Positions 1 through 64,000 of a stretch of 64,000 bases of DNA are shown here, one piece after another. Position numbers and translations under genes: made by a program. Below the pieces are notes generated by a model that did not search any database, was not told where the DNA came from, and worked only from the letters and a program-made list of their open reading frames with translations. The DNA is taken from contig CAWGYD010000004.1 of NCBI GenBank assembly GCA_963826785.1, positions 32,001 through 96,000 on the forward strand, written 5' to 3'. This DNA comes from an uncultured delta proteobacterium. Its GTDB lineage: Bacteria > Desulfobacterota > Desulfobacteria > Desulfobacterales > Desulfosalsimonadaceae. Positions within the stretch are counted from its first letter, which is position 1; each line of letters begins with the position of its first letter.

Positions 1-327
1 TCCCACATGGTGAGCACGCCGGTGAAATAGACGATGCCGGTCAGAAGGACCAGGGGGACGGAAAAGCCGTCCAGCCCGTTAAAATACGAGATCCCCAGCA
101 GGGGCACCCAGTTGACGCGCTCCACGAACTGAAAGCCCAAAAGGCTTCTGTCATAGGCCGCAAACAGGCAGATGGAAATCAGAAGCGCCGCGCCGGCGCT
201 GGCCGCACTTGCAATCTTGATGGCTTTTTTGTGCTCCGCCGGGATCAGCATCACCGACTAGAAGCCCCGCGACACAGGCGAGCAGAAGCAGGCTCAATAT
301 TGGAAAGGGTGCAGCGTGCAGTTCCAT
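1..327 (-). CDS. nuoM: NADH-quinone oxidoreductase subunit M, 5' part (runs off the window; apparent 1-bp frameshift near 254-280)
   Basis: ATG at 327 gives MELHAAPFPILSLLLLACVAG. After a one-base shift it reads VMLIPAEHKKAIKI...FQFVERVNWVPLLGISYFNGLDGFSVPLVLLTG, the typical NuoM N-terminus. Directly follows nuoL. Confidence 0.85.
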
Positions 328-343
328 AATTTCCTTTATTCGT

Positions 344-2212
344 CTACAAAAAGAGCACCAGAACCGTCAGACCGAAGATCACCGCAAACATCACCATCAG
401 CCGGGTCTGGATCAGCACCCGGTGGCCGGCAGCTGCGATCCTGCCCCAGCTGACCACACCCCGGGCCACCCAGTGGACGAATCCATCCACCACGTGCTGG
501 TCGGTCCGGTTGCACAGGGCGGCTATGCCCCGGTCAACGACGTGCTGCGCAAGCCAGTTGTATATATGGTCCAGATACCACCGCTGACGGAAAAAACGCG
601 CCAGGGCGGGCCATTTTTCCACAAACCCCTTTTGCGGGGCGCGCTTTCGTCCAAACTCCAGCCAGGCGATGATCAGGGCGGCTGCGGCAAGCGACAGGGA
701 CACCGGTGCCAGCCAGTCCGGCCCGTGCATTTCTTCGGCCGCGCCGGGCAGGATGAAGTGGTGCAGATCATCCTGAAAGAAGCCCAGCACCAGGGTCACC
801 AGGGCCAGGATCACCAGGGGGGCGGCCATGACTCCGTATCCCAAGCCACCGGTATGGTGGAGTGCGGCATGGCTGTTATCGGATGACGATGGGGATCGCC
901 AGAGAACGAAGATCAGCCGGAAGGTGTAGTATCCGGTGAGAAATACCCCCGCCAGGCCGGCGGCCAGCCAGATGGGGTTGTCCAGGTGCGCCAGGGCGGC
1001 CATCACCGCCTCCTTGCTGAAAAACCCCGAAAACGGCCAGATGCCCGACAGGGCCGCAGCCCCCACGGTCATGCAGATCATGGGGATTTTGGCGCTTGCC
1101 CCGCCTTTTTGGGCGATTTGGAACATGTCGTTGGTGTCATAGAGGTGGATCAGTACGCCGGCGCACAGAAAAAGAAGCGCCTTGAACCCCGCGTGGGCGG
1201 TAAGGTGAAATATTCCGGAAAAATATCCCCCGGCGGCAAGTCCCATGAGCATGAGCCCCAGCTGGCTGATGGTGGAAAAGGCCCACACCTTTTTGATGTC
1301 GTTTGTCACCATGGCCATGGTGGCGGCCATGAGCATGGAGGCGGCGCCCACCGAAAGCGCCACGGTCATCACGATTTCAGAGGCGCTGAAAAAGGGAAAC
1401 AGGCGGGCAAACAGGTAGATGCCCGCGGCCACCATGGTGGCCGAATGGAGCAGGGCGGAGACCGGGGTGGGGCCTTCCATGGCGTCCGGGAGCCAGGTCA
1501 TCAGGGGGAACTGGGCGCTCTTGCCGATGATCCCCCCCAGGATCAGCAGTCCGCACAGGGTGACCGGAAAAGGGGGGAGCGCGCCGGGGTCGTTGAGCAG
1601 CGGGATCTGCCAGGTGCCGGTGGTGACAAGCAGCAGGATCAAACCAGTGAGAAATGCCGTGTCCCCCAGCCGGGTCATGATAAAGGCCTTTTTGCCGGCC
1701 TCGGAAGCGGAAAATTTTTCGAACCAGAACCCGATGAGCAGGTAGGAGGCGATGCCCACCAGTTCCCAGAAGATAAAGAGCTGGATGATGGCCGGGGCGA
1801 TCACCAGGCTGATCATGGCCCAGGCGAACAGGGACATGAAGGCATAATACCGGGCGTATCCGGGATCACCCGACATGTATCCCAGGGAATAGACCTGGAC
1901 CAGGAAGCTGATGAGCGTTACGATCACCAGCATGAGCAGGCTCAGCGGGTCCAGCAGCGCCCCGATGGGAATGGTCAGTTTTCCGGAAACCACCCAGGGC
2001 ACAAAGTATTGCAGGGGCGTGGAAATCCCCCAGTGCCGGACCAGCAGGTAGACCGCACACGAAAGCGATGCCGCCACTGCGGAGATGGATACTGCAGCGC
2101 CAGCCCGGGGGCGGTTTCGCAGAAAAATCAGGATGACGCCGAAGGCGATCAGGGGCGAAACCGCGGCCGTCCAGGCGGCGATCAGGCTGAATTGGGGTAT
2201 GGCTTCAGTCAT
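344..2212 (-). CDS. nuoL: NADH-quinone oxidoreductase subunit L
   Basis: 622-aa membrane protein with GKSAQFPLMTWLPDAMEGPTPVSALLHSATMVAAG and FSTISQLG motifs. Confidence 0.97.
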   Translation of the reverse strand: MTEAIPQFSLIAAWTAAVSPLIAFGVILIFLRNRPRAGAAVSISAVAASLSCAVYLLVRHWGISTPLQYFVPWVVSGKLTIPIGALLDPLSLLMLVIVTLISFLVQVYSLGYMSGDPGYARYYAFMSLFAWAMISLVIAPAIIQLFIFWELVGIASYLLIGFWFEKFSASEAGKKAFIMTRLGDTAFLTGLILLLVTTGTWQIPLLNDPGALPPFPVTLCGLLILGGIIGKSAQFPLMTWLPDAMEGPTPVSALLHSATMVAAGIYLFARLFPFFSASEIVMTVALSVGAASMLMAATMAMVTNDIKKVWAFSTISQLGLMLMGLAAGGYFSGIFHLTAHAGFKALLFLCAGVLIHLYDTNDMFQIAQKGGASAKIPMICMTVGAAALSGIWPFSGFFSKEAVMAALAHLDNPIWLAAGLAGVFLTGYYTFRLIFVLWRSPSSSDNSHAALHHTGGLGYGVMAAPLVILALVTLVLGFFQDDLHHFILPGAAEEMHGPDWLAPVSLSLAAAALIIAWLEFGRKRAPQKGFVEKWPALARFFRQRWYLDHIYNWLAQHVVDRGIAALCNRTDQHVVDGFVHWVARGVVSWGRIAAAGHRVLIQTRLMVMFAVIFGLTVLVLFL

Positions 2213-2307
2213 ATTCCCTCATAAAGTGGTTTCAAAACTACCCTTTCAAGGAATTATCTTGGAAAAGCATTTAAAATAACTGTATTTTTTTGTTTCCGCA
2301 GGTTCCA

Positions 2308-2351
2308 ACACCCCCCTTGGTCCCCCCTCGAGGGGGGAATAAAAGGGGTGT
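2308..2351. repeat. REP-like palindrome (ACACCCCCC..TCCCCCCTCGAGGGGGGAAT)
   Basis: GC-rich hairpin in the nuoK-nuoL spacer; a near-identical inverted copy lies at 5290-5322. Confidence 0.75.
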
Positions 2352-2474
2352 ACCGGCGGCGGCCGTTATGATTCGAAAATTCCTTACTGCAAAGACACCG
2401 CGCTGCGGGGTCGGGAGCTCCTCCGATTTTCAACATGCTCTTCATTTCTGCCCATTTTTACTTCAGCCTTCCCC

Positions 2475-2789
2475 TTAATCCATCGTACACGTATCTTCTT
2501 CAATGCATTTGGGATGGACCGTTCCGGTCTGGCGGTAGATGCGTACGATCAGGGCCAGGCCCACGGATACCTCGGCTGCGGCCACCGCCAGGATGAACAG
2601 GGCGATGGTCTGTCCTTCGACCTGCTGCCACTGAAGCCCCGCCCCCACGAATGCCACCGCCGATGAATTGAGCATGATTTCAAGGCCGATGAGGATCATG
2701 ATCAGGTTCCGGCGCAAAACGGCGCAGGCCAGCCCCACGACGAACAGGAGACCGGCCAGCAGCAGAACATGGGTGTAGGGGACGATCAC
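2475..2789 (-). CDS. nuoK: NADH-quinone oxidoreductase subunit K
   Basis: RRNLIMILIGLEIMLN and AVAAAEVSVGLAL motifs. Confidence 0.96.
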   Translation of the reverse strand: MIVPYTHVLLLAGLLFVVGLACAVLRRNLIMILIGLEIMLNSSAVAFVGAGLQWQQVEGQTIALFILAVAAAEVSVGLALIVRIYRQTGTVHPKCIEEDTCTMD

Positions 2790-3298
2790 GGGGCCTCCTT
2801 CTTCTGCTTTCCCCGGCCCAGCAGGAGAGTCCCCACCAGGGCGATGAGCAGCAGAGCGGAGATCATCTCGATGGCCAGCCAGTGCCGGGCAAACAGGTAA
2901 TAGCCGAATTTTGCCGGTATGGCCGCAGCTGCCTTCATGGGGGCCGGATCCGATCCCGGAGAAAGCACCAGGAGCAGGATGCAGCCGATGAAATAAGCTG
3001 CGCAGAGGCCGCCGGCAGCCACCGCATAGGGCCAGGCCGGGGCGTTTGCCGCCGGTTCGGAAACCCGGATCATCATGACGATGAACAGAAAAAGCACCAT
3101 GATGGCCCCGGCATAGATGATCACCTGGAGGATCGACAACATCGGCGCCCCCAGCAGGTAGAACATCAGCGCCGTGCCCAGAAACGACACCACCAGGTAG
3201 AGCACGGCATGCACCATGTTCTGCCGGGTGACCGCCATGACCGTGGAGGCGGCCATCAGCGCGGCAATCAGATAAAATGCGGCGGCGTAAACAGTCAC
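2786..3298 (-). CDS. nuoJ: NADH-quinone oxidoreductase subunit J
   Basis: QVIIYAGAIMVLFLFIVMM motif; operon position. Confidence 0.96.
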   Translation of the reverse strand: MTVYAAAFYLIAALMAASTVMAVTRQNMVHAVLYLVVSFLGTALMFYLLGAPMLSILQVIIYAGAIMVLFLFIVMMIRVSEPAANAPAWPYAVAAGGLCAAYFIGCILLLVLSPGSDPAPMKAAAAIPAKFGYYLFARHWLAIEMISALLLIALVGTLLLGRGKQKKEAP

Positions 3299-3350
3299 TA
3301 TAATCTATCCAGATGCGTTTATTTGAATCCGTTAAGTTTGTCCAACTAAA

Positions 3351-3454
3351 TGGAATAATGGAATACTGGAATAATGGGTTTAAAGACGAATAGCACCAAT
3401 GATTGATTTTTCCATCATTCCATTATTCCATCATTCCACCATTCCAATATTCCA
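3351..3454. repeat. Inverted array of 8-bp tandem repeats (TGGAATAA / TCCATCAT)
   Basis: Left arm tggaataa-tggaatac-tggaataa-tggg (3351-3378) is complementary to right arm tccatcat-tccattat-tccatcat-tccaccat-tccaatat-tcca (3411-3454). Confidence 0.85.
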
Positions 3455-3501
3455 TTAACCCTTAAATATCCTCATGCCCTGCCAAACCAATGTATGTGTT
3501 G

Positions 3502-4038
3502 CTACGGCATGTTGGTCCTGATATCCACGGGCGGCGCCTCCCCCTCATGCTCGCCCTTTCCGGCGAGTCTGGTCACGATGCCGGCATGCCGGTAGTAATT
3601 ATATTCCTTGTCCTTTCCGCAGTGGTCCACCAGGAGATCCGCCTTTTCGTAGACCAGGGAGAGGACGTCGCGCTTTAGATGATCGAAATTCGGGGTGAGC
3701 TGGATGGCCGAGGTGGGGCAGGCCTCCTCGCACAGCCCGCAGTAGATGCACCGGGCAAAATTGATGCGGAACCAGGCGGCATAGCGCCGTTCGTTTTCAT
3801 CCTCGGCGGACTGCATGGAGATGCAGTTGACCGGGCACACCCCCGAGCAGAGATAACAGGCCACGCACCGCTCGCCCCCGTCCGGGTCCCGGGTGAGAAT
3901 AATCCGGGCCCGCGAGCGTGCCGGCAGAATCCGTTTCTCCTCCGGGTAGAACTCGGTCACCGGCCGGGTGAAGGCGGTCCGGAGGGTAATCCAGAACCCC
4001 TTGGCCAGTGAAACCATAATGTCCAACAGGATCATCAT
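3502..4038 (-). CDS. nuoI: NADH-quinone oxidoreductase subunit I (2x[4Fe-4S])
   Basis: ERCVACYLCSGVCP and RCIYCGLCEEACP motifs. The real start is about 4038 (MMILLD); the longer track ORF is a spurious upstream extension. Confidence 0.95.
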   Translation of the reverse strand: MMILLDIMVSLAKGFWITLRTAFTRPVTEFYPEEKRILPARSRARIILTRDPDGGERCVACYLCSGVCPVNCISMQSAEDENERRYAAWFRINFARCIYCGLCEEACPTSAIQLTPNFDHLKRDVLSLVYEKADLLVDHCGKDKEYNYYRHAGIVTRLAGKGEHEGEAPPVDIRTNMP

Positions 4039-4087
4039 AAATTTTATAACCTGTTCATCTGCGCCATATAAGCAATGACCTTGTTTT

Positions 4088-4174
4088 TCCCCCCTTTCGC
4101 AAAGGGGGGCAGGGGGGATTTCGGTCTTCAGTATGCGAAATTCCCCTGAATCCAACCCCTTTAAAAAAGGGGGC
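4088..4174. repeat. Inverted pair of REP-like palindromes (REPIN-like)
   Basis: tcccccctttcgcaaaggggggcaggggggattt (4088-4121) and an inverted degenerate partner aaattcccctgaatccaacccctttaaaaaagggggc (4138-4174). Confidence 0.7.
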
Positions 4175-4175
4175 T

Positions 4176-5165
4176 TTAAAAAATCACGATTGCCGCACCC
4201 GTCGCCAGGATATTGATCAGACCGGCCGGCACCAGCACCTTCCACCCCAGGTCCATGAGCTGGTCGTAGCGGAGGCGGGGGAGGGTCCCCCGGATCCAGA
4301 TCATCACCAGCGACACCCCGATGATCTTGATCAAAAGCCACACGGGTGCCGGCAGAAACGGCCCCCGCCAGCCGCCCAGAAAGAATACGGCGATGAGCGC
4401 GCCCAGCACCTGCATGTGGATGTATTCCCCCACGAAGAACAGGCCGAAGCGCATGCCGCTGTATTCGGTGTGAAACCCGGCCCCCAGTTCGGTCTCCCCC
4501 TCGGGAAGGTCGAAGGGGGTGCGCTTGCTTTCGGCAATGGAGCTGATAAAAAAGATCAAAAAGGCGAAGGGCTGCACCACGATAAAGGGGAGCTTCGCCT
4601 GGGCATTGACGATGTCCACCAGGGAAAAGGATCCGGACAGCATCACCACCGGGATGATGGAAAGCCCCAGGGCCAGTTCGTAGCTGACCATCTGGGCCGC
4701 CCCCCGGATCCCGCCCAGCAGCGCAAACTTGGAGTTCGACGCCCACCCGCCCAGGGCCACCCCGTAGACGCTGAGCGAGGACAGGGCAAACACATAGAGC
4801 AGCCCCACATTGATGTCGGAGACCACCATGGGGATTTTTCGGCCGAACAGGGTCAGCTCCGGGCCGAAGGGGACCACCGCAAACATTAAAAGGGCGGTGG
4901 CCGCCACCACCACCGGGGCCATCTTAAAGATCCACGCATCCGATCCGTCGAGCACCACGTCTTCCTTGACCAGCAGCTTGATCCCGTCGGCGAGCGGCTG
5001 GAGAATTCCGAAGATCCCGGCCCGGTTGGGGCCGTAGCGTGCCTGGAACCGGCCCAAAAGCTTTCGCTCCACCAGCACCAGGTAGGCGGCCAGGACCAGC
5101 AGTACGCCCATCACCAGCCCGATTTTAACCAAAAGGATCAAAAACCCGAGCAGCCACCACAGCAT
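4176..5165 (-). CDS. nuoH: NADH-quinone oxidoreductase subunit H
   Basis: ERKLLGRFQARYGPNRAG, QPLADGIKLLVKE and RTPFDLPEGETEL motifs. Confidence 0.97.
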   Translation of the reverse strand: MLWWLLGFLILLVKIGLVMGVLLVLAAYLVLVERKLLGRFQARYGPNRAGIFGILQPLADGIKLLVKEDVVLDGSDAWIFKMAPVVVAATALLMFAVVPFGPELTLFGRKIPMVVSDINVGLLYVFALSSLSVYGVALGGWASNSKFALLGGIRGAAQMVSYELALGLSIIPVVMLSGSFSLVDIVNAQAKLPFIVVQPFAFLIFFISSIAESKRTPFDLPEGETELGAGFHTEYSGMRFGLFFVGEYIHMQVLGALIAVFFLGGWRGPFLPAPVWLLIKIIGVSLVMIWIRGTLPRLRYDQLMDLGWKVLVPAGLINILATGAAIVIF

Positions 5166-5182
5166 GGAAAAAATTCCCTTGA

Positions 5183-5233
5183 AGAAGCCAGAAGCCAGAA
5201 GTCAGAATTCAGAATAAAACTCATTTTCTGGCT
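5183..5233. repeat. 7-bp tandem repeat (AGAAGTC-type) with a partial inverted arm
   Basis: agaagcc-agaagcc-agaagtc-agaattc-agaat, then ttctggct; same family as 24380-24507. Confidence 0.75.
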
Positions 5234-5289
5234 ATTTAAAAAAACAACGTTGATAGGTTGTTCTACTCGATGGGGACCACACTCTTCCT

Positions 5290-5322
5290 ATTCCCCCCTT
5301 GAGGGGGGATTGAGGGGGGTGT
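5290..5322. repeat. REP-like palindrome, inverted copy of 2308-2340
   Basis: Reverse complement acacccccctcaatcccccctcaaggggggaat versus acaccccccttggtcccccctcgaggggggaat. Confidence 0.75.
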
Positions 5323-5337
5323 CTCCCCCCGATGGTC

Positions 5338-7739
5338 CTAAAGAAGCAATATCTTCTTTTTGGATATAAATCGTCCGTCCGCATCCGCCTGCTGCCAGAA
5401 CAGGTCCAGCAGACGGGGGAGCACCAGGGTGTGTTTGGCCACGCGGCTCGATACCCTGGCCGTAAGATCCAATGGCTTGCGATCGAGATTTATCCGGACG
5501 CGGCCGCCGTCGGTGACCCCCAGCGCTTCGGCATCCGCTGTGTTGATGAGCAGTTCTTGCTGTTCACGCTCCCGGAGCCAGGGGGAGTATCGGCCTAAAC
5601 AATCGGCGCCGAACAGTGCGTCCGTCAGGATTACCTCAAAATCATGGTTTCTTTCGTCGGCCCCATTTTCGATTGGATGCGTCTTTTTATGGGCATCCGG
5701 CACCCGGACCCGGGCGCCGGTGCCCGGAAGCTCTTTTACGGGGGCAAGCTCGGCACAGGCATCGATCATGGAACCGATCACCTGCTCATGCGCGGGCGGC
5801 GCCGCAGTTTTCATTTCCCACTGAACAAGCGTCTGCCAGGCGGGCGGCATGCCCGTGCCCGGAATGTCGAGGGAAAAGGTCCGGGGCGGATGGCCCCCGT
5901 TTCCGGTGATGGAAATGGGAAATCCGCCGGAATGTGCGGCCATCGATTGCTGGACCTGTCCATGGCTGTTGACGAAAATGCCGCCGGATTCAAACACCGT
6001 CTGGACGGGGATAAACACATGGGCGCGCTCAGACAGCCCTGAATCCAGACAGTCCAACACTACCAGCAATTCCAGCCGGGACAGGGCCGCTTCCAGACGG
6101 GAGCGGTCCGGATAGGTTTCCCACAGGTCGCTTTCCACGGCGATCAATGCTTTGATGTTTTCGTTTTCGATCCCTTCCAGCAGGTCTTCAATGGCGGTTT
6201 TTCCCAAGTCCAGAAGCGCGGCTCCGAAGCTGTTCGCCGCAGGCAGGATGCAGAACAAGCCGGCCCTGCCGGCGGTTTTTTGCAGCTTTTCGGCCAGCAG
6301 GCCCGCTCCGGTCACCGTCTGTGCATCGGTTGTGTCCGTGCCGCAAATGATGACCGGAAATTTTCCGCCTTCAAGCATATCCGCGGCCACTCGCACTTGT
6401 TCATCGGCTGCCGATGCCTGGCTGTCAGCATTCATGGCCTCCGAAAGCCTGCCTAAAAATCCGGACAGGTCCGCCCGGCGCAGGTTCACATGGGCGCATT
6501 CAAACGGCAGGGCCACCGGACGCGGGTCGATTACCAGGATTTTGGCTTTTTTACGGGCCGCCTGGCGCAGGGATAGGGCCAGCACCGGGGCTTCATTGAC
6601 CGGGTCGGCGCCGATGACCAGGATCCGGTCGGCAGATTCGATTTGCGCGAGTGAGATGGCCAGGTCCGGCGACAAAGACGAAACAGCCGACATCACCTTG
6701 GCGGCGGTTTCCCGGCGCCACAGGGCCGGGCCGGTAAATCCCCGGGACCGGCAGAGGTGGCCGGCCGCAAAAAGGGTCTCCAGGCTGCTTCGGCCTGAGG
6801 CGATAACGCCGATGGCGCCGGGACCGAAACGCGTTTCGATGTCGGAAATCCGCACCAGGGCTTCCGCCGCCGCTTCCTGGGGCGCCGCCCGGTCCGATCC
6901 GGTTTTTCCGATCCGGGGGCGCAGTGCTGCATTGGTGTACTCAAACCCGTAGCGCCCCCGGTCGCAGATGAACCAGCCGTTCACCTCCGGGTTGAACCGT
7001 GACTCAATCCGGGGAATCCGGCGGTGGCGGGATGATATCATGGTGGCGCAACCCAGGCTGCAGTGGATGCACACCCCCGGGCTTCGCTGGTAGTCCCAGC
7101 GCCGGCCGTAATAGCGCGACGGCTTGTCCGTGTACACCCCGGTGGGGCAGATATCAATCAAGTTGCCGGAAAAGGGGCTTTTGAGCATCCCGTCGGAAAA
7201 CCGGCCGAAAAACACCCTGCCGGCGATGCCCATGACCCCCAGGTCCTTGTATCCCGCATAATCCTGGTAATACCGGACACAGCGATAGCACTGGATGCAG
7301 CGATTCATTTCGTGATGCACCAGCGAGCCCAGATACTGATCGGCATAGGTCCGTTTCTTGCCGGTATACCGTCGCCGTCCGTGGCCCCCGGCCACGGTGA
7401 GATCCTGGAGCAGGCAGTGCCCCCCCTCGTCGCACACCGGGCAGTCATGGGGGTGATTGATCATCAGCCACTCAATAACAGATTTTCGAAACTCCACGGC
7501 ATCCGGATCGTTGGTCAAAACGCGCATGCCGTCTTCCGCATCCGTCATGCAGCTCATTTGCAGACCCTTGACCGGCCCCTCCTCGATTTTCACCGCGCAG
7601 ACCCGGCAGGCCCCCACCGCCCCCAACGCTTCATGGAAGCAGAAGCGGGGAATGTAGATCCCCAGCCGCTGTGCGGCTTCGATCACCTTGGTCCCCTTGG
7701 GGACTTCGATTTCGCGGTTGTCGATGGTAGTTTGGGCAT
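5338..7739 (-). CDS. nuoG: NADH-quinone oxidoreductase subunit G (apparent 1-bp deletion near 7728)
   Basis: IPRFCFH...GACRVC, HPHDCPVCDEGGHCLLQD, RCIQCYRC and CIHCSLGC motifs. ATG at 7739 restores MPKLTIDNREIEVPKGTKVIEAA if one base is added after MPK. Confidence 0.93.
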
Positions 7740-7749
7740 ATGGTATCCC

Positions 7750-10138
7750 TCATCGATCCAGGTCCGCCGGGGTGTAATCCACCGAACCGAGAACGGCGAT
7801 GAGGTCCGGGATGGTGGCGCCGATGGTCATGGCCGGGATCACCTGCACGTTGGTGAAGCTGGGGCCCCGGATGCGCATCCGGTAGGCCGCGCCCAGGCCG
7901 TCGCTGACCGCGTAGTACCCCTGTTCGCCCCGGGGGGCCTCGGTGGCGGCATAGGCCTCGCCGCGAGGGATCTTGGGGCCGCGGGTCACGTTGATAAAGT
8001 GGTGGATCAGGCTCTCGATGTCATTTAACATGTCTTTGCGCTGCGGCACGGCATACCGGTAGTCGTCCGTGACATACCGGCCGCCGGGCATTGTGCTTGC
8101 CGCCTGGCGGATGATCTTGATGCTCTGGCGGCATTCCTCCAGTCGGATGGCGTATCGGGCCAGGCAGTCGCCTTCGGTGGCCGTGGGCACCTCGAATTCA
8201 AACCGGTCGTAGGCGCCATAGGGCATTTTTTTGCGCAGGTCCCAGTCCATGCCGCAGGCCCGGAGGTTGGGGCCGGTGACCCCCCAGTCGATGGCCTCCG
8301 CCAGGGAGATCACCCCCACCCCCTGGGTGCGCGCCTTGAAAATGGGGTTCTTAAAGAGCAGATTTTCGTAATCCTTCATCCGTTTGGATAAAACATCCGC
8401 GAAATGAAGGACCGCCTCCTTCCACCCCTCGGGCAGGTCGGCGGCCACGCCCCCCAGGCGGAACCAGGAGGGGTGGAGGCGGGCGCCGGTGATCATTTCC
8501 ACGATGTCCATGATCATTTCGCGTTCCCGGAAGGTATAGAAGTTGGGCGTCATGGCCCCTAGATCGTGCCCCATCACCCCCAGGTAGTTTAAGTGGTTGG
8601 AGATGCGGAAAAGCTCCGCCAGCAGCACCCGGATATATTCGGCCCGCTCGGGGACTTTGATGCCCGCAATCTTTTCCACGGCCGTCACGTAGGTCATGTT
8701 GTTGGCCGCACCGGCCAGATAGTCCACCCGGTCGGTATAGGGGATGTACTGGAGCCAGGTCTGGCGCTCCCCCACTTTTTCCGCGGCCCGGTGATGGTAC
8801 CCGATCTCCATGTCCATGCCGGTGATGATCTCGCTCTCCAGTTCCAGGATCAGCCGGAACATGCCGTGGGTGCCGGTGTGATGGGGGCCCAGGTTGAGGA
8901 TCATCTTCTCCCGATTGGGATCCGGGGCAAAATAGTCTTCGCCCTTGCGGGGCTGGCGCATTTCGGCATCCCGGCGGGTGTAGGGGGGCATCTGGGTGGC
9001 GCGGCCCGGAAACGATTTGCGTAAGGGGTGGCCTTCCCAGTCCGGGGGCATGAGGATGCGCCGCAGGTCGGAATGTCCGGGAAAATGGATGCCGAACATG
9101 TCGTAGATTTCCCGTTCATACCAATTGGCATTCGGCCACAGGTCGCACAGGGTGGGGGCCTCCGGGTGTTCGCCGTAAACGGGCGTCTTGATCCGTATGC
9201 GCAAGGGGGGATCAAAGGCGGTCAGGTGATAGACCAGGGAGAAATCCGGGTATTTTTCCCGTTGCCGACGGGCGGATTCGTCAATGGCGGTGTAATCTTC
9301 CAGGCGCAGAAATTTAGGGTTGGCCTCTGTTTTGAGAAACGTCAGGACCTTCTTCACCTTGTCTGCGGGGACGGTCACGGTGAGCATGTCCGAGGTGTGT
9401 TCTTCCGCCTGGAGATCTTCACCAAAGCGCTGGGCCAGGGCGGCCGACAGGTCCGTCGACTCCTGCCCCAGTGAGATACGGTGGGCAGGTGGCGTCCACA
9501 TCAGATCCGACCGGCTGTCGAAGAAATCCGGGCGGGGTGACGGAGGTCCCCCGGATGGAAATGCCGTTCATTCCCGGCCCCCGGGTATCCCGGGACTTGG
9601 TGATGCCGTCTGCGAGCACCGGCGCCTGAGTCCCCTGGCTGCCGCCCCCCAGGTGAAACACCTTGCCGGAGGGTTTTTCCTCGTTCATTATTTTTTTCTG
9701 GAGCAGGTCCACCGCCGCCAGCACCGCCTCGGGCCGGGGCGGGCATCCGGGGATGTAGACATCCACCGGCAGGATCTGGTTGATCCCCTGCACCACGCTG
9801 TAAACATCGTACATGCCGCCGCTGTTGGCGCATGATCCCATGGAGATCACCCACTTGGGTTCGGCCATCTGCTCATAGAGGCGAAGCACCACCGGGGCCG
9901 CTTTTTTAAATACCGTGCCGGAAATGATCAAAAGATCGCACTGGCGGGGAGAGAGGCGCAGCACCTCCGCACCGAAACGGGCCAGGTCGTAGCGGGGGGT
10001 CAACGAGACCGCTTCTTCCACAAAGCAGCAGGAGAGCCCAAAGTACATGGGCCAGAGGCTGTAGCTGCGGGCCCAGTTGATCAGCGGATCGAGAAGCCGG
10101 GGGATGGTTTTTACCGGATTTTGGATCGGGTATACCAA
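7750..10138 (-). CDS. nuoBCD: Fused NADH-quinone oxidoreductase subunit B/C/D (apparent 1-bp insertion near 9528-9532)
   Basis: NuoB motifs ([26 protein letters not shown]) and NuoC/D motifs (ERE..DMFGI.F.GH, NLGPHH.GTHG, EAPRGE, DLDR). The span is 3n+1, and removing one base gives continuous [17 protein letters not shown]. Confidence 0.88.
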
Positions 10139-10521
10139 TCAAGCCCCCCCTTGCGCCAGATGTAGATCAGCCCGGCCAGTAACACGATGATGAAAAAGGA
10201 CATCTGCAGAAGCCCTTTGACGCCCAGGGGCCGAACGGCCACCCCCCAGGCGAAGATAAACGCCCCTTCCACGTCAAAGATCAGAAAAAAGATGGCCACC
10301 ATGAAAAAGGGGACCGGGTAGTGGAGCCGTGCCGTGCCCGTGGGGATGATGCCGCTCTCATAGGGGCGCTGCTTTTCGGGATTTTTGCGCTTTTCCCCCA
10401 GCCACGCGGTTAAAAAAAGCATCAGGGCCATGAGAACCAGGACCGCCAGGGTAAATACGGCCATGCTGAAAACACCTGGCACCCAGGGGGACAACGCATC
10501 AGAAGTATTTACCGGGTCCAT
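10111..10521 (-). CDS. nuoA: NADH-quinone oxidoreductase subunit A
   Basis: [16 protein letters not shown] and WRKGGLDW motifs. Confidence 0.96.
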
Positions 10522-10692
10522 TTACAATGCCTCGTATGCAATTTTCGCCAGCAGGAAAACAAGTCGGATAATATCATTCATCCGTAAAATTTATAATAGC
10601 ATGGAACGATGATGAATATCAATTTAGGAAAAATGTCGCAATGGGGGATAGCATGTATTTCGGCCGTCAGGGGGGAAACATCCGGATGAAGA

Positions 10693-11367
10693 TCAGAAGG
10701 GAGGGCGCTCGATCAGAAGATAGAAAAACACGGCGCTGCCCAGGTAGAGCTGCATGACCAGAAAGGCCGCAGGGAATTTAAACCAATGCGATCGGCCGCT
10801 GATCTGCTGATAGGCGAAATAGGCGGACAAGCCCAGGATGATTTCCGGTATGACGATGTAAACCGCCACATGGCCGATCATGGCGACATTTTTGGCATAC
10901 CAGGAGGGCAGCATCCAGGAGAACTGCTCGGACCCGGCAAAAAGGATGAACGCGCTGATGGCCGCCGCGGCATATGCAGCTTTTTCGGAATAGCGGATGT
11001 AGAACCGTTCGCCGACAAAGACGATGACAAAAATCGGGATGGTCCATAACCCCGCCATGTACCCCGAGACCGTGCCGAACCTGAACAGGCCGTCCTCGGC
11101 AAAGACCAGCACCTGCAGGTGCTTTGACAAAAACCAGTCGGGAAACACCTGAAACACGCTGACAATGAGGGCAAAGAGCCACAGGCTGATCCATTCCCGG
11201 TCATTTCGAAACAGGCCCCACAGGGGCAGCATGAGGTTGTAAATGACCACCAGCGCCAACATCCGGATGCCCACGGGCTGACCCAGCGGCAGCAGCAGGA
11301 CCAGGGCGCACAGCGCGGCAAAGAGGGTATGGACGATCAGGAAATCCTTTTCATTGTCTTGAAACAT
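10693..11367 (-). CDS. Uncharacterised multi-pass membrane protein
   Basis: 224 aa with about 7 hydrophobic segments; purine-rich RBS; co-oriented with its neighbours. Confidence 0.8.
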   Translation of the reverse strand: MFQDNEKDFLIVHTLFAALCALVLLLPLGQPVGIRMLALVVIYNLMLPLWGLFRNDREWISLWLFALIVSVFQVFPDWFLSKHLQVLVFAEDGLFRFGTVSGYMAGLWTIPIFVIVFVGERFYIRYSEKAAYAAAAISAFILFAGSEQFSWMLPSWYAKNVAMIGHVAVYIVIPEIILGLSAYFAYQQISGRSHWFKFPAAFLVMQLYLGSAVFFYLLIERPPF

Positions 11368-11388
11368 GAAGCCTTTCTTCCCCTGTGT

Positions 11389-11874
11389 TCAAGGTGAATA
11401 ATCGGGATTGAGCGGACATTTCGTATTGATGCAGTTCGGGCATCCGGAAATTCGCAGGTGAACGGCCCAGAAACCGATCAATACGCTAAAATAGAGCGCC
11501 CCCCAGGCGGCCAGGGATTTTGAAAGGATGACTGAAACCGGCACCGCCACCCGCAGGCCATAGGCCAGAGTGGCCCATAAGAGCTGCATCCAGCCGAAGC
11601 CGGTCTCTTTCTTGGCAAAGAAGCGGTGGACGCAGCTGCCTTCGAGGGGGATGGGGCATCTTTTGCCGTAATAGGCGCAGTACCGGCAGGTGCCGGCATA
11701 GATGACCCCATAGGAGGCCGCCCATAGAAACAGATAGAGCAGCGCTGCGGAAATGCCGGCAAAAGAAGAAAGTGCCATCCCGATGATAAATACCGCCGCC
11801 AGCAACATCAGGGTCAGTGCATTGTCCGCGGCGGAAAAACGCGAAAGGTATTTTTTTCGACCGGGCCGGATCAT
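11389..11874 (-). CDS. Membrane protein with Cys clusters (CRYC..CP..C; CPNC..CP)
   Basis: 161 aa, about 4 TM segments, two Cys-rich motifs; 4-bp overlap with the upstream gene. Confidence 0.75.
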   Translation of the reverse strand: MIRPGRKKYLSRFSAADNALTLMLLAAVFIIGMALSSFAGISAALLYLFLWAASYGVIYAGTCRYCAYYGKRCPIPLEGSCVHRFFAKKETGFGWMQLLWATLAYGLRVAVPVSVILSKSLAAWGALYFSVLIGFWAVHLRISGCPNCINTKCPLNPDYSP

Positions 11875-12815
11875 TTTTTTCTGCTCCGGACGGTTTCCTC
11901 AACGGTCTGCATGGAACTGTAGCCGGGGAAAAATCCCAACTCTTTTTTGGCCTTCTTGTTTGAGGCCACAAAAGGGTAGCGGATATAGTCGAGATACCCG
12001 CGATTGACTTCAATTTTAGGGCATCTCAGCCGCCACAGGCACTCCAGGGCGGGGTAGAGAATTTTCGCGGGAATAGGCGCCACCCGGGTTTTGAGCATTT
12101 TTGCGATTTCAGACACGGTCAGGGTTCCGTCCCCGGCGATGTTGAATGCGCCGGGGACCGGATTTGCCAGTGCCGCCATGCAGGCGGCAACGAAATCCTG
12201 TTCGTGGACGAACTGCACCGGCGGATCGCACCCCTTTACGCACATGGTGAGGGGGAGAAACAGCATCCGGGAAATATAATTGTCCACGGACGGGCCGAAC
12301 ACGGTGCAGGGCCGCAGGATGGTGATCTTCATTTCCGGGTGCCCGGCCGCATAATCCTGCATCATCTGGTCGGTGGCGGCCTTGTAAAAACCGTAGGGGA
12401 AGGTTTTGTTTCCCCGCAAAGGTGCGTCTTCCCGGATCCGTTTGGGATTGTCCGGATGGGCGCCATAGGCCAGTGTGGAACTGATGGCGATGAAATGCTT
12501 CACCCCGGACATGCGCGCAAGCTCCAGCATATTCCGGGTGCCGTTGACGTCGATGTCGTGCATTTTCTTAAGATTGTGGATCGGCTTGACCACAAAGGCC
12601 AGGTGGAGGACGGTATCAATGGAATGGCGGGAAAAAAGCGGGCCGATGGCATCGTCCCGGATGTCTTTTTGATAATATGTGATGCGGTCCGATGCCCGAA
12701 CCGGCGGGCGGATGTCCATGCCCACGACCTCGCCGGCCATCTCCTCATCGGCTAAAGCTTCGGCCAGCCGGGTCCCCAGGTATCCGGAAACGCCTGTGAT
12801 CAGGATATTTTTCAT
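11871..12815 (-). CDS. NAD-dependent epimerase/dehydratase (extended SDR)
   Basis: TGVSGYLG Rossmann motif, HLAFVV, YGFYK (YxxxK) and LRPCTVFGP. Confidence 0.92.
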   Translation of the reverse strand: MKNILITGVSGYLGTRLAEALADEEMAGEVVGMDIRPPVRASDRITYYQKDIRDDAIGPLFSRHSIDTVLHLAFVVKPIHNLKKMHDIDVNGTRNMLELARMSGVKHFIAISSTLAYGAHPDNPKRIREDAPLRGNKTFPYGFYKAATDQMMQDYAAGHPEMKITILRPCTVFGPSVDNYISRMLFLPLTMCVKGCDPPVQFVHEQDFVAACMAALANPVPGAFNIAGDGTLTVSEIAKMLKTRVAPIPAKILYPALECLWRLRCPKIEVNRGYLDYIRYPFVASNKKAKKELGFFPGYSSMQTVEETVRSRKK

Positions 12816-12906
12816 TCAGCTGTCCGTATCATAAAAAATGCGGAGGAACCGAGACGACATGCCAGCGGACTCCTCCCGCTCACTGTTCACTATTTTGATG
12901 CTTCTA

Positions 12907-13051
12907 TCAGACTGTTGAAAAACTGCGCCTTGAACCGCCATACTGCGTTGCGCGGTGATTCGACAATGCTCACATATTTTTCATATGCTGCGCTTATCAA
13001 ATCGCCGCGCGCCTTGCCTGGCGGCCCAATGCTTGTTTTTAAACAGCCTGA
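12907..13051. mobile_element. MITE-like element with IS-like terminal inverted repeats
   Basis: Left end cagactgttgaaaaac; reverse complement of right end caggctgtttaaaaac (14/16 match). About 145 bp, no transposase, internally palindromic. Confidence 0.65.
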
Positions 13052-13229
13052 CTCAACTCCGCTGCATCCTGGAAACTCGCCTCCGGCTCAGACAGTCCAG
13101 GATGCGGCCGCTCCGTTTCGTCATGAAGCATTCGCAAAATAATGAAGCAATGTTCGCCGGGAGGAGCCCGCAGACATGTCTTTAGCCGTGCCTGCTTAAA
13201 TAAATTACAGTTTTCAAAAACCGGACGCC

Positions 13230-13392
13230 GACGGGTGCGTGAGCATGGGTCTGGAGAGCGAATCGTAGATTTTTGCCCTGAAGACCTGGGGCAAAAGAAT
13301 TACCGCTTCCTATCTCAAGGGCGGCGCTGATCGGGCTTTCCTGACCGGCAAAAAGATTCCTGAGCGACCAGACCCATGCTCGCGCACCCGTC
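13230..13392. repeat. Element bounded by 25-bp inverted repeats
   Basis: gacgggtgcgtgagcatgggtctgg (13230-13254) and ccagacccatgctcgcgcacccgtc (13368-13392), one mismatch; a homologous copy starts at 24210. Confidence 0.75.
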
Positions 13393-13436
13393 AGCCTCAG
13401 ATTCCTTCAATTTCATCCCATATCTCCAGAACCGGT

Positions 13437-14255
13437 TCAGGTCACATCCACCAGCGCGGAAATCCGATCGATAGCCGTATCCACATAATCGTTGTCTTCA
13501 ATATGGATCTCAATGGCCCCAGTGGGGCAAGCGTCGGCACACCGGCCGCACCCCCGGCAGACGTCGGCATCGATCATCGCGCGCTTGTTCTCCACGGAGA
13601 TGGCATTGACGAAACAGACGTTTTTCGTGCAGGTCCCGCATCCCACGCACGCATCGGTCACCTCGACTGAAACCCCGGGCATCCTGGATACCTTTTCGCT
13701 GATTTCCGGGGAGATGGCGGGCAGCACCTTCCACAGGCAGCAGCAGGGGCAGCAGTTGCAGATGGTCAGCAGCTTTTCGCCCGGCCCGACGCCCAGCCAG
13801 ACGGCATCCAGCTTGTTTCTGCCGATGAGGTGGACCAGTCCGGCCTCCCGGCAGCGCCGGACATGTTCCAATGCCTCTTCCACGCCGACCTCGCGGCCGA
13901 ATTTGGGGTTGATCGATTTGGCGGCTTCCCCCAGAAAGAGGCAGCCCAGATCCCGCGGATAATCCTTGCACCCGGTGGAATCCCGGCAGATGCAGAAATC
14001 CATGATCCACCGGGTCCCCGACGAACGGATGAAATGGTCCACCACAGCCGAGGGCGCCGCTATGCTGCCGGGTGGTTCGATGGCGGCATCGATGGGAATC
14101 ACGCCGTCTTTGGGGAGGTAGAAGATGTCGTCTCCTTCAAAAAGGAGATGATCCACCATCCGGCCGATAAACGGATACCGGGTGAGCTTCGACCAGAAAA
14201 AACGCTGGGAAAAGGTCTTGTTGATCAGAAATTTGATAAAATAGGGGTTGCCCAT
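13437..14255 (-). CDS. 4Fe-4S dicluster domain protein
   Basis: CICR, CNCCPCCC, CVGCGTC..C and CRGCGRCADACP motifs. Confidence 0.9.
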   Translation of the reverse strand: MGNPYFIKFLINKTFSQRFFWSKLTRYPFIGRMVDHLLFEGDDIFYLPKDGVIPIDAAIEPPGSIAAPSAVVDHFIRSSGTRWIMDFCICRDSTGCKDYPRDLGCLFLGEAAKSINPKFGREVGVEEALEHVRRCREAGLVHLIGRNKLDAVWLGVGPGEKLLTICNCCPCCCLWKVLPAISPEISEKVSRMPGVSVEVTDACVGCGTCTKNVCFVNAISVENKRAMIDADVCRGCGRCADACPTGAIEIHIEDNDYVDTAIDRISALVDVT

Positions 14256-14262
14256 GTCAAAT

Positions 14263-16359
14263 TCAGTTGGCGGCCATTTTGGCCCGGGCTTCTAAGGCCA
14301 GGTCCCGGACCCGGGCGATATCCTCGTCGGAGAACACGCCGTTGACACCGGAAATGGCCGCAAGCTTCATGCCGTGCTTCAGCCCCATCTTGTAGATGGC
14401 CTTGACCTTCTCCCACTCGATGTCCCGTCCGATGGTGAAGACCTCAAAGCGCCCCTCCAGGGCGAGCACGATGGTTTCCGCCAGACAGGCGTAGGCCACC
14501 TTGGGGGGCAGACCGATGTCCTTCATCTTGGGGTTGCCGGGGAGCAGGATTTCACCGGATTCGATCACCAATACATCCGGACGCTTGGCCACGTCCTTGG
14601 GGGGGATGTCCAAAGGCCGCGCCACATCGGTGATAACACATCCGGGCTTGACCTTGGTGATGTCTAAAATTTTCTTTCCCATCCCCGAGGTGGAGGTGAC
14701 GATGACATCCATGTCCGCCAGGTACTTGTCCGGGTTGACGGCGGGGTGGATCTTGACGTTGGGGGTTTCCTTTTCGATGGATTCCTTCAGGGCCATGAGC
14801 TTGATGATGTTTCGGCCGCACAGGTAGACCTCCTCGAAGGCCATGGCCAGCAGGCGGCAGCAGACCGAACCGATGGCGCCGGTGGCCCCGAACACCATGG
14901 TCTTGGCCTTTATTTTCTTGCCCGGTTCGATCTGGATCAGCCCCATGCGGCGCACGGCGTCCGCCGCGGCCCAGAGGGCGCCCGAAGCACTGTAGGAGTT
15001 TCCGGTGGTGATGGGAATATCGGCCTTTTTGGCCACGGTGACCCCGGCGTCTCCCACCACCTTGGTAAAGGCGCCCAACCCCATGATCTGGGCGCCCATC
15101 CGCTTGGCCATGCGCGCGGCCATGAGCAGGCGCTTGTAGGTGAATTCCGGGGAATGGAGCATCATCTGTTTGGGGGTCCCTCCCACGGTGATCAGCCATC
15201 CTTCGGCCTCCATCCCGGTGGGGGACTTGATGCCGGTCACCCTGGAGTAGACCCAGGGCGGGGAGTAGGCCACGATTTTCTCGATGGCATCCACCGCGCC
15301 GGGAATTTTCACGAACGGTTTGACCTTCTTTTCCAGTTTGAACTGTTCCTGGGACAGGGGGTGGATAACGAAGGCGAACCGGGAAACCCGCCGGGGATTT
15401 CCCGACGGGTAGACCACCCGGGGATGAAGGCCGGTCTTGGTGCTGGTCATCAGATCCAGCATTTCCTCATCGGTGATCTGGTGCTGTTTTTTCCCCAGGG
15501 CGGCGATCACCAGGGCTTCCTGGACATTGACCCCCACCACCCGCTTCAGGATCTTGGGGGTGGTGTCGATGATCACGTCCACGCCCTGCTTCCTCAAAAA
15601 TTCGATCCGGTCGTCATAGGCGGTGGTGGTGATCACGGTCTTTCCCCCCAGTTCCTCGGGGGTGCAGTCTTCCACATAGCTGAAAAAATTGTGATAGGGG
15701 ATCACGATGACATGGGCCTTCTGCATGGCCTTGTGGATGATGTGACGGTTCCATTTTTTTACCGGAATGGCCGAATCGGTGATCCGCTTGCTGGGGACCC
15801 ATTTGAGAATGTCATGGGCGCCATTGGCATACAGATCGAGTTCCTTGAAGGAATTTAAAAACTTGGGGACGCCGTTTTCCAGGATGGGGTCGGCGAACAT
15901 CAGGTTATCGGTGAATTCCGACATCACCTTCGCCATCTTGTAGTGGGTGATCCCGGACAGAAACAGCACCCGGGAATTGTTGAAATACCCGCTCTGCTCG
16001 AACTGCATGGAGCGAAGCGCCCATTCATAGGCGACATTGATCAGCCGGTCCCCGGTGGTGACGGGGGTCTTCAAGCGGGACCGGAGTTTGGCCACCTTGC
16101 TGGAATCGTCCCAGACAAAATCGAGTATGTCCAATGCCGCTTTGAAATAAGAGCTTTTCTGCCGGGAGGTCGGAAGCCGGATGCTGCCCAGACCGAAGGC
16201 GTCGGCCTCGGAATCCAGTTGAATCAGCAGGTCCACGGCCCGGTCGTAGTCTCCGTTGGTGCCGATGCGTCGAATACGAAACTTTTCTCCCAGAAATTTG
16301 GCCTCAAATTCATAGTCATTGGCGCTGGACCCCACACTGATGCTGAATACCTGCTTCAT
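14263..16359 (-). CDS. Two-domain NAD(P)-binding dehydrogenase/reductase (C-terminal half resembles the acyl-ACP reductase/COG5322-like family)
   Basis: FAFVIHPL, GLGAFTKVVG, TTGNSYS, GATGAIG, DVARP and YACLAET motifs; start set at 16359 behind a GAGGGGGG RBS. Confidence 0.8.
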   Translation of the reverse strand: MKQVFSISVGSSANDYEFEAKFLGEKFRIRRIGTNGDYDRAVDLLIQLDSEADAFGLGSIRLPTSRQKSSYFKAALDILDFVWDDSSKVAKLRSRLKTPVTTGDRLINVAYEWALRSMQFEQSGYFNNSRVLFLSGITHYKMAKVMSEFTDNLMFADPILENGVPKFLNSFKELDLYANGAHDILKWVPSKRITDSAIPVKKWNRHIIHKAMQKAHVIVIPYHNFFSYVEDCTPEELGGKTVITTTAYDDRIEFLRKQGVDVIIDTTPKILKRVVGVNVQEALVIAALGKKQHQITDEEMLDLMTSTKTGLHPRVVYPSGNPRRVSRFAFVIHPLSQEQFKLEKKVKPFVKIPGAVDAIEKIVAYSPPWVYSRVTGIKSPTGMEAEGWLITVGGTPKQMMLHSPEFTYKRLLMAARMAKRMGAQIMGLGAFTKVVGDAGVTVAKKADIPITTGNSYSASGALWAAADAVRRMGLIQIEPGKKIKAKTMVFGATGAIGSVCCRLLAMAFEEVYLCGRNIIKLMALKESIEKETPNVKIHPAVNPDKYLADMDVIVTSTSGMGKKILDITKVKPGCVITDVARPLDIPPKDVAKRPDVLVIESGEILLPGNPKMKDIGLPPKVAYACLAETIVLALEGRFEVFTIGRDIEWEKVKAIYKMGLKHGMKLAAISGVNGVFSDEDIARVRDLALEARAKMAAN

Positions 16360-16621
16360 TATACCCCCCTCTTCATCTGGTTTCCGGCAAAAATGCCGAA
16401 GATCCGGCAATTATACAATGGATGAGTGGAAAAACGACACGATGGATATTGGATCAAGGCGCTGCTTTGGGATTTATCTTCCCCATCTCGGATCAAAATG
16501 GCCAGAAACGCCCGTATTGCTTGTAAACAGCGTTAATAGTGACTCCTGTTTGACTAACACAAGTCGTTTTTGAACGCAAGCAGGGAAATTTAAGGCAAAT
16601 CCTTCACCATCAACCCGGATC

Positions 16622-16720
16622 AAAAAAATACCCCTTGTCCGTAGGGGAGCGGACAAGGGGGTTAAGAAGGGGTTTTATATTTAAACCAAGAGAAATCTTC
16701 CCGATGAAAACTTCTCTTAT
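16622..16720 (-). ncRNA. Putative sRNA unit C
   Basis: ATGACA-16bp-TAAACT promoter (16753-16726), a 5' hairpin, a C/U-rich stretch, then a CCCCTTGTCCG/CGGACAAGGGG terminator with T-run; paralogous to units A and B. Confidence 0.5.
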
Positions 16721-16854
16721 AAATAAGTTTAAACATCTCTTGATTTTTGTCATCCGGATGGATTTTTAAATAACGGGCAAAAACTCAAACCACATGTTTT
16801 TACAGGATTTAATAGACGAGAAAAAATGTTGATAAGTTCCGGTCCGGGACCGGG

Positions 16855-17853
16855 TCACTTGGCCAGGCGGATCACCTTGCGTCCGAATCCGCGGCCGTCC
16901 AGCATCTGCTGAATTTGGCCTTCCAGGTCTTCCAGGCCGATCTCCGTGGCCATTTCGTGCAACCCGGCCAGTTTCCATTCGCCGGCCAGTTTCTCCCAGA
17001 TAAGCCGCCGGGTGGTCATGGGGCAGTGCTGGGAATCGATGCCAAACAGGCTGATGCCCCTTAATATAAAGGGAAATACGGTCAACGGGAGGTCGGCTCC
17101 GGCCACATTGCCGCAGCTGGTGATGTTTCCGCCGATCATGGTGGATTTGATGGCCGTGGTCAGAACGTCTCCCCCCACCGTATCCACCACTCCCGCCCAT
17201 CTCTGGTTCAGCAGGGGCTTTTTCGTTTCATCGGTGAATACATCTGCATTCACAATTTCTGCGGCACCCAGATCGTTGACAAAACTTTTATCTTCAGCGT
17301 GCTTGACGAGCCCCGCTACCCGGTAGCCGGATTTCACTAGAAAGGAGATAGCCATGCTGCCCACCCCGCCGGAGGCGCCGGTCACCAGGATATCCCCCCG
17401 GTCGGGAGGGAGATCCTGGATGAGCTTGTAGACGGACAGCCCCGCCGTAAAACCGGCGGTTCCGTAAGTCATGGCCTCTTTAAGGGTCAGATTCGGCGGG
17501 AGTTTGACCACCCATCCGGCGGGAACCCGGATGTACTCGGCAAACCCGCCGGAAGTATTCATTCCCAGGTCGTAGCTGGTGACGATAACTTCTTCCCCGG
17601 GTGCGAACAGGGATGAGCCGCTTTCCTCCACGACGCCTGCCGCATCGATGCCGGGGGTGTGCGGATAATGGCGGGTAATGCCCCGGTTTCCAGAGGCGGA
17701 CAGCGCGTCTTTATAGTTGAGGGAAGAAAACATCACCCGCACCAGTACATCCCCGGCCGGCAGTTCGCTGAACGCCTTCCGGGCGATTTTTCTGGTAAAA
17801 TGATGATCGCCGGCCTCTTCCACCACAAATGCCTTAAATGTCGTATCGGTCAT
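16855..17853 (-). CDS. Acryloyl-CoA reductase AcuI/YhdH-family oxidoreductase
   Basis: SSLNYKDAL, PGIDAAG, GTAGFTAG, TGASGGVGS and PFILRGISLFGIDS motifs. Confidence 0.92.
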   Translation of the reverse strand: MTDTTFKAFVVEEAGDHHFTRKIARKAFSELPAGDVLVRVMFSSLNYKDALSASGNRGITRHYPHTPGIDAAGVVEESGSSLFAPGEEVIVTSYDLGMNTSGGFAEYIRVPAGWVVKLPPNLTLKEAMTYGTAGFTAGLSVYKLIQDLPPDRGDILVTGASGGVGSMAISFLVKSGYRVAGLVKHAEDKSFVNDLGAAEIVNADVFTDETKKPLLNQRWAGVVDTVGGDVLTTAIKSTMIGGNITSCGNVAGADLPLTVFPFILRGISLFGIDSQHCPMTTRRLIWEKLAGEWKLAGLHEMATEIGLEDLEGQIQQMLDGRGFGRKVIRLAK

Positions 17854-17910
17854 TTCAAACCTCTCTTTTGCAACAGTATGGGGGCGCTGATCGCATTTTT
17901 CAAAAATAAT

Positions 17911-18005
17911 AAAAAAATCGCCCCTTATCCGATTTACGGACAAGGGGCTTTTCGGGGAGGGGGTGAGATGAAAATTTTTTTATATTTTCATTTATTTACT
18001 CACCG
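17911..18005 (-). ncRNA. Putative sRNA unit B
   Basis: ATGACA-16bp-TATTCT promoter (18038-18011), UUUUCAUCUCACCCCCUCCCC segment, GCCCCTTGTCCG/CGGATAAGGGGC terminator with T-run. Confidence 0.55.
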
Positions 18006-18080
18006 TTTTAAGAATAACCACTCCGGTCGGGTTGTCATGTTTTTTTTTAATGCCTGCCATCAGTGCGGCATTTGGCGCTG

Positions 18081-18183
18081 AAATATAAAGCGCCCTGTCC
18101 GCAATTGCGGACAGGGCGCTTTTCTCAGGAGGTAGGATTATGAAAAAACAAATCGTAGGGAGGTTTATTCCTTCATTCCTATG
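18081..18183 (-). ncRNA. Putative sRNA unit A
   Basis: CTGACA-16bp-TATTTT promoter (18216-18189), UUUUUUCAUAAUCCUACCUCCU segment, perfect AGCGCCCTGTCCGC/GCGGACAGGGCGCT terminator with a T-rich tail. Confidence 0.55.
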
Positions 18184-18246
18184 AAATTAAAATAACCATG
18201 AAATCCGGTTTGTCAGTCTTTACGCTGCAACGTGTTCATTTTATGC

Positions 18247-19821
18247 TCATCCCCGTGAGGGGATGAAGCTCATGGCCCGCTCCGCCAGTGCGGTGATGGT
18301 CAGGCTGGGATTCGCCCCGATGTTGGCGGACACCGCCGAACCGTCCGTGATGAACAGCCCCGGATAACCAAACACCTGGTGACGGGTATCGATCACCCCG
18401 GTAGCGGCCGATTCCCCCATGTGGCATCCTCCCAGGATATGGGCGGTGGTGGCGGTGTTGCCGATGCTTTCGGTGAGAATGTTCAAGGGCAGGCCGCCGG
18501 TCACCTCACCCAGAACCCGGGCGGCATGGTTGGCCACGGGCAGGTAGGTGGGAGCGGACTTGCCCTTCACCGTCCTGGATTTTAAGCCCCTGCGGAACAG
18601 GAAGGAGGCTTTCCGGCCATAGACGAAGGAGATCTGGTTGTCCAGGTGCTGCATTACCGTCAGCACGGTCACCCGCCGGTTCCAATCTTTTGCCCCCCAG
18701 TTTTTCGCCAGGGTCGAGGGCCGGGCAATCATGGCGGCCAGGGTTTTGAGCGACCGGACGGCCGGATTTGGGTGATCCACTAAAGGGCCGGTCAGAAATT
18801 TCATGAAGTTATACCCTTTTGGAAACCGGTTCTGGGTGATGTGGGTGTGCGCGTCCGGGTAGAAATGGGAAGAAATGGCGGTGCCGTGCGTCAGGTCCTT
18901 TTCGGTGTCCGGGGAGAGCACCCCCACGATGGCTTCGCTGTTGGTCCGCACCACCCTGCCGAGCTGAGTGGAAACCAGGGGCAAGGTCCGGATGACGTCC
19001 CTGCAGTGAAACAGCAGCTCCAGGGTGCCCAGAACGCCCCCTGCCAGCACCACCTGCTTTGCATGGATGGACGGATATTTCCGGAAGGGTTTGGCCGGGT
19101 GCTTCATGTCCAGGCCGTATCCACCGGATTCAAGGGGGCGGATGGCGGTCACCTTGCGGAAAGGGAGCACGGATGCCCCCAGACGCCGGGCAAGGTAGAG
19201 ATAGTTTTTGTCCAGGGTGTTTTTGGACCCGTGGGGGCAGCCGGTCAGACATCTGCCGCACAGGAAGCATCCGCTCCGGTGGGGGCCTGCCCCCTTGAAG
19301 AAGGGGTCCGGAACCCGGACCTCCGGGGTGCCGAAATAGATGCCGTTGGGGGTGGGGCCGAAGGTCTGCTCCGCTCCCATCTTCTGAGCGGTCTTTCGAA
19401 GATATCCGTCCTGGATATCGGAGGCGGGATTATCCACCACCCCCAGCATGTTTGCGGCCGTTTCATAATGTCCGGCCAGTTCGGCCTTCCAGTCCATCCC
19501 CAGGTTGGCCCAGGCCGGGTCCCGGTAAAAGGCATCTTTGGGGCGCAGCAGCACGGCTGCATATACAATGCTGCCTCCGCCCACGCCCACTCCCCGGACC
19601 AGGGTCACGTGGCGAAAAAAATCCTGGGAAAAATAGCCGGTCTGCCCCAGGGCGGGTGCCCAGTTGAGGCGAAAAACACTGTCCTCGCCTTCTTCCATGT
19701 CTTCGGGCGCAACGGGTCCACCCTGCTCCAGCACCACTACCTTATACCCCTTTTCGGCAAGACGAAGGGCGGAGACGCTCCCCCCGAATCCGCTGCCCAC
19801 GATGGCCACATCATAGTCCAT
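18247..19821 (-). CDS. GMC oxidoreductase, cholesterol oxidase-like
   Basis: GSGFGGSVSALRLAEKG, GVGGGSIVY, C..CG.C.TGC, TAHILGG and NPSLTITALAER motifs. Confidence 0.92.
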   Translation of the reverse strand: MDYDVAIVGSGFGGSVSALRLAEKGYKVVVLEQGGPVAPEDMEEGEDSVFRLNWAPALGQTGYFSQDFFRHVTLVRGVGVGGGSIVYAAVLLRPKDAFYRDPAWANLGMDWKAELAGHYETAANMLGVVDNPASDIQDGYLRKTAQKMGAEQTFGPTPNGIYFGTPEVRVPDPFFKGAGPHRSGCFLCGRCLTGCPHGSKNTLDKNYLYLARRLGASVLPFRKVTAIRPLESGGYGLDMKHPAKPFRKYPSIHAKQVVLAGGVLGTLELLFHCRDVIRTLPLVSTQLGRVVRTNSEAIVGVLSPDTEKDLTHGTAISSHFYPDAHTHITQNRFPKGYNFMKFLTGPLVDHPNPAVRSLKTLAAMIARPSTLAKNWGAKDWNRRVTVLTVMQHLDNQISFVYGRKASFLFRRGLKSRTVKGKSAPTYLPVANHAARVLGEVTGGLPLNILTESIGNTATTAHILGGCHMGESAATGVIDTRHQVFGYPGLFITDGSAVSANIGANPSLTITALAERAMSFIPSRG

Positions 19822-19835
19822 GGTTTTCTCCCTGA

Positions 19836-20960
19836 TTATGGTGCCTGCACCTGTTCTTTCATGATTTTTTTTCTTCTTGTTGAGGCGGGTTTGATCCCGT
19901 TTTCCGGGACCAGGCGCTTTTCCATCCAGTCCAGCATGTAGGGCCAGGTGATCTCAGGCGCGTGCTTTCCGCAGATCAGGTCCACATGCCCCCAGTGGAG
20001 GCCCTCCTTTTCCCCGCCGAATACCTTGAACGTCTTATCTTTTGATCCGGCTTTTTCAAACGCTTCCATTACCGCTTCTTTGGGAACGGCCAGATCCCGG
20101 TCCCCGTTGACAAACAGGATGGGCGCATGGAGGTCTAAAACGGCGGATTCAAAATCGATGCGGCCGTCGCTGGACAGAAATTTTCCCTTGGCCCCCCATT
20201 CGAAAAAAAACTTGACGACATTGAAGCTGGTCCGGTCAAAGCCCTTGAGTATCCGCTCTTCCAGGATATCGCGCTCGATGCTGCCGGGATGCCAGATCTG
20301 CAGGGGGATTTTATACAGAGGGTGATCCAGAATCCCGAGCCCCAAAGACGCCAGCAGGCCGATGTAGTCGATGTAAAAAACGTCCGGCTGAAGCTGGGGG
20401 AACGGGTAGAACCGGCCTAAAGAGACCCCGGTGCGGGCGATGGCTTTGAGCAGCCGGTTGCCCCGGGCCATGGAGAAGGGGCCTCCGATGGAAATGACGC
20501 CGGCCAGACGGTCCTGATACCTGCTGCCCACGCAGTAGGCGATGGAGCCGCCCAGGCTGTGGCCCATGTAGAAGATTTTTTCATTTCCGGTGATCCTGGC
20601 GGCAGCGTCCACAAAAGCGGGCATGTCCTGGTGGAGATAGGTTTCAAATGCCTCCGGATACGTGCTGCCGTTGGCCCGGCTGAGGCCGTGCCCCCTCAGT
20701 TCGATGTTGAAGGTTTGAAATCCGTTGGCCACCAGATAATTTTCCAGGCTCCGCCGGGTCAGGGTCCAGGTGTAGCGGTTCTGGCCCAGTCCGTGGACCA
20801 GCATCACGTGGGAGCGAACCGGCTGGTCGATGGGCTGCTTACGGGTCATGATCAGATTCATGCCGTCTGCGGTGGATACTTCGTGAAGACTGCGGACATA
20901 ACGGACCGTCTGTCCGTCATTCACCACGTTGGTGACAATACGCTCACCGGCCATATTCAT
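19836..20960 (-). CDS. Alpha/beta hydrolase (lipase/PHA-synthase-like)
   Basis: HGLGQN oxyanion motif, GHSLGG nucleophile elbow, GDRDLAV and WGHVDL catalytic Asp/His. Confidence 0.9.
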   Translation of the reverse strand: MNMAGERIVTNVVNDGQTVRYVRSLHEVSTADGMNLIMTRKQPIDQPVRSHVMLVHGLGQNRYTWTLTRRSLENYLVANGFQTFNIELRGHGLSRANGSTYPEAFETYLHQDMPAFVDAAARITGNEKIFYMGHSLGGSIAYCVGSRYQDRLAGVISIGGPFSMARGNRLLKAIARTGVSLGRFYPFPQLQPDVFYIDYIGLLASLGLGILDHPLYKIPLQIWHPGSIERDILEERILKGFDRTSFNVVKFFFEWGAKGKFLSSDGRIDFESAVLDLHAPILFVNGDRDLAVPKEAVMEAFEKAGSKDKTFKVFGGEKEGLHWGHVDLICGKHAPEITWPYMLDWMEKRLVPENGIKPASTRRKKIMKEQVQAP

Positions 20961-20975
20961 TTTTCTCCTTGCTCC

Positions 20976-22697
20976 TCAGCTGCCGGATTTTGTCACCTGG
21001 TCCCGCAGTTCGCGTTTGAGAACCTTGCCGGCAGGGGAAACCGGGATCATGTCGGTGAAGGCCACCTCCCGCAGTTTCTTGTAAGCCGCCACCTGGCCGT
21101 TCACGTGGTCGATGAGCTGCTGCGCGGTGGCATTCTGCCCTTTTTTCAACTGGACAAAAGCCACCGGGTACTCGCCCGATTTTTCATCCGGCTTGCCCAC
21201 CACCCCGCACATCTCCACGGCCGGATGCGCATAGAGGATCTCCTCGATTTCCCGGGGATAGACATTGTATCCCTTGTAGATGATCATGTCCTTTTTCCGG
21301 TCGGTGATGAAGAAGTATCCGTCTTCATCTTCTTTCCCGATATCTCCGGTATAGAGCCAGCCGTCTTTCAACACCTCGGCGGTGGCCTCGGGCCGGTTCC
21401 AGTAGCCGCGCATCACCTGGGGGCCTTTGATGCAGATTTCACCCTCCCGGCCGGGGGGGAGGTCTTCGCCGGTTTCCGGATCGACCACCTTGAGCTGCGT
21501 GTCAAATATGGGCAGACCCACCGATCCGATTCGGGTCTTTTCGGGGATGGGCGGGTTGCAGGTGGCGCCCATGCTGCATTCGGTCAGGCCGTAGGCTTCG
21601 AGCACCACGGATGATGAAAAGGACCGGCGCATCTGTTCCAGCACCGTCACCGGCAGGGGGGCGGCCCCCGACCCGATCAGCCGGATATTGGAGAGATCCA
21701 CGGTCTTGAAGTCCGGGTGGTTGACCAGGGGCACGTAGAGCTGCGGTGCGCCCCCCAGGGTGGTGGCCCCAAATTTTTTCACCGCCTGGATGTATTCCGC
21801 CGGATCGAACCGGGGGAAGACCACCATCGTGGTGCCGCTGGACACCATGTTGTTGAGATAGCCGATGGTTCCCATGGCGTGAAACCAGGGGACCACCACC
21901 AGTGCGGTTTCCCGGTCCCGGGCCACGCATCGGTCGGTCTCGGGGTTCACCCCTTCCGGATAGACCAGTTCGATTCTGCCGTCTTTTTCCGCCAGCTGTG
22001 CGCCGTTGAACCAGCAGCCGAACTGGAGGGTGTTGGCGGCCACATTTCTGTGGGTCAGCATCACCCCCTTGGAAACGCCGGTGGTGCCGCCGGTGTAGGC
22101 CAGGTGGGCCAGGTCACGATCCACGTCGATGTCGACAACGGGCACTTCAGGCGGATGATTCTTGATCAGCTCCATCATGTCCATCGTGTCGGGCACCGGC
22201 AGTTTGCCCAACAGTTTCAACGGGGCGATGACGGCGTTGTAGCAGTCGCCGATGCTGGTGGAAATGACCCGTTTCACCGGGGTGTCCGGGATCACCGGGG
22301 CGATTCCCGGGTAGAGCAGGTCAAGGCTGAGAAGCGTTTCGGCGCCGGAATCGTTTAACTGGTGGGTGACTTCCTTGGGGGAGAGCAGGGGGCTCAAGGG
22401 GGTGAAGACCCCGCCGATCTTCAACAGGGCATAGTAGGCGATGGCAAACTGGGGCATGTTGGGCAGGTGGATGGCCATCCGGTCGCCTTTCCGGATCCCC
22501 AGGGCCGAAAGCGCGGCGGCAAATCGGTCCGTCAGGGTCTTGAGCTCTGAAAATGTCAGCACCATCCCGCCGAAATGAATGGCGATGCGGTCGGGTACCC
22601 GTTCGGCCGTACTTTCCAGGAAATCATGGACCGGTTTGTCAGGGTAGTTGAGTGACGTCGGCCATTGTTCGGGCCAGGATGTAAAATTTTTTGTCAT
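20976..22697 (-). CDS. Long-chain fatty acid-CoA ligase
   Basis: YTGGTTGVSKG AMP-binding loop, YGLTE, TGDIG and DRKKDMII motifs. Confidence 0.94.
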   Translation of the reverse strand: MTKNFTSWPEQWPTSLNYPDKPVHDFLESTAERVPDRIAIHFGGMVLTFSELKTLTDRFAAALSALGIRKGDRMAIHLPNMPQFAIAYYALLKIGGVFTPLSPLLSPKEVTHQLNDSGAETLLSLDLLYPGIAPVIPDTPVKRVISTSIGDCYNAVIAPLKLLGKLPVPDTMDMMELIKNHPPEVPVVDIDVDRDLAHLAYTGGTTGVSKGVMLTHRNVAANTLQFGCWFNGAQLAEKDGRIELVYPEGVNPETDRCVARDRETALVVVPWFHAMGTIGYLNNMVSSGTTMVVFPRFDPAEYIQAVKKFGATTLGGAPQLYVPLVNHPDFKTVDLSNIRLIGSGAAPLPVTVLEQMRRSFSSSVVLEAYGLTECSMGATCNPPIPEKTRIGSVGLPIFDTQLKVVDPETGEDLPPGREGEICIKGPQVMRGYWNRPEATAEVLKDGWLYTGDIGKEDEDGYFFITDRKKDMIIYKGYNVYPREIEEILYAHPAVEMCGVVGKPDEKSGEYPVAFVQLKKGQNATAQQLIDHVNGQVAAYKKLREVAFTDMIPVSPAGKVLKRELRDQVTKSGS

Positions 22698-22872
22698 GGT
22701 CCCCCTCCTTGATTGACTGATCGGATGATGCGGTAAGCCTTAGCGGTCGTTTCGATATCAAAAAACAGTGTTATGGGTTGATAACAAATGTTTTTCCATA
22801 ACATGATTTTTTTTAAATCGGGTAGGAAAATAAATGGGGGGCATGATCCGGTTTTATTTTACGGCCGGATTC

Positions 22873-23685
22873 CTAAAATGAAATCAATGGACTGGCCAGG
22901 TGCTGAACGGCAATGGTGACGGCGGTCTGTTTGGGGTCGACGGGTTCGGCCACCACGCTCAAGACCTTTTCCGGTGTGTTGTTGGTTTCGCTGAGATGGG
23001 CCAGCACCAGGTTTTTTAAATCCGCATGCAGGACCTCCATCAGCAGGTCCCGGGAGGATTCATTGCACAAATGCCCGCGGCGGCTCATGATCCGCTGCTT
23101 GACGGGCCAGGGATAAGGCCCTTCCTCCAGCATGCGCGTGTCGTGGTTGGCTTCCAGGATCAGGCAGTGGCAGGCATTCAGGTGGTGCCGGACCATGGCC
23201 GTGGCCATGCCCAGATCCGTGGCGATGCCGATTTTTTTGCCGCTGCAGGCGATGGTGAATCCTGCCGGGTCCAGGGCGTCATGCGAGGTGGAAAACGGCC
23301 GGACAGTCAATTCACCCACGCCGAAAGCGTCGCCGCAGGCAAATGCCCGTCTTTCGCTCAGGGTCCCGATGCCCAGATCCAGGCGACCTGTTTTATCGGA
23401 AAGGTATACCGGAAGCCGGTATTTGCGGGAAAGGACACCCACACCCCGGATATGGTCGGCGTGCTCATGGGAGACGATAATGGCGGAAAGTGTTTTGGGG
23501 GACAATCCCCTTGCGGCCATCCGGCGTTCGATTTCAATGCCGGACAGGCCGGCGTCGATCAGGATGGCGGTGTGCGGGGTGGCGATATAGATGCAGTTGC
23601 CTTTGCTGCCGCTGGCCAGCATGCAGACGCTTAAAACATCACCCGTGTCCGGCGGCGTGAGGACAGCGGCAGGAGCGGGCTTCAT
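22873..23685 (-). CDS. MBL-fold metallo-hydrolase, YycJ/WalJ-like
   Basis: [21 protein letters not shown] and LAHLSETNN motifs. Confidence 0.92.
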
Positions 23686-24140
23686 CTTCCCGTATGCCCG
23701 AATCCGCCGCTGCTTCGCCGGGATTCATCGAGTTCATCCACCACTAAAAGGGCTGCCCGGCAAACCGGGCAAATGATCATCTGGGCCACCCGGTCGCCCC
23801 GGTTGACGGTATAAGCGGATTTGCCCAGGTTGATCAGGGCGATTTTGACCTCGCCCCGAAAGTCCGCATCGATGGTGCCGGGCGCGTTGGCCAGGCTGAC
23901 GCCGTGGTTGACCGCCAGGCCGCTGCGGGGCCGGATCTGGGCTTCGTATCCTTCGGGAAGGGCCATGGCAAAACCGGTGGGGATCAGGGCGATGTCGCCG
24001 GGGGCCAGAACGACGGGACGGTCCACGGCGGCACAGACATCCATGCCTGCGGCATGGGCGGTCATATAGCGGGGGAGGGGAATATCCGAATCCGCATCTG
24101 GCCGGATCCGGCGGCATTTGATCTCTATCGGGTCATGCAC
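23682..24140 (-). CDS. dut: dUTP diphosphatase
   Basis: [21 protein letters not shown] and GGFGHTG motifs. Confidence 0.97.
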
Positions 24141-24209
24141 TAAAAAGGATCCTTCAAGATCTTTGAACGTATTCGACGCGTAAATTTTCTTTTGCGATTG
24201 ATTGGCTGC

Positions 24210-24340
24210 GGCTGACGGGCGCGTGAACAGGCGACTGGCCGCTCAGAATCTTTTTGCCGGCCACTGCTGCCGATCAGCTGAAGCTCCTGGGCCCGAAAAT
24301 CACTATTTATTGCGGTTTGAAAACCGGGTCCTTTGGGGCA
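24210..24340. repeat. Decayed inverted copy of the 13230-13396 element
   Basis: ggctgacgggcgcgtgaacaggcgactggccgctcagaatctttttgccggcca aligns with the reverse complement of about 13342-13396. Confidence 0.7.
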
Positions 24341-24379
24341 GGTCGGAAAAAATAGGCTTTGCCTGAACCATCTCGATGA

Positions 24380-24507
24380 GGAAGTCAGGAGTCAGAATCC
24401 AGAATTCAGAAGGAGGTATTCGCCTGCGGCTCAGTCAAATAAAACTTAAATGCCGAAGCGAAGCGACATCAATCATTCTGGCTCCTGACTTCTGACTTCT
24501 GGATTCT
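24380..24507. repeat. Inverted array of 7-bp tandem repeats (AGAAGTC/GACTTCT type)
   Basis: Left arm ggaagtc-aggagtc-agaatcc-agaattc; right arm ggctcct-gacttct-gacttct-ggattct. Confidence 0.8.
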
Positions 24508-24608
24508 CATTTAAATTACGGCAAGCCCTTTCAAGGGGCATTTAAAGCCGGGTCATTTGAACCCGGATCTTTACTCGTCCCCGTTTTTTTACAGGCTTCC
24601 GGTAAAGA

Positions 24609-26727
24609 TCAGACGGATTTCTTTTCCGGGTCCGAATCCTTTTCCGTGTCATCCAGCAAGGCCTTGCGGCTGAGCTTGATCTTGCCTTCCTTGGTGATCT
24701 CCAGCACCTTGACCTTGATGATATCGCCTTCTTTGACCACGTCCCGTGACATTCTTGACCCGGTAGGGGGCCAGTTCCGAGATGTGGACCAGGCCGTCGG
24801 TCTTGGGCTTGATCTGCACAAATGCACCGAAATCGGTGATTTTCACCACTTTTCCTTCGTACACGGCCCCTGGCTCGGGGTCCATGCCGATTTCCGCGAT
24901 GATGTCCGCCGCCCTCTCCCCTTCTTCCTTTGAAAACGCCGCGATCTTCACCAGGCCGGAATCATCGATTTCGATCTGGGTGTTGGTTTCCGCCTGGATG
25001 GCGCGGATGATCTTGCCGCCCGGGCCGATGATTTCCCCGATCCGCTCCGGGTTGACCCGGACCGTGAAGATATTGGGCGCATAGGGGGAAAGTTCTCCCC
25101 GGGGCGCTTTTAAAGTCTCCTCCATCTTTTTAAGAATGTGGAGCCGGCCTTCTTTGGCCTGCTGAAGCGCTTTGGCCAGGACCTCTTTGGGCAGGGAATG
25201 GATCTTGATATCCATCTGCAGGGCGGTGATCCCTTCTGCGGTGCCGGCAACCTTGAAATCCATGTCGCCGGTGTGGTCTTCATCGCCCAGAATGTCGGAG
25301 AGGACCACCACTTTGTCGCCGTCGGCCACCAGGCCCATGGCAATTCCGGAAACGGGGGCGGAAATGGGGACCCCGCCGTCCATCATGGCCAGGGAACCGG
25401 CGCAAACCGTTCCCATGGACGATGAGCCGTTGGATTCCAGGACTTCCGATACGATCCGGAGAGTGTAGTCAAAGTCTTCCTTCGGAGGCAAAACTTTCTC
25501 CAGTGCCCGTCTGGCCAGGGCGCCGTGGCCGATGTCCCGGCGGCTGGGGCCGGAAATGCGCCGGACTTCCCCCACGGAATAGGGAGGGAAGTTGTAATGG
25601 AGCATGAACCGAACGGTTTCATCCCCCAAAAGGGTTTCCACCCGCTGCTCGTCTGGCCCGGAGCCCAGGGTTAAAGACGCCAGCACCTGGGTCTCGCCCC
25701 GGGTGAACAGCGCACTGCCATGAACCCGGGGAAGCAGGGCCGCTTCACAGGTAATCGGCCGAACCTCATCGAATTTCCGATTGTCGATGCGATGGCCTTT
25801 TTCCAGGATAAACTCCCGGTTGACCTGCTTTTCGATGTCTTTGAGAATTTCCGAGACCTGTTTTTTGCGGTCCGCATATTCTTCCCCCAGGTTTTCCACA
25901 ATGTCGGCCTTGACCTGGTGAAGCGCATCGGTTCGCTTGGATTTTTCAGGGATGGTGACCGCTTCGGCGATTTTCGGCCGGGCTTCGGCCTCGAGTCTGG
26001 CCACCAGTTCGGGATCCCGCTGGGGCGGTTCAAATGCCCGCTTGGGGACGCCCGCGCTCTCCCGGAGTTTTTCCTGGAGTTCGATGATGGACTGCAGTTG
26101 TTCATGGCCATAGTAAATGGCTTCGGCCATTTCTTCTTCGGAAACGATATTGCCGCCGCCTTCCACCATGATGATGCCGGTTTTCGACCCGGCCACCATG
26201 ACGTCGATGTCCGAGATCTTGCGCTGTTCGATGGTGGGATTGATGACAAACTCGCCATCGACGCGGCCGACGCGGACGCTGGCCACCGGCCCTTCAAAAG
26301 GGATGTCCGAGAGCATGAGCGCCGCCGATGCCCCGTTTAAGGCCAGCACATCCGGGTCATTGACCTGATCCATGGACAGAACCGTTGCGATCACCTGAAT
26401 TTCGGAGCGGTACCCCTTGGGAAACAGCGGACGGATGGGCCGATCGGTCATGCGGGCGGTAAGCGTTTCCTTTTCGCTGGGCCGGCCGATTTCCCGACGG
26501 AAATAGTTTCCCGGAATCCGTCCGGCGGCGTAAATCTTTTCCATGTATTCGACGGATAGCGGCAGAAAATCGATATCGGGCCGCTCTTCCCGGCCGGATA
26601 CCACGGTCACCAGGATAATGGTTTCGCCGTACTGGACCATGACCGCACCGGAGGCCTGCTTGGCCACTTTGCCGGTCTGGATGGTGAGCGTCTCCCCTCC
26701 GATGGTGGTTCTAAATGAAATTTCCAT
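24609..26727 (-). CDS. pnp: Polyribonucleotide nucleotidyltransferase (apparent 1-bp insertion at 24743-24745 in the S1 domain)
   Basis: [23 protein letters not shown] and GDMDFKVAG motifs plus KH and S1 domains; the C-terminus [13 protein letters not shown] continues in a shifted frame. Confidence 0.97.
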
Positions 26728-26952
26728 ATTTTTTTCTCCTTTGGCTTGTCAGATGTTCAGAGGCCTTCGACCATGAACCCAGCCTCCCAGGCGCCAGAAA
26801 GGGGCATTTGCCACATGCTTATCCGCCGAATGATGAGTATGGGAACCTGTTTCAAGAAGGGATGTCATTTCAGTTCTGCATTCAGGCGAGGGCTGTGCCG
26901 CGTTTGCTTGCGGCGAAGCCAGTTGGTTGCCCGTGAATGCAAAATAAAGGAC

Positions 26953-27222
26953 TTATCTTCTTAATCCGAGTTCGCTGATGATGGAGCGGTACCGGTGAAC
27001 ATCCTTGTTTTTTACATAATTTAAAAGTCTTCGGCGCTTGCCCACCATGATGAGGAGTCCTCTTCTGGAATGGTGGTCTTTCTTGTGCGCCTTCAAGTGA
27101 TCGGTCAGGTGGACGATCCGGTCGGTCAGAAGGGCGATCTGCACTTCGGGCGAACCGGTGTCTGATTCATGCAGCTTGAATCTTTCGATGGTTTCCTGTT
27201 TCCTGCTTTCTGGAATATTCAC
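26953..27222 (-). CDS. rpsO: 30S ribosomal protein S15
   Basis: [13 protein letters not shown] and [12 protein letters not shown] motifs. Confidence 0.99.
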
Positions 27223-27375
27223 ACTCTCCTCCTTTAATCGAATTCATTCCCAACGTGAAACTCAGTAAAAAAATAACTTGCAGCATCTGCCCGACAGATC
27301 TGCCCGTACCTGTCATATCGATAAAACGCTTTTTCTTCCCGGCCAGTTAAGGCTGTCCGTAGGCACGATATCATA

Positions 27376-28284
27376 TTATGCGTGTTGAAAAACACAACAA
27401 TAATCATACCGTCCCTGATCGGGGCAAGGGCTGACAATCGCCAGCAGCCGGTTGTCGGGGGTGATCACCTTGACGAAAGCTGCGACCGGAACCGGCGATT
27501 CAGGATGGTCATCGAAAGTGATCATCCTGCCGAAACGGATTTTTTCTTCCATCTCCGGGTCGGCGACCACCGCCGCCATATCCCCCAGTGCATCCGACAT
27601 GGAAATCAGGCGATCGGAAAGCACGTGGCCTTCGGATTGCCGCTCAATTTCCGACAGCTTCACCGCCGCGCTGATGTCAAATCCGCCGCATTCGGTCCGC
27701 CGCAGCGACGCCAGATGTCCGCCGCACCCCAGAACACTGCCCATATCCGCGCACAGGGTGCGAATGTAGGTGCCAGATGAGCACCTCACCTCGAAGGAAA
27801 CCGAAGGTAGGTTGATTTCATTGATTTTAATGTATGAAATATAAACCGGCCGCGCAGGCTTGTAAACCGGTTTTCCTTTCCGGGCATAGCGGTAAAGCGG
27901 CACCCCTTCGTGCTTTAGCGCCGAGTATGCCGGCGGCGTCTGTTGGATCTCCCCCTCAAACTGTCGGCACACCGCCCGGATTTCCGCTTCGGTGACGGCA
28001 TCGGCACAGCGCCTTTGGACCACCGATCCGGTGGCGTCCTGGGTATCGGTGTCCACGCCCAGCCGCATGGTGGCGGCATAGGTTTTGCTGCTGTTTAAAA
28101 AAAAGCGGGAAATCCGGGTGGCCCGGTTGATGGTGCAGATCATCACCCCGGTGGCAAACGGGTCCAGCGTTCCCGTATGCCCGGCTTTCCTGAAACCGGT
28201 AAGTTTTCGGATCCGGTTGACCACCCCTGCGGAGGTCATGTTTTCCGGCTTGTCCACAATTAAAATGCCGCTGGGTTCGTGCAT
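27376..28284 (-). CDS. truB: tRNA pseudouridine(55) synthase
   Basis: KAGHTGTLDPFATG, PPAYSALK and CSSGTYIRTL motifs. Confidence 0.97.
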   Translation of the reverse strand: MHEPSGILIVDKPENMTSAGVVNRIRKLTGFRKAGHTGTLDPFATGVMICTINRATRISRFFLNSSKTYAATMRLGVDTDTQDATGSVVQRRCADAVTEAEIRAVCRQFEGEIQQTPPAYSALKHEGVPLYRYARKGKPVYKPARPVYISYIKINEINLPSVSFEVRCSSGTYIRTLCADMGSVLGCGGHLASLRRTECGGFDISAAVKLSEIERQSEGHVLSDRLISMSDALGDMAAVVADPEMEEKIRFGRMITFDDHPESPVPVAAFVKVITPDNRLLAIVSPCPDQGRYDYCCVFQHA

Positions 28285-28355
28285 ACTAAATATTCAAATC
28301 GCCATCTAAAATGGTATGTCCACCGAATCCTTCAGTCTTCAGCCGCAACGCTTAA

Positions 28356-29330
28356 TCACAGATGCGACGAAAACTGGAAAACAGTTGATTTCAGATCCAG
28401 CAGGCTGGTCTTGATATCAAACCCGGCGGCGGTCTGATGCCCGCCGCCCCCGAAGGAGGAGGCGATGGCCGCCACATTCACCGATCCGTCGGAACGGAGA
28501 CTGACATGGAAATGGCTCCTCCCATTGGAGCGTCCGGCGCTGCTCCGGCGCTCGTAGAGCAAAACCGCAAGCTTCACGTTCTCGATCCGTTTGGCATAAT
28601 TGATCAGGCCGTTGACGTCTTCGATGTGGGTGCCGCTGGCGTCCAGCATCTTCTGGGTCAGGGTCATGACCGACATCCTGCCGTTTTCAGAAAGCTCGAT
28701 GGTATCATAGAGCATGTTGAGCAGCTTGATCCGGTTGAGCGAAATGGTCTCATAGACATGGTGCGCCACCTTGTGCGGGTCGGCGCCCCGCCGCACCATC
28801 TCATGGGAGATCATGAACGCCTCCGGGGTGGTGTTCGAAAACCGGAAGGAGCCCGTGTCGGCCATGATGCCGGTGTAGATGGCATAGGCCATGCCGGTAT
28901 CCACCGGTATCTTGAGTTCCTGAATGATCCGGTAGACGATTTCCGCCGTCGATGATGCCGCCGGATCGATCAGCTGCAGCGCCCCGAAGCGGGTGTTTGT
29001 CGTATGATGATCGATATTGATGACCACCGGCAGCCGGCTGACCGCCGCTGCGGCATCGCCGATCCGGTGCAGGTCGGAGCAGTCGACGATGATCGCCGTG
29101 TCGTATTCGGCCAAGTCCCCGGTCTTATTCAAGATTTTGTGAATCGACGGCAGAAACTGGTACACCGCCGGCAGCGGACTCTCATTGTAGAGCCGCACCT
29201 TGCACTTGATCTGCTCCAGGGCGAGGCCGAGTCCGATCAGGGATCCGATGGCATCGCCGTCCGGGTGGACATGAGACGCAATGAAGATGTTTTTACTCTT
29301 CTTCAGGTGGCTTATAATCTGCTGTATCAT
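28356..29330 (-). CDS. DHH/DHHA1 phosphoesterase (NrnA-like)
   Basis: HVHPDGDAIGS, IDHH, DTGSF and GGGGH motifs. Confidence 0.94.
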   Translation of the reverse strand: MIQQIISHLKKSKNIFIASHVHPDGDAIGSLIGLGLALEQIKCKVRLYNESPLPAVYQFLPSIHKILNKTGDLAEYDTAIIVDCSDLHRIGDAAAAVSRLPVVINIDHHTTNTRFGALQLIDPAASSTAEIVYRIIQELKIPVDTGMAYAIYTGIMADTGSFRFSNTTPEAFMISHEMVRRGADPHKVAHHVYETISLNRIKLLNMLYDTIELSENGRMSVMTLTQKMLDASGTHIEDVNGLINYAKRIENVKLAVLLYERRSSAGRSNGRSHFHVSLRSDGSVNVAAIASSFGGGGHQTAAGFDIKTSLLDLKSTVFQFSSHL

Positions 29331-29673
29331 CTTTGACGATTTTTTTCAGCACCGAATCCATGTGAAATCCGTAATCAATCGATTCATCGTAATAAAAACG
29401 AAGATCAGGCATATATCGCAGATTCAGTTCCTGTGCAAGTGTATATTTGATGAATCCCTTGGCCTTATCAAAGCCTTCCAGGGCATCTGCTTTGCTGACA
29501 CTCCGGTCCGAAATGACGAAATAGACGCGCGCCAGTTTGAGATCCGGCGACATCTTCACGCCGGTGATCACCGCTGTTTCCAGCCGCGGGTCCTTGATCG
29601 ATTTTTTCAGCAGAAGCGAGAGGCTCTCCTGTATCAGGGCGCTCACCCGGTCGGCTCTGGCAAATGGTTTCAT
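29293..29673 (-). CDS. rbfA: Ribosome-binding factor A
   Basis: IKDPRL, SPDLKLARVY and LRYMPDLRF motifs. Confidence 0.96.
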   Translation of the reverse strand: MKPFARADRVSALIQESLSLLLKKSIKDPRLETAVITGVKMSPDLKLARVYFVISDRSVSKADALEGFDKAKGFIKYTLAQELNLRYMPDLRFYYDESIDYGFHMDSVLKKIVKDDTADYKPPEEE

Positions 29674-29957
29674 ATGTGAATGATCTCCATGGTCGTGTCG
29701 ATGGTCTCGGCCAAATGGAGATCATCGACAAACGCGAAGAGTTTATCGATTTTAGAGTTAACGAGGCGCGAATCATTCCCCACGAAGGCAAATCCGATCT
29801 GGGCCCGCTGGTGAAGGTCGTTATCACCGGTTTCCGCAATGGACGCATTAAACGCATTTTTCGACCGGGCCACAATGGATTTGACGACTTTGCGCTTTTC
29901 CTTGAGGGAGTGGGCGTCGGAAAGCTTCAGTATAATGGTGCCGAATCCGATAACCAT
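29670..29957 (-). CDS. DUF503 (YlxP-like) protein
   Basis: SLKEKRKVVKS and FNASIAE motifs; conserved position between infB and rbfA. Confidence 0.9.
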   Translation of the reverse strand: MVIGFGTIILKLSDAHSLKEKRKVVKSIVARSKNAFNASIAETGDNDLHQRAQIGFAFVGNDSRLVNSKIDKLFAFVDDLHLAETIDTTMEIIHI

Positions 29958-29981
29958 TTGAAAAACATGCTCCCGTCACGA

Positions 29982-32744
29982 TCATATCGTCGGTTTGACC
30001 TCTTCGAGATAGTAGCATTCCAGCACGTCGCCGACCTTGATGTCATTATAGTTTTCGACGCCGACCCCGCATTCATAATTCTGGGCGACCTCTTTGGCAT
30101 CCTCCTTGAAACGCTTGAGGGAGTTGATCTTGCCGTCATAGGCGACGACCCCTTCCCGGATCAGGCGCACCGGCATGTTTCTCTGGATCTTGCCGGAGGT
30201 CACCATGCATCCCGCGATGGTGCCGATGGAGGGGACATGGAAGACCTGGCGGACTTCCGCATGGCCCAGCACCTTTTCCACGTACTTGGATTCCATCAGG
30301 CCGACCATGGCATCCTGGACATCCTTGATGGCGTTGTAGATGACATCATAATACCGGATATCCACGTTTTCCTCTTCGGCCAGGGAGGCCACCTTGGCCG
30401 ACGGCCGGACATTGAACCCGATGATGATGGCATTGGATACCGCCGCCAGAGAAATATCGGACTCGTGGATGGGCCCCACGGCGGAGTGAATGACGCTGAT
30501 CTGCACCTCTTCCCGGGAAAGCTTGAGCAAAGAATCCTTAAGCGCCTCGATGGACCCCTGGACATCGGCCTTGATGATCAGGTTCAGGTCCTTGACCTCG
30601 CCTTCCATCAGCCGTTCATACAGCCCTTCCAGGCTCATCCGGCTGGTGCGGGCCAGGTCCTTGGACCGCTGCTTCTGGAGCCGGTGCTCGCTGACCTGCT
30701 TGGCATCCTTTTCGTCGGCCAGGGTGGTGAATTCGTCGCCGGCCATGGGAACGCCGGACAATCCCACGATCTGCACCGGCATGGACGGGCCGGCTTCCTT
30801 CACCATTTCCCCGGTATCGTTGTACATGGCCCGGACCTTGCCGTAATACATGCCGCAGACCACCGGTTCGCCGGTATGCAGGGTCCCTTCCCGGATGAGA
30901 ACGGTGGCCACCGGCCCCCGGCCGAGGTCCATTTCGGCCTCGATGATGTTTCCCCGGGCCAGCTTGTTCGGGTTGGCCTTGAGTTCGAGCACCTCCGACT
31001 GGAGCAGGATCATTTCCAGCAGGTCGTCGATTCCCATCTGCTGCTTGGCAGACACATTGACGCAGATGGTGTCGCCCCCCCAGTCCTCGGGGACCAGGTT
31101 CTTTTCCGCCAGTTCGCGCTTGATCCGGTCCGGGTTGGCTTCGGGCTTATCGATCTTGTTGATGGCCACGATGATGGGGACATTGGCGGCCCGGGCATGG
31201 TCGATGGCTTCGATGGTCTGGGGCATGACCCCGTCATCGGCCGCCACCACCAGGATGACGATGTCCGTGACATGGGCGCCCCGGGAGCGCATGGCCGTAA
31301 AGGCTTCATGGCCGGGGGTGTCGAGAAAGACGATATCCCCGGAGTCCAGCTTGACATGATAGGCGCCGATATGCTGGGTAATCCCGCCGGCTTCGAGTTC
31401 GGTCACCTTGGTCCGGCGGATGACGTCCAGAAGCGATGTCTTGCCGTGATCCACGTGTCCCATGATGGTTACCACCGGCGGCCGGTGGACCATCTGGCCG
31501 GGTTCGTCGGTTTCGGCCCTTATGACCGTTTCTTCCTCGAAAGCGGCTTTTTCCACCTCGAAGCCGAATTCCGTGGCCAGCAGGCTGGCCGTATCGTAAT
31601 CAATGGTCTGGTTGACGGTGACCATCATTCCCATGTTCATCAGCCGCTTGATCAGCTCATTGGCCTTGATGCCCATCCGCTTGGCCAGATCCGCTATCAC
31701 AATGGTATCATCCACTTTGATCCGCCTCTTGATTGCTTTGGGTATGGTAATCTGGGTTTTCTGGTCGGCGGTTTCGTGGACCGGCTTCCCCTTTTTCCGG
31801 CCCTTGCGGGTCCGGCCGTATTTACTGTCATAGAGGGCGTCGCCTTCGATGACCTCTTTACGGCGCAGGGCGGTCTTCAGCTTGCCGACATTGCGGCCTT
31901 TTTCCAGGTCCGTAATTTTTTTCTTACCCTTTTTCTTATCGAGATCTTCCTCGATTTCCTTTTCCTTGGCGGCCGCGATATGGGGTTTTTTCTTTTCCGG
32001 CTTTTTCTCTTTTGCCGGTTCAGCGGTTGCGGCGGCCGCCGGCTGAGGCGCTTTTTCTTCCGGTTTTTCCACCTCCGGCGGTTTTTCCGGCATGCTGATC
32101 ACCTTGGCCGGCATGCTTTTCTTGACTTTGCGCTTGGGTTTCTTCTTGTCCTGCTTTTCCGCGGCCTCTGCTTTTTCAGCCGTTTCCGGCTGCGGCTGCG
32201 CGGCTTCAACCGGCGCTTGATCCTGCGGTGCCGCCTCTGCCTCGGGGGCAGCCGTTTGCGTTTCGGTGGCTTCGGGTTCAACGGTTTCAGGTTCTGCCGT
32301 TTCTGCCGTTTCTGTTTCAATTTCCGCAGGGGTTTCTTCCGCCGGTTCCTCGACAGGGGCAACGGATTCTGATTCCGCGGTGGCCACAACCTCTTCGTTC
32401 TCGGCTGGTTCGGCTTCCACTGCAGGGGTCTCTATGACTTCAGCCGGGGCTTCTTCTTGAGTTTCTGAAACCGCTTCAGCGGCCGGAGGCTCCACCGGCT
32501 CCGGTTCGGTGGGCACAATTTTGCGCCGCCGCCGGATGACATTCGGTTTGATCCGCTTATCCTCAACAATTTCCTCGGGTTCCGGGCGGCCGAAAATCGT
32601 ATTCTTAATGCGCTCGATGTCGTCTTCCTCCAGGGTGGACATATGATTTTTGACCTCAATGTCCATATCCTGGACCTTTTCAAGGAGCGCCTTGCTTTCC
32701 ATGTTCAATTCTCTGGCGAGTTCAAATACTCTGAGTTTTGCCAT
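29982..32744 (-). CDS. infB: Translation initiation factor IF-2
   Basis: [28 protein letters not shown] and NKID motifs. Confidence 0.99.
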
Positions 32745-32818
32745 CCATCCCCCTTGGTGTTCATGAGAACTTCAACACAATTTGATCAAACGGGTATGTT
32801 TGAAATATTTTAAAATCG

Positions 32819-34153
32819 TTATTCGATATCGTCTTCGGCAGCGGCGTCATCTTCGCCGGGTTCTTCCGGTTCGGGTGCTTCCGTTTCATCTTCATCCGAA
32901 GACTCCGGAGTCTCCGGCGCTTCCATTGCTTCCATGACATGGTCGATCAGTTGCCGGGCTTCGTCTTCGGTGATTCCGATGGTTTCCACAAGATCCTCCA
33001 CCGAAGCCTTGGAAAGATCATCCATGGTGAAAAATCCGCTTTTGCGCAGCCGGTCGGCGAGTTCTTCCGTCATGTCCGGAAGATTCATGATCGCTTCGTA
33101 TTCTCTTTGCATGTATTCGTTATACCGGGTCTCACTCTCCACATCCAGCCGCCAGCCGGTCAGCTTTGAGGCCAGGCGGACATTCTGGCCGCCCTTGCCG
33201 ATGGCGATGGACAGGTAGTCATCGGGGACCACCACTTCCATGGAATGATTTTCCTCATCGATGATCACCCGGGCGATCTCCGCCGGGGCCAGCGCGTTGC
33301 AGACGAATTTGGCCGGGTCCATGTGCCAGGGAATGATGTCGATTTTTTCGCCTTTCAATTCCTGGACCACGCTTTGCACCCGGTTTCCCTTCACCCCGAC
33401 GCAGGCGCCCACCGGATCGATATCGGAATCGTTCGAACTCACGGCGATCTTGCCCCGGCTTCCCGCTTCCCGGGCCGCGCCGACGATGCTCACGATCCCC
33501 TCGCTGATCTCCGGGACTTCCGTTTTAAAAAGGTTCATCAGGAAGCTGGGATGGGTTCGGCTCAGCACGATCTGGGGACCGCGGCTTTCCTCGTGCACTT
33601 TCAGGATAAAGGCCCTGAGCCGGTCGCCCCGCCGGTAATTCTCCCCGGGGATCTGCTCCCGTTTGGGAAGTACGGCTTCCGCCTGCCCCAGGTTCACGAT
33701 GATTTCGTTTCGCGTCACCCGCTGGATGATGCCGTTGATGATCTCCCCCTGGCGCTCGATGAAGCTGTTGTAGACCGCGCTTCGCTCAGCGACTTTCATT
33801 TTCTGGATGATCACCTGCTTGGCGCTCTGGGCGGCGATGCGGCCGAAAGTGGTGGTGTCCATCTTGGTGCCCAGGCTGTCGCCGATTTCACATTCCGGGT
33901 CCAGCTTGCGCCCTTCTTTCAGGCTGATCTGGAACGCGGCGTCTTCCACCTCGTCGACCACTTCCTTGAACTGAAATACCTCGAGTTCTCCGGTTTCCTC
34001 ATTATACTGGATTTCAATGTCGATCTTGTTGCCGAACTTCTTCTTGGCCGCAGAACGCAGGGCTTCTTCCAGTGTTTTCACCAGGACATTGAACTCGATT
34101 CCCTTGTCCCGGCTCACCTGCTCAATTACACGCTTCATGTCGGTTATAAGCAT
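32819..34153 (-). CDS. nusA: Transcription termination/antitermination factor NusA
   Basis: FGRIAAQSAKQVI, DPVGACVG and AIGKGGQNVRLA motifs. Confidence 0.99.
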   Translation of the reverse strand: MLITDMKRVIEQVSRDKGIEFNVLVKTLEEALRSAAKKKFGNKIDIEIQYNEETGELEVFQFKEVVDEVEDAAFQISLKEGRKLDPECEIGDSLGTKMDTTTFGRIAAQSAKQVIIQKMKVAERSAVYNSFIERQGEIINGIIQRVTRNEIIVNLGQAEAVLPKREQIPGENYRRGDRLRAFILKVHEESRGPQIVLSRTHPSFLMNLFKTEVPEISEGIVSIVGAAREAGSRGKIAVSSNDSDIDPVGACVGVKGNRVQSVVQELKGEKIDIIPWHMDPAKFVCNALAPAEIARVIIDEENHSMEVVVPDDYLSIAIGKGGQNVRLASKLTGWRLDVESETRYNEYMQREYEAIMNLPDMTEELADRLRKSGFFTMDDLSKASVEDLVETIGITEDEARQLIDHVMEAMEAPETPESSDEDETEAPEPEEPGEDDAAAEDDIE

Positions 34154-34156
34154 TGG

Positions 34157-34720
34157 TTACTCTCCGTTATAATTGACAAGCCGTGCTTTCATAATATCCT
34201 CATAGAGAATGACAACCGTTTCTTTTTCCAGCTGAAGATGCACACAGTCGTCAAACATGCCTACCAGGGTTCCTTTGAAATTCTTCTGTCCGTTTATGGG
34301 CTGAGCGGTCCTGATCCTGGCCGTCTCTCCCGCAAACCGGTTGAAATCTTCTTTTTTGGATATGGGCCGGTCCAGTCCCGGCGATGATACCTCCAGGGTA
34401 TAGGGCAGGTCCGTATCCATCTTGATGTCAAGTATGTCCGACAACTGCCGGCTGATCCCGGAGCAATCGTCCAGCGATACGCCGCCGGGTCTGTCGATAT
34501 AGGCGCGCAGCACGCGGCCGCCGGGTTCGCGCTGAAATTCGACATGGACGAGTTCGATCCCCTCCGCCGTGCACAGGGGGCCGCCGATGTCCCAGGTCAG
34601 CGATATCATCTTTTTCTGCAGATCGGCAAATCTGGCCTCCCGGGAAATCTTTGTTTCCGGGTGTTCCGAAATCGCCTTGTGCGCTATGTCATGATGCTCT
34701 GTCTTTTTACCCGTTGCCAT
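34157..34720 (-). CDS. rimP: Ribosome maturation factor RimP
   Basis: GVSLDDC and YTLEVSSPGLDRP motifs. Confidence 0.96.
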   Translation of the reverse strand: MATGKKTEHHDIAHKAISEHPETKISREARFADLQKKMISLTWDIGGPLCTAEGIELVHVEFQREPGGRVLRAYIDRPGGVSLDDCSGISRQLSDILDIKMDTDLPYTLEVSSPGLDRPISKKEDFNRFAGETARIRTAQPINGQKNFKGTLVGMFDDCVHLQLEKETVVILYEDIMKARLVNYNGE

Positions 34721-34896
34721 CTACTGAAACCCCGATCAATCCTTCAACTGCCTGCATGCGTCTTTCTTGCCGGCTTTTCCCCGGCCCCTGTTTAAAGAAA
34801 CAAAAAAACGGGCAATCATGCCCGTTTCTCAAGCAAATCCATGTTGGTCTCTATCTGCTCAAAACCGCTTCAACCCGAATGGGCCTACAAGAAAAT

Positions 34897-34972
34897 TGGA
34901 GCGGGCAACGAGATTCGAACTCGCGACACCAAGCTTGGGAAGCTTGTACTCTACCAACTGAGCTATGCCCGC
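34897..34972 (-). tRNA. tRNA-Gly (anticodon CCC)
   Basis: GCGGGCATAGCTCAGTTGGTAGAG...CAAGC-TTCCCAA-GCTTG...GTTCGAATC...GCCCGCTCCA; 76 nt with encoded CCA. Confidence 0.97.
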
Positions 34973-34987
34973 ATCCTTAGCCGCTTA

Positions 34988-35016
34988 AAATTAAGGCAAA
35001 GTAATTTTATTGTCAA
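34988..35016 (-). promoter_or_regulatory. sigma70 promoter of the tRNA-Gly/rimP-nusA-infB operon
   Basis: TTGACA-17bp-TAATTT. Confidence 0.75.
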
Positions 35017-35132
35017 TACAAATTTTGGGTTTAAAGTAAGTTGAAATGAGGCGGGTGTCAAGGCGGGCTGAACGGGTTATATCCACAGGCGACGGATATG
35101 GATTGACCTCCGGATGCGGGTTTGATCCGCTT

Positions 35133-35480
35133 TTAATCGAGCAGTGCCCTTATTTCATGCAGTCCGGCCCGGATTTCATCTATATCGATTATTGCCGGAA
35201 GGGATTCCTTTTTCTGGCACTTGAGGAATTTCCGGGCACCGGGGATCGTAAATTTGCGGTCATAAAGGAGATCTTTGATCTTTAAGATCGATTCGATGTC
35301 GGATTTTCGGTAAAGCCGCTGGCCGGAAGGGGTTCGTTTGGGAGATATGATGGGAAATTCAGATTCCCAGAACCGGAGCACATAGGCTTCCAGCGCGGTA
35401 ATCTCGGACACCTCGCCGATTCTGAAATAAAATTTGTCCGGGATCTGGCACCCTGATGGGCTCTTATTCTCCATCATCAC
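35133..35480 (-). CDS. MerR-family HTH regulator
   Basis: IPDKFYFRIGEVS..LRFWESEF..GQRLY; the family usually found after pheT-ihfA. Confidence 0.92.
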   Translation of the reverse strand: MMMENKSPSGCQIPDKFYFRIGEVSEITALEAYVLRFWESEFPIISPKRTPSGQRLYRKSDIESILKIKDLLYDRKFTIPGARKFLKCQKKESLPAIIDIDEIRAGLHEIRALLD

Positions 35481-35524
35481 CTTAAATCCGGATGCTCCGT
35501 TTGCATTTTGCGGTGAAAATGCGT

Positions 35525-37936
35525 TCAGACCGGAAGCGACGCGTCAAAAGCTGAAATGAGCCGTTCCGATATCTGCTGGTGAAGATTGTTGACCTGTTTA
35601 TCCGACAGGGTTTCCTCCGGCGAGCGATACGTGAAGCGGATGGATATGCTCTTTTTACCGGCGGGAATCGATCCCCCCTGGTACAGGTCGAAAATCCGGA
35701 CATTTTCCATCAGCGCTTCATCAAATGATCGCGCCTTCTGAACAATATCACCCGCCTGGATGTGATTGTCAACAATTAAGGTGACATCCCGCTCTACTGC
35801 GGGGAACCGGGGGATGGCGGAAACAGCCGCCGCATCCCGGGAAAGTTCCACCAGGGCGGTAATCTCCAGATCAAAAACGAATGCCGGTTGTTTCAGGTCG
35901 AACCGGTCCAGTACGTCAGGCGAGACCTCTCCCATCAAACCGATGAACATCCCTTTCGATTCAATCTTGGCCGTGTGCCCCGGTTGGGTGTAAACGCAGT
36001 TCTCATCCGGCATACGGGTAAACATCGGATCGATATGCAATGAATCCAGAAGATTTTCGACCACCCCTTTTAAATCGAAGAAATCACAGGGCTCGGGTTT
36101 GTGATGCCAGGTGGGTTCGTGCCGGCTGCCCGTCCACAGCCCGGAAAGTTTTTCGATTTCCTCCGGCTGTTGATCGGGTCCCTGGCTGACAAAGATTTTG
36201 CCCAGCTCAAAAAGCCGAAGATCCCGGTTCTGCCGGTAAATATTTCGTTTCATGATCTCGATAAGCCCGGATACCAGCGAGGTTCGCATCACCGCCTGGT
36301 CTTCGGACAGCGGATTGATGATATCGAGCATGGACCGCTGATGATCGTCTGGGCCCAGTCCCAGGCGGTCGCAGGCAGAGGCATCGGTGAAGCTGTAGCT
36401 GATCGCTTCGGAAAACCCGCATCCAGCCATTTTATCCCGGATGCGGTCCTTGAGCGACAGCCGCCGGGACGGCAGCATGGTCTTTGCCGATATTTTGGGG
36501 AAAGTGGTCCGGATCTGGTTGTATCCCCACAGCCGGGCCACCTCCTCCATGAGGTCTTCGGGCCGGCTCACGTCCACCCGGAAGGAAGGGGGGATGACGG
36601 AAAGCGCCCCGGGGCCGGTTTCCTCCACGACAAATTCGATGGAGCTGAGGTGATGGGCGATATCTGCGGTATTCAGGGCGGTGCCCAGGTGGCGGTTGGT
36701 CCTGTCCGTATCGAGTTGAATGGTCTTTCTCTCAACCGGCTTTGGATGGGCATCGATGATTCCCCCCACCAGGGTTCCGCCCCCGATTTCGGCCATCAGC
36801 TGCGCTGCCCGGCGAGCCGCCCGGACGGTCCCTTCGGGATCCACCCCCCGCTCGAACCGGTGGGAGGCGTCGGTGTTGAGGGCTAATCGCTTGGCCGTTT
36901 TACGGATGGAGATCGGATCGAAATAGGCGCTTTCGATCAGCACCCGAGAGGTGCCGGGGCTGATTTCAGAGTTTTCGCCGCCCATGACGCCGGCGACGGC
37001 CACCGGCTTTTCACCGTCGCATATCATCAGGGTTTCCGCGGTGAGCGTGCGTTCTTTCCCGTCCAAAGTGGTGAAGGCTTCGCCTTCTGCGGCGGTTTTC
37101 ACCACGATCCGGTGGCCGGCCAAAAGATCGAAATCAAAGGCGTGCAGCGGCTGGCCGGTTTCCATCATCACGAAATTGGTGATGTCCACGATATTGTTGA
37201 TGGGTTTGAGGTCAACGGAGATCAGCCGGTTCTTCAGCCATTCAGGGGAGGGGCCCACCGTAATACCGGTTATCATCATGGCCGCATATCGCGGACACAG
37301 GTCCGGAGCCTCTATGGTGACGGAAGCCAGTTCATGGATATTTCCCGCTGCCGGGGGAAGAACGATCTCAGGCAGTGCGACCCGGCCTCGCACCATGGCC
37401 GCCACTTCCCGGGCCACGCCAATGATGCTCAAGCAGTCCGGCCGGTTGGGGGTCAGGCCGATTTCAAATACCACATCGGATAGCTGCAGCACCTCGGCCA
37501 GGGGGCTGCCTGCCGCCGCATCGGCATCGAGTGCCATAATCCCGGAGGCACCGGAGCCGAGCTCCAGTTCGGCCTGGCTGCACAGCATGCCTTCCGAAGC
37601 CACCCCCCGGATGGTGCTTTTGGCCACCTGCAGGCCGCCGGGAAGGCATGTCCCGGGCAGCGCCAGTGGTGCGATCATTCCCGGCCGTACGTTGGGCGCG
37701 CCGCACACCACCGACAGCATCCGGCCGCCTGCATCCACCTTGCACAAAGAGAGCCGGTCCGCATTGGGGTGCCGGCCGACTTCGACGATCCGTCCCGCAA
37801 CCACCGTGTCCAGGTAATCAAAACGTTTGATGATCGCTTCGACTTCCAGCCCCGCCATGGTGAGACGGTCCGCCAGTTCAGCGGTGGGCATGGACACGGA
37901 AACATACTGCTTCAACCAGTCAAGACTGACTTTCAT
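35525..37936 (-). CDS. pheT: Phenylalanine-tRNA ligase beta subunit
   Basis: HPNADRL, VCGAPN, TPNRPDCLS and RFERGVD motifs. Confidence 0.98.
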   Translation of the reverse strand: MKVSLDWLKQYVSVSMPTAELADRLTMAGLEVEAIIKRFDYLDTVVAGRIVEVGRHPNADRLSLCKVDAGGRMLSVVCGAPNVRPGMIAPLALPGTCLPGGLQVAKSTIRGVASEGMLCSQAELELGSGASGIMALDADAAAGSPLAEVLQLSDVVFEIGLTPNRPDCLSIIGVAREVAAMVRGRVALPEIVLPPAAGNIHELASVTIEAPDLCPRYAAMMITGITVGPSPEWLKNRLISVDLKPINNIVDITNFVMMETGQPLHAFDFDLLAGHRIVVKTAAEGEAFTTLDGKERTLTAETLMICDGEKPVAVAGVMGGENSEISPGTSRVLIESAYFDPISIRKTAKRLALNTDASHRFERGVDPEGTVRAARRAAQLMAEIGGGTLVGGIIDAHPKPVERKTIQLDTDRTNRHLGTALNTADIAHHLSSIEFVVEETGPGALSVIPPSFRVDVSRPEDLMEEVARLWGYNQIRTTFPKISAKTMLPSRRLSLKDRIRDKMAGCGFSEAISYSFTDASACDRLGLGPDDHQRSMLDIINPLSEDQAVMRTSLVSGLIEIMKRNIYRQNRDLRLFELGKIFVSQGPDQQPEEIEKLSGLWTGSRHEPTWHHKPEPCDFFDLKGVVENLLDSLHIDPMFTRMPDENCVYTQPGHTAKIESKGMFIGLMGEVSPDVLDRFDLKQPAFVFDLEITALVELSRDAAAVSAIPRFPAVERDVTLIVDNHIQAGDIVQKARSFDEALMENVRIFDLYQGGSIPAGKKSISIRFTYRSPEETLSDKQVNNLHQQISERLISAFDASLPV

Positions 37937-37937
37937 T

Positions 37938-38954
37938 TCAAAATTGCCTTAAAAACCTGTAGTCATTTTCAAAAAACATGCGGATATCATTGATGCCGTA
38001 TTTAAGCATGGCAATCCGTTCAACGCCCATGCCGAAGGCAAATCCCGAATAGGCAGACGTGTCGTATCCCACGTTTTCGAAGACTGCCGGGTGGACCATG
38101 CCACATCCGAGGACTTCCAGCCAGCCGGTATGGGAGCAGACCTTGCACCCCTTTCCCCGGCACATGACGCACAGGATGTCGACCTCCGCGCTGGGTTCGG
38201 TAAAAGGGAAAAAACTGGGCCGGAACTTGAGGCTGGTTTTTTCGTCAAATATCTGGTGCACAAAAGCGGTCAGAATGCCTTTTAAGTCCCCGAAGGAAAT
38301 CCCCTTGTCCACCAGAAGCCCTTCCACCTGGTGGAACATGGGCGTGTGGGTCAAATCCGAATCGCACCGGTAGACTTTGCCCGGGGCGATGATCTGAACC
38401 GGGGGCTGGTACTGCTCCATGATCCGGACCTGGATGGGCGAGGTATGGGTTCGAAGGACAATATTGTCTGAGACGTAAAAAGTGTCCTGCATGTCCCGGG
38501 CGGGGTGGTTTTTAGGGATGTTCAGGGCCTCGAAGTTGAAATAGTCCGTTTCCACCTCCGGGCCTTCGGCGATATCAAACCCCATGCGGGAAAATATCTG
38601 GCAGATCCGGCGGGTCACCTGGGTGATGGGGTGCAGGGTCCCCTTGGAAGCCGGTCGGCCGGGCAGAGAAACATCGATGAAATCGTGTTTTTCCCGGGCA
38701 GCGGCGCCAACCCGCTCGATTGCGGCTCCAAATGCCGCTTCCAGCTCCTTTTTGACCCGGTTGGCGTTTTTTCCTGCCGCCGGCCGTTCTTCGGCCGGCA
38801 GATCGGATACCCCCCTTAAGAACAGGGTCACCTGGCCTTTTCGGCCCAGGTATTTTACGGAAAGGGCATTGATGTCATCCGCACCGGATACGCTTTCCAA
38901 TTCGGCCAGCGCTTCGGCTTTGATCTGTTCAATGGATTTAACGGTTGGGTTCAA
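37938..38954 (-). CDS. pheS: Phenylalanine-tRNA ligase alpha subunit (start uncertain)
   Basis: [25 protein letters not shown] and [10 protein letters not shown] motifs. Confidence 0.97.
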
Positions 38955-39292
38955 TTCCTGTAAGCCCTGGTAATAAGTGAATGCTGCTGCCCGGCGGCTC
39001 AAAAAGATGCCTTGGGCATCGCAGCCGTATAAATACACAAATCCATCAGGGGTGAATTCACCCGATGATGGATTGCGGTTTCGGGGCCTTGATACCGGTG
39101 GGGCGAAGGCCGGATCTGATTTTCACACCGGCGAAAAAACGGATCCTTAAGCATCCGGTTCAGCCGGTGATCGGCTGCTCACTTTTCAACTGCCTGTTTG
39201 CAATGGGTCTCCCCCATGCTCGAGATAAGGGGCTGTTGTGAGCGCATGGTCATTAATCGACAGATTAAGTGACGTTTGGCGATCCGAAAAGA

Positions 39293-39640
39293 TCAGGCCC
39301 CCGAGGCCCGGCCGGCCAGCTGGGTAAAAGCGCCGGGATCCGAGACGGCCAGCTCGGCCAGTATCTTTCGGTCCAGCTCGATTCCCGACTGTTTCAGTCC
39401 GTGCATGAGCACGCTGTAGGACAGACCGTTCATGCGGGCGCCGGCATTGATCCGGGCGATCCATAATTTTCTGAATTCCCGTTTGCGGACTTTCCGGTCG
39501 CGGTAGGCATACATCAATGCCTTGTCAACGGCATCGGCCGCCGTTCGGAACAGTTTCCCCCGGCCACCCACAAAACCTTTGGCCAGTTTCAGAACCTTTT
39601 TCCTGCGTCTTCTGGCTTTGAATCCTCTTTTTACGCGCAT
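39293..39640 (-). CDS. rplT: 50S ribosomal protein L20
   Basis: [19 protein letters not shown] and [11 protein letters not shown] motifs. Confidence 0.99.
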
Positions 39641-39662
39641 GCCAAAACTCCTTTATCGCTTT

Positions 39663-39860
39663 TTACCCGTTGGGCAGAAGCAGTCTGATCTCTTTCATAT
39701 CGGATTTGTTGATGATCTGATCTTTTCTCAATGCCCGTTTCCGCTTGCGGGTCTTTTTGGTCAGAATATGGCTGGCATGAGATTTGGAATATTTGTACTT
39801 ACCCGTTCCCGTCTGCCGGAACCGTTTTGCTGCGGAACGGTTCGTCTTGATTTTCGGCAT
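39663..39860 (-). CDS. rpmI: 50S ribosomal protein L35
   Basis: [14 protein letters not shown]...HILTKK; start at 39860. Confidence 0.98.
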
Positions 39861-40382
39861 AATGTGATTCCTTTCACCAAATGGTTGATGGCGTCTTCTT
39901 GTAAAATCACTTACGGCGTTGCAGTGATTCTGTCTCAGCCATCTTAATCTTTTAATAAATCCGGTTTCGGATTTTTCCCGAATATTCCCGAATATAATGG
40001 ATTGCCCGGAAAAAAGATATTTTGCCGGCAATAAATCCAAACGATCTGTCCGGGATGGCGCGCGGGTACTTGTGCGGCACCCAAATCGCTTCACCAGAAC
40101 GAAATTCGCATTTCCGGGACGGATAATAAGCCGAGTGTTAACTCGAATGCCGGTCTGCTATTAAACAAAAAAAAGACAGATTTCAATCGGTTTTTTTAAA
40201 CCGACAAAAAAATCATGGCGCAAAGAAAGTCGATTATGCGCCAATCTATTTGATTTAAATACTAAATTTTAAATTTCTAAAACTGGAAAAAACAGTTCCG
40301 GCGACCGGACAAAATCCAAACAATCGGTTGCGGGCGGCGGTGAAAAAGTGGTCTGCGGCCATCGGGCTGGCCGCTCAATCGG

Positions 40383-40907
40383 CTATTTGGGTGCCAGTAC
40401 CATATTCATGGTACGGCCTTCCATCTTGGATTGCTGCTCCACTGTGGCAAACATCTTGGTATCCTCGGCGATCTGGTCGAGAAGCGACCTTCCCCTGTCC
40501 GTCAGGGTGATTTCCCGACCTCTGAACACGACGGTGACCTTGACTTTGTTCTTCTTGTCAATAAACCGTTTGATGTGGCCGATCTTGATTTCCAGGTCAT
40601 GGGTGTCCGTTTTGGGTCGGACCTTGATCTCTTTGATCTGAAAAGTCGTCTGCTTTTTTTTGGCTTCCTGCAGCTTTTTATCCTGCTGATACTTAAAGCG
40701 GCCGTAATCCATAATCTTGCAGACCGGCGGCGTTGCCGTAGGTGAGACCTCCACCAGATCCAAGCCGAGTTCCTCGGCTGTCGAAAGCGCCTGCTGAATC
40801 GAAATGACGCCCAGCTGTTTGCCGTCCGGATCGATAACGCGAACCTCTTTTTCCCTGATGTCCTGGTTTATCCGGGTGGTATTGCCGACCTGTCGTTGTT
40901 TAGCTAT
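40383..40907 (-). CDS. infC: Translation initiation factor IF-3 (ATA start codon)
   Basis: AGGAGG 7 nt upstream of an in-frame ATA; reads ...RINQDIREKEVRVI..DLVEVSP..PPVCKIMDYG. Confidence 0.96.
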   Translation of the reverse strand: MAKQRQVGNTTRINQDIREKEVRVIDPDGKQLGVISIQQALSTAEELGLDLVEVSPTATPPVCKIMDYGRFKYQQDKKLQEAKKKQTTFQIKEIKVRPKTDTHDLEIKIGHIKRFIDKKNKVKVTVVFRGREITLTDRGRSLLDQIAEDTKMFATVEQQSKMEGRTMNMVLAPK

Positions 40908-41141
40908 GCCCGCACCTCCTGTTTTTTTTAATGAAAAACCGGGATTAACATTTACAAGTCAATCCGTGTTGGATATAATTAACCCAAAAATTTATTCTGT
41001 TTAATTTAAATATGCAAGAAAAAATAGCGATTAACCCGCCGATTATCGAAAAAAAGAAGGGGCGCCGGTTTTTTTAATCACCTCGATCATCCACCGCCTG
41101 CGAAAAGCAGTGAAATTCAACATATCGCAGATAGAATATAT

Positions 41142-41858
41142 ATGAATCAAAACGAATTTGTCCACCTCGGGGAAAAAGAACCCTTCTGCTTCCGGTGCGA
41201 CAGCGAGATTCCCTGCTTTAACGACTGTTGCCGGGATTTAAACCAGTTTCTATCCCCCTATGATATCCTGCGGCTTAAAACCGGCCTCGGCCTGGATTCC
41301 ACCCGTTTTTTGGATCAGTATGTCCGCATCCATATCGGCCCCCGGACCGGACTGCCCGTGGCGTCGCTGAAACCGGCTGATCCAGTTTTCCGGAAATGTC
41401 CGTTTGTCACCCCTTCCGGCTGCCGCGTATATGCGGACCGGCCCGGGTCCTGCCGGATGTATCCCCTGGTGCGGGTGGCTGCCCGGGACCGGGTCAGCGG
41501 GACCGTACGGGAACGCTATATGCTTTTGCAGGAAGAACATTGCGCCGGATTCGACCGGGGCGGTCATCGGATGGTCGATGAATGGGTCCGCAATCAGGGA
41601 TTGGCGCCCTACAATGATTTCAATGACCGGATGACGGACATTATCAGCCTGAACAACCAGCGGGCTTCCGGGCCGCTTTCCGAGTATCTGAAAGACATGT
41701 TCGTGCTTTGCCTCTATGATGTGGATCGATTCCGGCGCTTGATTTCCGAGCAGCCGGAGCGCTATAAGACAGGCGATATGATGCCCGCTGCAGGAGATGA
41801 CCTGGAAGTGCTCGATTTCGGATTTTCCCTGATGACCCATCTTCTGAGCCGGGCCTGA
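41142..41858 (+). CDS. YkgJ-family cysteine cluster protein
   Basis: CFNDCC, CPF....C.VY.DRP.SCRMYP motifs. Confidence 0.9.
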   Translation: MNQNEFVHLGEKEPFCFRCDSEIPCFNDCCRDLNQFLSPYDILRLKTGLGLDSTRFLDQYVRIHIGPRTGLPVASLKPADPVFRKCPFVTPSGCRVYADRPGSCRMYPLVRVAARDRVSGTVRERYMLLQEEHCAGFDRGGHRMVDEWVRNQGLAPYNDFNDRMTDIISLNNQRASGPLSEYLKDMFVLCLYDVDRFRRLISEQPERYKTGDMMPAAGDDLEVLDFGFSLMTHLLSRA

Positions 41859-41875
41859 CCCGAAGGATACGTGCA

Positions 41876-42700
41876 TTGAATTTAGAAGGCAAAGTGGCTC
41901 TGGTGCTGGGCGCCATTCGGGGAATCGGTCGTTCAATTGCCCTGGCCCTGCTGGAAGAGGGGGTGCGGGTGGCCGCCAGCTACTTTGACTGGGAGGCGCA
42001 TCTGCCCCAAATGCAGGAGGCCTTTGCCCGCACCGGAACAGACCATCTGATCGCCGCAGCCGACCTGCGGGAGCAGGGGCAGGTGGCCGCGCTGGTCAAC
42101 CAGGTGATCGACCGCTTCGGCCGGATCGATATTCTGGTCAACAACATCGAGCGGGGCGGGTGGCCGGTGGTGCATGGCGCCTATACACCGGCCCAGTGGA
42201 ACCTGGAAATGGAAACCACCCTGCGGGCCAAGCACTGGGCCTTTGAGAGCGCCATTCCCCATCTTAAGGCCGCGAAGGACGCCTGCGTGATCAACCTGTC
42301 TTCCATCGCCGCCCTGGTGGGACGTTCCGGGCCGGCCGGCGTTGTGTTCAACGACGGGTATGCCGCCGCCAGCCGAGGGGTCTCGGCATTGACCGAGACC
42401 TGGGCGCGGGTGGGTGCCCCGGAAGTCCGGGTAAACGAGATCATGCTCGGCTTTTTCGAAACCCGGCATGCAGAATCCACCCGTGGCTGGGGAATGCTGA
42501 CAGAAGATCAGCGGCAGGCCATCCTGGACCACACCCTGATGGGGCGAACCGGAACAATTGACGATGTGGTCCGGATGACGCTGTTTCTGATCAAGGAGGC
42601 GGCATTCATGACCGGATCCGTCATCCGTCTGGACGGCGGGTATGTGCTGGGCGGCGACCGGACCGGGCCCCTGCCCGAAGGGGTGGAAAAAATATATTGA
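41876..42700 (+). CDS. SDR-family oxidoreductase
   Basis: GAIRGIG, DILVNN, NLSS and TGSVIRLDGG motifs; the YxxxK lysine appears replaced (YAAAS). Confidence 0.88.
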   Translation: MNLEGKVALVLGAIRGIGRSIALALLEEGVRVAASYFDWEAHLPQMQEAFARTGTDHLIAAADLREQGQVAALVNQVIDRFGRIDILVNNIERGGWPVVHGAYTPAQWNLEMETTLRAKHWAFESAIPHLKAAKDACVINLSSIAALVGRSGPAGVVFNDGYAAASRGVSALTETWARVGAPEVRVNEIMLGFFETRHAESTRGWGMLTEDQRQAILDHTLMGRTGTIDDVVRMTLFLIKEAAFMTGSVIRLDGGYVLGGDRTGPLPEGVEKIY

Positions 42701-42924
42701 GGGGATGTTTGAATTTAAGGTCCAATGGATTGGAGTGACGAAGGTTTACTTCCTGTTCAACATGGGACCTGTATGAAGGCGCAAAGTCTCTGCGCCGTGT
42801 CATCCAACCTTAAAGGCGTCATCCATCGCCGGTTTTTCAGAAATACTGCGTTGATAAGCCGGATGCAATGCGTATATTGAACTTTCTTTTATCCGCCATA
42901 TAAACAACGAGGAGAACATATTAA

Positions 42925-43734
42925 ATGGATTTACCCGATCAGGCCATGGCGAGCATCTCGCCGGTTCAGCTAAGCGACGAAAGCCGATTCGAATTCAAAT
43001 GCCACAAGGGGCTGTCCTGTTTTACCAAATGCTGCCGGGGGATCGATATCATGCTGACCCCCTATGACATTGTCCGTCTGAAAAACCGGTTGCAGATGCC
43101 GTCCGATGAATTTCTGGCCATCTACACCCAGCCGCATCTGCTGGAAAAGACCGACCTGCCGGTGGTGACCCTAAAACTGCTGGATGATGATGAAAATTCA
43201 TGCCCATTTGTAAGAGACGACGGATGCATCGTCTATGAGGACCGGCCCACCACCTGTCGATATTATCCGCTGGGCGTGGCCTCCCTGAGCTATAAGGATC
43301 AGATGGACAAGGGGTTTTATTTTTTCGTGAACGAACCCCACTGCCTGGGGTTTACGGAAAAACAGCCCTGGACGGTGCGCGAATGGCGCCAGGACCAGGG
43401 GGTGGATGTCCGGGATGAAATCAATGCGCAATGGACCGATCTGATCGTCCGGAAGCGATCCATTCCGGCCAATATCCGGCTGACGGAAAAGACGAAGAAC
43501 ATGTTTTTCACCGCCAGCTATGATATCGACCGGTTCCGTCGATTCGTCTTCGAAAGCTCCTTTCTCAAGCTTTACGATATCGATGAAAAAACGCGGAAAG
43601 AAATCGCATCAGACGAAATCGCCCTGCTCCGGTTCAGTTTCCGATGGCTCAACTGGCTGTTGTACAAGGCCGGGGATTTCAAAATGAACGACCAGGAAGC
43701 AGCCCTCCGGAAAGAGCGGTCGAGAGCGGAATAA
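42925..43734 (+). CDS. YkgJ-family cysteine cluster protein
   Basis: CFTKCC, CPF....CIVYEDRPTTCRYYP; paralogue of 41142-41858. Confidence 0.9.
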   Translation: MDLPDQAMASISPVQLSDESRFEFKCHKGLSCFTKCCRGIDIMLTPYDIVRLKNRLQMPSDEFLAIYTQPHLLEKTDLPVVTLKLLDDDENSCPFVRDDGCIVYEDRPTTCRYYPLGVASLSYKDQMDKGFYFFVNEPHCLGFTEKQPWTVREWRQDQGVDVRDEINAQWTDLIVRKRSIPANIRLTEKTKNMFFTASYDIDRFRRFVFESSFLKLYDIDEKTRKEIASDEIALLRFSFRWLNWLLYKAGDFKMNDQEAALRKERSRAE

Positions 43735-43805
43735 AGGGTGTGCGGCTGTACCATCGATCGTTTGCCGCTGATGCCGCACGGTTTGTGCGCATCAGTGGCA
43801 GTTGA

Positions 43806-44843
43806 TCAGTAGTCCGGGTATGCCAGATTTTCCCAGTTGGCGGGGGTATTGAGCCGCTTTTCGATGTCGATGCCGAAGAAATCAGCGGCCGGTGTCAGTA
43901 TGCCAGGATCGGCGGCATGCACCCGGCGCAGCGCATCGAGGATGGTGTCGATGCCGTTTGCGGTCATTTTTCCCAGGGGCTGCCGGCAGGCGCCGGAGGG
44001 CATGCCCATGATCCGCATCAGGGTCTTGACCGGCAGGGGATTTCGCGCCCGGCAGGCCACCTCTCCAAACGGGGTATTCTCGCGGGTTTTGACCGTCACC
44101 AGGTCAAACAGCGGGGCCATGGCCATAGCGATTTTTTCAGCGTCTGCGGCATTCCCGCTGATCAGCAGATTCACCATCTCCGCAACGGCTTTCGGCGCGA
44201 TGTTGGACATGACCGAAATCACACCGGCGGCATTGATGCCCGGATCGGTCATCATCTTAAAGGTGATGGCGTCATCTCCGGACAGGATGGTAAAATCCGG
44301 CCCGCAGCAGGTCCGGGTTCGCCGCATGTTGTCCATGTTGCCGGTGGCTTCCTTCACCGCAGAGACATTGTCAAACTGATCCGCCAGGAGGGCCAGGTCC
44401 TCGGGAAGCAGCTGGGCGCCGGTCCGGCCGGGGATCACGTAGGGGATCACCGGGGTGTCGGGGAAACGACTGGCCACCGGCGAGATGTATTCCCTGCGGA
44501 TCTCCAGGGAACTGGGTCCATTATAATACGGATCCACCAGGAGGATGCCGTCGATGCCGGATTTGACCGCCTGGGCGGTTGCAGCCAGGGTTTCGGCCGT
44601 GTTGTTGCTTCCGGTGCCGGCGATGCACATACACCGGCCCCGGGTTTTGGCCGCGATCTCGGAAATCACCCGATGGTGTTCCTCCCAATTGAGGGTAGGG
44701 CTCTCCCCGGTGGTGCCCACCGCCAGTATTCCGGTGATCTGATTTTCCATCTGGAAGTGCACCAGCTTTTCCAGTCCGGCGTAATCAACGGCACCTTCCC
44801 CGGTAAAAGGCGTGATCAGTGCGGTGTAACATCCGGCTTGCAT
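43806..44843 (-). CDS. dapA: 4-hydroxy-tetrahydrodipicolinate synthase
   Basis: GTTGES, GTGSNNT, PYYN, VKEATG and LSGDD motifs. Confidence 0.93.
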   Translation of the reverse strand: MQAGCYTALITPFTGEGAVDYAGLEKLVHFQMENQITGILAVGTTGESPTLNWEEHHRVISEIAAKTRGRCMCIAGTGSNNTAETLAATAQAVKSGIDGILLVDPYYNGPSSLEIRREYISPVASRFPDTPVIPYVIPGRTGAQLLPEDLALLADQFDNVSAVKEATGNMDNMRRTRTCCGPDFTILSGDDAITFKMMTDPGINAAGVISVMSNIAPKAVAEMVNLLISGNAADAEKIAMAMAPLFDLVTVKTRENTPFGEVACRARNPLPVKTLMRIMGMPSGACRQPLGKMTANGIDTILDALRRVHAADPGILTPAADFFGIDIEKRLNTPANWENLAYPDY

Positions 44844-45006
44844 AAATCCTCCTCTTCATTTCGCATTTGCGCAAATTTTCCTTAAATTACTAAGGAAAAG
44901 GACGTATGTTGTCAATTAAAAAACCAGGAATACCGGCTTTTTCGATCAATCACGCCCGGCGGCCCATCCGGTATCCGGAACATCGCAGCGGCCTCCCCGA
45001 TTTTCC

Positions 45007-45035
45007 TTGACATTGGGGGTGCCCTTTTTTAATTT
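45007..45035 (+). promoter_or_regulatory. sigma70 promoter of the TPR gene
   Basis: TTGACA-17bp-TAATTT. Confidence 0.65.
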
Positions 45036-45078
45036 TGTTTTTTTTAAATGACTTGAACCTTAATCGAAGGATAAGAAT

Positions 45079-45699
45079 ATGTCAGAATCCAGAAGCCTGG
45101 AAGAATATATCGCTGTTCAGAGACATGCGATTTCCCAGAATCCCGACTGCGGCATGACCCATTACAATCTGGCCACCGCACTGCTGAACCAGCGGAAATA
45201 TGATGAGGCCGAAGCTGAATTCAAAGAGGCCATCGGGTGCAGTCCGAACCTTGCCGAAGCCTATGTTCAGCTGGGCGGAATCTGCCTTCAGCGCGGTGAC
45301 CTGGAGGGATGCCTGAAATACAATGAGCAGAGCATCCATGCCCGCCCCCGGTTTGCCGAAGGATACGGCAACATCGGATTTGTCCATCTGCAGATGGGCA
45401 ACGTGGAAAAGGCCATTGAATACCTGATCAAGGCCGTCAAATTCAATGAGATATACATCCAGGCCTATGCCACCCTGGCCAATGCCTACCTGTTTGACGG
45501 CCAGGTGGACAAGAGCATCGAAACCAACCTCAAGGTTCTTGAAATCGATTCGAATTTTGCTGTGGCCCATCACAACCTGGCCATCGGCTATATGGAGAAA
45601 AAGGATGCCGCCGCAGCACGAATTCATTGCAAAAAAGCGCAGGAGCTGGGCTATGCGGTGCCCGCCGAAATCATCGAGGAAATTGAGCGGATGGAATAA
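45079..45699 (+). CDS. Tetratricopeptide repeat protein
   Basis: Repeated 34-aa helical units (HYNLA, AYVQLG, GYGNIG, AYATLA, AHHNLA). Confidence 0.92.
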   Translation: MSESRSLEEYIAVQRHAISQNPDCGMTHYNLATALLNQRKYDEAEAEFKEAIGCSPNLAEAYVQLGGICLQRGDLEGCLKYNEQSIHARPRFAEGYGNIGFVHLQMGNVEKAIEYLIKAVKFNEIYIQAYATLANAYLFDGQVDKSIETNLKVLEIDSNFAVAHHNLAIGYMEKKDAAAARIHCKKAQELGYAVPAEIIEEIERME

Positions 45700-45784
45700 T
45701 GACGGATGGGCAAGCGCCTGTGTCAAGCCGCGCCCGTTTTCGCCCGGAAGATGTTTCCGGTGCGGTAACTGAATATGAATTCTG

Positions 45785-45813
45785 TTGACAAAGACCGACA
45801 TTGATTTTATAAA
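45785..45813 (+). promoter_or_regulatory. Candidate sigma70 promoter of the dsr operon
   Basis: TTGACA-17bp-TATAAA, about 130 nt upstream of dsrA. Confidence 0.65.
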
Positions 45814-45946
45814 ATCTTTTTCCTGTTCTTGTAAATGGGTACATCTGTTCAGGATTTCTTGCGACAGCAAGCAGATATATGCACCAGATCACATCATGTG
45901 AAAATGACGGGTAGATCTAATTTCTTAATTTAAAGGGAGGTAAACA

Positions 45947-47266
45947 ATGGCGAAACACAAAACCCCCTTGCTGGACCAGCTGGAGAGCGGTCCGTGGCCG
46001 AGCTTTGTGTCCGACATGAAGCAGGAAGCCGCAGCAAGGGCAAAGAATGAGAAGAATGTTGAATATCAGGTCCCTGTTGATGTTGTCGATGACCTGCTGG
46101 GTGTGCTTGAGCTTTCTTACAAGGACGGCACCACCCATTGGAAGCACGGCGGTATCGTGGGCGTGTTCGGTTACGGCGGCGGCGTTATCGGCCGCTACTG
46201 CGACCAGCCGGAGCAGTTCCCCGGCGTGGCCCATTTCCACACCATCCGGGTCAACCAGCCGGCGGCAAAATTTTACACCACCGAATACCTGAAGCAGCTC
46301 TGCGACCTCTGGGAATTCCGGGGCAGCGGGCTGACCAACATGCACGGCTCCACCGGGGACATCATCCTCCTGGGAACCCAGACCAAGCAGCTGGAAGAAA
46401 TTTTTTATGAGTTGACCCACACGTACAATCAGGATCTGGGCGGCTCCGGCTCCAACCTGCGGACCCCAGCCGACTGTATCGGCGAAGCCCGCTGCGAATA
46501 CGCCTGCTACGATACCCAGGATCTGTGCCATACCCTGACCAACGAATACCAGGATGAACTCCACCGTCCGGCATTCCCCTACAAGTTCAAGTTCAAGTTC
46601 GATGGATGCCCCAACTGCTGCGTGGCCTCCATCGCCCGGTCAGACATGTCCTTCATCGGTACATGGAAGGATGAGATCCGGATCGATCAGGACGCGGTGC
46701 AGGGCTACGTAAACGGCGAATTCAAGCCCAACGCCGGCGCCCACTCGGGCCGCGACTGGGGTGCGTTCGACATCCAGAAGGAAGTCATCGGCCTTTGCCC
46801 CACCGAGTGCATGAAGTACGAAAATGGCAAGCTGGAGATCAACAACAAGGAATGCACCCGCTGCATGCACTGCATCAACGCGATGCCCCGCGCCCTGCGC
46901 CCGGGCAAGCAGAAAGGTCTTTCCATCCTCTGCGGCGCCAAAGCCCCCATCCTGGACGGCGCTCAGATGGGATCGCTGGTGGTTCCCTTTGTTGAAGTCA
47001 ACAAGGAAAGCGGCTATCAGGAAATCAAGGACGTCATCGAAGCCGTATGGGACTACTGGATGGAAGAAGGCAAGAACCGCGAGCGTCTGGGCGAACTGAT
47101 GAAGCGCCAGGGATTCCAGAAACTTCTGGAAGCCACGGGCATTCAGCCGATGCCGCAGCACGTGCAGGAACCGCGGCATAACCCGTACATCTTCTGGAAG
47201 GAAGACGAGGTCGAAGGCGGCTGGGAGCGGGATGTGAACGAATTCAGAAAACATCATCAGCGATAA
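45947..47266 (+). CDS. dsrA: Dissimilatory sulfite reductase alpha subunit
   Basis: TPLLDQLESGPWPSFV, THWKHGG, FPYKFKFKFDGCPNCC and CTRCMHCIN motifs. Confidence 0.99.
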   Translation: MAKHKTPLLDQLESGPWPSFVSDMKQEAAARAKNEKNVEYQVPVDVVDDLLGVLELSYKDGTTHWKHGGIVGVFGYGGGVIGRYCDQPEQFPGVAHFHTIRVNQPAAKFYTTEYLKQLCDLWEFRGSGLTNMHGSTGDIILLGTQTKQLEEIFYELTHTYNQDLGGSGSNLRTPADCIGEARCEYACYDTQDLCHTLTNEYQDELHRPAFPYKFKFKFDGCPNCCVASIARSDMSFIGTWKDEIRIDQDAVQGYVNGEFKPNAGAHSGRDWGAFDIQKEVIGLCPTECMKYENGKLEINNKECTRCMHCINAMPRALRPGKQKGLSILCGAKAPILDGAQMGSLVVPFVEVNKESGYQEIKDVIEAVWDYWMEEGKNRERLGELMKRQGFQKLLEATGIQPMPQHVQEPRHNPYIFWKEDEVEGGWERDVNEFRKHHQR

Positions 47267-47281
47267 TAGGGGGTTAATATA

Positions 47282-48428
47282 ATGGCTTTTATATCTTCTG
47301 GTTATAATCCGGAAAAACCGATGGAGGACCGGATTACCGACATCGGTCCGAGAAGTTTTGAGGAGTTTTATCCTCCGGTCATCAAGAACAACAAGGGAAA
47401 ATGGTTGTACCATGAAATCCTGAAACCAGGGGTACTGGTCCATGTTTCCGAGACCGGCGAAGAAGTTTATACCGTAAGAGTGCGGCGGCGCCCGTCTGAT
47501 GAGCGTCACCCATATCCGTGAAATCTGCGAAATCGCGGACAAACACTGCGACGGGTATGTCCGGTTCACCACCCGTAACAACATCGAGTTCATGGTGGAC
47601 AGCAAGGACAAGGTCGACCCGCTGGTCAAGGACCTGGAAAGCCGCAAGTTTGACGGCGGCAGTTTCAAGTTCCCCGTGGGCGGCACCGGCGCCGGCATCA
47701 CCAACATCGTTCACACCCAGGGCTGGATTCACTGCCACACCCCGGCCACCGATGCTTCGGGTCCGGTGAAGGCGGCCATGGACGTGCTGTTCGAAGATTT
47801 CCAGAACATGAGAATGCCGGCCCACGTCCGGGTTTCCCTGGCCTGCTGCCTCAACATGTGCGGCGCGGTGCACTGCTCCGATATCGCCATCCTGGGATAT
47901 CACCGCAAACCGCCGATGGTCGACCATGCGTACCTGGACAACATGTGTGAAATTCCGCTGGCCATCGCCGCATGCCCCACCGCAGCCATCAAGCCCAAGA
48001 AGGTCGACGTGGACGGCAAGCAGAAGAACAGCGTGGAAATCAACAGCGAACGGTGCATGTTCTGCGGTAACTGCTACACCATGTGCCCGGCGCTTCCGCT
48101 TTCGGACAAGGAAGGCGACGGCATCGTCATCATGGTCGGCGGCAAGGTTTCCAACCGGATTTCGGCACCGAAATTTTCCAAGGTGGCGGTGGCGTTTATC
48201 CCCAACGAAACCCCGAGATGGCCGAAAACCACCGACACCATCAAGCACATCGTGGAAGCCTACGCCAATGATGCCCGGAAATACGAGCGTCTGGGTGATT
48301 GGGCCGAACGGATCGGCTGGGAAAGATTCTTCGACAAGACCAATCTGGAATTTACCCATCACCTGATCGATGACTTCCGTGATCCGGCCTATTATACCTG
48401 GCGCCAGACCACCAACTTCAAATTCTAA
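47282..48428 (+). CDS. dsrB: Dissimilatory sulfite reductase beta subunit (apparent 1-bp insertion near 47480)
   Basis: [48 protein letters not shown] and CMFCGNC motifs; span is 3n+1. Confidence 0.97.
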
Positions 48429-48496
48429 ATTTATATCAATTCGCGGGGGCACCTCAGGGTGCCCCCGCTCAATGGCAGTTCGAAAAGGATGTCACC

Positions 48497-48736
48497 ATGG
48501 AATACGAAGAGGCGAAACAGAAGGTCATCGATGAGCTGACCAAGAAATCCAAATCAAAGTCCAAATTTTACTTCAATGACCTGTCCAAGATTCTGGAAGC
48601 CAAGCCCCGGGATGCCAAGAAAATTGTCAATCAGATGGTAAGCGAAGGCATCCTGGAATACTGGTCGAGCGGAAGCACCACCATGTACGGTCTGAAGGGC
48701 CAGGGTAAACAGGCTGCCGCCGAACACGAAGAATAA
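48497..48736 (+). CDS. dsrD: Dissimilatory sulfite reductase D
   Basis: KSKFYFND and LEYWSSGSTTMYGLKG motifs; follows dsrB. Confidence 0.97.
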   Translation: MEYEEAKQKVIDELTKKSKSKSKFYFNDLSKILEAKPRDAKKIVNQMVSEGILEYWSSGSTTMYGLKGQGKQAAAEHEE

Positions 48737-48737
48737 C

Positions 48738-48856
48738 GGCATCTTTAAAATCTCATCTACTGCGTTGAAGTTGTTCTCTTTCCAGATTCAGGCGTGCATT
48801 CATGCCTTTGCAAGTCAATGATCACGGCGCATCGTATGTGGGCTTTTAATTCAGCC
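48738..48856. mobile_element. Possible decayed MITE related to 12907-13051
   Basis: Shares tactgcgttg near the left end and a ttttaa-ttcagcc right end with the element at 12907. Confidence 0.35.
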
Positions 48857-48877
48857 CTATTTTCATTATTTTAATTT

Positions 48878-50317
48878 ATGCAGAATGCCCGCATCGATAT
48901 CCCCCGGGTCACCATCGCCGCATTGCGGGGCGGATCCGGAAAGACTGTTCTGTCGATCGGGATCATCGCCGCATTTACCCAGCAGGGTAAAACGGTCGCT
49001 CCCTTCAAGAAGGGCCCTGATTATATAGATGCCGGCTGGCTGGCCCTTGCGGCCGGCCGGCCCTGCTACAATCTGGACACCTTCATGGTGGCGGAACCCG
49101 CCGTCTGCCACTCCTTCATTTCCCATTCCGCCGATGCCGATATTGCCGTTATCGAAGGCAATCGCGGGCTGTACGACGGACTGGATGCCGATGGCACCAC
49201 CAGCACCGCCTCACTTGCCAAACTGATCAATTCGCCCGTTATTTTATGCCTCGACTGCACCAAGTCCACCCGGACCATGGCCGCAGTCGTACTCGGATGC
49301 CTTCATTTTGATCCGGAGGTGACCATCGAGGGGGTTATTTTAAACCGGATCGCGGGCAGCCGTCACGAGCAGGTCCTTCGGGCAAGCATCGAAACCCATT
49401 GCGGTGTAAAGGTGATCGGCGCCGTCCCCAAGTTGAGCGCGGGCGATTTTCCCGAGCGGCATATGGGTCTGATTCCCACCCCCGAGCATCAGCTGGCGAA
49501 CCGGTCGGTGGAAAATGCCGCCAGAATTGTCTCCAATCACGTGGATGTCCCCGAGGTTCTGCGCATTGCCGCCAAATGGGGGAAATCACCCGTTGCCTGC
49601 CCGCCCCGAAGTGATGCCCGCTTTTCCATTTCATCGGATCATGTTCCCGAAAAAAGCGATACCGCAGGCCGTCCCAAAATCGGCGTGATCCGGGATTCCG
49701 CTTTTCAGTTTTACTATCCGGACAATATCGAGGCCATCATCGCCGCCGGCGGAGAGGTCGTCCCGGTGAGTCCGCTGAAGGATCAGGGGCTCCCCGATGT
49801 CGATGCGCTGTATATCGGCGGCGGATTTCCCGAGACGCATGCCCGGATTCTGAGCGAGAACAGCAGATTCCGCAATGAGCTGAAATCCGCGGCGGATAAC
49901 GGAATGCCGATATATGCGGAATGCGGCGGCTTGATGTTTCTGGGAGAATCGCTCGTTTTAGACGAATCGTATCCCATGACCGGCGTCCTGCCGGTGGTGT
50001 TCGGATTTTCCAAAAAGCCCCAGGGCCACGGATATACCATCATCAGCGTGAATCGGGACAACCCGTATTACCGGAAGGGGACCATACTCAAGGGGCACGA
50101 ATTCCATTATTCTCATGTCCTTGAGTGGAAGGGGGATGCCGGGGACCTGGTGTTTACGCTTTCCAAGGGGCGGGGAATTTCCGGAAACCGGGACGGGTTC
50201 TGCCGCAAAAATGTGCTGGCGACCTATTCCCATATCCATGCACTGGGTGTACCCGACTGGGCGGATCGCTTGGTGAAACTGGCCGGAGGGCATGATCCGG
50301 GGGCAAAAGATCAATAA
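48878..50317 (+). CDS. dsrN: Cobyrinate a,c-diamide synthase-like siroheme amidase
   Basis: GGSGKT, FKKGPDYID, EGNRGLYDG, YAECGG and GHEFHYS motifs; the dsrN call rests on its position after dsrD. Confidence 0.88.
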   Translation: MQNARIDIPRVTIAALRGGSGKTVLSIGIIAAFTQQGKTVAPFKKGPDYIDAGWLALAAGRPCYNLDTFMVAEPAVCHSFISHSADADIAVIEGNRGLYDGLDADGTTSTASLAKLINSPVILCLDCTKSTRTMAAVVLGCLHFDPEVTIEGVILNRIAGSRHEQVLRASIETHCGVKVIGAVPKLSAGDFPERHMGLIPTPEHQLANRSVENAARIVSNHVDVPEVLRIAAKWGKSPVACPPRSDARFSISSDHVPEKSDTAGRPKIGVIRDSAFQFYYPDNIEAIIAAGGEVVPVSPLKDQGLPDVDALYIGGGFPETHARILSENSRFRNELKSAADNGMPIYAECGGLMFLGESLVLDESYPMTGVLPVVFGFSKKPQGHGYTIISVNRDNPYYRKGTILKGHEFHYSHVLEWKGDAGDLVFTLSKGRGISGNRDGFCRKNVLATYSHIHALGVPDWADRLVKLAGGHDPGAKDQ

Positions 50318-50344
50318 CTGACGGGTCTCATGTGATCAAAAGAA

Positions 50345-50382
50345 AAAGCCGGACGCACGATGTTTCTCGCGCGTCCGGCTTT
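50345..50382. terminator. Bidirectional intrinsic terminator
   Basis: aaagccggacgc / gcgtccggcttt stem between convergent genes. Confidence 0.75.
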
Positions 50383-50408
50383 GCTGTTTTAATGGAAGTT
50401 ACGGCTCG

Positions 50409-50921
50409 TTATTTTTCCGGTTTGGGGTGGCATTCGGTGCACTTGACCGGCCCCTTTTTCATTTCCTTGTGGCATCCCACGCAGTTTTCATGGATGGCGC
50501 CGTAATAATATTCCAATTGAATCGACTTCCAGTCTTCCGGAGAAACACCCGGCTCCCGTTTGGGTTTTCCGGGTTCGCTGTGGCAGTCCGTGCATTTTTC
50601 CACCGGATCACCGGGTTTGAGGCCGGTCAGCGGTTTACCGTCTGCATCGTGGTGGCAGTCCCCGCAACCAAGGCCGTACCCCTCGGGCTTTGGGGCATAG
50701 TGTTTTTCATGATGGAACGTCACAATCCCCATTTTGTGCTGTTCGAACATGTCCGTGTTTTTCATCTCAATGACCGCGCTCGGCAGGGCGGCGTCGCCGG
50801 ATGCGGCGGCGGATTCTCCGGCGGGCTTCTGGCCTTCTTCTTGCGCGTTGATGGCCGCTGCAAAACAGAACAGAGCAAAAACTGCAAGCGCCAGCAGTAA
50901 GAGTTTCCGTTTTGATGTCAT
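50409..50921 (-). CDS. Periplasmic tetraheme cytochrome c3 (class III)
   Basis: Signal peptide; FHHEKH, CGDCHH, CTDCH, CVGCH and CTECH motifs. Confidence 0.93.
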   Translation of the reverse strand: MTSKRKLLLLALAVFALFCFAAAINAQEEGQKPAGESAAASGDAALPSAVIEMKNTDMFEQHKMGIVTFHHEKHYAPKPEGYGLGCGDCHHDADGKPLTGLKPGDPVEKCTDCHSEPGKPKREPGVSPEDWKSIQLEYYYGAIHENCVGCHKEMKKGPVKCTECHPKPEK

Positions 50922-51061
50922 TTCAAATACCTCCCTTCGTTGATGTTTATATGAATGAATGTTTCAATAATTAGCATGTTGTCTTCAAACGGAAAAAATA
51001 CCAGCAAAGAATTGCTTTGTCAAAAAAAAACAAAAATATTTATGATCCGGTCATTTCATTC

Positions 51062-51502
51062 TTAATGCTTGATAATCTCGGGCCTGGAGTTTTTTAGATG
51101 ATCCCGGATATCCATAATGAAGGGATTGACAAAACGGCTTCTCCAGGAAGGGGCGATTTCATATATGAAATTGAATTCATAAAGGGCTTTGTGCCACTGC
51201 CGTTTCCGATAATATGCCTGCCCCAGATACCAGTGGGCAAAGAGTTCTCCCGGGTATTGACTGATGCGCTCCTGGGCCAGTTCGACCATGCCGTCAAGAT
51301 CATTGACATTGAGCAGATGGCGGGCCTTGAACTTGAATTCATTGGCCGACTCCTCCGATCTGAACGCTTTTCGCATATCGACAAACAGGTAGATGATCAC
51401 TCCCAACCCGAAGCTGATGACGGCCAGCATTAGGAAGATAAGCCATTTGACATGGACCATCTGGCCGGTCAGCATGTTCATTGAAGTCTGCAACGGGTCC
51501 AT
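51062..51502 (-). CDS. Membrane-anchored TPR-like protein
   Basis: N-terminal TM helix followed by an AHWYLGQAYY TPR-like unit. Confidence 0.75.
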   Translation of the reverse strand: MDPLQTSMNMLTGQMVHVKWLIFLMLAVISFGLGVIIYLFVDMRKAFRSEESANEFKFKARHLLNVNDLDGMVELAQERISQYPGELFAHWYLGQAYYRKRQWHKALYEFNFIYEIAPSWRSRFVNPFIMDIRDHLKNSRPEIIKH

Positions 51503-51775
51503 AGGGTATCAAAATCCTCGCATCTGAGATCTATAATTATGGATTGAGGTGCTATTTCGTTCCGCTCAACATTATCAGCATCCACGGCGGCCAAATCAAA
51601 TCGAGATCCCTTCAAGGTCGATCCTTTAATGAAATTTCCGGGATTTATCCCGCCGATGAAATTTTTTTCAGACCATGGGAGGGATTTATTTTGGAAAAAA
51701 TCTCAGTGTAAAATAAAATGATGCCGAAAACCGGCGCTTTCCTGATAACCGAAAAAGGGATTGCAAAAAATTCTT

Positions 51776-52201
51776 ATGAAAAAACATTTGCTTGAGATCA
51801 GTTTCCACGACGGCAGCGGCTACATGCCCCTGGTTGACTTCGATGAATGGCGGGTCGCCATGTTGAACTTCAGCCATGACCTGCTGCCGGAAAATATCAG
51901 ATCCATGCAGCGGCATAATGACACCGATGAGGTATTCGTTTTGCTTCAGGGAAAATGCATTCTGTTTGTTGCAGACGGCACAGCTTCGGCAGGGGCGATA
52001 TACGCAGAAGATATGGAACCGCTGAAGGGGTATAACGTGAAAAAGGGCGTCTGGCACTCCCATGTCCTGAGCCCGGACGCCCGGGTGCTGATCGTTGAAA
52101 ACCGGGACACGACCTATGACAATTCCCCTTTCTGCGACCTGGATGCTTCGCAGCGAAAATTTATGGCAGAGAGCGTCCGGAAATTTTGGGAGCAAGAGTG
52201 A
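51776..52201 (+). CDS. Cupin-fold hypothetical protein
   Basis: RHNDTDEVFVLLQG and GVWH cupin-like motifs. Confidence 0.75.
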   Translation: MKKHLLEISFHDGSGYMPLVDFDEWRVAMLNFSHDLLPENIRSMQRHNDTDEVFVLLQGKCILFVADGTASAGAIYAEDMEPLKGYNVKKGVWHSHVLSPDARVLIVENRDTTYDNSPFCDLDASQRKFMAESVRKFWEQE

Positions 52202-52316
52202 AACGCAGGAAAGACTTTTTCGGCCTAAGGGCTTTCTGGCAATTTTTCGATCTCCAGAAAATATCGCCGTGCCTGGCGATGAAAAATTCCTGCGTCCGTT
52301 CGGGCGCAAAAACAAA

Positions 52317-52359
52317 AAAACTGCCGGGTCACGTGAATATTGCGTCATCCGGCAGTTTT
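52317..52359. terminator. Bidirectional intrinsic terminator
   Basis: aaaactgccgg / ccggcagtttt stem between convergent genes. Confidence 0.65.
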
Positions 52360-52386
52360 ACTAATCTTTAATGATTGCGGATTTCA

Positions 52387-53088
52387 TCAGGCGTTTCTGA
52401 CGGAGGTCATCAGTTTGCCCCCCAGAGCAGTGCCGCCGATCAGCATGATGGCACCCAGAATCAGGAATGCCACCAGGCTCAGTACGCCGGGTGCGACCTG
52501 GGAAAGCGCAATGATTCCAAGGATGACCGCGGCCACCCCGACAATCACTTCCAGGCCGATCGAGGCGACGACCGCTTTTTTCAATCCTTTTTCCTCTTGT
52601 TCTTCTCCGGCCCGAAGCGAATTCAGATGCATTTTGGCACCGCTGGACAGGGCCAGTCCGATTCCCAGAACGATCGCAGCAATGGGCAGCAGCACCAGTG
52701 GATACACATTGACCAGCGCCAGAATGCTCAAGGCCAACCCGGCGCCGCCGGCCAGGAATTCAGCGCTCATGCCGCCGGCCACCTGGGCGCTTGTGGATTG
52801 CCCCCGTGCTCTGGTCAGCTTGCCGAATTCCGCACTGATGGACAATCCTTCCAGCATAATGGCGGCACTGATACAAATCGCCGCAACAGATGCGAGGATT
52901 CCCGGAGCTGCCCCGGCAAGGCCGATGATCGTGAGCACCAGCGCCGCCAGCCCGCCTATCATTTCAATAAACGATCCGCCCGCGAATACCTCCAGAACCC
53001 TTTTATCCTGGACGAAGCCCCGGCCCCGGACATCCGCCCGGCGGTCCACCGTATTCAATCTTCTGTCTTCAAAAGTTGCTTCAGCCAT
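52387..53088 (-). CDS. Gly/Ala-rich multi-pass membrane protein
   Basis: 233 aa, about 6 TM helices in three similar hairpin units; AGGAGG RBS. Confidence 0.8.
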   Translation of the reverse strand: MAEATFEDRRLNTVDRRADVRGRGFVQDKRVLEVFAGGSFIEMIGGLAALVLTIIGLAGAAPGILASVAAICISAAIMLEGLSISAEFGKLTRARGQSTSAQVAGGMSAEFLAGGAGLALSILALVNVYPLVLLPIAAIVLGIGLALSSGAKMHLNSLRAGEEQEEKGLKKAVVASIGLEVIVGVAAVILGIIALSQVAPGVLSLVAFLILGAIMLIGGTALGGKLMTSVRNA

Positions 53089-53288
53089 GATTGCCTCCTT
53101 ACATAGATTTTCATGTTCTATCCACTTGCGTTAACCATGCGCAAAGGCTCTGCTCTTTAAATCTTAAGCCTTGCGCTTTTCACCACTAACGATAGGGCAG
53201 GGATAGTTAAAAGAAAATGGGGGCAACCCGGTATTTTGGTATGGCGGGGGTGTAGTTTCAAAAAGCAGGACCATCGCCGCGCTGCAGA

Positions 53289-53717
53289 TCAGTCCTTAAG
53301 TTTTGCTTCAAGCGTGATTTCAGTACCGGCCAGGGCCCGCGACACCGGGCAGTTTTCTTTCGCATCCTGTGCATGTTTGCTGAAATCGGCCGCATCGATT
53401 TCCGGCACGTTGGCCTGGGTGACAAGATCGATTCTGGAAATGGCAAATCCGTTGCCGGATTTTTCCAGATGAACTTTGGCGGTGGTGTGAATCTGTTCGG
53501 GTGAATATCCGGCCTTCCCCAGGATCAATGAAAGCGCCATGGAAAAACATCCGGCGTGGGCCGCGCCGATCAGCTCTTCCGGATTGGTACCCGCCCCGGA
53601 TTCAAATCGGGATTTAAAGGAATAGGCGCCTTCGAATGCTCCGCTTCCCAGTTTCATGGTTCCGTTGCCGTTTTCAAGACTTCCGTTCCACTCAGCTTCC
53701 GATTGACGTACTGGCAT
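53289..53717 (-). CDS. osmC: OsmC-family peroxiredoxin
   Basis: [20 protein letters not shown] and CPVSRAL motifs; GGAGG RBS before the ATG at 53717. Confidence 0.95.
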
Positions 53718-54021
53718 AGGACCTCCCTGTTGTGTTGTGCAATGGTTCGGATGGATGATGGACCATATTGCCCGATTCTCATGGCGAGGCAAATAGGTGA
53801 AAACATGTATATGTGGTACATTTTGAATGTACCTTCGATCCGTGATCAGCAATAAACATTGAAAAATCTATAGGCTTTTACTTTGTGCCGGCATGTCGGG
53901 ATGATGTCTGAATTCATGTTTTCTTTTTCGCTCTAAAGAGCGCCCTGTCAGGACTGGCACCTGATTGATGCCGCCCCGCGGGGCCGTGGCGATTTCCCCG
54001 GTGTTTTGCCCGGGCCATGAT

Positions 54022-54534
54022 TCAGATGAGGCTGGAAATGATGTCGAAAAGATGTTTTTGCGTCAACACGCGGCCCTTGGCCAGAAAGGGATAGTCCTGA
54101 TCGAAACCGATCCTGCCGCAGTTGATGACTTCCCCTTGCCGGATATCCACATCCAATAGCTGGTTGCCGGAATGGATGGAAAAATAGTCGAGCAGGTTGT
54201 TTGCGATCCGGTCCTGCATGAATGAAAGGATTTCGGCCGGTGCTTCAAAAGAGACGATCTCGTAAGCTTGTGGTAGCAGGTCGATCTTTTTGCCGTAATA
54301 GAATTCCCCGCGTGTAAAAACAGCCTTTCGGCCGATGCGCAGAGGCCTTAAATACGTGTGCGTCAGGCCGGCGACTTTTTCATTTTTTTCGCAATTGTAC
54401 GATGGGTTCCGGAATACGGCATCATCGATGCCCAAGTGCGCAAAGACTTGGTCAATGCTCGACATCAGATCGATTACCGGTGGATCGGCATCAAGGCAAT
54501 TTTTGCGGGATTTCGTTTTCGCCTGACCGGCCAT
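54022..54534 (-). CDS. Hypothetical protein
   Basis: Open frame of 170 aa with a plausible RBS; no recognised motif. Confidence 0.55.
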   Translation of the reverse strand: MAGQAKTKSRKNCLDADPPVIDLMSSIDQVFAHLGIDDAVFRNPSYNCEKNEKVAGLTHTYLRPLRIGRKAVFTRGEFYYGKKIDLLPQAYEIVSFEAPAEILSFMQDRIANNLLDYFSIHSGNQLLDVDIRQGEVINCGRIGFDQDYPFLAKGRVLTQKHLFDIISSLI

Positions 54535-54612
54535 TAAATTTCCCTGTGTCATTTTCAAAGAGTTTAAACGGCGAAGCGTCCCTTGCGCCGGCATCAATTT
54601 TCTTTGCCATTT

Positions 54613-55274
54613 TTATCCGATGGCATCCCACACCGGCTTTTCCAGAAAGCGGGAGAGGGTATCCGCCTGCTGCCGGATCGTGTCGAGACTGCCGTGGTCG
54701 ATGACGTTGATGCGGCTCCCGTCCGTGAGCACCAGGTTGAGCTCATAGCTGTAGTAAGAATTTTTGTTGCCCCGGCAGTATTCTGAAACCAGTTGGAGCG
54801 CGTAAATCCGCTCGATTTCAGTAAATGCGGTCAGCTGCCTCGGCAGGGCATGGCGTGGGTTTTTCCGGCCTTTCCAGAAATAGCCCGCCTGTTTGTCGAA
54901 AGTGGCCGGGGCAAAGCCGAAGATCATCATGGCGCCGCCGGCCGCCGCAAAAGCCAGACCCATCAGGACCGGGAATAATCCCTCTGCCGAAAACAACGGG
55001 GCGTCCCGGGTCGTGTGGCGATAAAGGAATGCCCCCGCCAGCCCCAGTCCGGCAAGGCAAAAAAACAGGGCAAACAGGAATGCGCCGGCTGAAACCGTAA
55101 ACACCATCCGCCGGGGGAAACGCTGTGCAGCCGGTGGGTGCAAAAACTGGCGCCGCCTGACTTTGCCGGACCCCACTCTATGGTCTCAGCCAGGGGATCG
55201 TTGAAACTTTTGGGATCGACCGGCGTGGGTACCCGGATGTATTTTGCCAGCCGCGCGAAGAGTTGTCTGACCAT
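54613..55274 (-). CDS. Two-TM membrane protein (apparent 1-bp deletion at 55113-55117)
   Basis: N-terminal DPKSFNDPLAETIEWGPAKSGGASFCTHRL joins RMVFTVSAG..YSYELNLVLTDGSRINVIDHG if one base is added in the homopolymer run. Confidence 0.7.
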
Positions 55275-55471
55275 TGATTTTCGTTTGTGCTGTCGGGTTC
55301 ATGGGGATTTTCGAATTGTTGCCATCTTATCCAGGAAACGGCGAAAAAGTCAAGGAGGGAGAGTCGCTTACATGGGGCAAAACGAATCAGCTGCAGATAA
55401 GTGAGCCTGTTCGGCTGAAGCGCTGGGGCTGTGTATAAAAGGAGACACGTGTATACGGGAAGGAACGAAAA

Positions 55472-56845
55472 TCAGGGCTGTTTCATGCCGATTCGCGTTT
55501 CCTGGTGATTGACCATGGCAACATCGACCAAGTAATCGAACCCGGGATCCTTATCGAGGGTATGGCATCGGGTGCAGGTGTTTTCTGTGACCGGCCGCAA
55601 AAGCTTGCTGTCCGGGTCTTTTACATGATGGGCGGCGGGGCCGTGGCAAGCTTCGCACTGGACCCCGGCCATCCATCCGCTTCCGGCGTCTGGATTAAAA
55701 ATGCTGCCGGGATCGGCATTTAGAAGACCCGTGGCATGGCAGGCAAGACAGTCCGGGTCAAACCCCCTCCTGCGGGCTGTCAGGCTCTCATGGGCGCGGG
55801 CATGGAGGCTTTCCGCCCAGGACCGGTTGATCTCCGGATGGCAGGACCTGCAGGCGCCGCTGCCCGCAAAGGCTTCCCCGCCTCTTGAGGAAATCAGGGC
55901 CTTCATATCGGTTTGGTCCTGCGGGCCAAGGAAGGCTTCTTGTTTTTGATTGATCCAGAGTGCAAACAGCCTCTTGATTTCAGGGTCTTCTTCGATTTGC
56001 CCCACCGTGGCCCGGAGGTGCCGGGAAGCGGAGAAGCCGGGTGCGCCGGCAGCAGCGCCGAGATAATCGGTATAGGCGACGTACATGCCCAGGCTGTTGT
56101 TGGCTACGATCGGGGGGGATGCCCCCATGTCGTCGACCGGAGCATCGGATGCGGCCAGGCCATCCACGATCATGCCGATGCCGGGGCAGTTTTCAATGAG
56201 AGTTGTCCGGTAGGCGGCATCCCCATAAACAATGACCACCATCAGGTCGTCACCGTTTCTGCGCCTGATTTCCCGGAGTGCCGGGATGGGGTCTGCGAAG
56301 ACAATCTTCGGGTCGGCGGATATGGCCAGCGCCGGGTCCATAACCGATGTCACCACCACCGGCGTACGGCCGCTGTTTTTCATAAACCGCGCAGAAGCCT
56401 TGAATCCGGGTATATTTGCTGAAACCAGCGGGACCTTGTAAAACTGCCGAAGTGTATCGGCGGCGTTTTTAAGATCATCCGGTCCGACGCCGATGACCTC
56501 CACACCGGAGGCGGCCAGGGCGGACAGGATAAAGTCGTTTTCCGCCGAAGCGGTATCCGGCGCCGGGTTGAAGTTGTCCCCGGCATTGATGACCAGGGTC
56601 CGGTCCGGACCGAATTCCCTTTTTAATGTGTCGATCAGTGTTTTCCGGCGGGAAAGCCCCCCCGCCTGGTTCTTCTGTCAGCCGCACGGTTCGGCGTTGC
56701 CGTTGAGCCCGCCGCCGTAAATGATCCGCAGAGCGGCGCCCTGCGCGGCATCGCCCCGCATGTCGCCGTCCGCCAGGGATGCCGCCGACGTCAGAAGGAT
56801 GGCCAGCAGCGTAAACGCAGCGCGCAGGTGGGCTTGATATGACAA
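55472..56845 (-). CDS. Putative selenoprotein: signal peptide + UshA/5'-nucleotidase-like domain with a CxU motif + tetraheme c554-like domain (457 aa)
   Basis: GAGGAG RBS and TTG start at 56845; signal peptide; ..GLNGNAEPCG-TGA(56680-56678)-QKNQAGGLSRR..LVINAGDNF, in frame with the 343-aa ORF; heme motifs CRSCH, CLACH, CEACH, CTRCH. Confidence 0.85.
56645..56669 (-). promoter_or_regulatory. Candidate bacterial SECIS element
   Basis: Hairpin CC-A-GGCGGGGG-GGCU-UUCCCGCC-GG starting 9 nt after the in-frame UGA, with G in the apical loop. Confidence 0.65.
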
Positions 56846-57033
56846 AGACCGATGCTCCTCTTTATTTCGTATTCAGATGCGCCGGCGCCGTCGTACAGAT
56901 CATCATCTGGCGCCTTTTACTTACTGCTTTTTGCATCCGGTTGAATGTAAAGCCAAATTCAGGGGATCAACAATCGTCGTGCCGGCGTATCGAATTTCGA
57001 CGCGCCCGGGTCGATTGTCGTGTGAATACTAAA

Positions 57034-57049
57034 TCCAATTTCCGTGCCA
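57034..57049 (-). promoter_or_regulatory. Candidate sigma54 (-24/-12) promoter for the selenoprotein gene
   Basis: TGGCACG-GAAA-TTGGA versus consensus TGGCACG-N4-TTGCW (one mismatch, at -12). Confidence 0.55.
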
Positions 57050-57294
57050 AAAGTGTCAATTACCGCGCTGGCTGATGGGAAGCAAAAAAAATTGCTGTAT
57101 TTTAAATCGCTTGCGCTCCTGAAATTCTGATGCCGATCCATTTACGCATTTGGAAATTTAAACATTGACATTTGATGTGTTAACTTTTATTTAACATGTA
57201 ACCAAAAGGAACGTTACCAAAACGTTACCTTCTTCTGCCCTCAAGAGCGTATGGTCAAAGAGGGCTTGCAAATGGAGATGCCTTAAATCCTCTG

Positions 57295-58698
57295 ATGGAA
57301 GATCGTTGTCTGCAGGATATTTTCGATAGCCGGTTTGCGCGTTTACTGCTCGATGCAATGGCAGAAGGCGTCTTCACGCTGGATGTGCAGGGGCGGATCA
57401 CCTCCTGGAATCCCTCCATGGAAAAACTGACCGGCTACAGTGCCGGAGAGGCCATCGGCCAAACCTGCAAGACCCTGAAATTCACCCGTTGCCTGAACCG
57501 GACATGTCCCGAGAACATCAATGAATGCACCATCTACAGCCGGGGTTCGGTGGAATCGGCCGAATGCCAGATGCGCCACCGGGACGGCCATATCGTTCCG
57601 GTGATCAAGAATGCACGGGTGGTGAAGGATGAACTGGGCGATGACATCGGCGTGGTGGAGACGGTCACCGATATATCGGAACTGATGGATGTTCGCCGCC
57701 AGGTGGAAGAAGCCGCCCTGAAACTGGCCGAAACCCATCAATTTGAAAACATCATCGGTAAAAGCGCCGTCATGCGCAGGGTGTTCGATTCTGTCCGGGC
57801 CGCAGCCAAAAGCGATGCCACCGTGCTGATCCAGGGGGAAAGCGGCACCGGAAAGGAACTGGTGGCCGGGGCCATCCATTTTCATAGCGACCGGTCCCGA
57901 GGCCCCCTCATCCCCGTCAACTGCAGTGCGCTTTCGGAATCGATTCTGGAAAGCGAACTGTTCGGACATGTGCGGGGGGCGTTTACCGGCGCTCACCGGG
58001 ATCGGAAAGGCCGGTTCGAGGAATCCCATGGCGGGACCATCTTTCTGGATGAAATCGGCGAGATCAGCCCCTATATACAGCTCAAGCTTTTGCGGGCCAT
58101 CCAGGAGCGGCAGATCGAGCGGGTGGGAGATTCCAACTCAATGGATCTCGATTTTCGTGTGATCGCCGCCACCAACAAGGACCTGTATGGATTGGTCCGG
58201 CAGGGTCTGTTCAGGGAGGATCTGTATTATCGGCTCAAGGTGTTTCCCATCCATATGCCACCGCTGATGGCGCGAAAAGACGACATTCCGCTGCTGGCCA
58301 CCCATTTTGTAAACCGGTTCAATCGTAAAACCGGCCGGCGGATCAAGGGGGTGGCCAAGGATGCCATGCGGCTGCTGATGGCGCATGCGTGGCCCGGAAA
58401 TGTCCGGGAACTCGAAAATGCCATCGAGCATGCATTCGTGCTGTGCGAAGAAGAAATTATCAAGGCGGCGGCACTGCCGGTGGAAATCCGCAAAATTCCC
58501 GCCGCCCCTCTGCTGGGGCATGGCCCCGTGGTAACGGGGGGCATCCGGGCGGGTTCGCCGAACCGGACGGATCTTCTGGAACTGCTGGATGCATGCGGAT
58601 GGAACAAGGCCGAGGTGGGCCGCCGGCTCGGCATCAGCCGGACTTCAGTATGGAAGTACATGAAAAAACATGATATTCCGTTAAAAAGACCGGATTAG
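57295..58698 (+). CDS. PAS-domain sigma54-dependent transcriptional activator (PAS-AAA+-Fis HTH)
   Basis: PAS domain with Cys residues, GESGTGKE, ESELFGH..GAFTGA, FLDEIG, WPGNVREL and a C-terminal HTH. Confidence 0.96.
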   Translation: MEDRCLQDIFDSRFARLLLDAMAEGVFTLDVQGRITSWNPSMEKLTGYSAGEAIGQTCKTLKFTRCLNRTCPENINECTIYSRGSVESAECQMRHRDGHIVPVIKNARVVKDELGDDIGVVETVTDISELMDVRRQVEEAALKLAETHQFENIIGKSAVMRRVFDSVRAAAKSDATVLIQGESGTGKELVAGAIHFHSDRSRGPLIPVNCSALSESILESELFGHVRGAFTGAHRDRKGRFEESHGGTIFLDEIGEISPYIQLKLLRAIQERQIERVGDSNSMDLDFRVIAATNKDLYGLVRQGLFREDLYYRLKVFPIHMPPLMARKDDIPLLATHFVNRFNRKTGRRIKGVAKDAMRLLMAHAWPGNVRELENAIEHAFVLCEEEIIKAAALPVEIRKIPAAPLLGHGPVVTGGIRAGSPNRTDLLELLDACGWNKAEVGRRLGISRTSVWKYMKKHDIPLKRPD

Positions 58699-59161
58699 GG
58701 GGCGTGTCCACTTCTCAGGGGAAGCGGATGCCTGTGCGGTCAAAAAGGTTCATCGCACCGGTTTTTTTCAACCGCACCGGATTTTAATAGAAGCTGCGGG
58801 AAAATGATCAAAAAAATGTAGTTCTATTTTAAATAAATTCAATTATTTTCAATGGCATGCCCTCCCGTTGAAATTGTTTGTCTTGACAAGGGATTAGTCG
58901 GGTGCTCTTATAAAACCTTTTTTACATGGGTTATGGGGTGCAAGTTGTAACTGCTTGATAATTAATATTTTTTCGGAACTGACGGCGGGGCCCCGATTTG
59001 GAGTATGATCACTGCAGACGGATTGCCCTCACCAAGGGTTTCCGAGCCCGCAGCATGGCTCCCCGGAAAAAAGCGCATCGCAACCGAACTCTCCGGGATG
59101 CACTGTTCAACGGTAAAAGAATGATATCTAAAACGGCTTCAAGAATGAAGGAATGCACATC

Positions 59162-60034
59162 ATGAGCTTAAAGAGAAAATTATCAGCCGGTGATTTTGTA
59201 GTCATGGCCGAGATGAACACGCCCAAGGGCGTGGATATATCGGAGCTGGTGACCAATGCGCGGCGCCTCAAGGGCCGGGTGGATGCGGTGGTGATTCCGG
59301 ACATGGACAACGGTGTCATGCGCATGAGTGCCCTGGCCGGCGGCACGCTGATGCGCCAGCAAGGGTTTGATACGGTCATGCATGTCTATGGCCGGGACAA
59401 GAACCGCATTGCCCTCCAGGGCGACCTGCTCGCCGCCTATGTCATGGGCATTGAAAACCTGCTGGTGGTCCGGGGTGAAGAGATGGCCGCCGGGGATCAC
59501 CGGGAGGCCAAACCCGTGGACGATCTGGATGAGCAGGCGATCTTCGGCATGATCCGCTCCCTGAAGGAGGGGGTTGACATGGCTGGTTTCGAACTCAAGG
59601 GAATCCCGGATTTTACCGTGGGATGCGCGCTGCTGCCGTTCACAGATGATGCCGGAATGGAATCCGAAATCGAGTCGATCCGGAAGAAAAAGGAGGCCGG
59701 CGCGCAGTTCGTCATCATTCCGCCGATCTTCGACATGGCCCTCTGCACCCGGCTGGTAAAGCGGCTGAAGGAGCTGGATATCGCCGTCATCGCCACGGTT
59801 TTTCTGCTGAAAAATGTCGGCATGGCCCGGTACCTTTCCATCAATGATCCGGCTTCCAGGGTCTCCGAAGAAATGATTACCCGGATCCGGAAGGCTTCCG
59901 ACCGGGAAGCGGAATGCATCCGCATGGCAGGCGAAATGGCACTTGAACTGAAAAAATCGGCTGATGGCATCAAGCTGGTGACGCTGGGCTGGGAACACCG
60001 GCTGCCGGCCATCCTTGAAAAAGCGGGATTGTAG
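59162..60034 (+). CDS. Methylenetetrahydrofolate reductase-like protein (divergent MetF paralogue)
   Basis: AEMNTPKG, RDKNRIALQGDLL, GIENLLVVRGE and GAQF..PIFD motifs. Confidence 0.85.
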   Translation: MSLKRKLSAGDFVVMAEMNTPKGVDISELVTNARRLKGRVDAVVIPDMDNGVMRMSALAGGTLMRQQGFDTVMHVYGRDKNRIALQGDLLAAYVMGIENLLVVRGEEMAAGDHREAKPVDDLDEQAIFGMIRSLKEGVDMAGFELKGIPDFTVGCALLPFTDDAGMESEIESIRKKKEAGAQFVIIPPIFDMALCTRLVKRLKELDIAVIATVFLLKNVGMARYLSINDPASRVSEEMITRIRKASDREAECIRMAGEMALELKKSADGIKLVTLGWEHRLPAILEKAGL

Positions 60035-60102
60035 CTTAAGACAGCCTTATTCACGACATGGTGCGGAAACTCAATAACCGCAAGCATATAAATAGGTAAC
60101 AC

Positions 60103-63100
60103 ATGGAAGAAAATAGCGATTACAACGGCCACCGGCCTGAAAATAAAAAAATCCTGGTGATCGGCGGCGGCATGGGAGGGATCCGGGCGGCTCTGGACCT
60201 TGCCGAGTCCCGCCGGGACGTGGTCCTGATCGATCAGTCATACGCCATCGGCGGACTGATGACCCAGCTGGACCGCACCTTTCCCACCAATAACTGCGAT
60301 TTATGCACCGTATCACCGCATCTGTCCGAAAGCGGCCGCCAGCTGCACATCGACATCAAACCGATGACCACGGTGGAACGCGTCGAAGGCGAAGCGGGTG
60401 ATTTTACGGTCACCCTGAAAACCGCTCCCCGCTATATCGATCCGGAAAAATGCACGGCATGCGGTGAATGCGCGGAGAAATTTCCTCAATGGGTGCGGTT
60501 TACCCCCGGTCTCGATCCCCGCGCGCCCACCTGCATGCGTTATCCCCAGGCCACGCCTTACGCCTATTCCATCGACATGGAAAAAGTCGAAGATGTCGCG
60601 GCGCTGCAGGCGACCTGCCGGGCCGGTGCCATTCTTCCCGAAGATACGGAAAAATGTCAAACCCTGACAGCGGCCTCCATTATCCTCGCCACCGGTGCGG
60701 ACCTGTTCGATTACTCCGTGCTGGACAACTTCGGGGGCGGGAAATTCGCCAACATCGTCAGCGGACTTGAATATGAACGGATCATGTCGGCCTCCGGACC
60801 GACCAAGGGTGAACTGGTCCGGCCCTCGGATGGCAAACGGCCCCAGAAAGTCGCCTGGATTCAATGCGTGGGCTCACGCGGCATCAACCGCGCCGATGTT
60901 CCCTACTGCTCCAGCGTCTGCTGCATGTATGCGCTCAAAGAGGCCATGGTCACCAAGGAACGGTTTGCCGACGACATCGAGGCCACTATTTTTTACATGG
61001 ACATGCGGACATTCGGGAAGGATTACGAGCGCTACCTGGAGCGGGCCAAAGGCGAATACAACGTCCGCCTGATCCGGAGCCGGCCCCATACGGTGCTCGA
61101 GCACCCCGAAACCAAAAATCTGTCCATCAATTACATCACCGACGATTCCATTGCGCACCTTACCGAAGAATTCGATATGGTGGTGCTCTCCACCGGATTC
61201 AGGGTACCGCAGCGGACACTGGATCTGGCGGCCCGCCTGGGCATCGAAGTCAATGTCCACGGATTCGCCCAGACCGGAAATTTTTCTCCGGTGGCCACTT
61301 CGCGTCCGGGAATTTATGTCTGCGGTGTCTATGAAAGCCCCAAGGATATTCCCGAAACCATGGTCCAGGCCAGTGCCGCCGCCTGTGTCGCCGGAGCGGA
61401 TCTGGAAGTTCCCGCCTCTATCCAGGCCGAAGAAGATGACTTTACGCCCGAGCGGGACGTCTCCGGCGAACCGAGCCGCATCGGGGTGTTCATCTGCGAC
61501 TGCGGCGAGGAGATCGGCGGTCTCATTGCGGTGCCGTCTCTGGTAAAATTCGCCCAAACCCTTCCAGACGTGGTGGCGGTCGAGGCCGTGGGGCATGGCT
61601 GCAGCAGCGCCTCCATGGACCGGATCGAGCAGGTGATCAAAGAGCGCGGCCTCAACCGGGTGGTGATCGGCGGATGTTCACCCCGGACCCATGAGACCAA
61701 ATTCCAGGATCTGTTGCGCCGGGCGGGACTGAACAAGTACCTGGTCGAAATCGTCAATCTTCGGGACCAGGATGCCTGGGCCCACATCAACCGGCCGGCC
61801 GATGCCGAAAACAAGGCGAAAAAATTGCTCAGCATGGGTATATCCGCGGTGCAGAAAAGCCATCCGCTTACCGAGCACACCCTGCCCGTCAGCCAGAACG
61901 TGCTGGTGGTGGGCGGTGGTATCACGGGGATGAATGCCGCACTGCAGCTGGCCGGACAGGGTTTCCGGGTCTATCTGCTGGAGCGCGCCGCGAAATTGGG
62001 CGGTCTTGCCGGAACCATCCGCCGGACCCTGGAGGGTGACGACGTGTCGGCCTATGTCGCGGACCTGATCAAACGAACCGAGAAAGAGGAACGCATCCAG
62101 GTGCTGACCCAGGCCATCATCGTGGATCATTCCGGCATGCCCGGCCTGTTTACCACCGGCATCCAGATGGGGCCGCGCATGCATTACATGCAGATCAAGC
62201 ACGGGGTCACCATCATGGCCACCGGCGCACTTCCCCGCCGGCCCGACGAATACCTGCTGGGAAAAGACAAACGGGTCATGACCCAGCTGGACCTCGACGG
62301 CATCATCGAAGATGACCCGGACCGGATTTCATCCCTGAAAACCATCGTGATGATCCAGTGCGTGGGTTCCCGGCAGCCGGACAATCCCAACTGTTCGCGG
62401 GTCTGCTGCCAGACGGCCATTAAAAATGCTCTGCGGATCAAGGCCATCAATCCCGAGGCGGAGATCTTCGTGCTGTATCGGGATATGCGCACCTATGGCT
62501 TTTCGGAGGATTATTACCGGGAGGCCCGGAAACAGGACGTGAAATTCGTCCGGTACGGGGTGGAGAACAAGCCGAAGGTAAATGCCGGAGCCGATGGGCT
62601 GTCCGTTTTGTTCAATGATCCCATCCTGGGCATGGATATCGAGGTTTCCGCCGACTGCGTGGCCCTGAGCACCGGGTTTGTGGCCGATGAGGAAACCACC
62701 GAGGATCTGGCCATCATGTTCCACCTGTCCCGGTCCGAGGACAACTATTACCTGGAAGATCATATCAAGCTGCGGCCCATGGACATGGCGGTCCGGGGAT
62801 TCTTTATCGCGGGAACGGCACATGCGCCCAAAAATATGCGGGAAAGCATCACCCAGGCGCAGGCGGCTGCCGGCCGGGCACAGACCCTGCTGGCCCAGAA
62901 GGTCATCAATGTGGGAGCGGTCACCGCCAGGGTGGACTCCACCAAATGCGCCTCCTGCCTCATCTGTGTGCGCGCCTGTCCGTTTGATGTGCCGTATATC
63001 AATGCCGAAGGCTACTCCGAGATCGATCCGGCCAAGTGCCAGGGATGCGGCATCTGCGCCGCGGATTGCCCGGCCAAGGCCATTCAGCTGATGAAATTTG

Positions 63101-63153
63101 AGGATGATCAGATCATGGCCAAGCTCGACGGCCTGTTTGAAAGGATGAATTAA
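60103..63153 (+). CDS. hdrA: Large HdrA-like flavoprotein (two FAD modules + 4Fe-4S clusters)
   Basis: GGGMGG and GGGITG, LDRTFPTNNC, two IQCVGSR motifs, CS.VCC, PKDIP and a C-terminal ferredoxin pair. Confidence 0.92.
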   Translation: MEENSDYNGHRPENKKILVIGGGMGGIRAALDLAESRRDVVLIDQSYAIGGLMTQLDRTFPTNNCDLCTVSPHLSESGRQLHIDIKPMTTVERVEGEAGDFTVTLKTAPRYIDPEKCTACGECAEKFPQWVRFTPGLDPRAPTCMRYPQATPYAYSIDMEKVEDVAALQATCRAGAILPEDTEKCQTLTAASIILATGADLFDYSVLDNFGGGKFANIVSGLEYERIMSASGPTKGELVRPSDGKRPQKVAWIQCVGSRGINRADVPYCSSVCCMYALKEAMVTKERFADDIEATIFYMDMRTFGKDYERYLERAKGEYNVRLIRSRPHTVLEHPETKNLSINYITDDSIAHLTEEFDMVVLSTGFRVPQRTLDLAARLGIEVNVHGFAQTGNFSPVATSRPGIYVCGVYESPKDIPETMVQASAAACVAGADLEVPASIQAEEDDFTPERDVSGEPSRIGVFICDCGEEIGGLIAVPSLVKFAQTLPDVVAVEAVGHGCSSASMDRIEQVIKERGLNRVVIGGCSPRTHETKFQDLLRRAGLNKYLVEIVNLRDQDAWAHINRPADAENKAKKLLSMGISAVQKSHPLTEHTLPVSQNVLVVGGGITGMNAALQLAGQGFRVYLLERAAKLGGLAGTIRRTLEGDDVSAYVADLIKRTEKEERIQVLTQAIIVDHSGMPGLFTTGIQMGPRMHYMQIKHGVTIMATGALPRRPDEYLLGKDKRVMTQLDLDGIIEDDPDRISSLKTIVMIQCVGSRQPDNPNCSRVCCQTAIKNALRIKAINPEAEIFVLYRDMRTYGFSEDYYREARKQDVKFVRYGVENKPKVNAGADGLSVLFNDPILGMDIEVSADCVALSTGFVADEETTEDLAIMFHLSRSEDNYYLEDHIKLRPMDMAVRGFFIAGTAHAPKNMRESITQAQAAAGRAQTLLAQKVINVGAVTARVDSTKCASCLICVRACPFDVPYINAEGYSEIDPAKCQGCGICAADCPAKAIQLMKFEDDQIMAKLDGLFERMN

Positions 63154-63593
63154 TGGACGCATTCGAACCCGAAATCGTGGCATTCTGCTGCCATTATTGT
63201 GCATATACCGCGGCGGACATGGCCGGCAGTCAGCGGCTGTCGTATCCGCCCAATGTGAAAATTATCCGGGTCCCCTGCACCGGGAAAGTGGATGCCATTC
63301 ATATCATGAAGGCGCTGCAGAAAGGGGCGGACGGGGTATACGTGGCCGGCTGCCTGGAAGGCGACTGCCACTTCAAGACCGGCAATATCCGCGCAGCCAG
63401 CCGCGTGCGTCAGGTGCAGGCAATCCTGTCGCGGATCGGCTGGGAGCCGGAGCGGGTGGAAATGATCACCATGTCGGCGGGGATGGGGGAGCGATTCGCC
63501 CGGACCGCAGAAGAATTTACGGAAAAAATCCGCCAACTCGGCCCCAACCCGATCGGTATCCCTGCCGGAGAGAAGCGGAAGGCCGCGTGTTAA
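63153..63593 (+). CDS. mvhD: MvhD/FlpD-type [2Fe-2S] subunit
   Basis: FCCHYCAY.AAD.AG, RVPCTGKV and GCLEGDCHF..GN motifs. Confidence 0.95.
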   Translation: MDAFEPEIVAFCCHYCAYTAADMAGSQRLSYPPNVKIIRVPCTGKVDAIHIMKALQKGADGVYVAGCLEGDCHFKTGNIRAASRVRQVQAILSRIGWEPERVEMITMSAGMGERFARTAEEFTEKIRQLGPNPIGIPAGEKRKAAC

Positions 63594-63624
63594 CAAAAGA
63601 ATGAATTAACGGGAGATATAAACA

Positions 63625-64000
63625 ATGATAACGGCTGAACAAAAACCCATGGATGAAATCATCGCCTGCATCGCGCCCCTGGATCGCATCCTGCTGGTCG
63701 GGTGCAACGAATGCGTGAGCGTATGCGCCGCCGGCGGCCGCAAGGAGGTCGGATTGCTTTCTTCCGCTCTGCAGCTGTATTTTTTGAAGCAGGGCAAGAC
63801 CATCGACATCAAGGAGATCACTCTGGAGCGCCAGTGCGACCCGGAATACGTGGAAGAACTCGTCAGCATGGTGGATACGGCCGACGCCGTCCTGTCCATG
63901 GCCTGCGGCTGCGGCGTACAGACCATCGCCGCCCGGTACAAGGAAAAACCGGTCTTTCCGGCGGTCAATACCAAATTCATGGGCGCTTCCGAACGCCAGG
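63625..64000 (+). CDS. metV: MetV-like protein (MTHFR-associated), truncated by the window end
   Basis: MITAEQKP..VGCNECVSVCAAGG..ERQCDPEY..SMACGCGVQ..PAVNTKFMG; absent from the ORF track because no stop lies in the window. Confidence 0.85.
   Translation, partial: MITAEQKPMDEIIACIAPLDRILLVGCNECVSVCAAGGRKEVGLLSSALQLYFLKQGKTIDIKEITLERQCDPEYVEELVSMVDTADAVLSMACGCGVQTIAARYKEKPVFPAVNTKFMGASERQ

What the first reader, a model, noticed from the sequence alone, without database searches (positions are those of the whole stretch)
16622..18216. Three paralogous promoter-to-terminator units: a candidate anti-Shine-Dalgarno sRNA family
Seen: three unannotated minus-strand units of about 100 nt (16622-16720, 17911-18005, 18081-18183) share one architecture. 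Each has an (A/C)TGACA -35, exactly 16 bp of spacer ending in TG(G/T)T, a TAnnnT -10, an AU-rich 5' hairpin, a UUUUCAU motif and a C-rich stretch (CCUACCUCCU, CACCCCCUCCCC, CCCCUUCUU). Each ends in a terminator whose stems are related (CCC(T)TGTCCG...CGGA(C/T)A(A)GGG) followed by Ts. Two are in direct tandem and the third lies across the AcuI-like gene. In A and B the central segment is the reverse complement of GGAGG-N7/8-ATGAAAA, an idealised ribosome-binding site plus start codon. Inference: sibling trans-acting sRNAs that occlude translation initiation regions, possibly co-regulated. I do not recognise this family.
Basis: partly seen in the sequence, partly recalled or inferred. Interest (0 to 1): 0.78.

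Follow-up and report, generated by a model that had tools for sequence, protein, structure and literature searches.

The report
Stress-promoter sibling translation-blocking small RNAs
Three short non-coding units, each with the same promoter sequence as the stress-chaperone gene clpB, a hairpin, a stretch complementary to ribosome-binding sites and a terminator, likely make sibling small RNAs that would block translation of many mRNAs under protein stress, and look-alike units sit behind a different (sigma-54-type) promoter in many related bacteria.

Summary
Confirmed and extended. All three minus-strand units are present; a fourth copy lies on another contig. Covariance models found 14 full-length units in 9 of 58 family genomes (Desulfobacterales), with no Rfam match. 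The shared seed is anti-AUG–N7–CCUCC before a covarying terminator. Their promoter (TGACA-N12-TGNTTAnnnT) is the clpB promoter class: that −10 box precedes clpB in 29 of 30 family genomes and 7 of 12 chaperone/protease genes, versus 1 of 45 tRNA/tmRNA genes. The genome encodes two RpoH-like sigmas. Outside this family, a σ54-promoter-plus-seed pattern occurs in 161 of 401 order genomes; the scan had already noted one such σ54 class on other DNA (e1-3204114). Best reading: Hfq-independent, trans-acting sibling sRNAs that occlude translation starts (as csRNAs and AbcR1/2 do), probably moved from σ54 to RpoH-type control in this lineage. Expression, sigma dependence and targets are untested; target predictions are broad, and the tilt to envelope proteins holds only for copy D. 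New family, known mechanism class.

The parts
18189..18216 (-). Unit A promoter, clpB-type two-box motif (CTGACA-N12-TGGTTATTTT)
18081..18182 (-). Unit A predicted sRNA (~102 nt): 5' hairpin GGAAUGAAG.. with CCUCCC loop, anti-AUG locked in stem, open anti-SD, terminator; closest to the sigma-54 class II body
   Evidence: +1 inferred from -10 position
18159..18163 (-). Unit A loop anti-SD (CCUCC)
18128..18145 (-). Unit A seed UUUCAU-N7-CCUCC (anti-AUGAAA plus anti-GGAGG)
18087..18122 (-). Unit A terminator stem-loop (perfect 18-nt inverted repeat, weak U-tail)
18011..18038 (-). Unit B promoter, clpB-type (ATGACA-N12-TGGTTATTCT)
17911..18004 (-). Unit B predicted sRNA (~94 nt), in tandem behind A
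17956..17973 (-). Unit B seed UUUCAU-N7-CCUCC
17920..17948 (-). Unit B intrinsic terminator stem (U7 tail follows)
16726..16753 (-). Unit C promoter, clpB-type (ATGACA-N12-TGTTTAAACT)
16622..16719 (-). Unit C predicted sRNA (~98 nt), divergent seed (UAU-N6-CCUUC at 16666-16670; CUCCCC in terminator loop)
16631..16660 (-). Unit C intrinsic terminator stem
18247..19821 (-). Context: GMC/cholesterol-oxidase-like gene upstream of A; a relative's copy (G014) also follows this gene
16855..17853 (-). Context: AcuI/YhdH-like reductase between B and C, with its own 17-spacer promoter at 17903-17875
14263..16359 (-). Context: 698-aa acyl-ACP-reductase-like gene downstream of C; copies in G072, G019 and G070 lie near homologues of this gene

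Best explanation
The three units are likely genes for sibling small RNAs, carrying the same promoter motif as clpB and so probably switched on with the protein-stress (RpoH-type) response, that are predicted to pair in trans across the ribosome-binding site and start codon of many mRNAs and would thereby block their translation. Inferred mechanism: an RpoH-like sigma reads (N)TGACA-N12-TGNTTAnnnT and makes a 94-102-nt RNA that ends at an intrinsic terminator. The single-stranded CCUCC at the foot of the 5' hairpin nucleates on a GGAGG Shine-Dalgarno. Where the mRNA continues with about 7 nt and AUG-AAA, strand invasion opens the hairpin that hides the anti-AUG, which makes the hairpin a specificity gate and spares the need for Hfq. 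The same seed-plus-terminator body is widespread in the order behind sigma-54 promoters, often just downstream of one NtrC-type activator gene. In this family the sigma-54 form was not found, and the body was probably rewired to the clpB-type promoter and then duplicated locally (A-B tandem, C).
For: Shown: homologous promoter+seed+terminator units, 14 full-length in 9 of 58 family genomes plus one cut by a contig end. CAU-N7-CCUCC register in 9 of those 14 (A, B, D, G072, G019, G070b, G011, G007a, G007b), with CCUCC mostly unpaired in 8 of the 9. Terminator covariation: 10 of 12 pairs with double changes, 0 of 500 shuffles as high. The 5' arm pairs better than shuffled arms in 10 of 15 units (at most 14 of 500; all four own-genome copies at most 8 of 500). 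The same -10 box lies upstream of clpB in 29 of 30 family loci, 28 of them with TTGACA-N12, versus 6 of 30 on the antisense strand. A matrix built only from sRNA promoters ranks clpB as the top non-sRNA site among 1975 upstream regions. The box precedes 7 of 12 chaperone/protease genes versus 114 of 1806 genes (p = 2e-6) and 1 of 45 tRNA/tmRNA genes; no CIRCE found. Two RpoH-like sigmas, with E. coli K130 replaced by Q in one and G in the other; K130 reads the C-rich extended -10 (PMC10216364 passages). Sigma-54 promoter + seed in 161 of 401 order genomes, versus 1 reversed-pattern hit and 18 of 401 with a wrong spacer; none in the own genome or in 5 of 5 sRNA-bearing family genomes, although RpoN is present. 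A and C match the class II body better than all 126 control terminator regions. No Hfq in 6 of 6 genomes tested. In silico, the hairpin cuts TIRs bound at -15 kcal/mol or better from 223 to 4 (A), 189 to 19 (B) and 301 to 9 (D), among the 500 pre-selected TIRs per RNA.
Against: No transcript, TSS, sigma-dependence or target data. The promoter differs from the published delta-proteobacterial sigma-32 consensus CTTGAAA-N11/16-CCCCAT (PMC545781); dnaJ, grpE, hslV, one ftsH and one hsp20 lack the strict box. Covariation of the 5' hairpin is not above shuffles in the 6 alignable units. B and D, and relatives G011, G014 and G004, are only weakly closer to the sigma-54 bodies than control terminators (2-7 of 126), so part of the family could be convergent on a simple anti-SD theme. 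Predicted top targets of A, B and C are not enriched for N-terminal hydrophobic (exported) proteins; only D is (12 of the top 20). C, G070a and G067 lack CCUCC or sequester their anti-SD. Most family genomes (49 of 58) gave no full-length hit, with only about 56 of hundreds to thousands of candidates scored per genome.
Confidence: 0.65

Rival explanations
1. Same sRNA function, but the promoter is read by the housekeeping sigma (RpoD) with an unknown shared regulator, so the link is to a clpB regulon that is not RpoH-driven.
For: The -35 box TTGACA is sigma-70-like; the -10 lacks the CCCC of E. coli sigma-32; several heat-shock genes lack the strict box.
Against: tRNA/tmRNA promoters use a 17-nt spacer without TG-N-T (16 of 45 vs 1 of 45). 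The spacer and flanks of 29 clpB promoters are not conserved, leaving no operator. No CIRCE. The geometry equals the sigma-32 N13 sites listed for Desulfotalea (CTTGAcA-N13-aCttAT).
Confidence: 0.2
2. The clpB-type units and the sigma-54 units arose independently: anti-SD/anti-AUG plus terminator is a simple design reached twice, so there was no promoter switch.
For: Weak similarity of B, D, G011, G014 and G004 to the sigma-54 bodies; no sigma-54 remnant upstream of 15 of 15 family units; the neighbouring genes differ.
Against: A shares GGAAUGAAG, a CCUCC loop, UUCAU..UCC.ACCUCC and a CCCUGU/ACAGGG terminator stem with class II. A model trained only on family units found the sigma-54 unit of G294. 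The two forms were not found together in any genome tested. G112 and G294 carry the sigma-54 -12 overlapping a TGCTTAnnnT box.
Confidence: 0.3
3. The RNAs act as decoys for a protein or for the ribosome through their C-rich loops (titration), not by pairing with specific mRNAs.
For: The ~70-nt class II body is nearly invariant in 18 of 18 loci, more than target pairing usually needs; up to three C-rich loops; no single perfect target.
Against: The fixed CAU-N7-CCUCC register copies mRNA start geometry. The loops are anti-SD, so they cannot pair with 16S rRNA. Known anti-SD sRNAs act by pairing (PMC8844928, PMC4507080 passages).
Confidence: 0.12
4. Cis-acting leaders or attenuators (e.g. thermosensing) of the downstream genes.
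For: Most copies have a same-strand gene 20-350 nt downstream.
Against: The downstream genes are unrelated (pckA, typA, oxidoreductases and others). A is followed by B, not by a gene. acuI has its own promoter. Many sigma-54 copies face a convergent gene. No antiterminator is seen in the folds.
Confidence: 0.06
5. Type I toxin-antitoxin loci: the RNAs are cis-antisense to plus-strand mini-ORFs that start at the complementary ATG.
For: A and B have a perfect SD and ATG on the plus strand, giving 14-aa and 37-aa ORFs.
Against: These ORFs are 6-37 aa and unalignable across 15 units, with no conserved hydrophobic peptide; in sigma-54 copies they range from 4 to 84 aa; two units lack an ATG.
Confidence: 0.03

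Closest known systems
AbcR1/AbcR2 (and NfeR1) of Sinorhizobium meliloti (PMC8844928, passages read)
   Same: Homologous sibling sRNAs with one anti-SD in the 5' hairpin loop and one in the linker after it, as in unit A and class II; AbcR2 is RpoH1-dependent while its sibling has a different regulator; they silence many transporter mRNAs at the RBS.
   Different: Alphaproteobacterial and part of the Hfq network, whereas no Hfq was found here; no Rfam hit; here an anti-AUG at fixed N7 spacing is hidden in the stem.
csRNAs of Streptococcus (PMC3091779, PMC4507080, passages read)
   Same: Sibling 50-200-nt RNAs with two stem-loops, anti-SD plus anti-AUG (CAU), tandem and distal copies, one shared promoter class, Hfq-free host; translation block at comC shown by compensatory mutation.
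   Different: CiaR-dependent, with a conserved nonamer absent here; their anti-AUG is unpaired, while in A, B, D and most relatives it is locked in a stem; Firmicutes; no Rfam hit.
Qrr sRNAs with LuxO (PMC4211561 passages) and Dv_sRNA2 with DVU0679 (PMC3333781 passages and Table S7)
   Same: Multicopy sRNAs activated by a response regulator (that LuxO is sigma-54-dependent is recalled); Dv_sRNA2 lies downstream of its sigma-54 regulator gene, like 19 of 48 class I loci here.
Sigma-32 (RpoH) promoters of delta-proteobacteria (PMC545781 Table 9)
   Same: -35 TTGA(C/A)A with N13 geometry, upstream of chaperone and protease genes.

Membership tests
csRNA (Streptococcus) | Match to a curated RNA family model | tested here: not met
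   No Rfam hit at gathering threshold in the window or in 20 relative loci; only sub-threshold noise at E<=10
csRNA (Streptococcus) | Anti-SD plus anti-AUG sequences | tested here: met
   CAU-N7-CCUCC in A, B, D and six relatives' units
csRNA (Streptococcus) | Anti-AUG in an unpaired region | tested here: not met
   Unpaired probability 0.06 (A), 0.02 (B), 0.35 (D); unpaired only in C, G007a, G014, G004 (0.77 in G011)
csRNA (Streptococcus) | Conserved UCCUAAA nonamer and CiaR-dependent promoter (PMC3091779) | tested here: not met
   Nonamer absent on reading the sequences; promoter is the clpB class; CiaR itself not searched
AbcR1/AbcR2 | Anti-SD in the 5' hairpin loop plus anti-SD in the linker | tested here: met
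   Unit A and class II; not B, C or D
AbcR1/AbcR2 | Sequence homology (Rfam) and Hfq-containing alphaproteobacterial host | tested here: not met
   No Rfam hit; Hfq PF17209 not found in 6 of 6 genomes
AbcR1/AbcR2 | Represses ABC-transporter binding-protein mRNAs | not testable with these tools
   Partial complements of the class I seed fall on several solute-binding-protein starts, but the query itself selects Met-Lys starts
Qrr / sigma-54 regulator-linked sRNAs | Sigma-54 promoter (GG-N10-GC) | tested here: not met
   Absent from all 15 family units; met by the order-wide relatives
RpoH (sigma-32) regulon | Promoter shared with chaperone/protease genes | tested here: met
   clpB 29 of 30; 7 of 12 vs 114 of 1806
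RpoH (sigma-32) regulon | Canonical CCCCAT -10 element | tested here: not met
   TGNTTAnnnT instead; K130 changed in both local sigmas
RpoH (sigma-32) regulon | RpoH-like sigma encoded | tested here: met
   Two paralogues; one over and one just under the PRK06596 cut-off, both under TIGR02392's
RpoH (sigma-32) regulon | Transcription depends on RpoH | not testable with these tools
   Needs in vitro transcription or ChIP
Type I toxin-antitoxin | Conserved small hydrophobic ORF antisense to the RNA | tested here: not met
   6-37 aa, unconserved
Mobile or REP-type repeat | Many dispersed copies with terminal repeats | tested here: not met
   4 copies in the genome, each with a chromosomal-regulon promoter

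The most novel reading that the evidence does not exclude
An order-wide, Hfq-independent 'start-site blocker' sRNA module of Desulfobacterales has been moved between regulons by promoter exchange, from an NtrC-type activator/sigma-54 circuit to a non-canonical RpoH promoter. In this family it is the repressor arm of the heat-shock response: a toehold-gated RNA whose own 5' arm mimics an SD-AUG and so selects which Met-Lys-starting, largely exported proteins are shut off during protein stress.
Probability: 0.3. Interest if true: 0.85.

Novelty: new variant of a known kind. Interest (0 to 1): 0.7.

Why it matters
Post-transcriptional regulation in sulfate-reducing Desulfobacterales is almost undescribed: the searches returned only Desulfovibrio DseA and Dv_sRNA2. 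This finding gives a concrete, widespread sRNA family with a predictable seed and two candidate regulators, which cultured members of the order can test directly. It also yields a sharp, data-derived promoter consensus for the clpB/heat-shock regulon of this family. If the switch from sigma-54 to RpoH-type control is real, it is a clear natural case of an sRNA being rewired from one global regulon to another. The stem-hidden anti-AUG suggests how an otherwise promiscuous anti-SD RNA gains specificity without Hfq.

Tried and rejected
Expression: no RNA holder was listed for the stretch. Laying three DNA runs gave only short contigs, one identical over 16637-16851, possibly from the source sample; uninformative. 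Exact terminator pattern in 58 family genomes: the three non-self hits lay in coding sequence. A -10+seed pattern over 401 order genomes hit mostly reverse strands of ordinary gene starts (none of its 30 loci scored except G294). The strict promoter+seed scan of the species-genome collection gave 57 hits, 5 of which scored on the model, all labelled Desulfobacterales-type MAGs. A metagenome scan gave 8 hits, none scoring. A viral scan gave 88 hits; 28 passed my lax hairpin filter, but none has the strong terminator or body of the family on reading. Model hits dropped as non-members (terminator only, or no promoter): L041, L042, L043, G045, G047, G002, G010, G064, G004b, G070 C159, G173, G028, G165a, G165b. 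My first sigma-54 pattern used a 7-nt spacer by mistake and is used only as a control. The 5' hairpin pair count was not significant. Signal-peptide enrichment of predicted targets was absent for A, B and C. An exhaustive seed+hairpin scan found no fifth copy in the own genome. The DVU0679 binding site does not match the upstream repeats seen here.
Full report
Observation. The region holds three AT-rich intergenic units on the minus strand among lipid-metabolism genes: a GMC-oxidase-like gene, then A and B in tandem, an AcuI/YhdH-like reductase, C, and a 698-aa acyl-ACP-reductase-like gene. Each unit has NTGACA, a 16-nt spacer ending TG(G/T)T, TAnnnT, a 5' hairpin and a terminator. The terminator stems align without gaps, with compensatory changes, and occur nowhere else in the 4.4-Mb, 88%-complete genome. 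Rfam has no match.

Family. A model from the three units found full-length look-alikes with the same promoter in six other genomes of the family. A second model added a fourth own-genome copy D (G000:C6:923065-923198), a second G070 copy, G014, G004 and a contig-end fragment in G071. The total is 14 full units in 9 of 58 family genomes; hits that were terminator-only or promoterless were dropped and are listed under Tried and rejected. A third model added no strong family member. These searches scored only about 56 candidates per genome, so the distribution is a lower bound. Named records hit by an independent pattern scan and scoring on the model are labelled Desulfobacterales-type MAGs, which gives the order. 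Nine of the 14 units carry CAU-N7-CCUCC exactly, i.e. the complement of GGAGG-N7-AUG; in 8 of these 9 the CCUCC is mostly single-stranded, while the anti-AUG is usually paired with a 5' arm that mimics a start region. The terminator covaries strongly (10 of 12 pairs, on a model-fitted alignment; any true terminator set would do so). The 5' hairpin does not show significant pair-wise covariation in 6 alignable units, but its arm pairs better than shuffled arms in 10 of 15 units. The plus-strand ORFs that begin at the complementary ATG are 6-37 aa and unrelated, which argues against a type I toxin locus.

Promoter class. TGACA-N12-TGNTTANNNT is enriched at that spacing in the genome and present in 58 of 58 family genomes, with 0-4 reversed-pattern hits each. 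A matrix made only from the sRNA promoters, run over 1975 upstream regions from my own crude gene calls, ranks clpB as the best non-sRNA site, with nifU, clpS, two hsp20 and lon high (names confirmed). As an independent test, clpB was fetched from 30 family genomes (own genome included): 29 have the -10 box, 28 with TTGACA exactly 12 nt upstream, against 6 of 30 on the antisense strand. Seven of 12 chaperone/protease genes have the box versus 114 of 1806 genes (p = 2e-6; some of the seven were first noticed through the motif). Only 1 of 45 tRNA/tmRNA genes has this class, while 16 have the 17-spacer sigma-70 type; no CIRCE exists within 3 mismatches. The genome encodes two RpoH-like sigmas, one 6.6 kb from copy D. 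E. coli K130, which contacts the C-rich extended -10 (PMC10216364, passages), aligns to Q in one and G in the other. Published delta-proteobacterial sigma-32 predictions use CTTGAAA-N11/16-CCCCAT but include a CTTGAcA-N13-aCttAT site of the same geometry (PMC545781, passages and Table 9). RpoH dependence is therefore inferred, not shown.

Wider family. Weaker model hits across the order proved to have the same seed and a terminator behind TGGCA-N6-TTGC, a sigma-54 promoter (consensus recalled). That promoter-plus-seed pattern occurs in 161 of 401 order genomes (68 of 175 genera; 224 matches, 150 listed), versus one reversed-pattern hit and 18 of 401 with a 7-nt spacer. A few listed matches are chance gene starts; 43 of 44 examined passed a hairpin filter that is lax, so the visual reading is the better evidence. 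Two classes stand out. Class I is short and unstructured before the terminator, with the seed UUUUUUCAUCUGUUCUCCUCC, and lies just downstream of one orthologous NtrC-type activator in 19 of 48 fetched loci (kin-clustered sample), several with tandem TTTCC-N4-GGAAA repeats about 130 nt upstream. Class II has a GGAAUGAAG/CUUCAUUCC hairpin with a CCUCC loop and is nearly invariant in 18 loci, often divergent from an HTH_17 gene. None matches Rfam. The sigma-54 form was not found in the own genome, in 11 sampled family genomes or in 5 sRNA-bearing ones, though RpoN is present in 5 of 5 family genomes tested. The own genome's best match to the activator is 46-50% identical, versus 57-77% among the sRNA-linked copies. 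Unit A shares the 5' arm, loop, seed and terminator stem of class II, and A and C outscore all 126 control terminator regions against it; B and D are only weakly above controls. G112 and G294 have a sigma-54 -12 overlapping a TGCTTAnnnT box. A promoter switch is the likeliest history (about 0.6), with convergence the rival. The scan had already reported the sigma-54 class II RNA from another genome (e1-3204114); I looked this up after finding the class myself. Class I and the clpB-type form returned nothing in the look-ups.

Mechanism and targets. No gene start is a perfect complement in the own genome or in five order genomes, which fits a multi-target regulator. About 277 of 3733 starts have GGAGG at 6-8 nt, 66 of them followed by AUG-R-A-R. 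Co-folding shows that the hairpin removes most strong interactions (A 223 to 4, B 189 to 19, D 301 to 9 at -15 kcal/mol, among 500 pre-selected starts each), consistent with a toehold gate. Starts reading AUGAAAAA are twice as often followed by an N-terminal hydrophobic segment (46% vs 23%, crude rule). D's best predicted targets include OmpA-, porin- and FadL-like proteins (12 of the top 20 hydrophobic), and partial complements of the class I seed include several solute-binding proteins. A, B and C show no such enrichment; A's top hits are an MscS channel and a universal stress protein. Hfq was not found in 6 of 6 genomes, four of them at least 97% complete and on 1-4 contigs.

Comparison with print. 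It works like streptococcal csRNAs (anti-SD plus anti-AUG siblings; PMC3091779 and PMC4507080, passages) and like AbcR1/2, whose two anti-SD motifs sit in the same places as in unit A and whose AbcR2 is RpoH1-dependent (PMC8844928, passages). The sigma-54 relatives recall Qrr/LuxO (PMC4211561, passages) and Dv_sRNA2/DVU0679 (PMC3333781, passages and supplementary Tables S4 and S7 rows), whose activator site differs. It is a member of none by the tests listed. I found no description of this family in searches, which cover open-licence papers only; bioRxiv 10.1101/803072 was read in passages. Its closed supplement with the Dv_sRNA2 primers, and subscription papers on sulfate-reducer sRNAs or Geobacter RpoH, may bear on novelty.

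Verdict. Real feature (about 0.9 that these are sRNA genes); trans pairing at translation starts about 0.7; RpoH-type control about 0.65; descent from the sigma-54 family by promoter exchange about 0.6. New family and regulatory variant of a known kind; interest 0.7.

Noticed in passing
G000:C6:923065-923198 (L060/L232), outside the window: Fourth sibling copy D, 6.6 kb from the second rpoH-like gene; its terminator lacks a clear U-tail.
   Followed up: yes
G000:C1:757016-757960 and G000:C6:915451-916461: Two RpoH-like sigma factors (54% identical), with K130 replaced by Q and G; no CIRCE found in the genome.
   Followed up: partly
clpB upstream regions, L156-L185: A very tight TTGACA-N12-TGNTTAnnnT promoter in 28 of 30 family genomes: a candidate non-canonical sigma-32 consensus, also upstream of lon, hsp20, nifU, a DUF255 gene and usp genes in the own genome.
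   Followed up: yes
L279-L285, about 120-150 nt upstream of the sigma-54 promoter: Tandem TTTCC-N4-GGAAA palindromes, a likely enhancer for the adjacent NtrC-type activator.
   Followed up: no
L356-L370 (class II loci): The ultraconserved class II RNA is mostly divergent from an HTH_17 gene and often near an HDOD gene; the G112 copy lies between chemotaxis/motor-like genes, hinting at a motility link.
   Followed up: partly
L267-L270 (G028, G430, G183, G305): A seed-bearing variant in one genus that matches the sigma-54 pattern with a 7-nt spacer.
   Followed up: no
G102:C1:4038578-4039134; G307:C11:272839-273330; G144:C2:347377-350143: Sigma-54-type copies also occur as close tandem pairs, like A-B in the window.
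   Followed up: no
G000:C3:~349300 and ~351500, C3:~308470, C1:~528000, C1:~306830: A recurring G/C-run intergenic palindromic element (CCCCC(T)CGAGGGGG-like), REP-like, seen as by-catch.
   Followed up: no
window 17875-17903 (minus): The acuI-like gene has its own 17-spacer promoter directly behind unit B's terminator.
   Followed up: no
window 14263-16359; G000:C8:26013-28112: The acyl-ACP-reductase-like neighbour and its paralogue rank among the predicted targets of C (3rd) and A (6th to 14th); homologues of this gene flank the sRNA in three relatives.
   Followed up: no
G112: 23 matches to one pattern, the listed ones identical: a multicopy mobile element.
   Followed up: no
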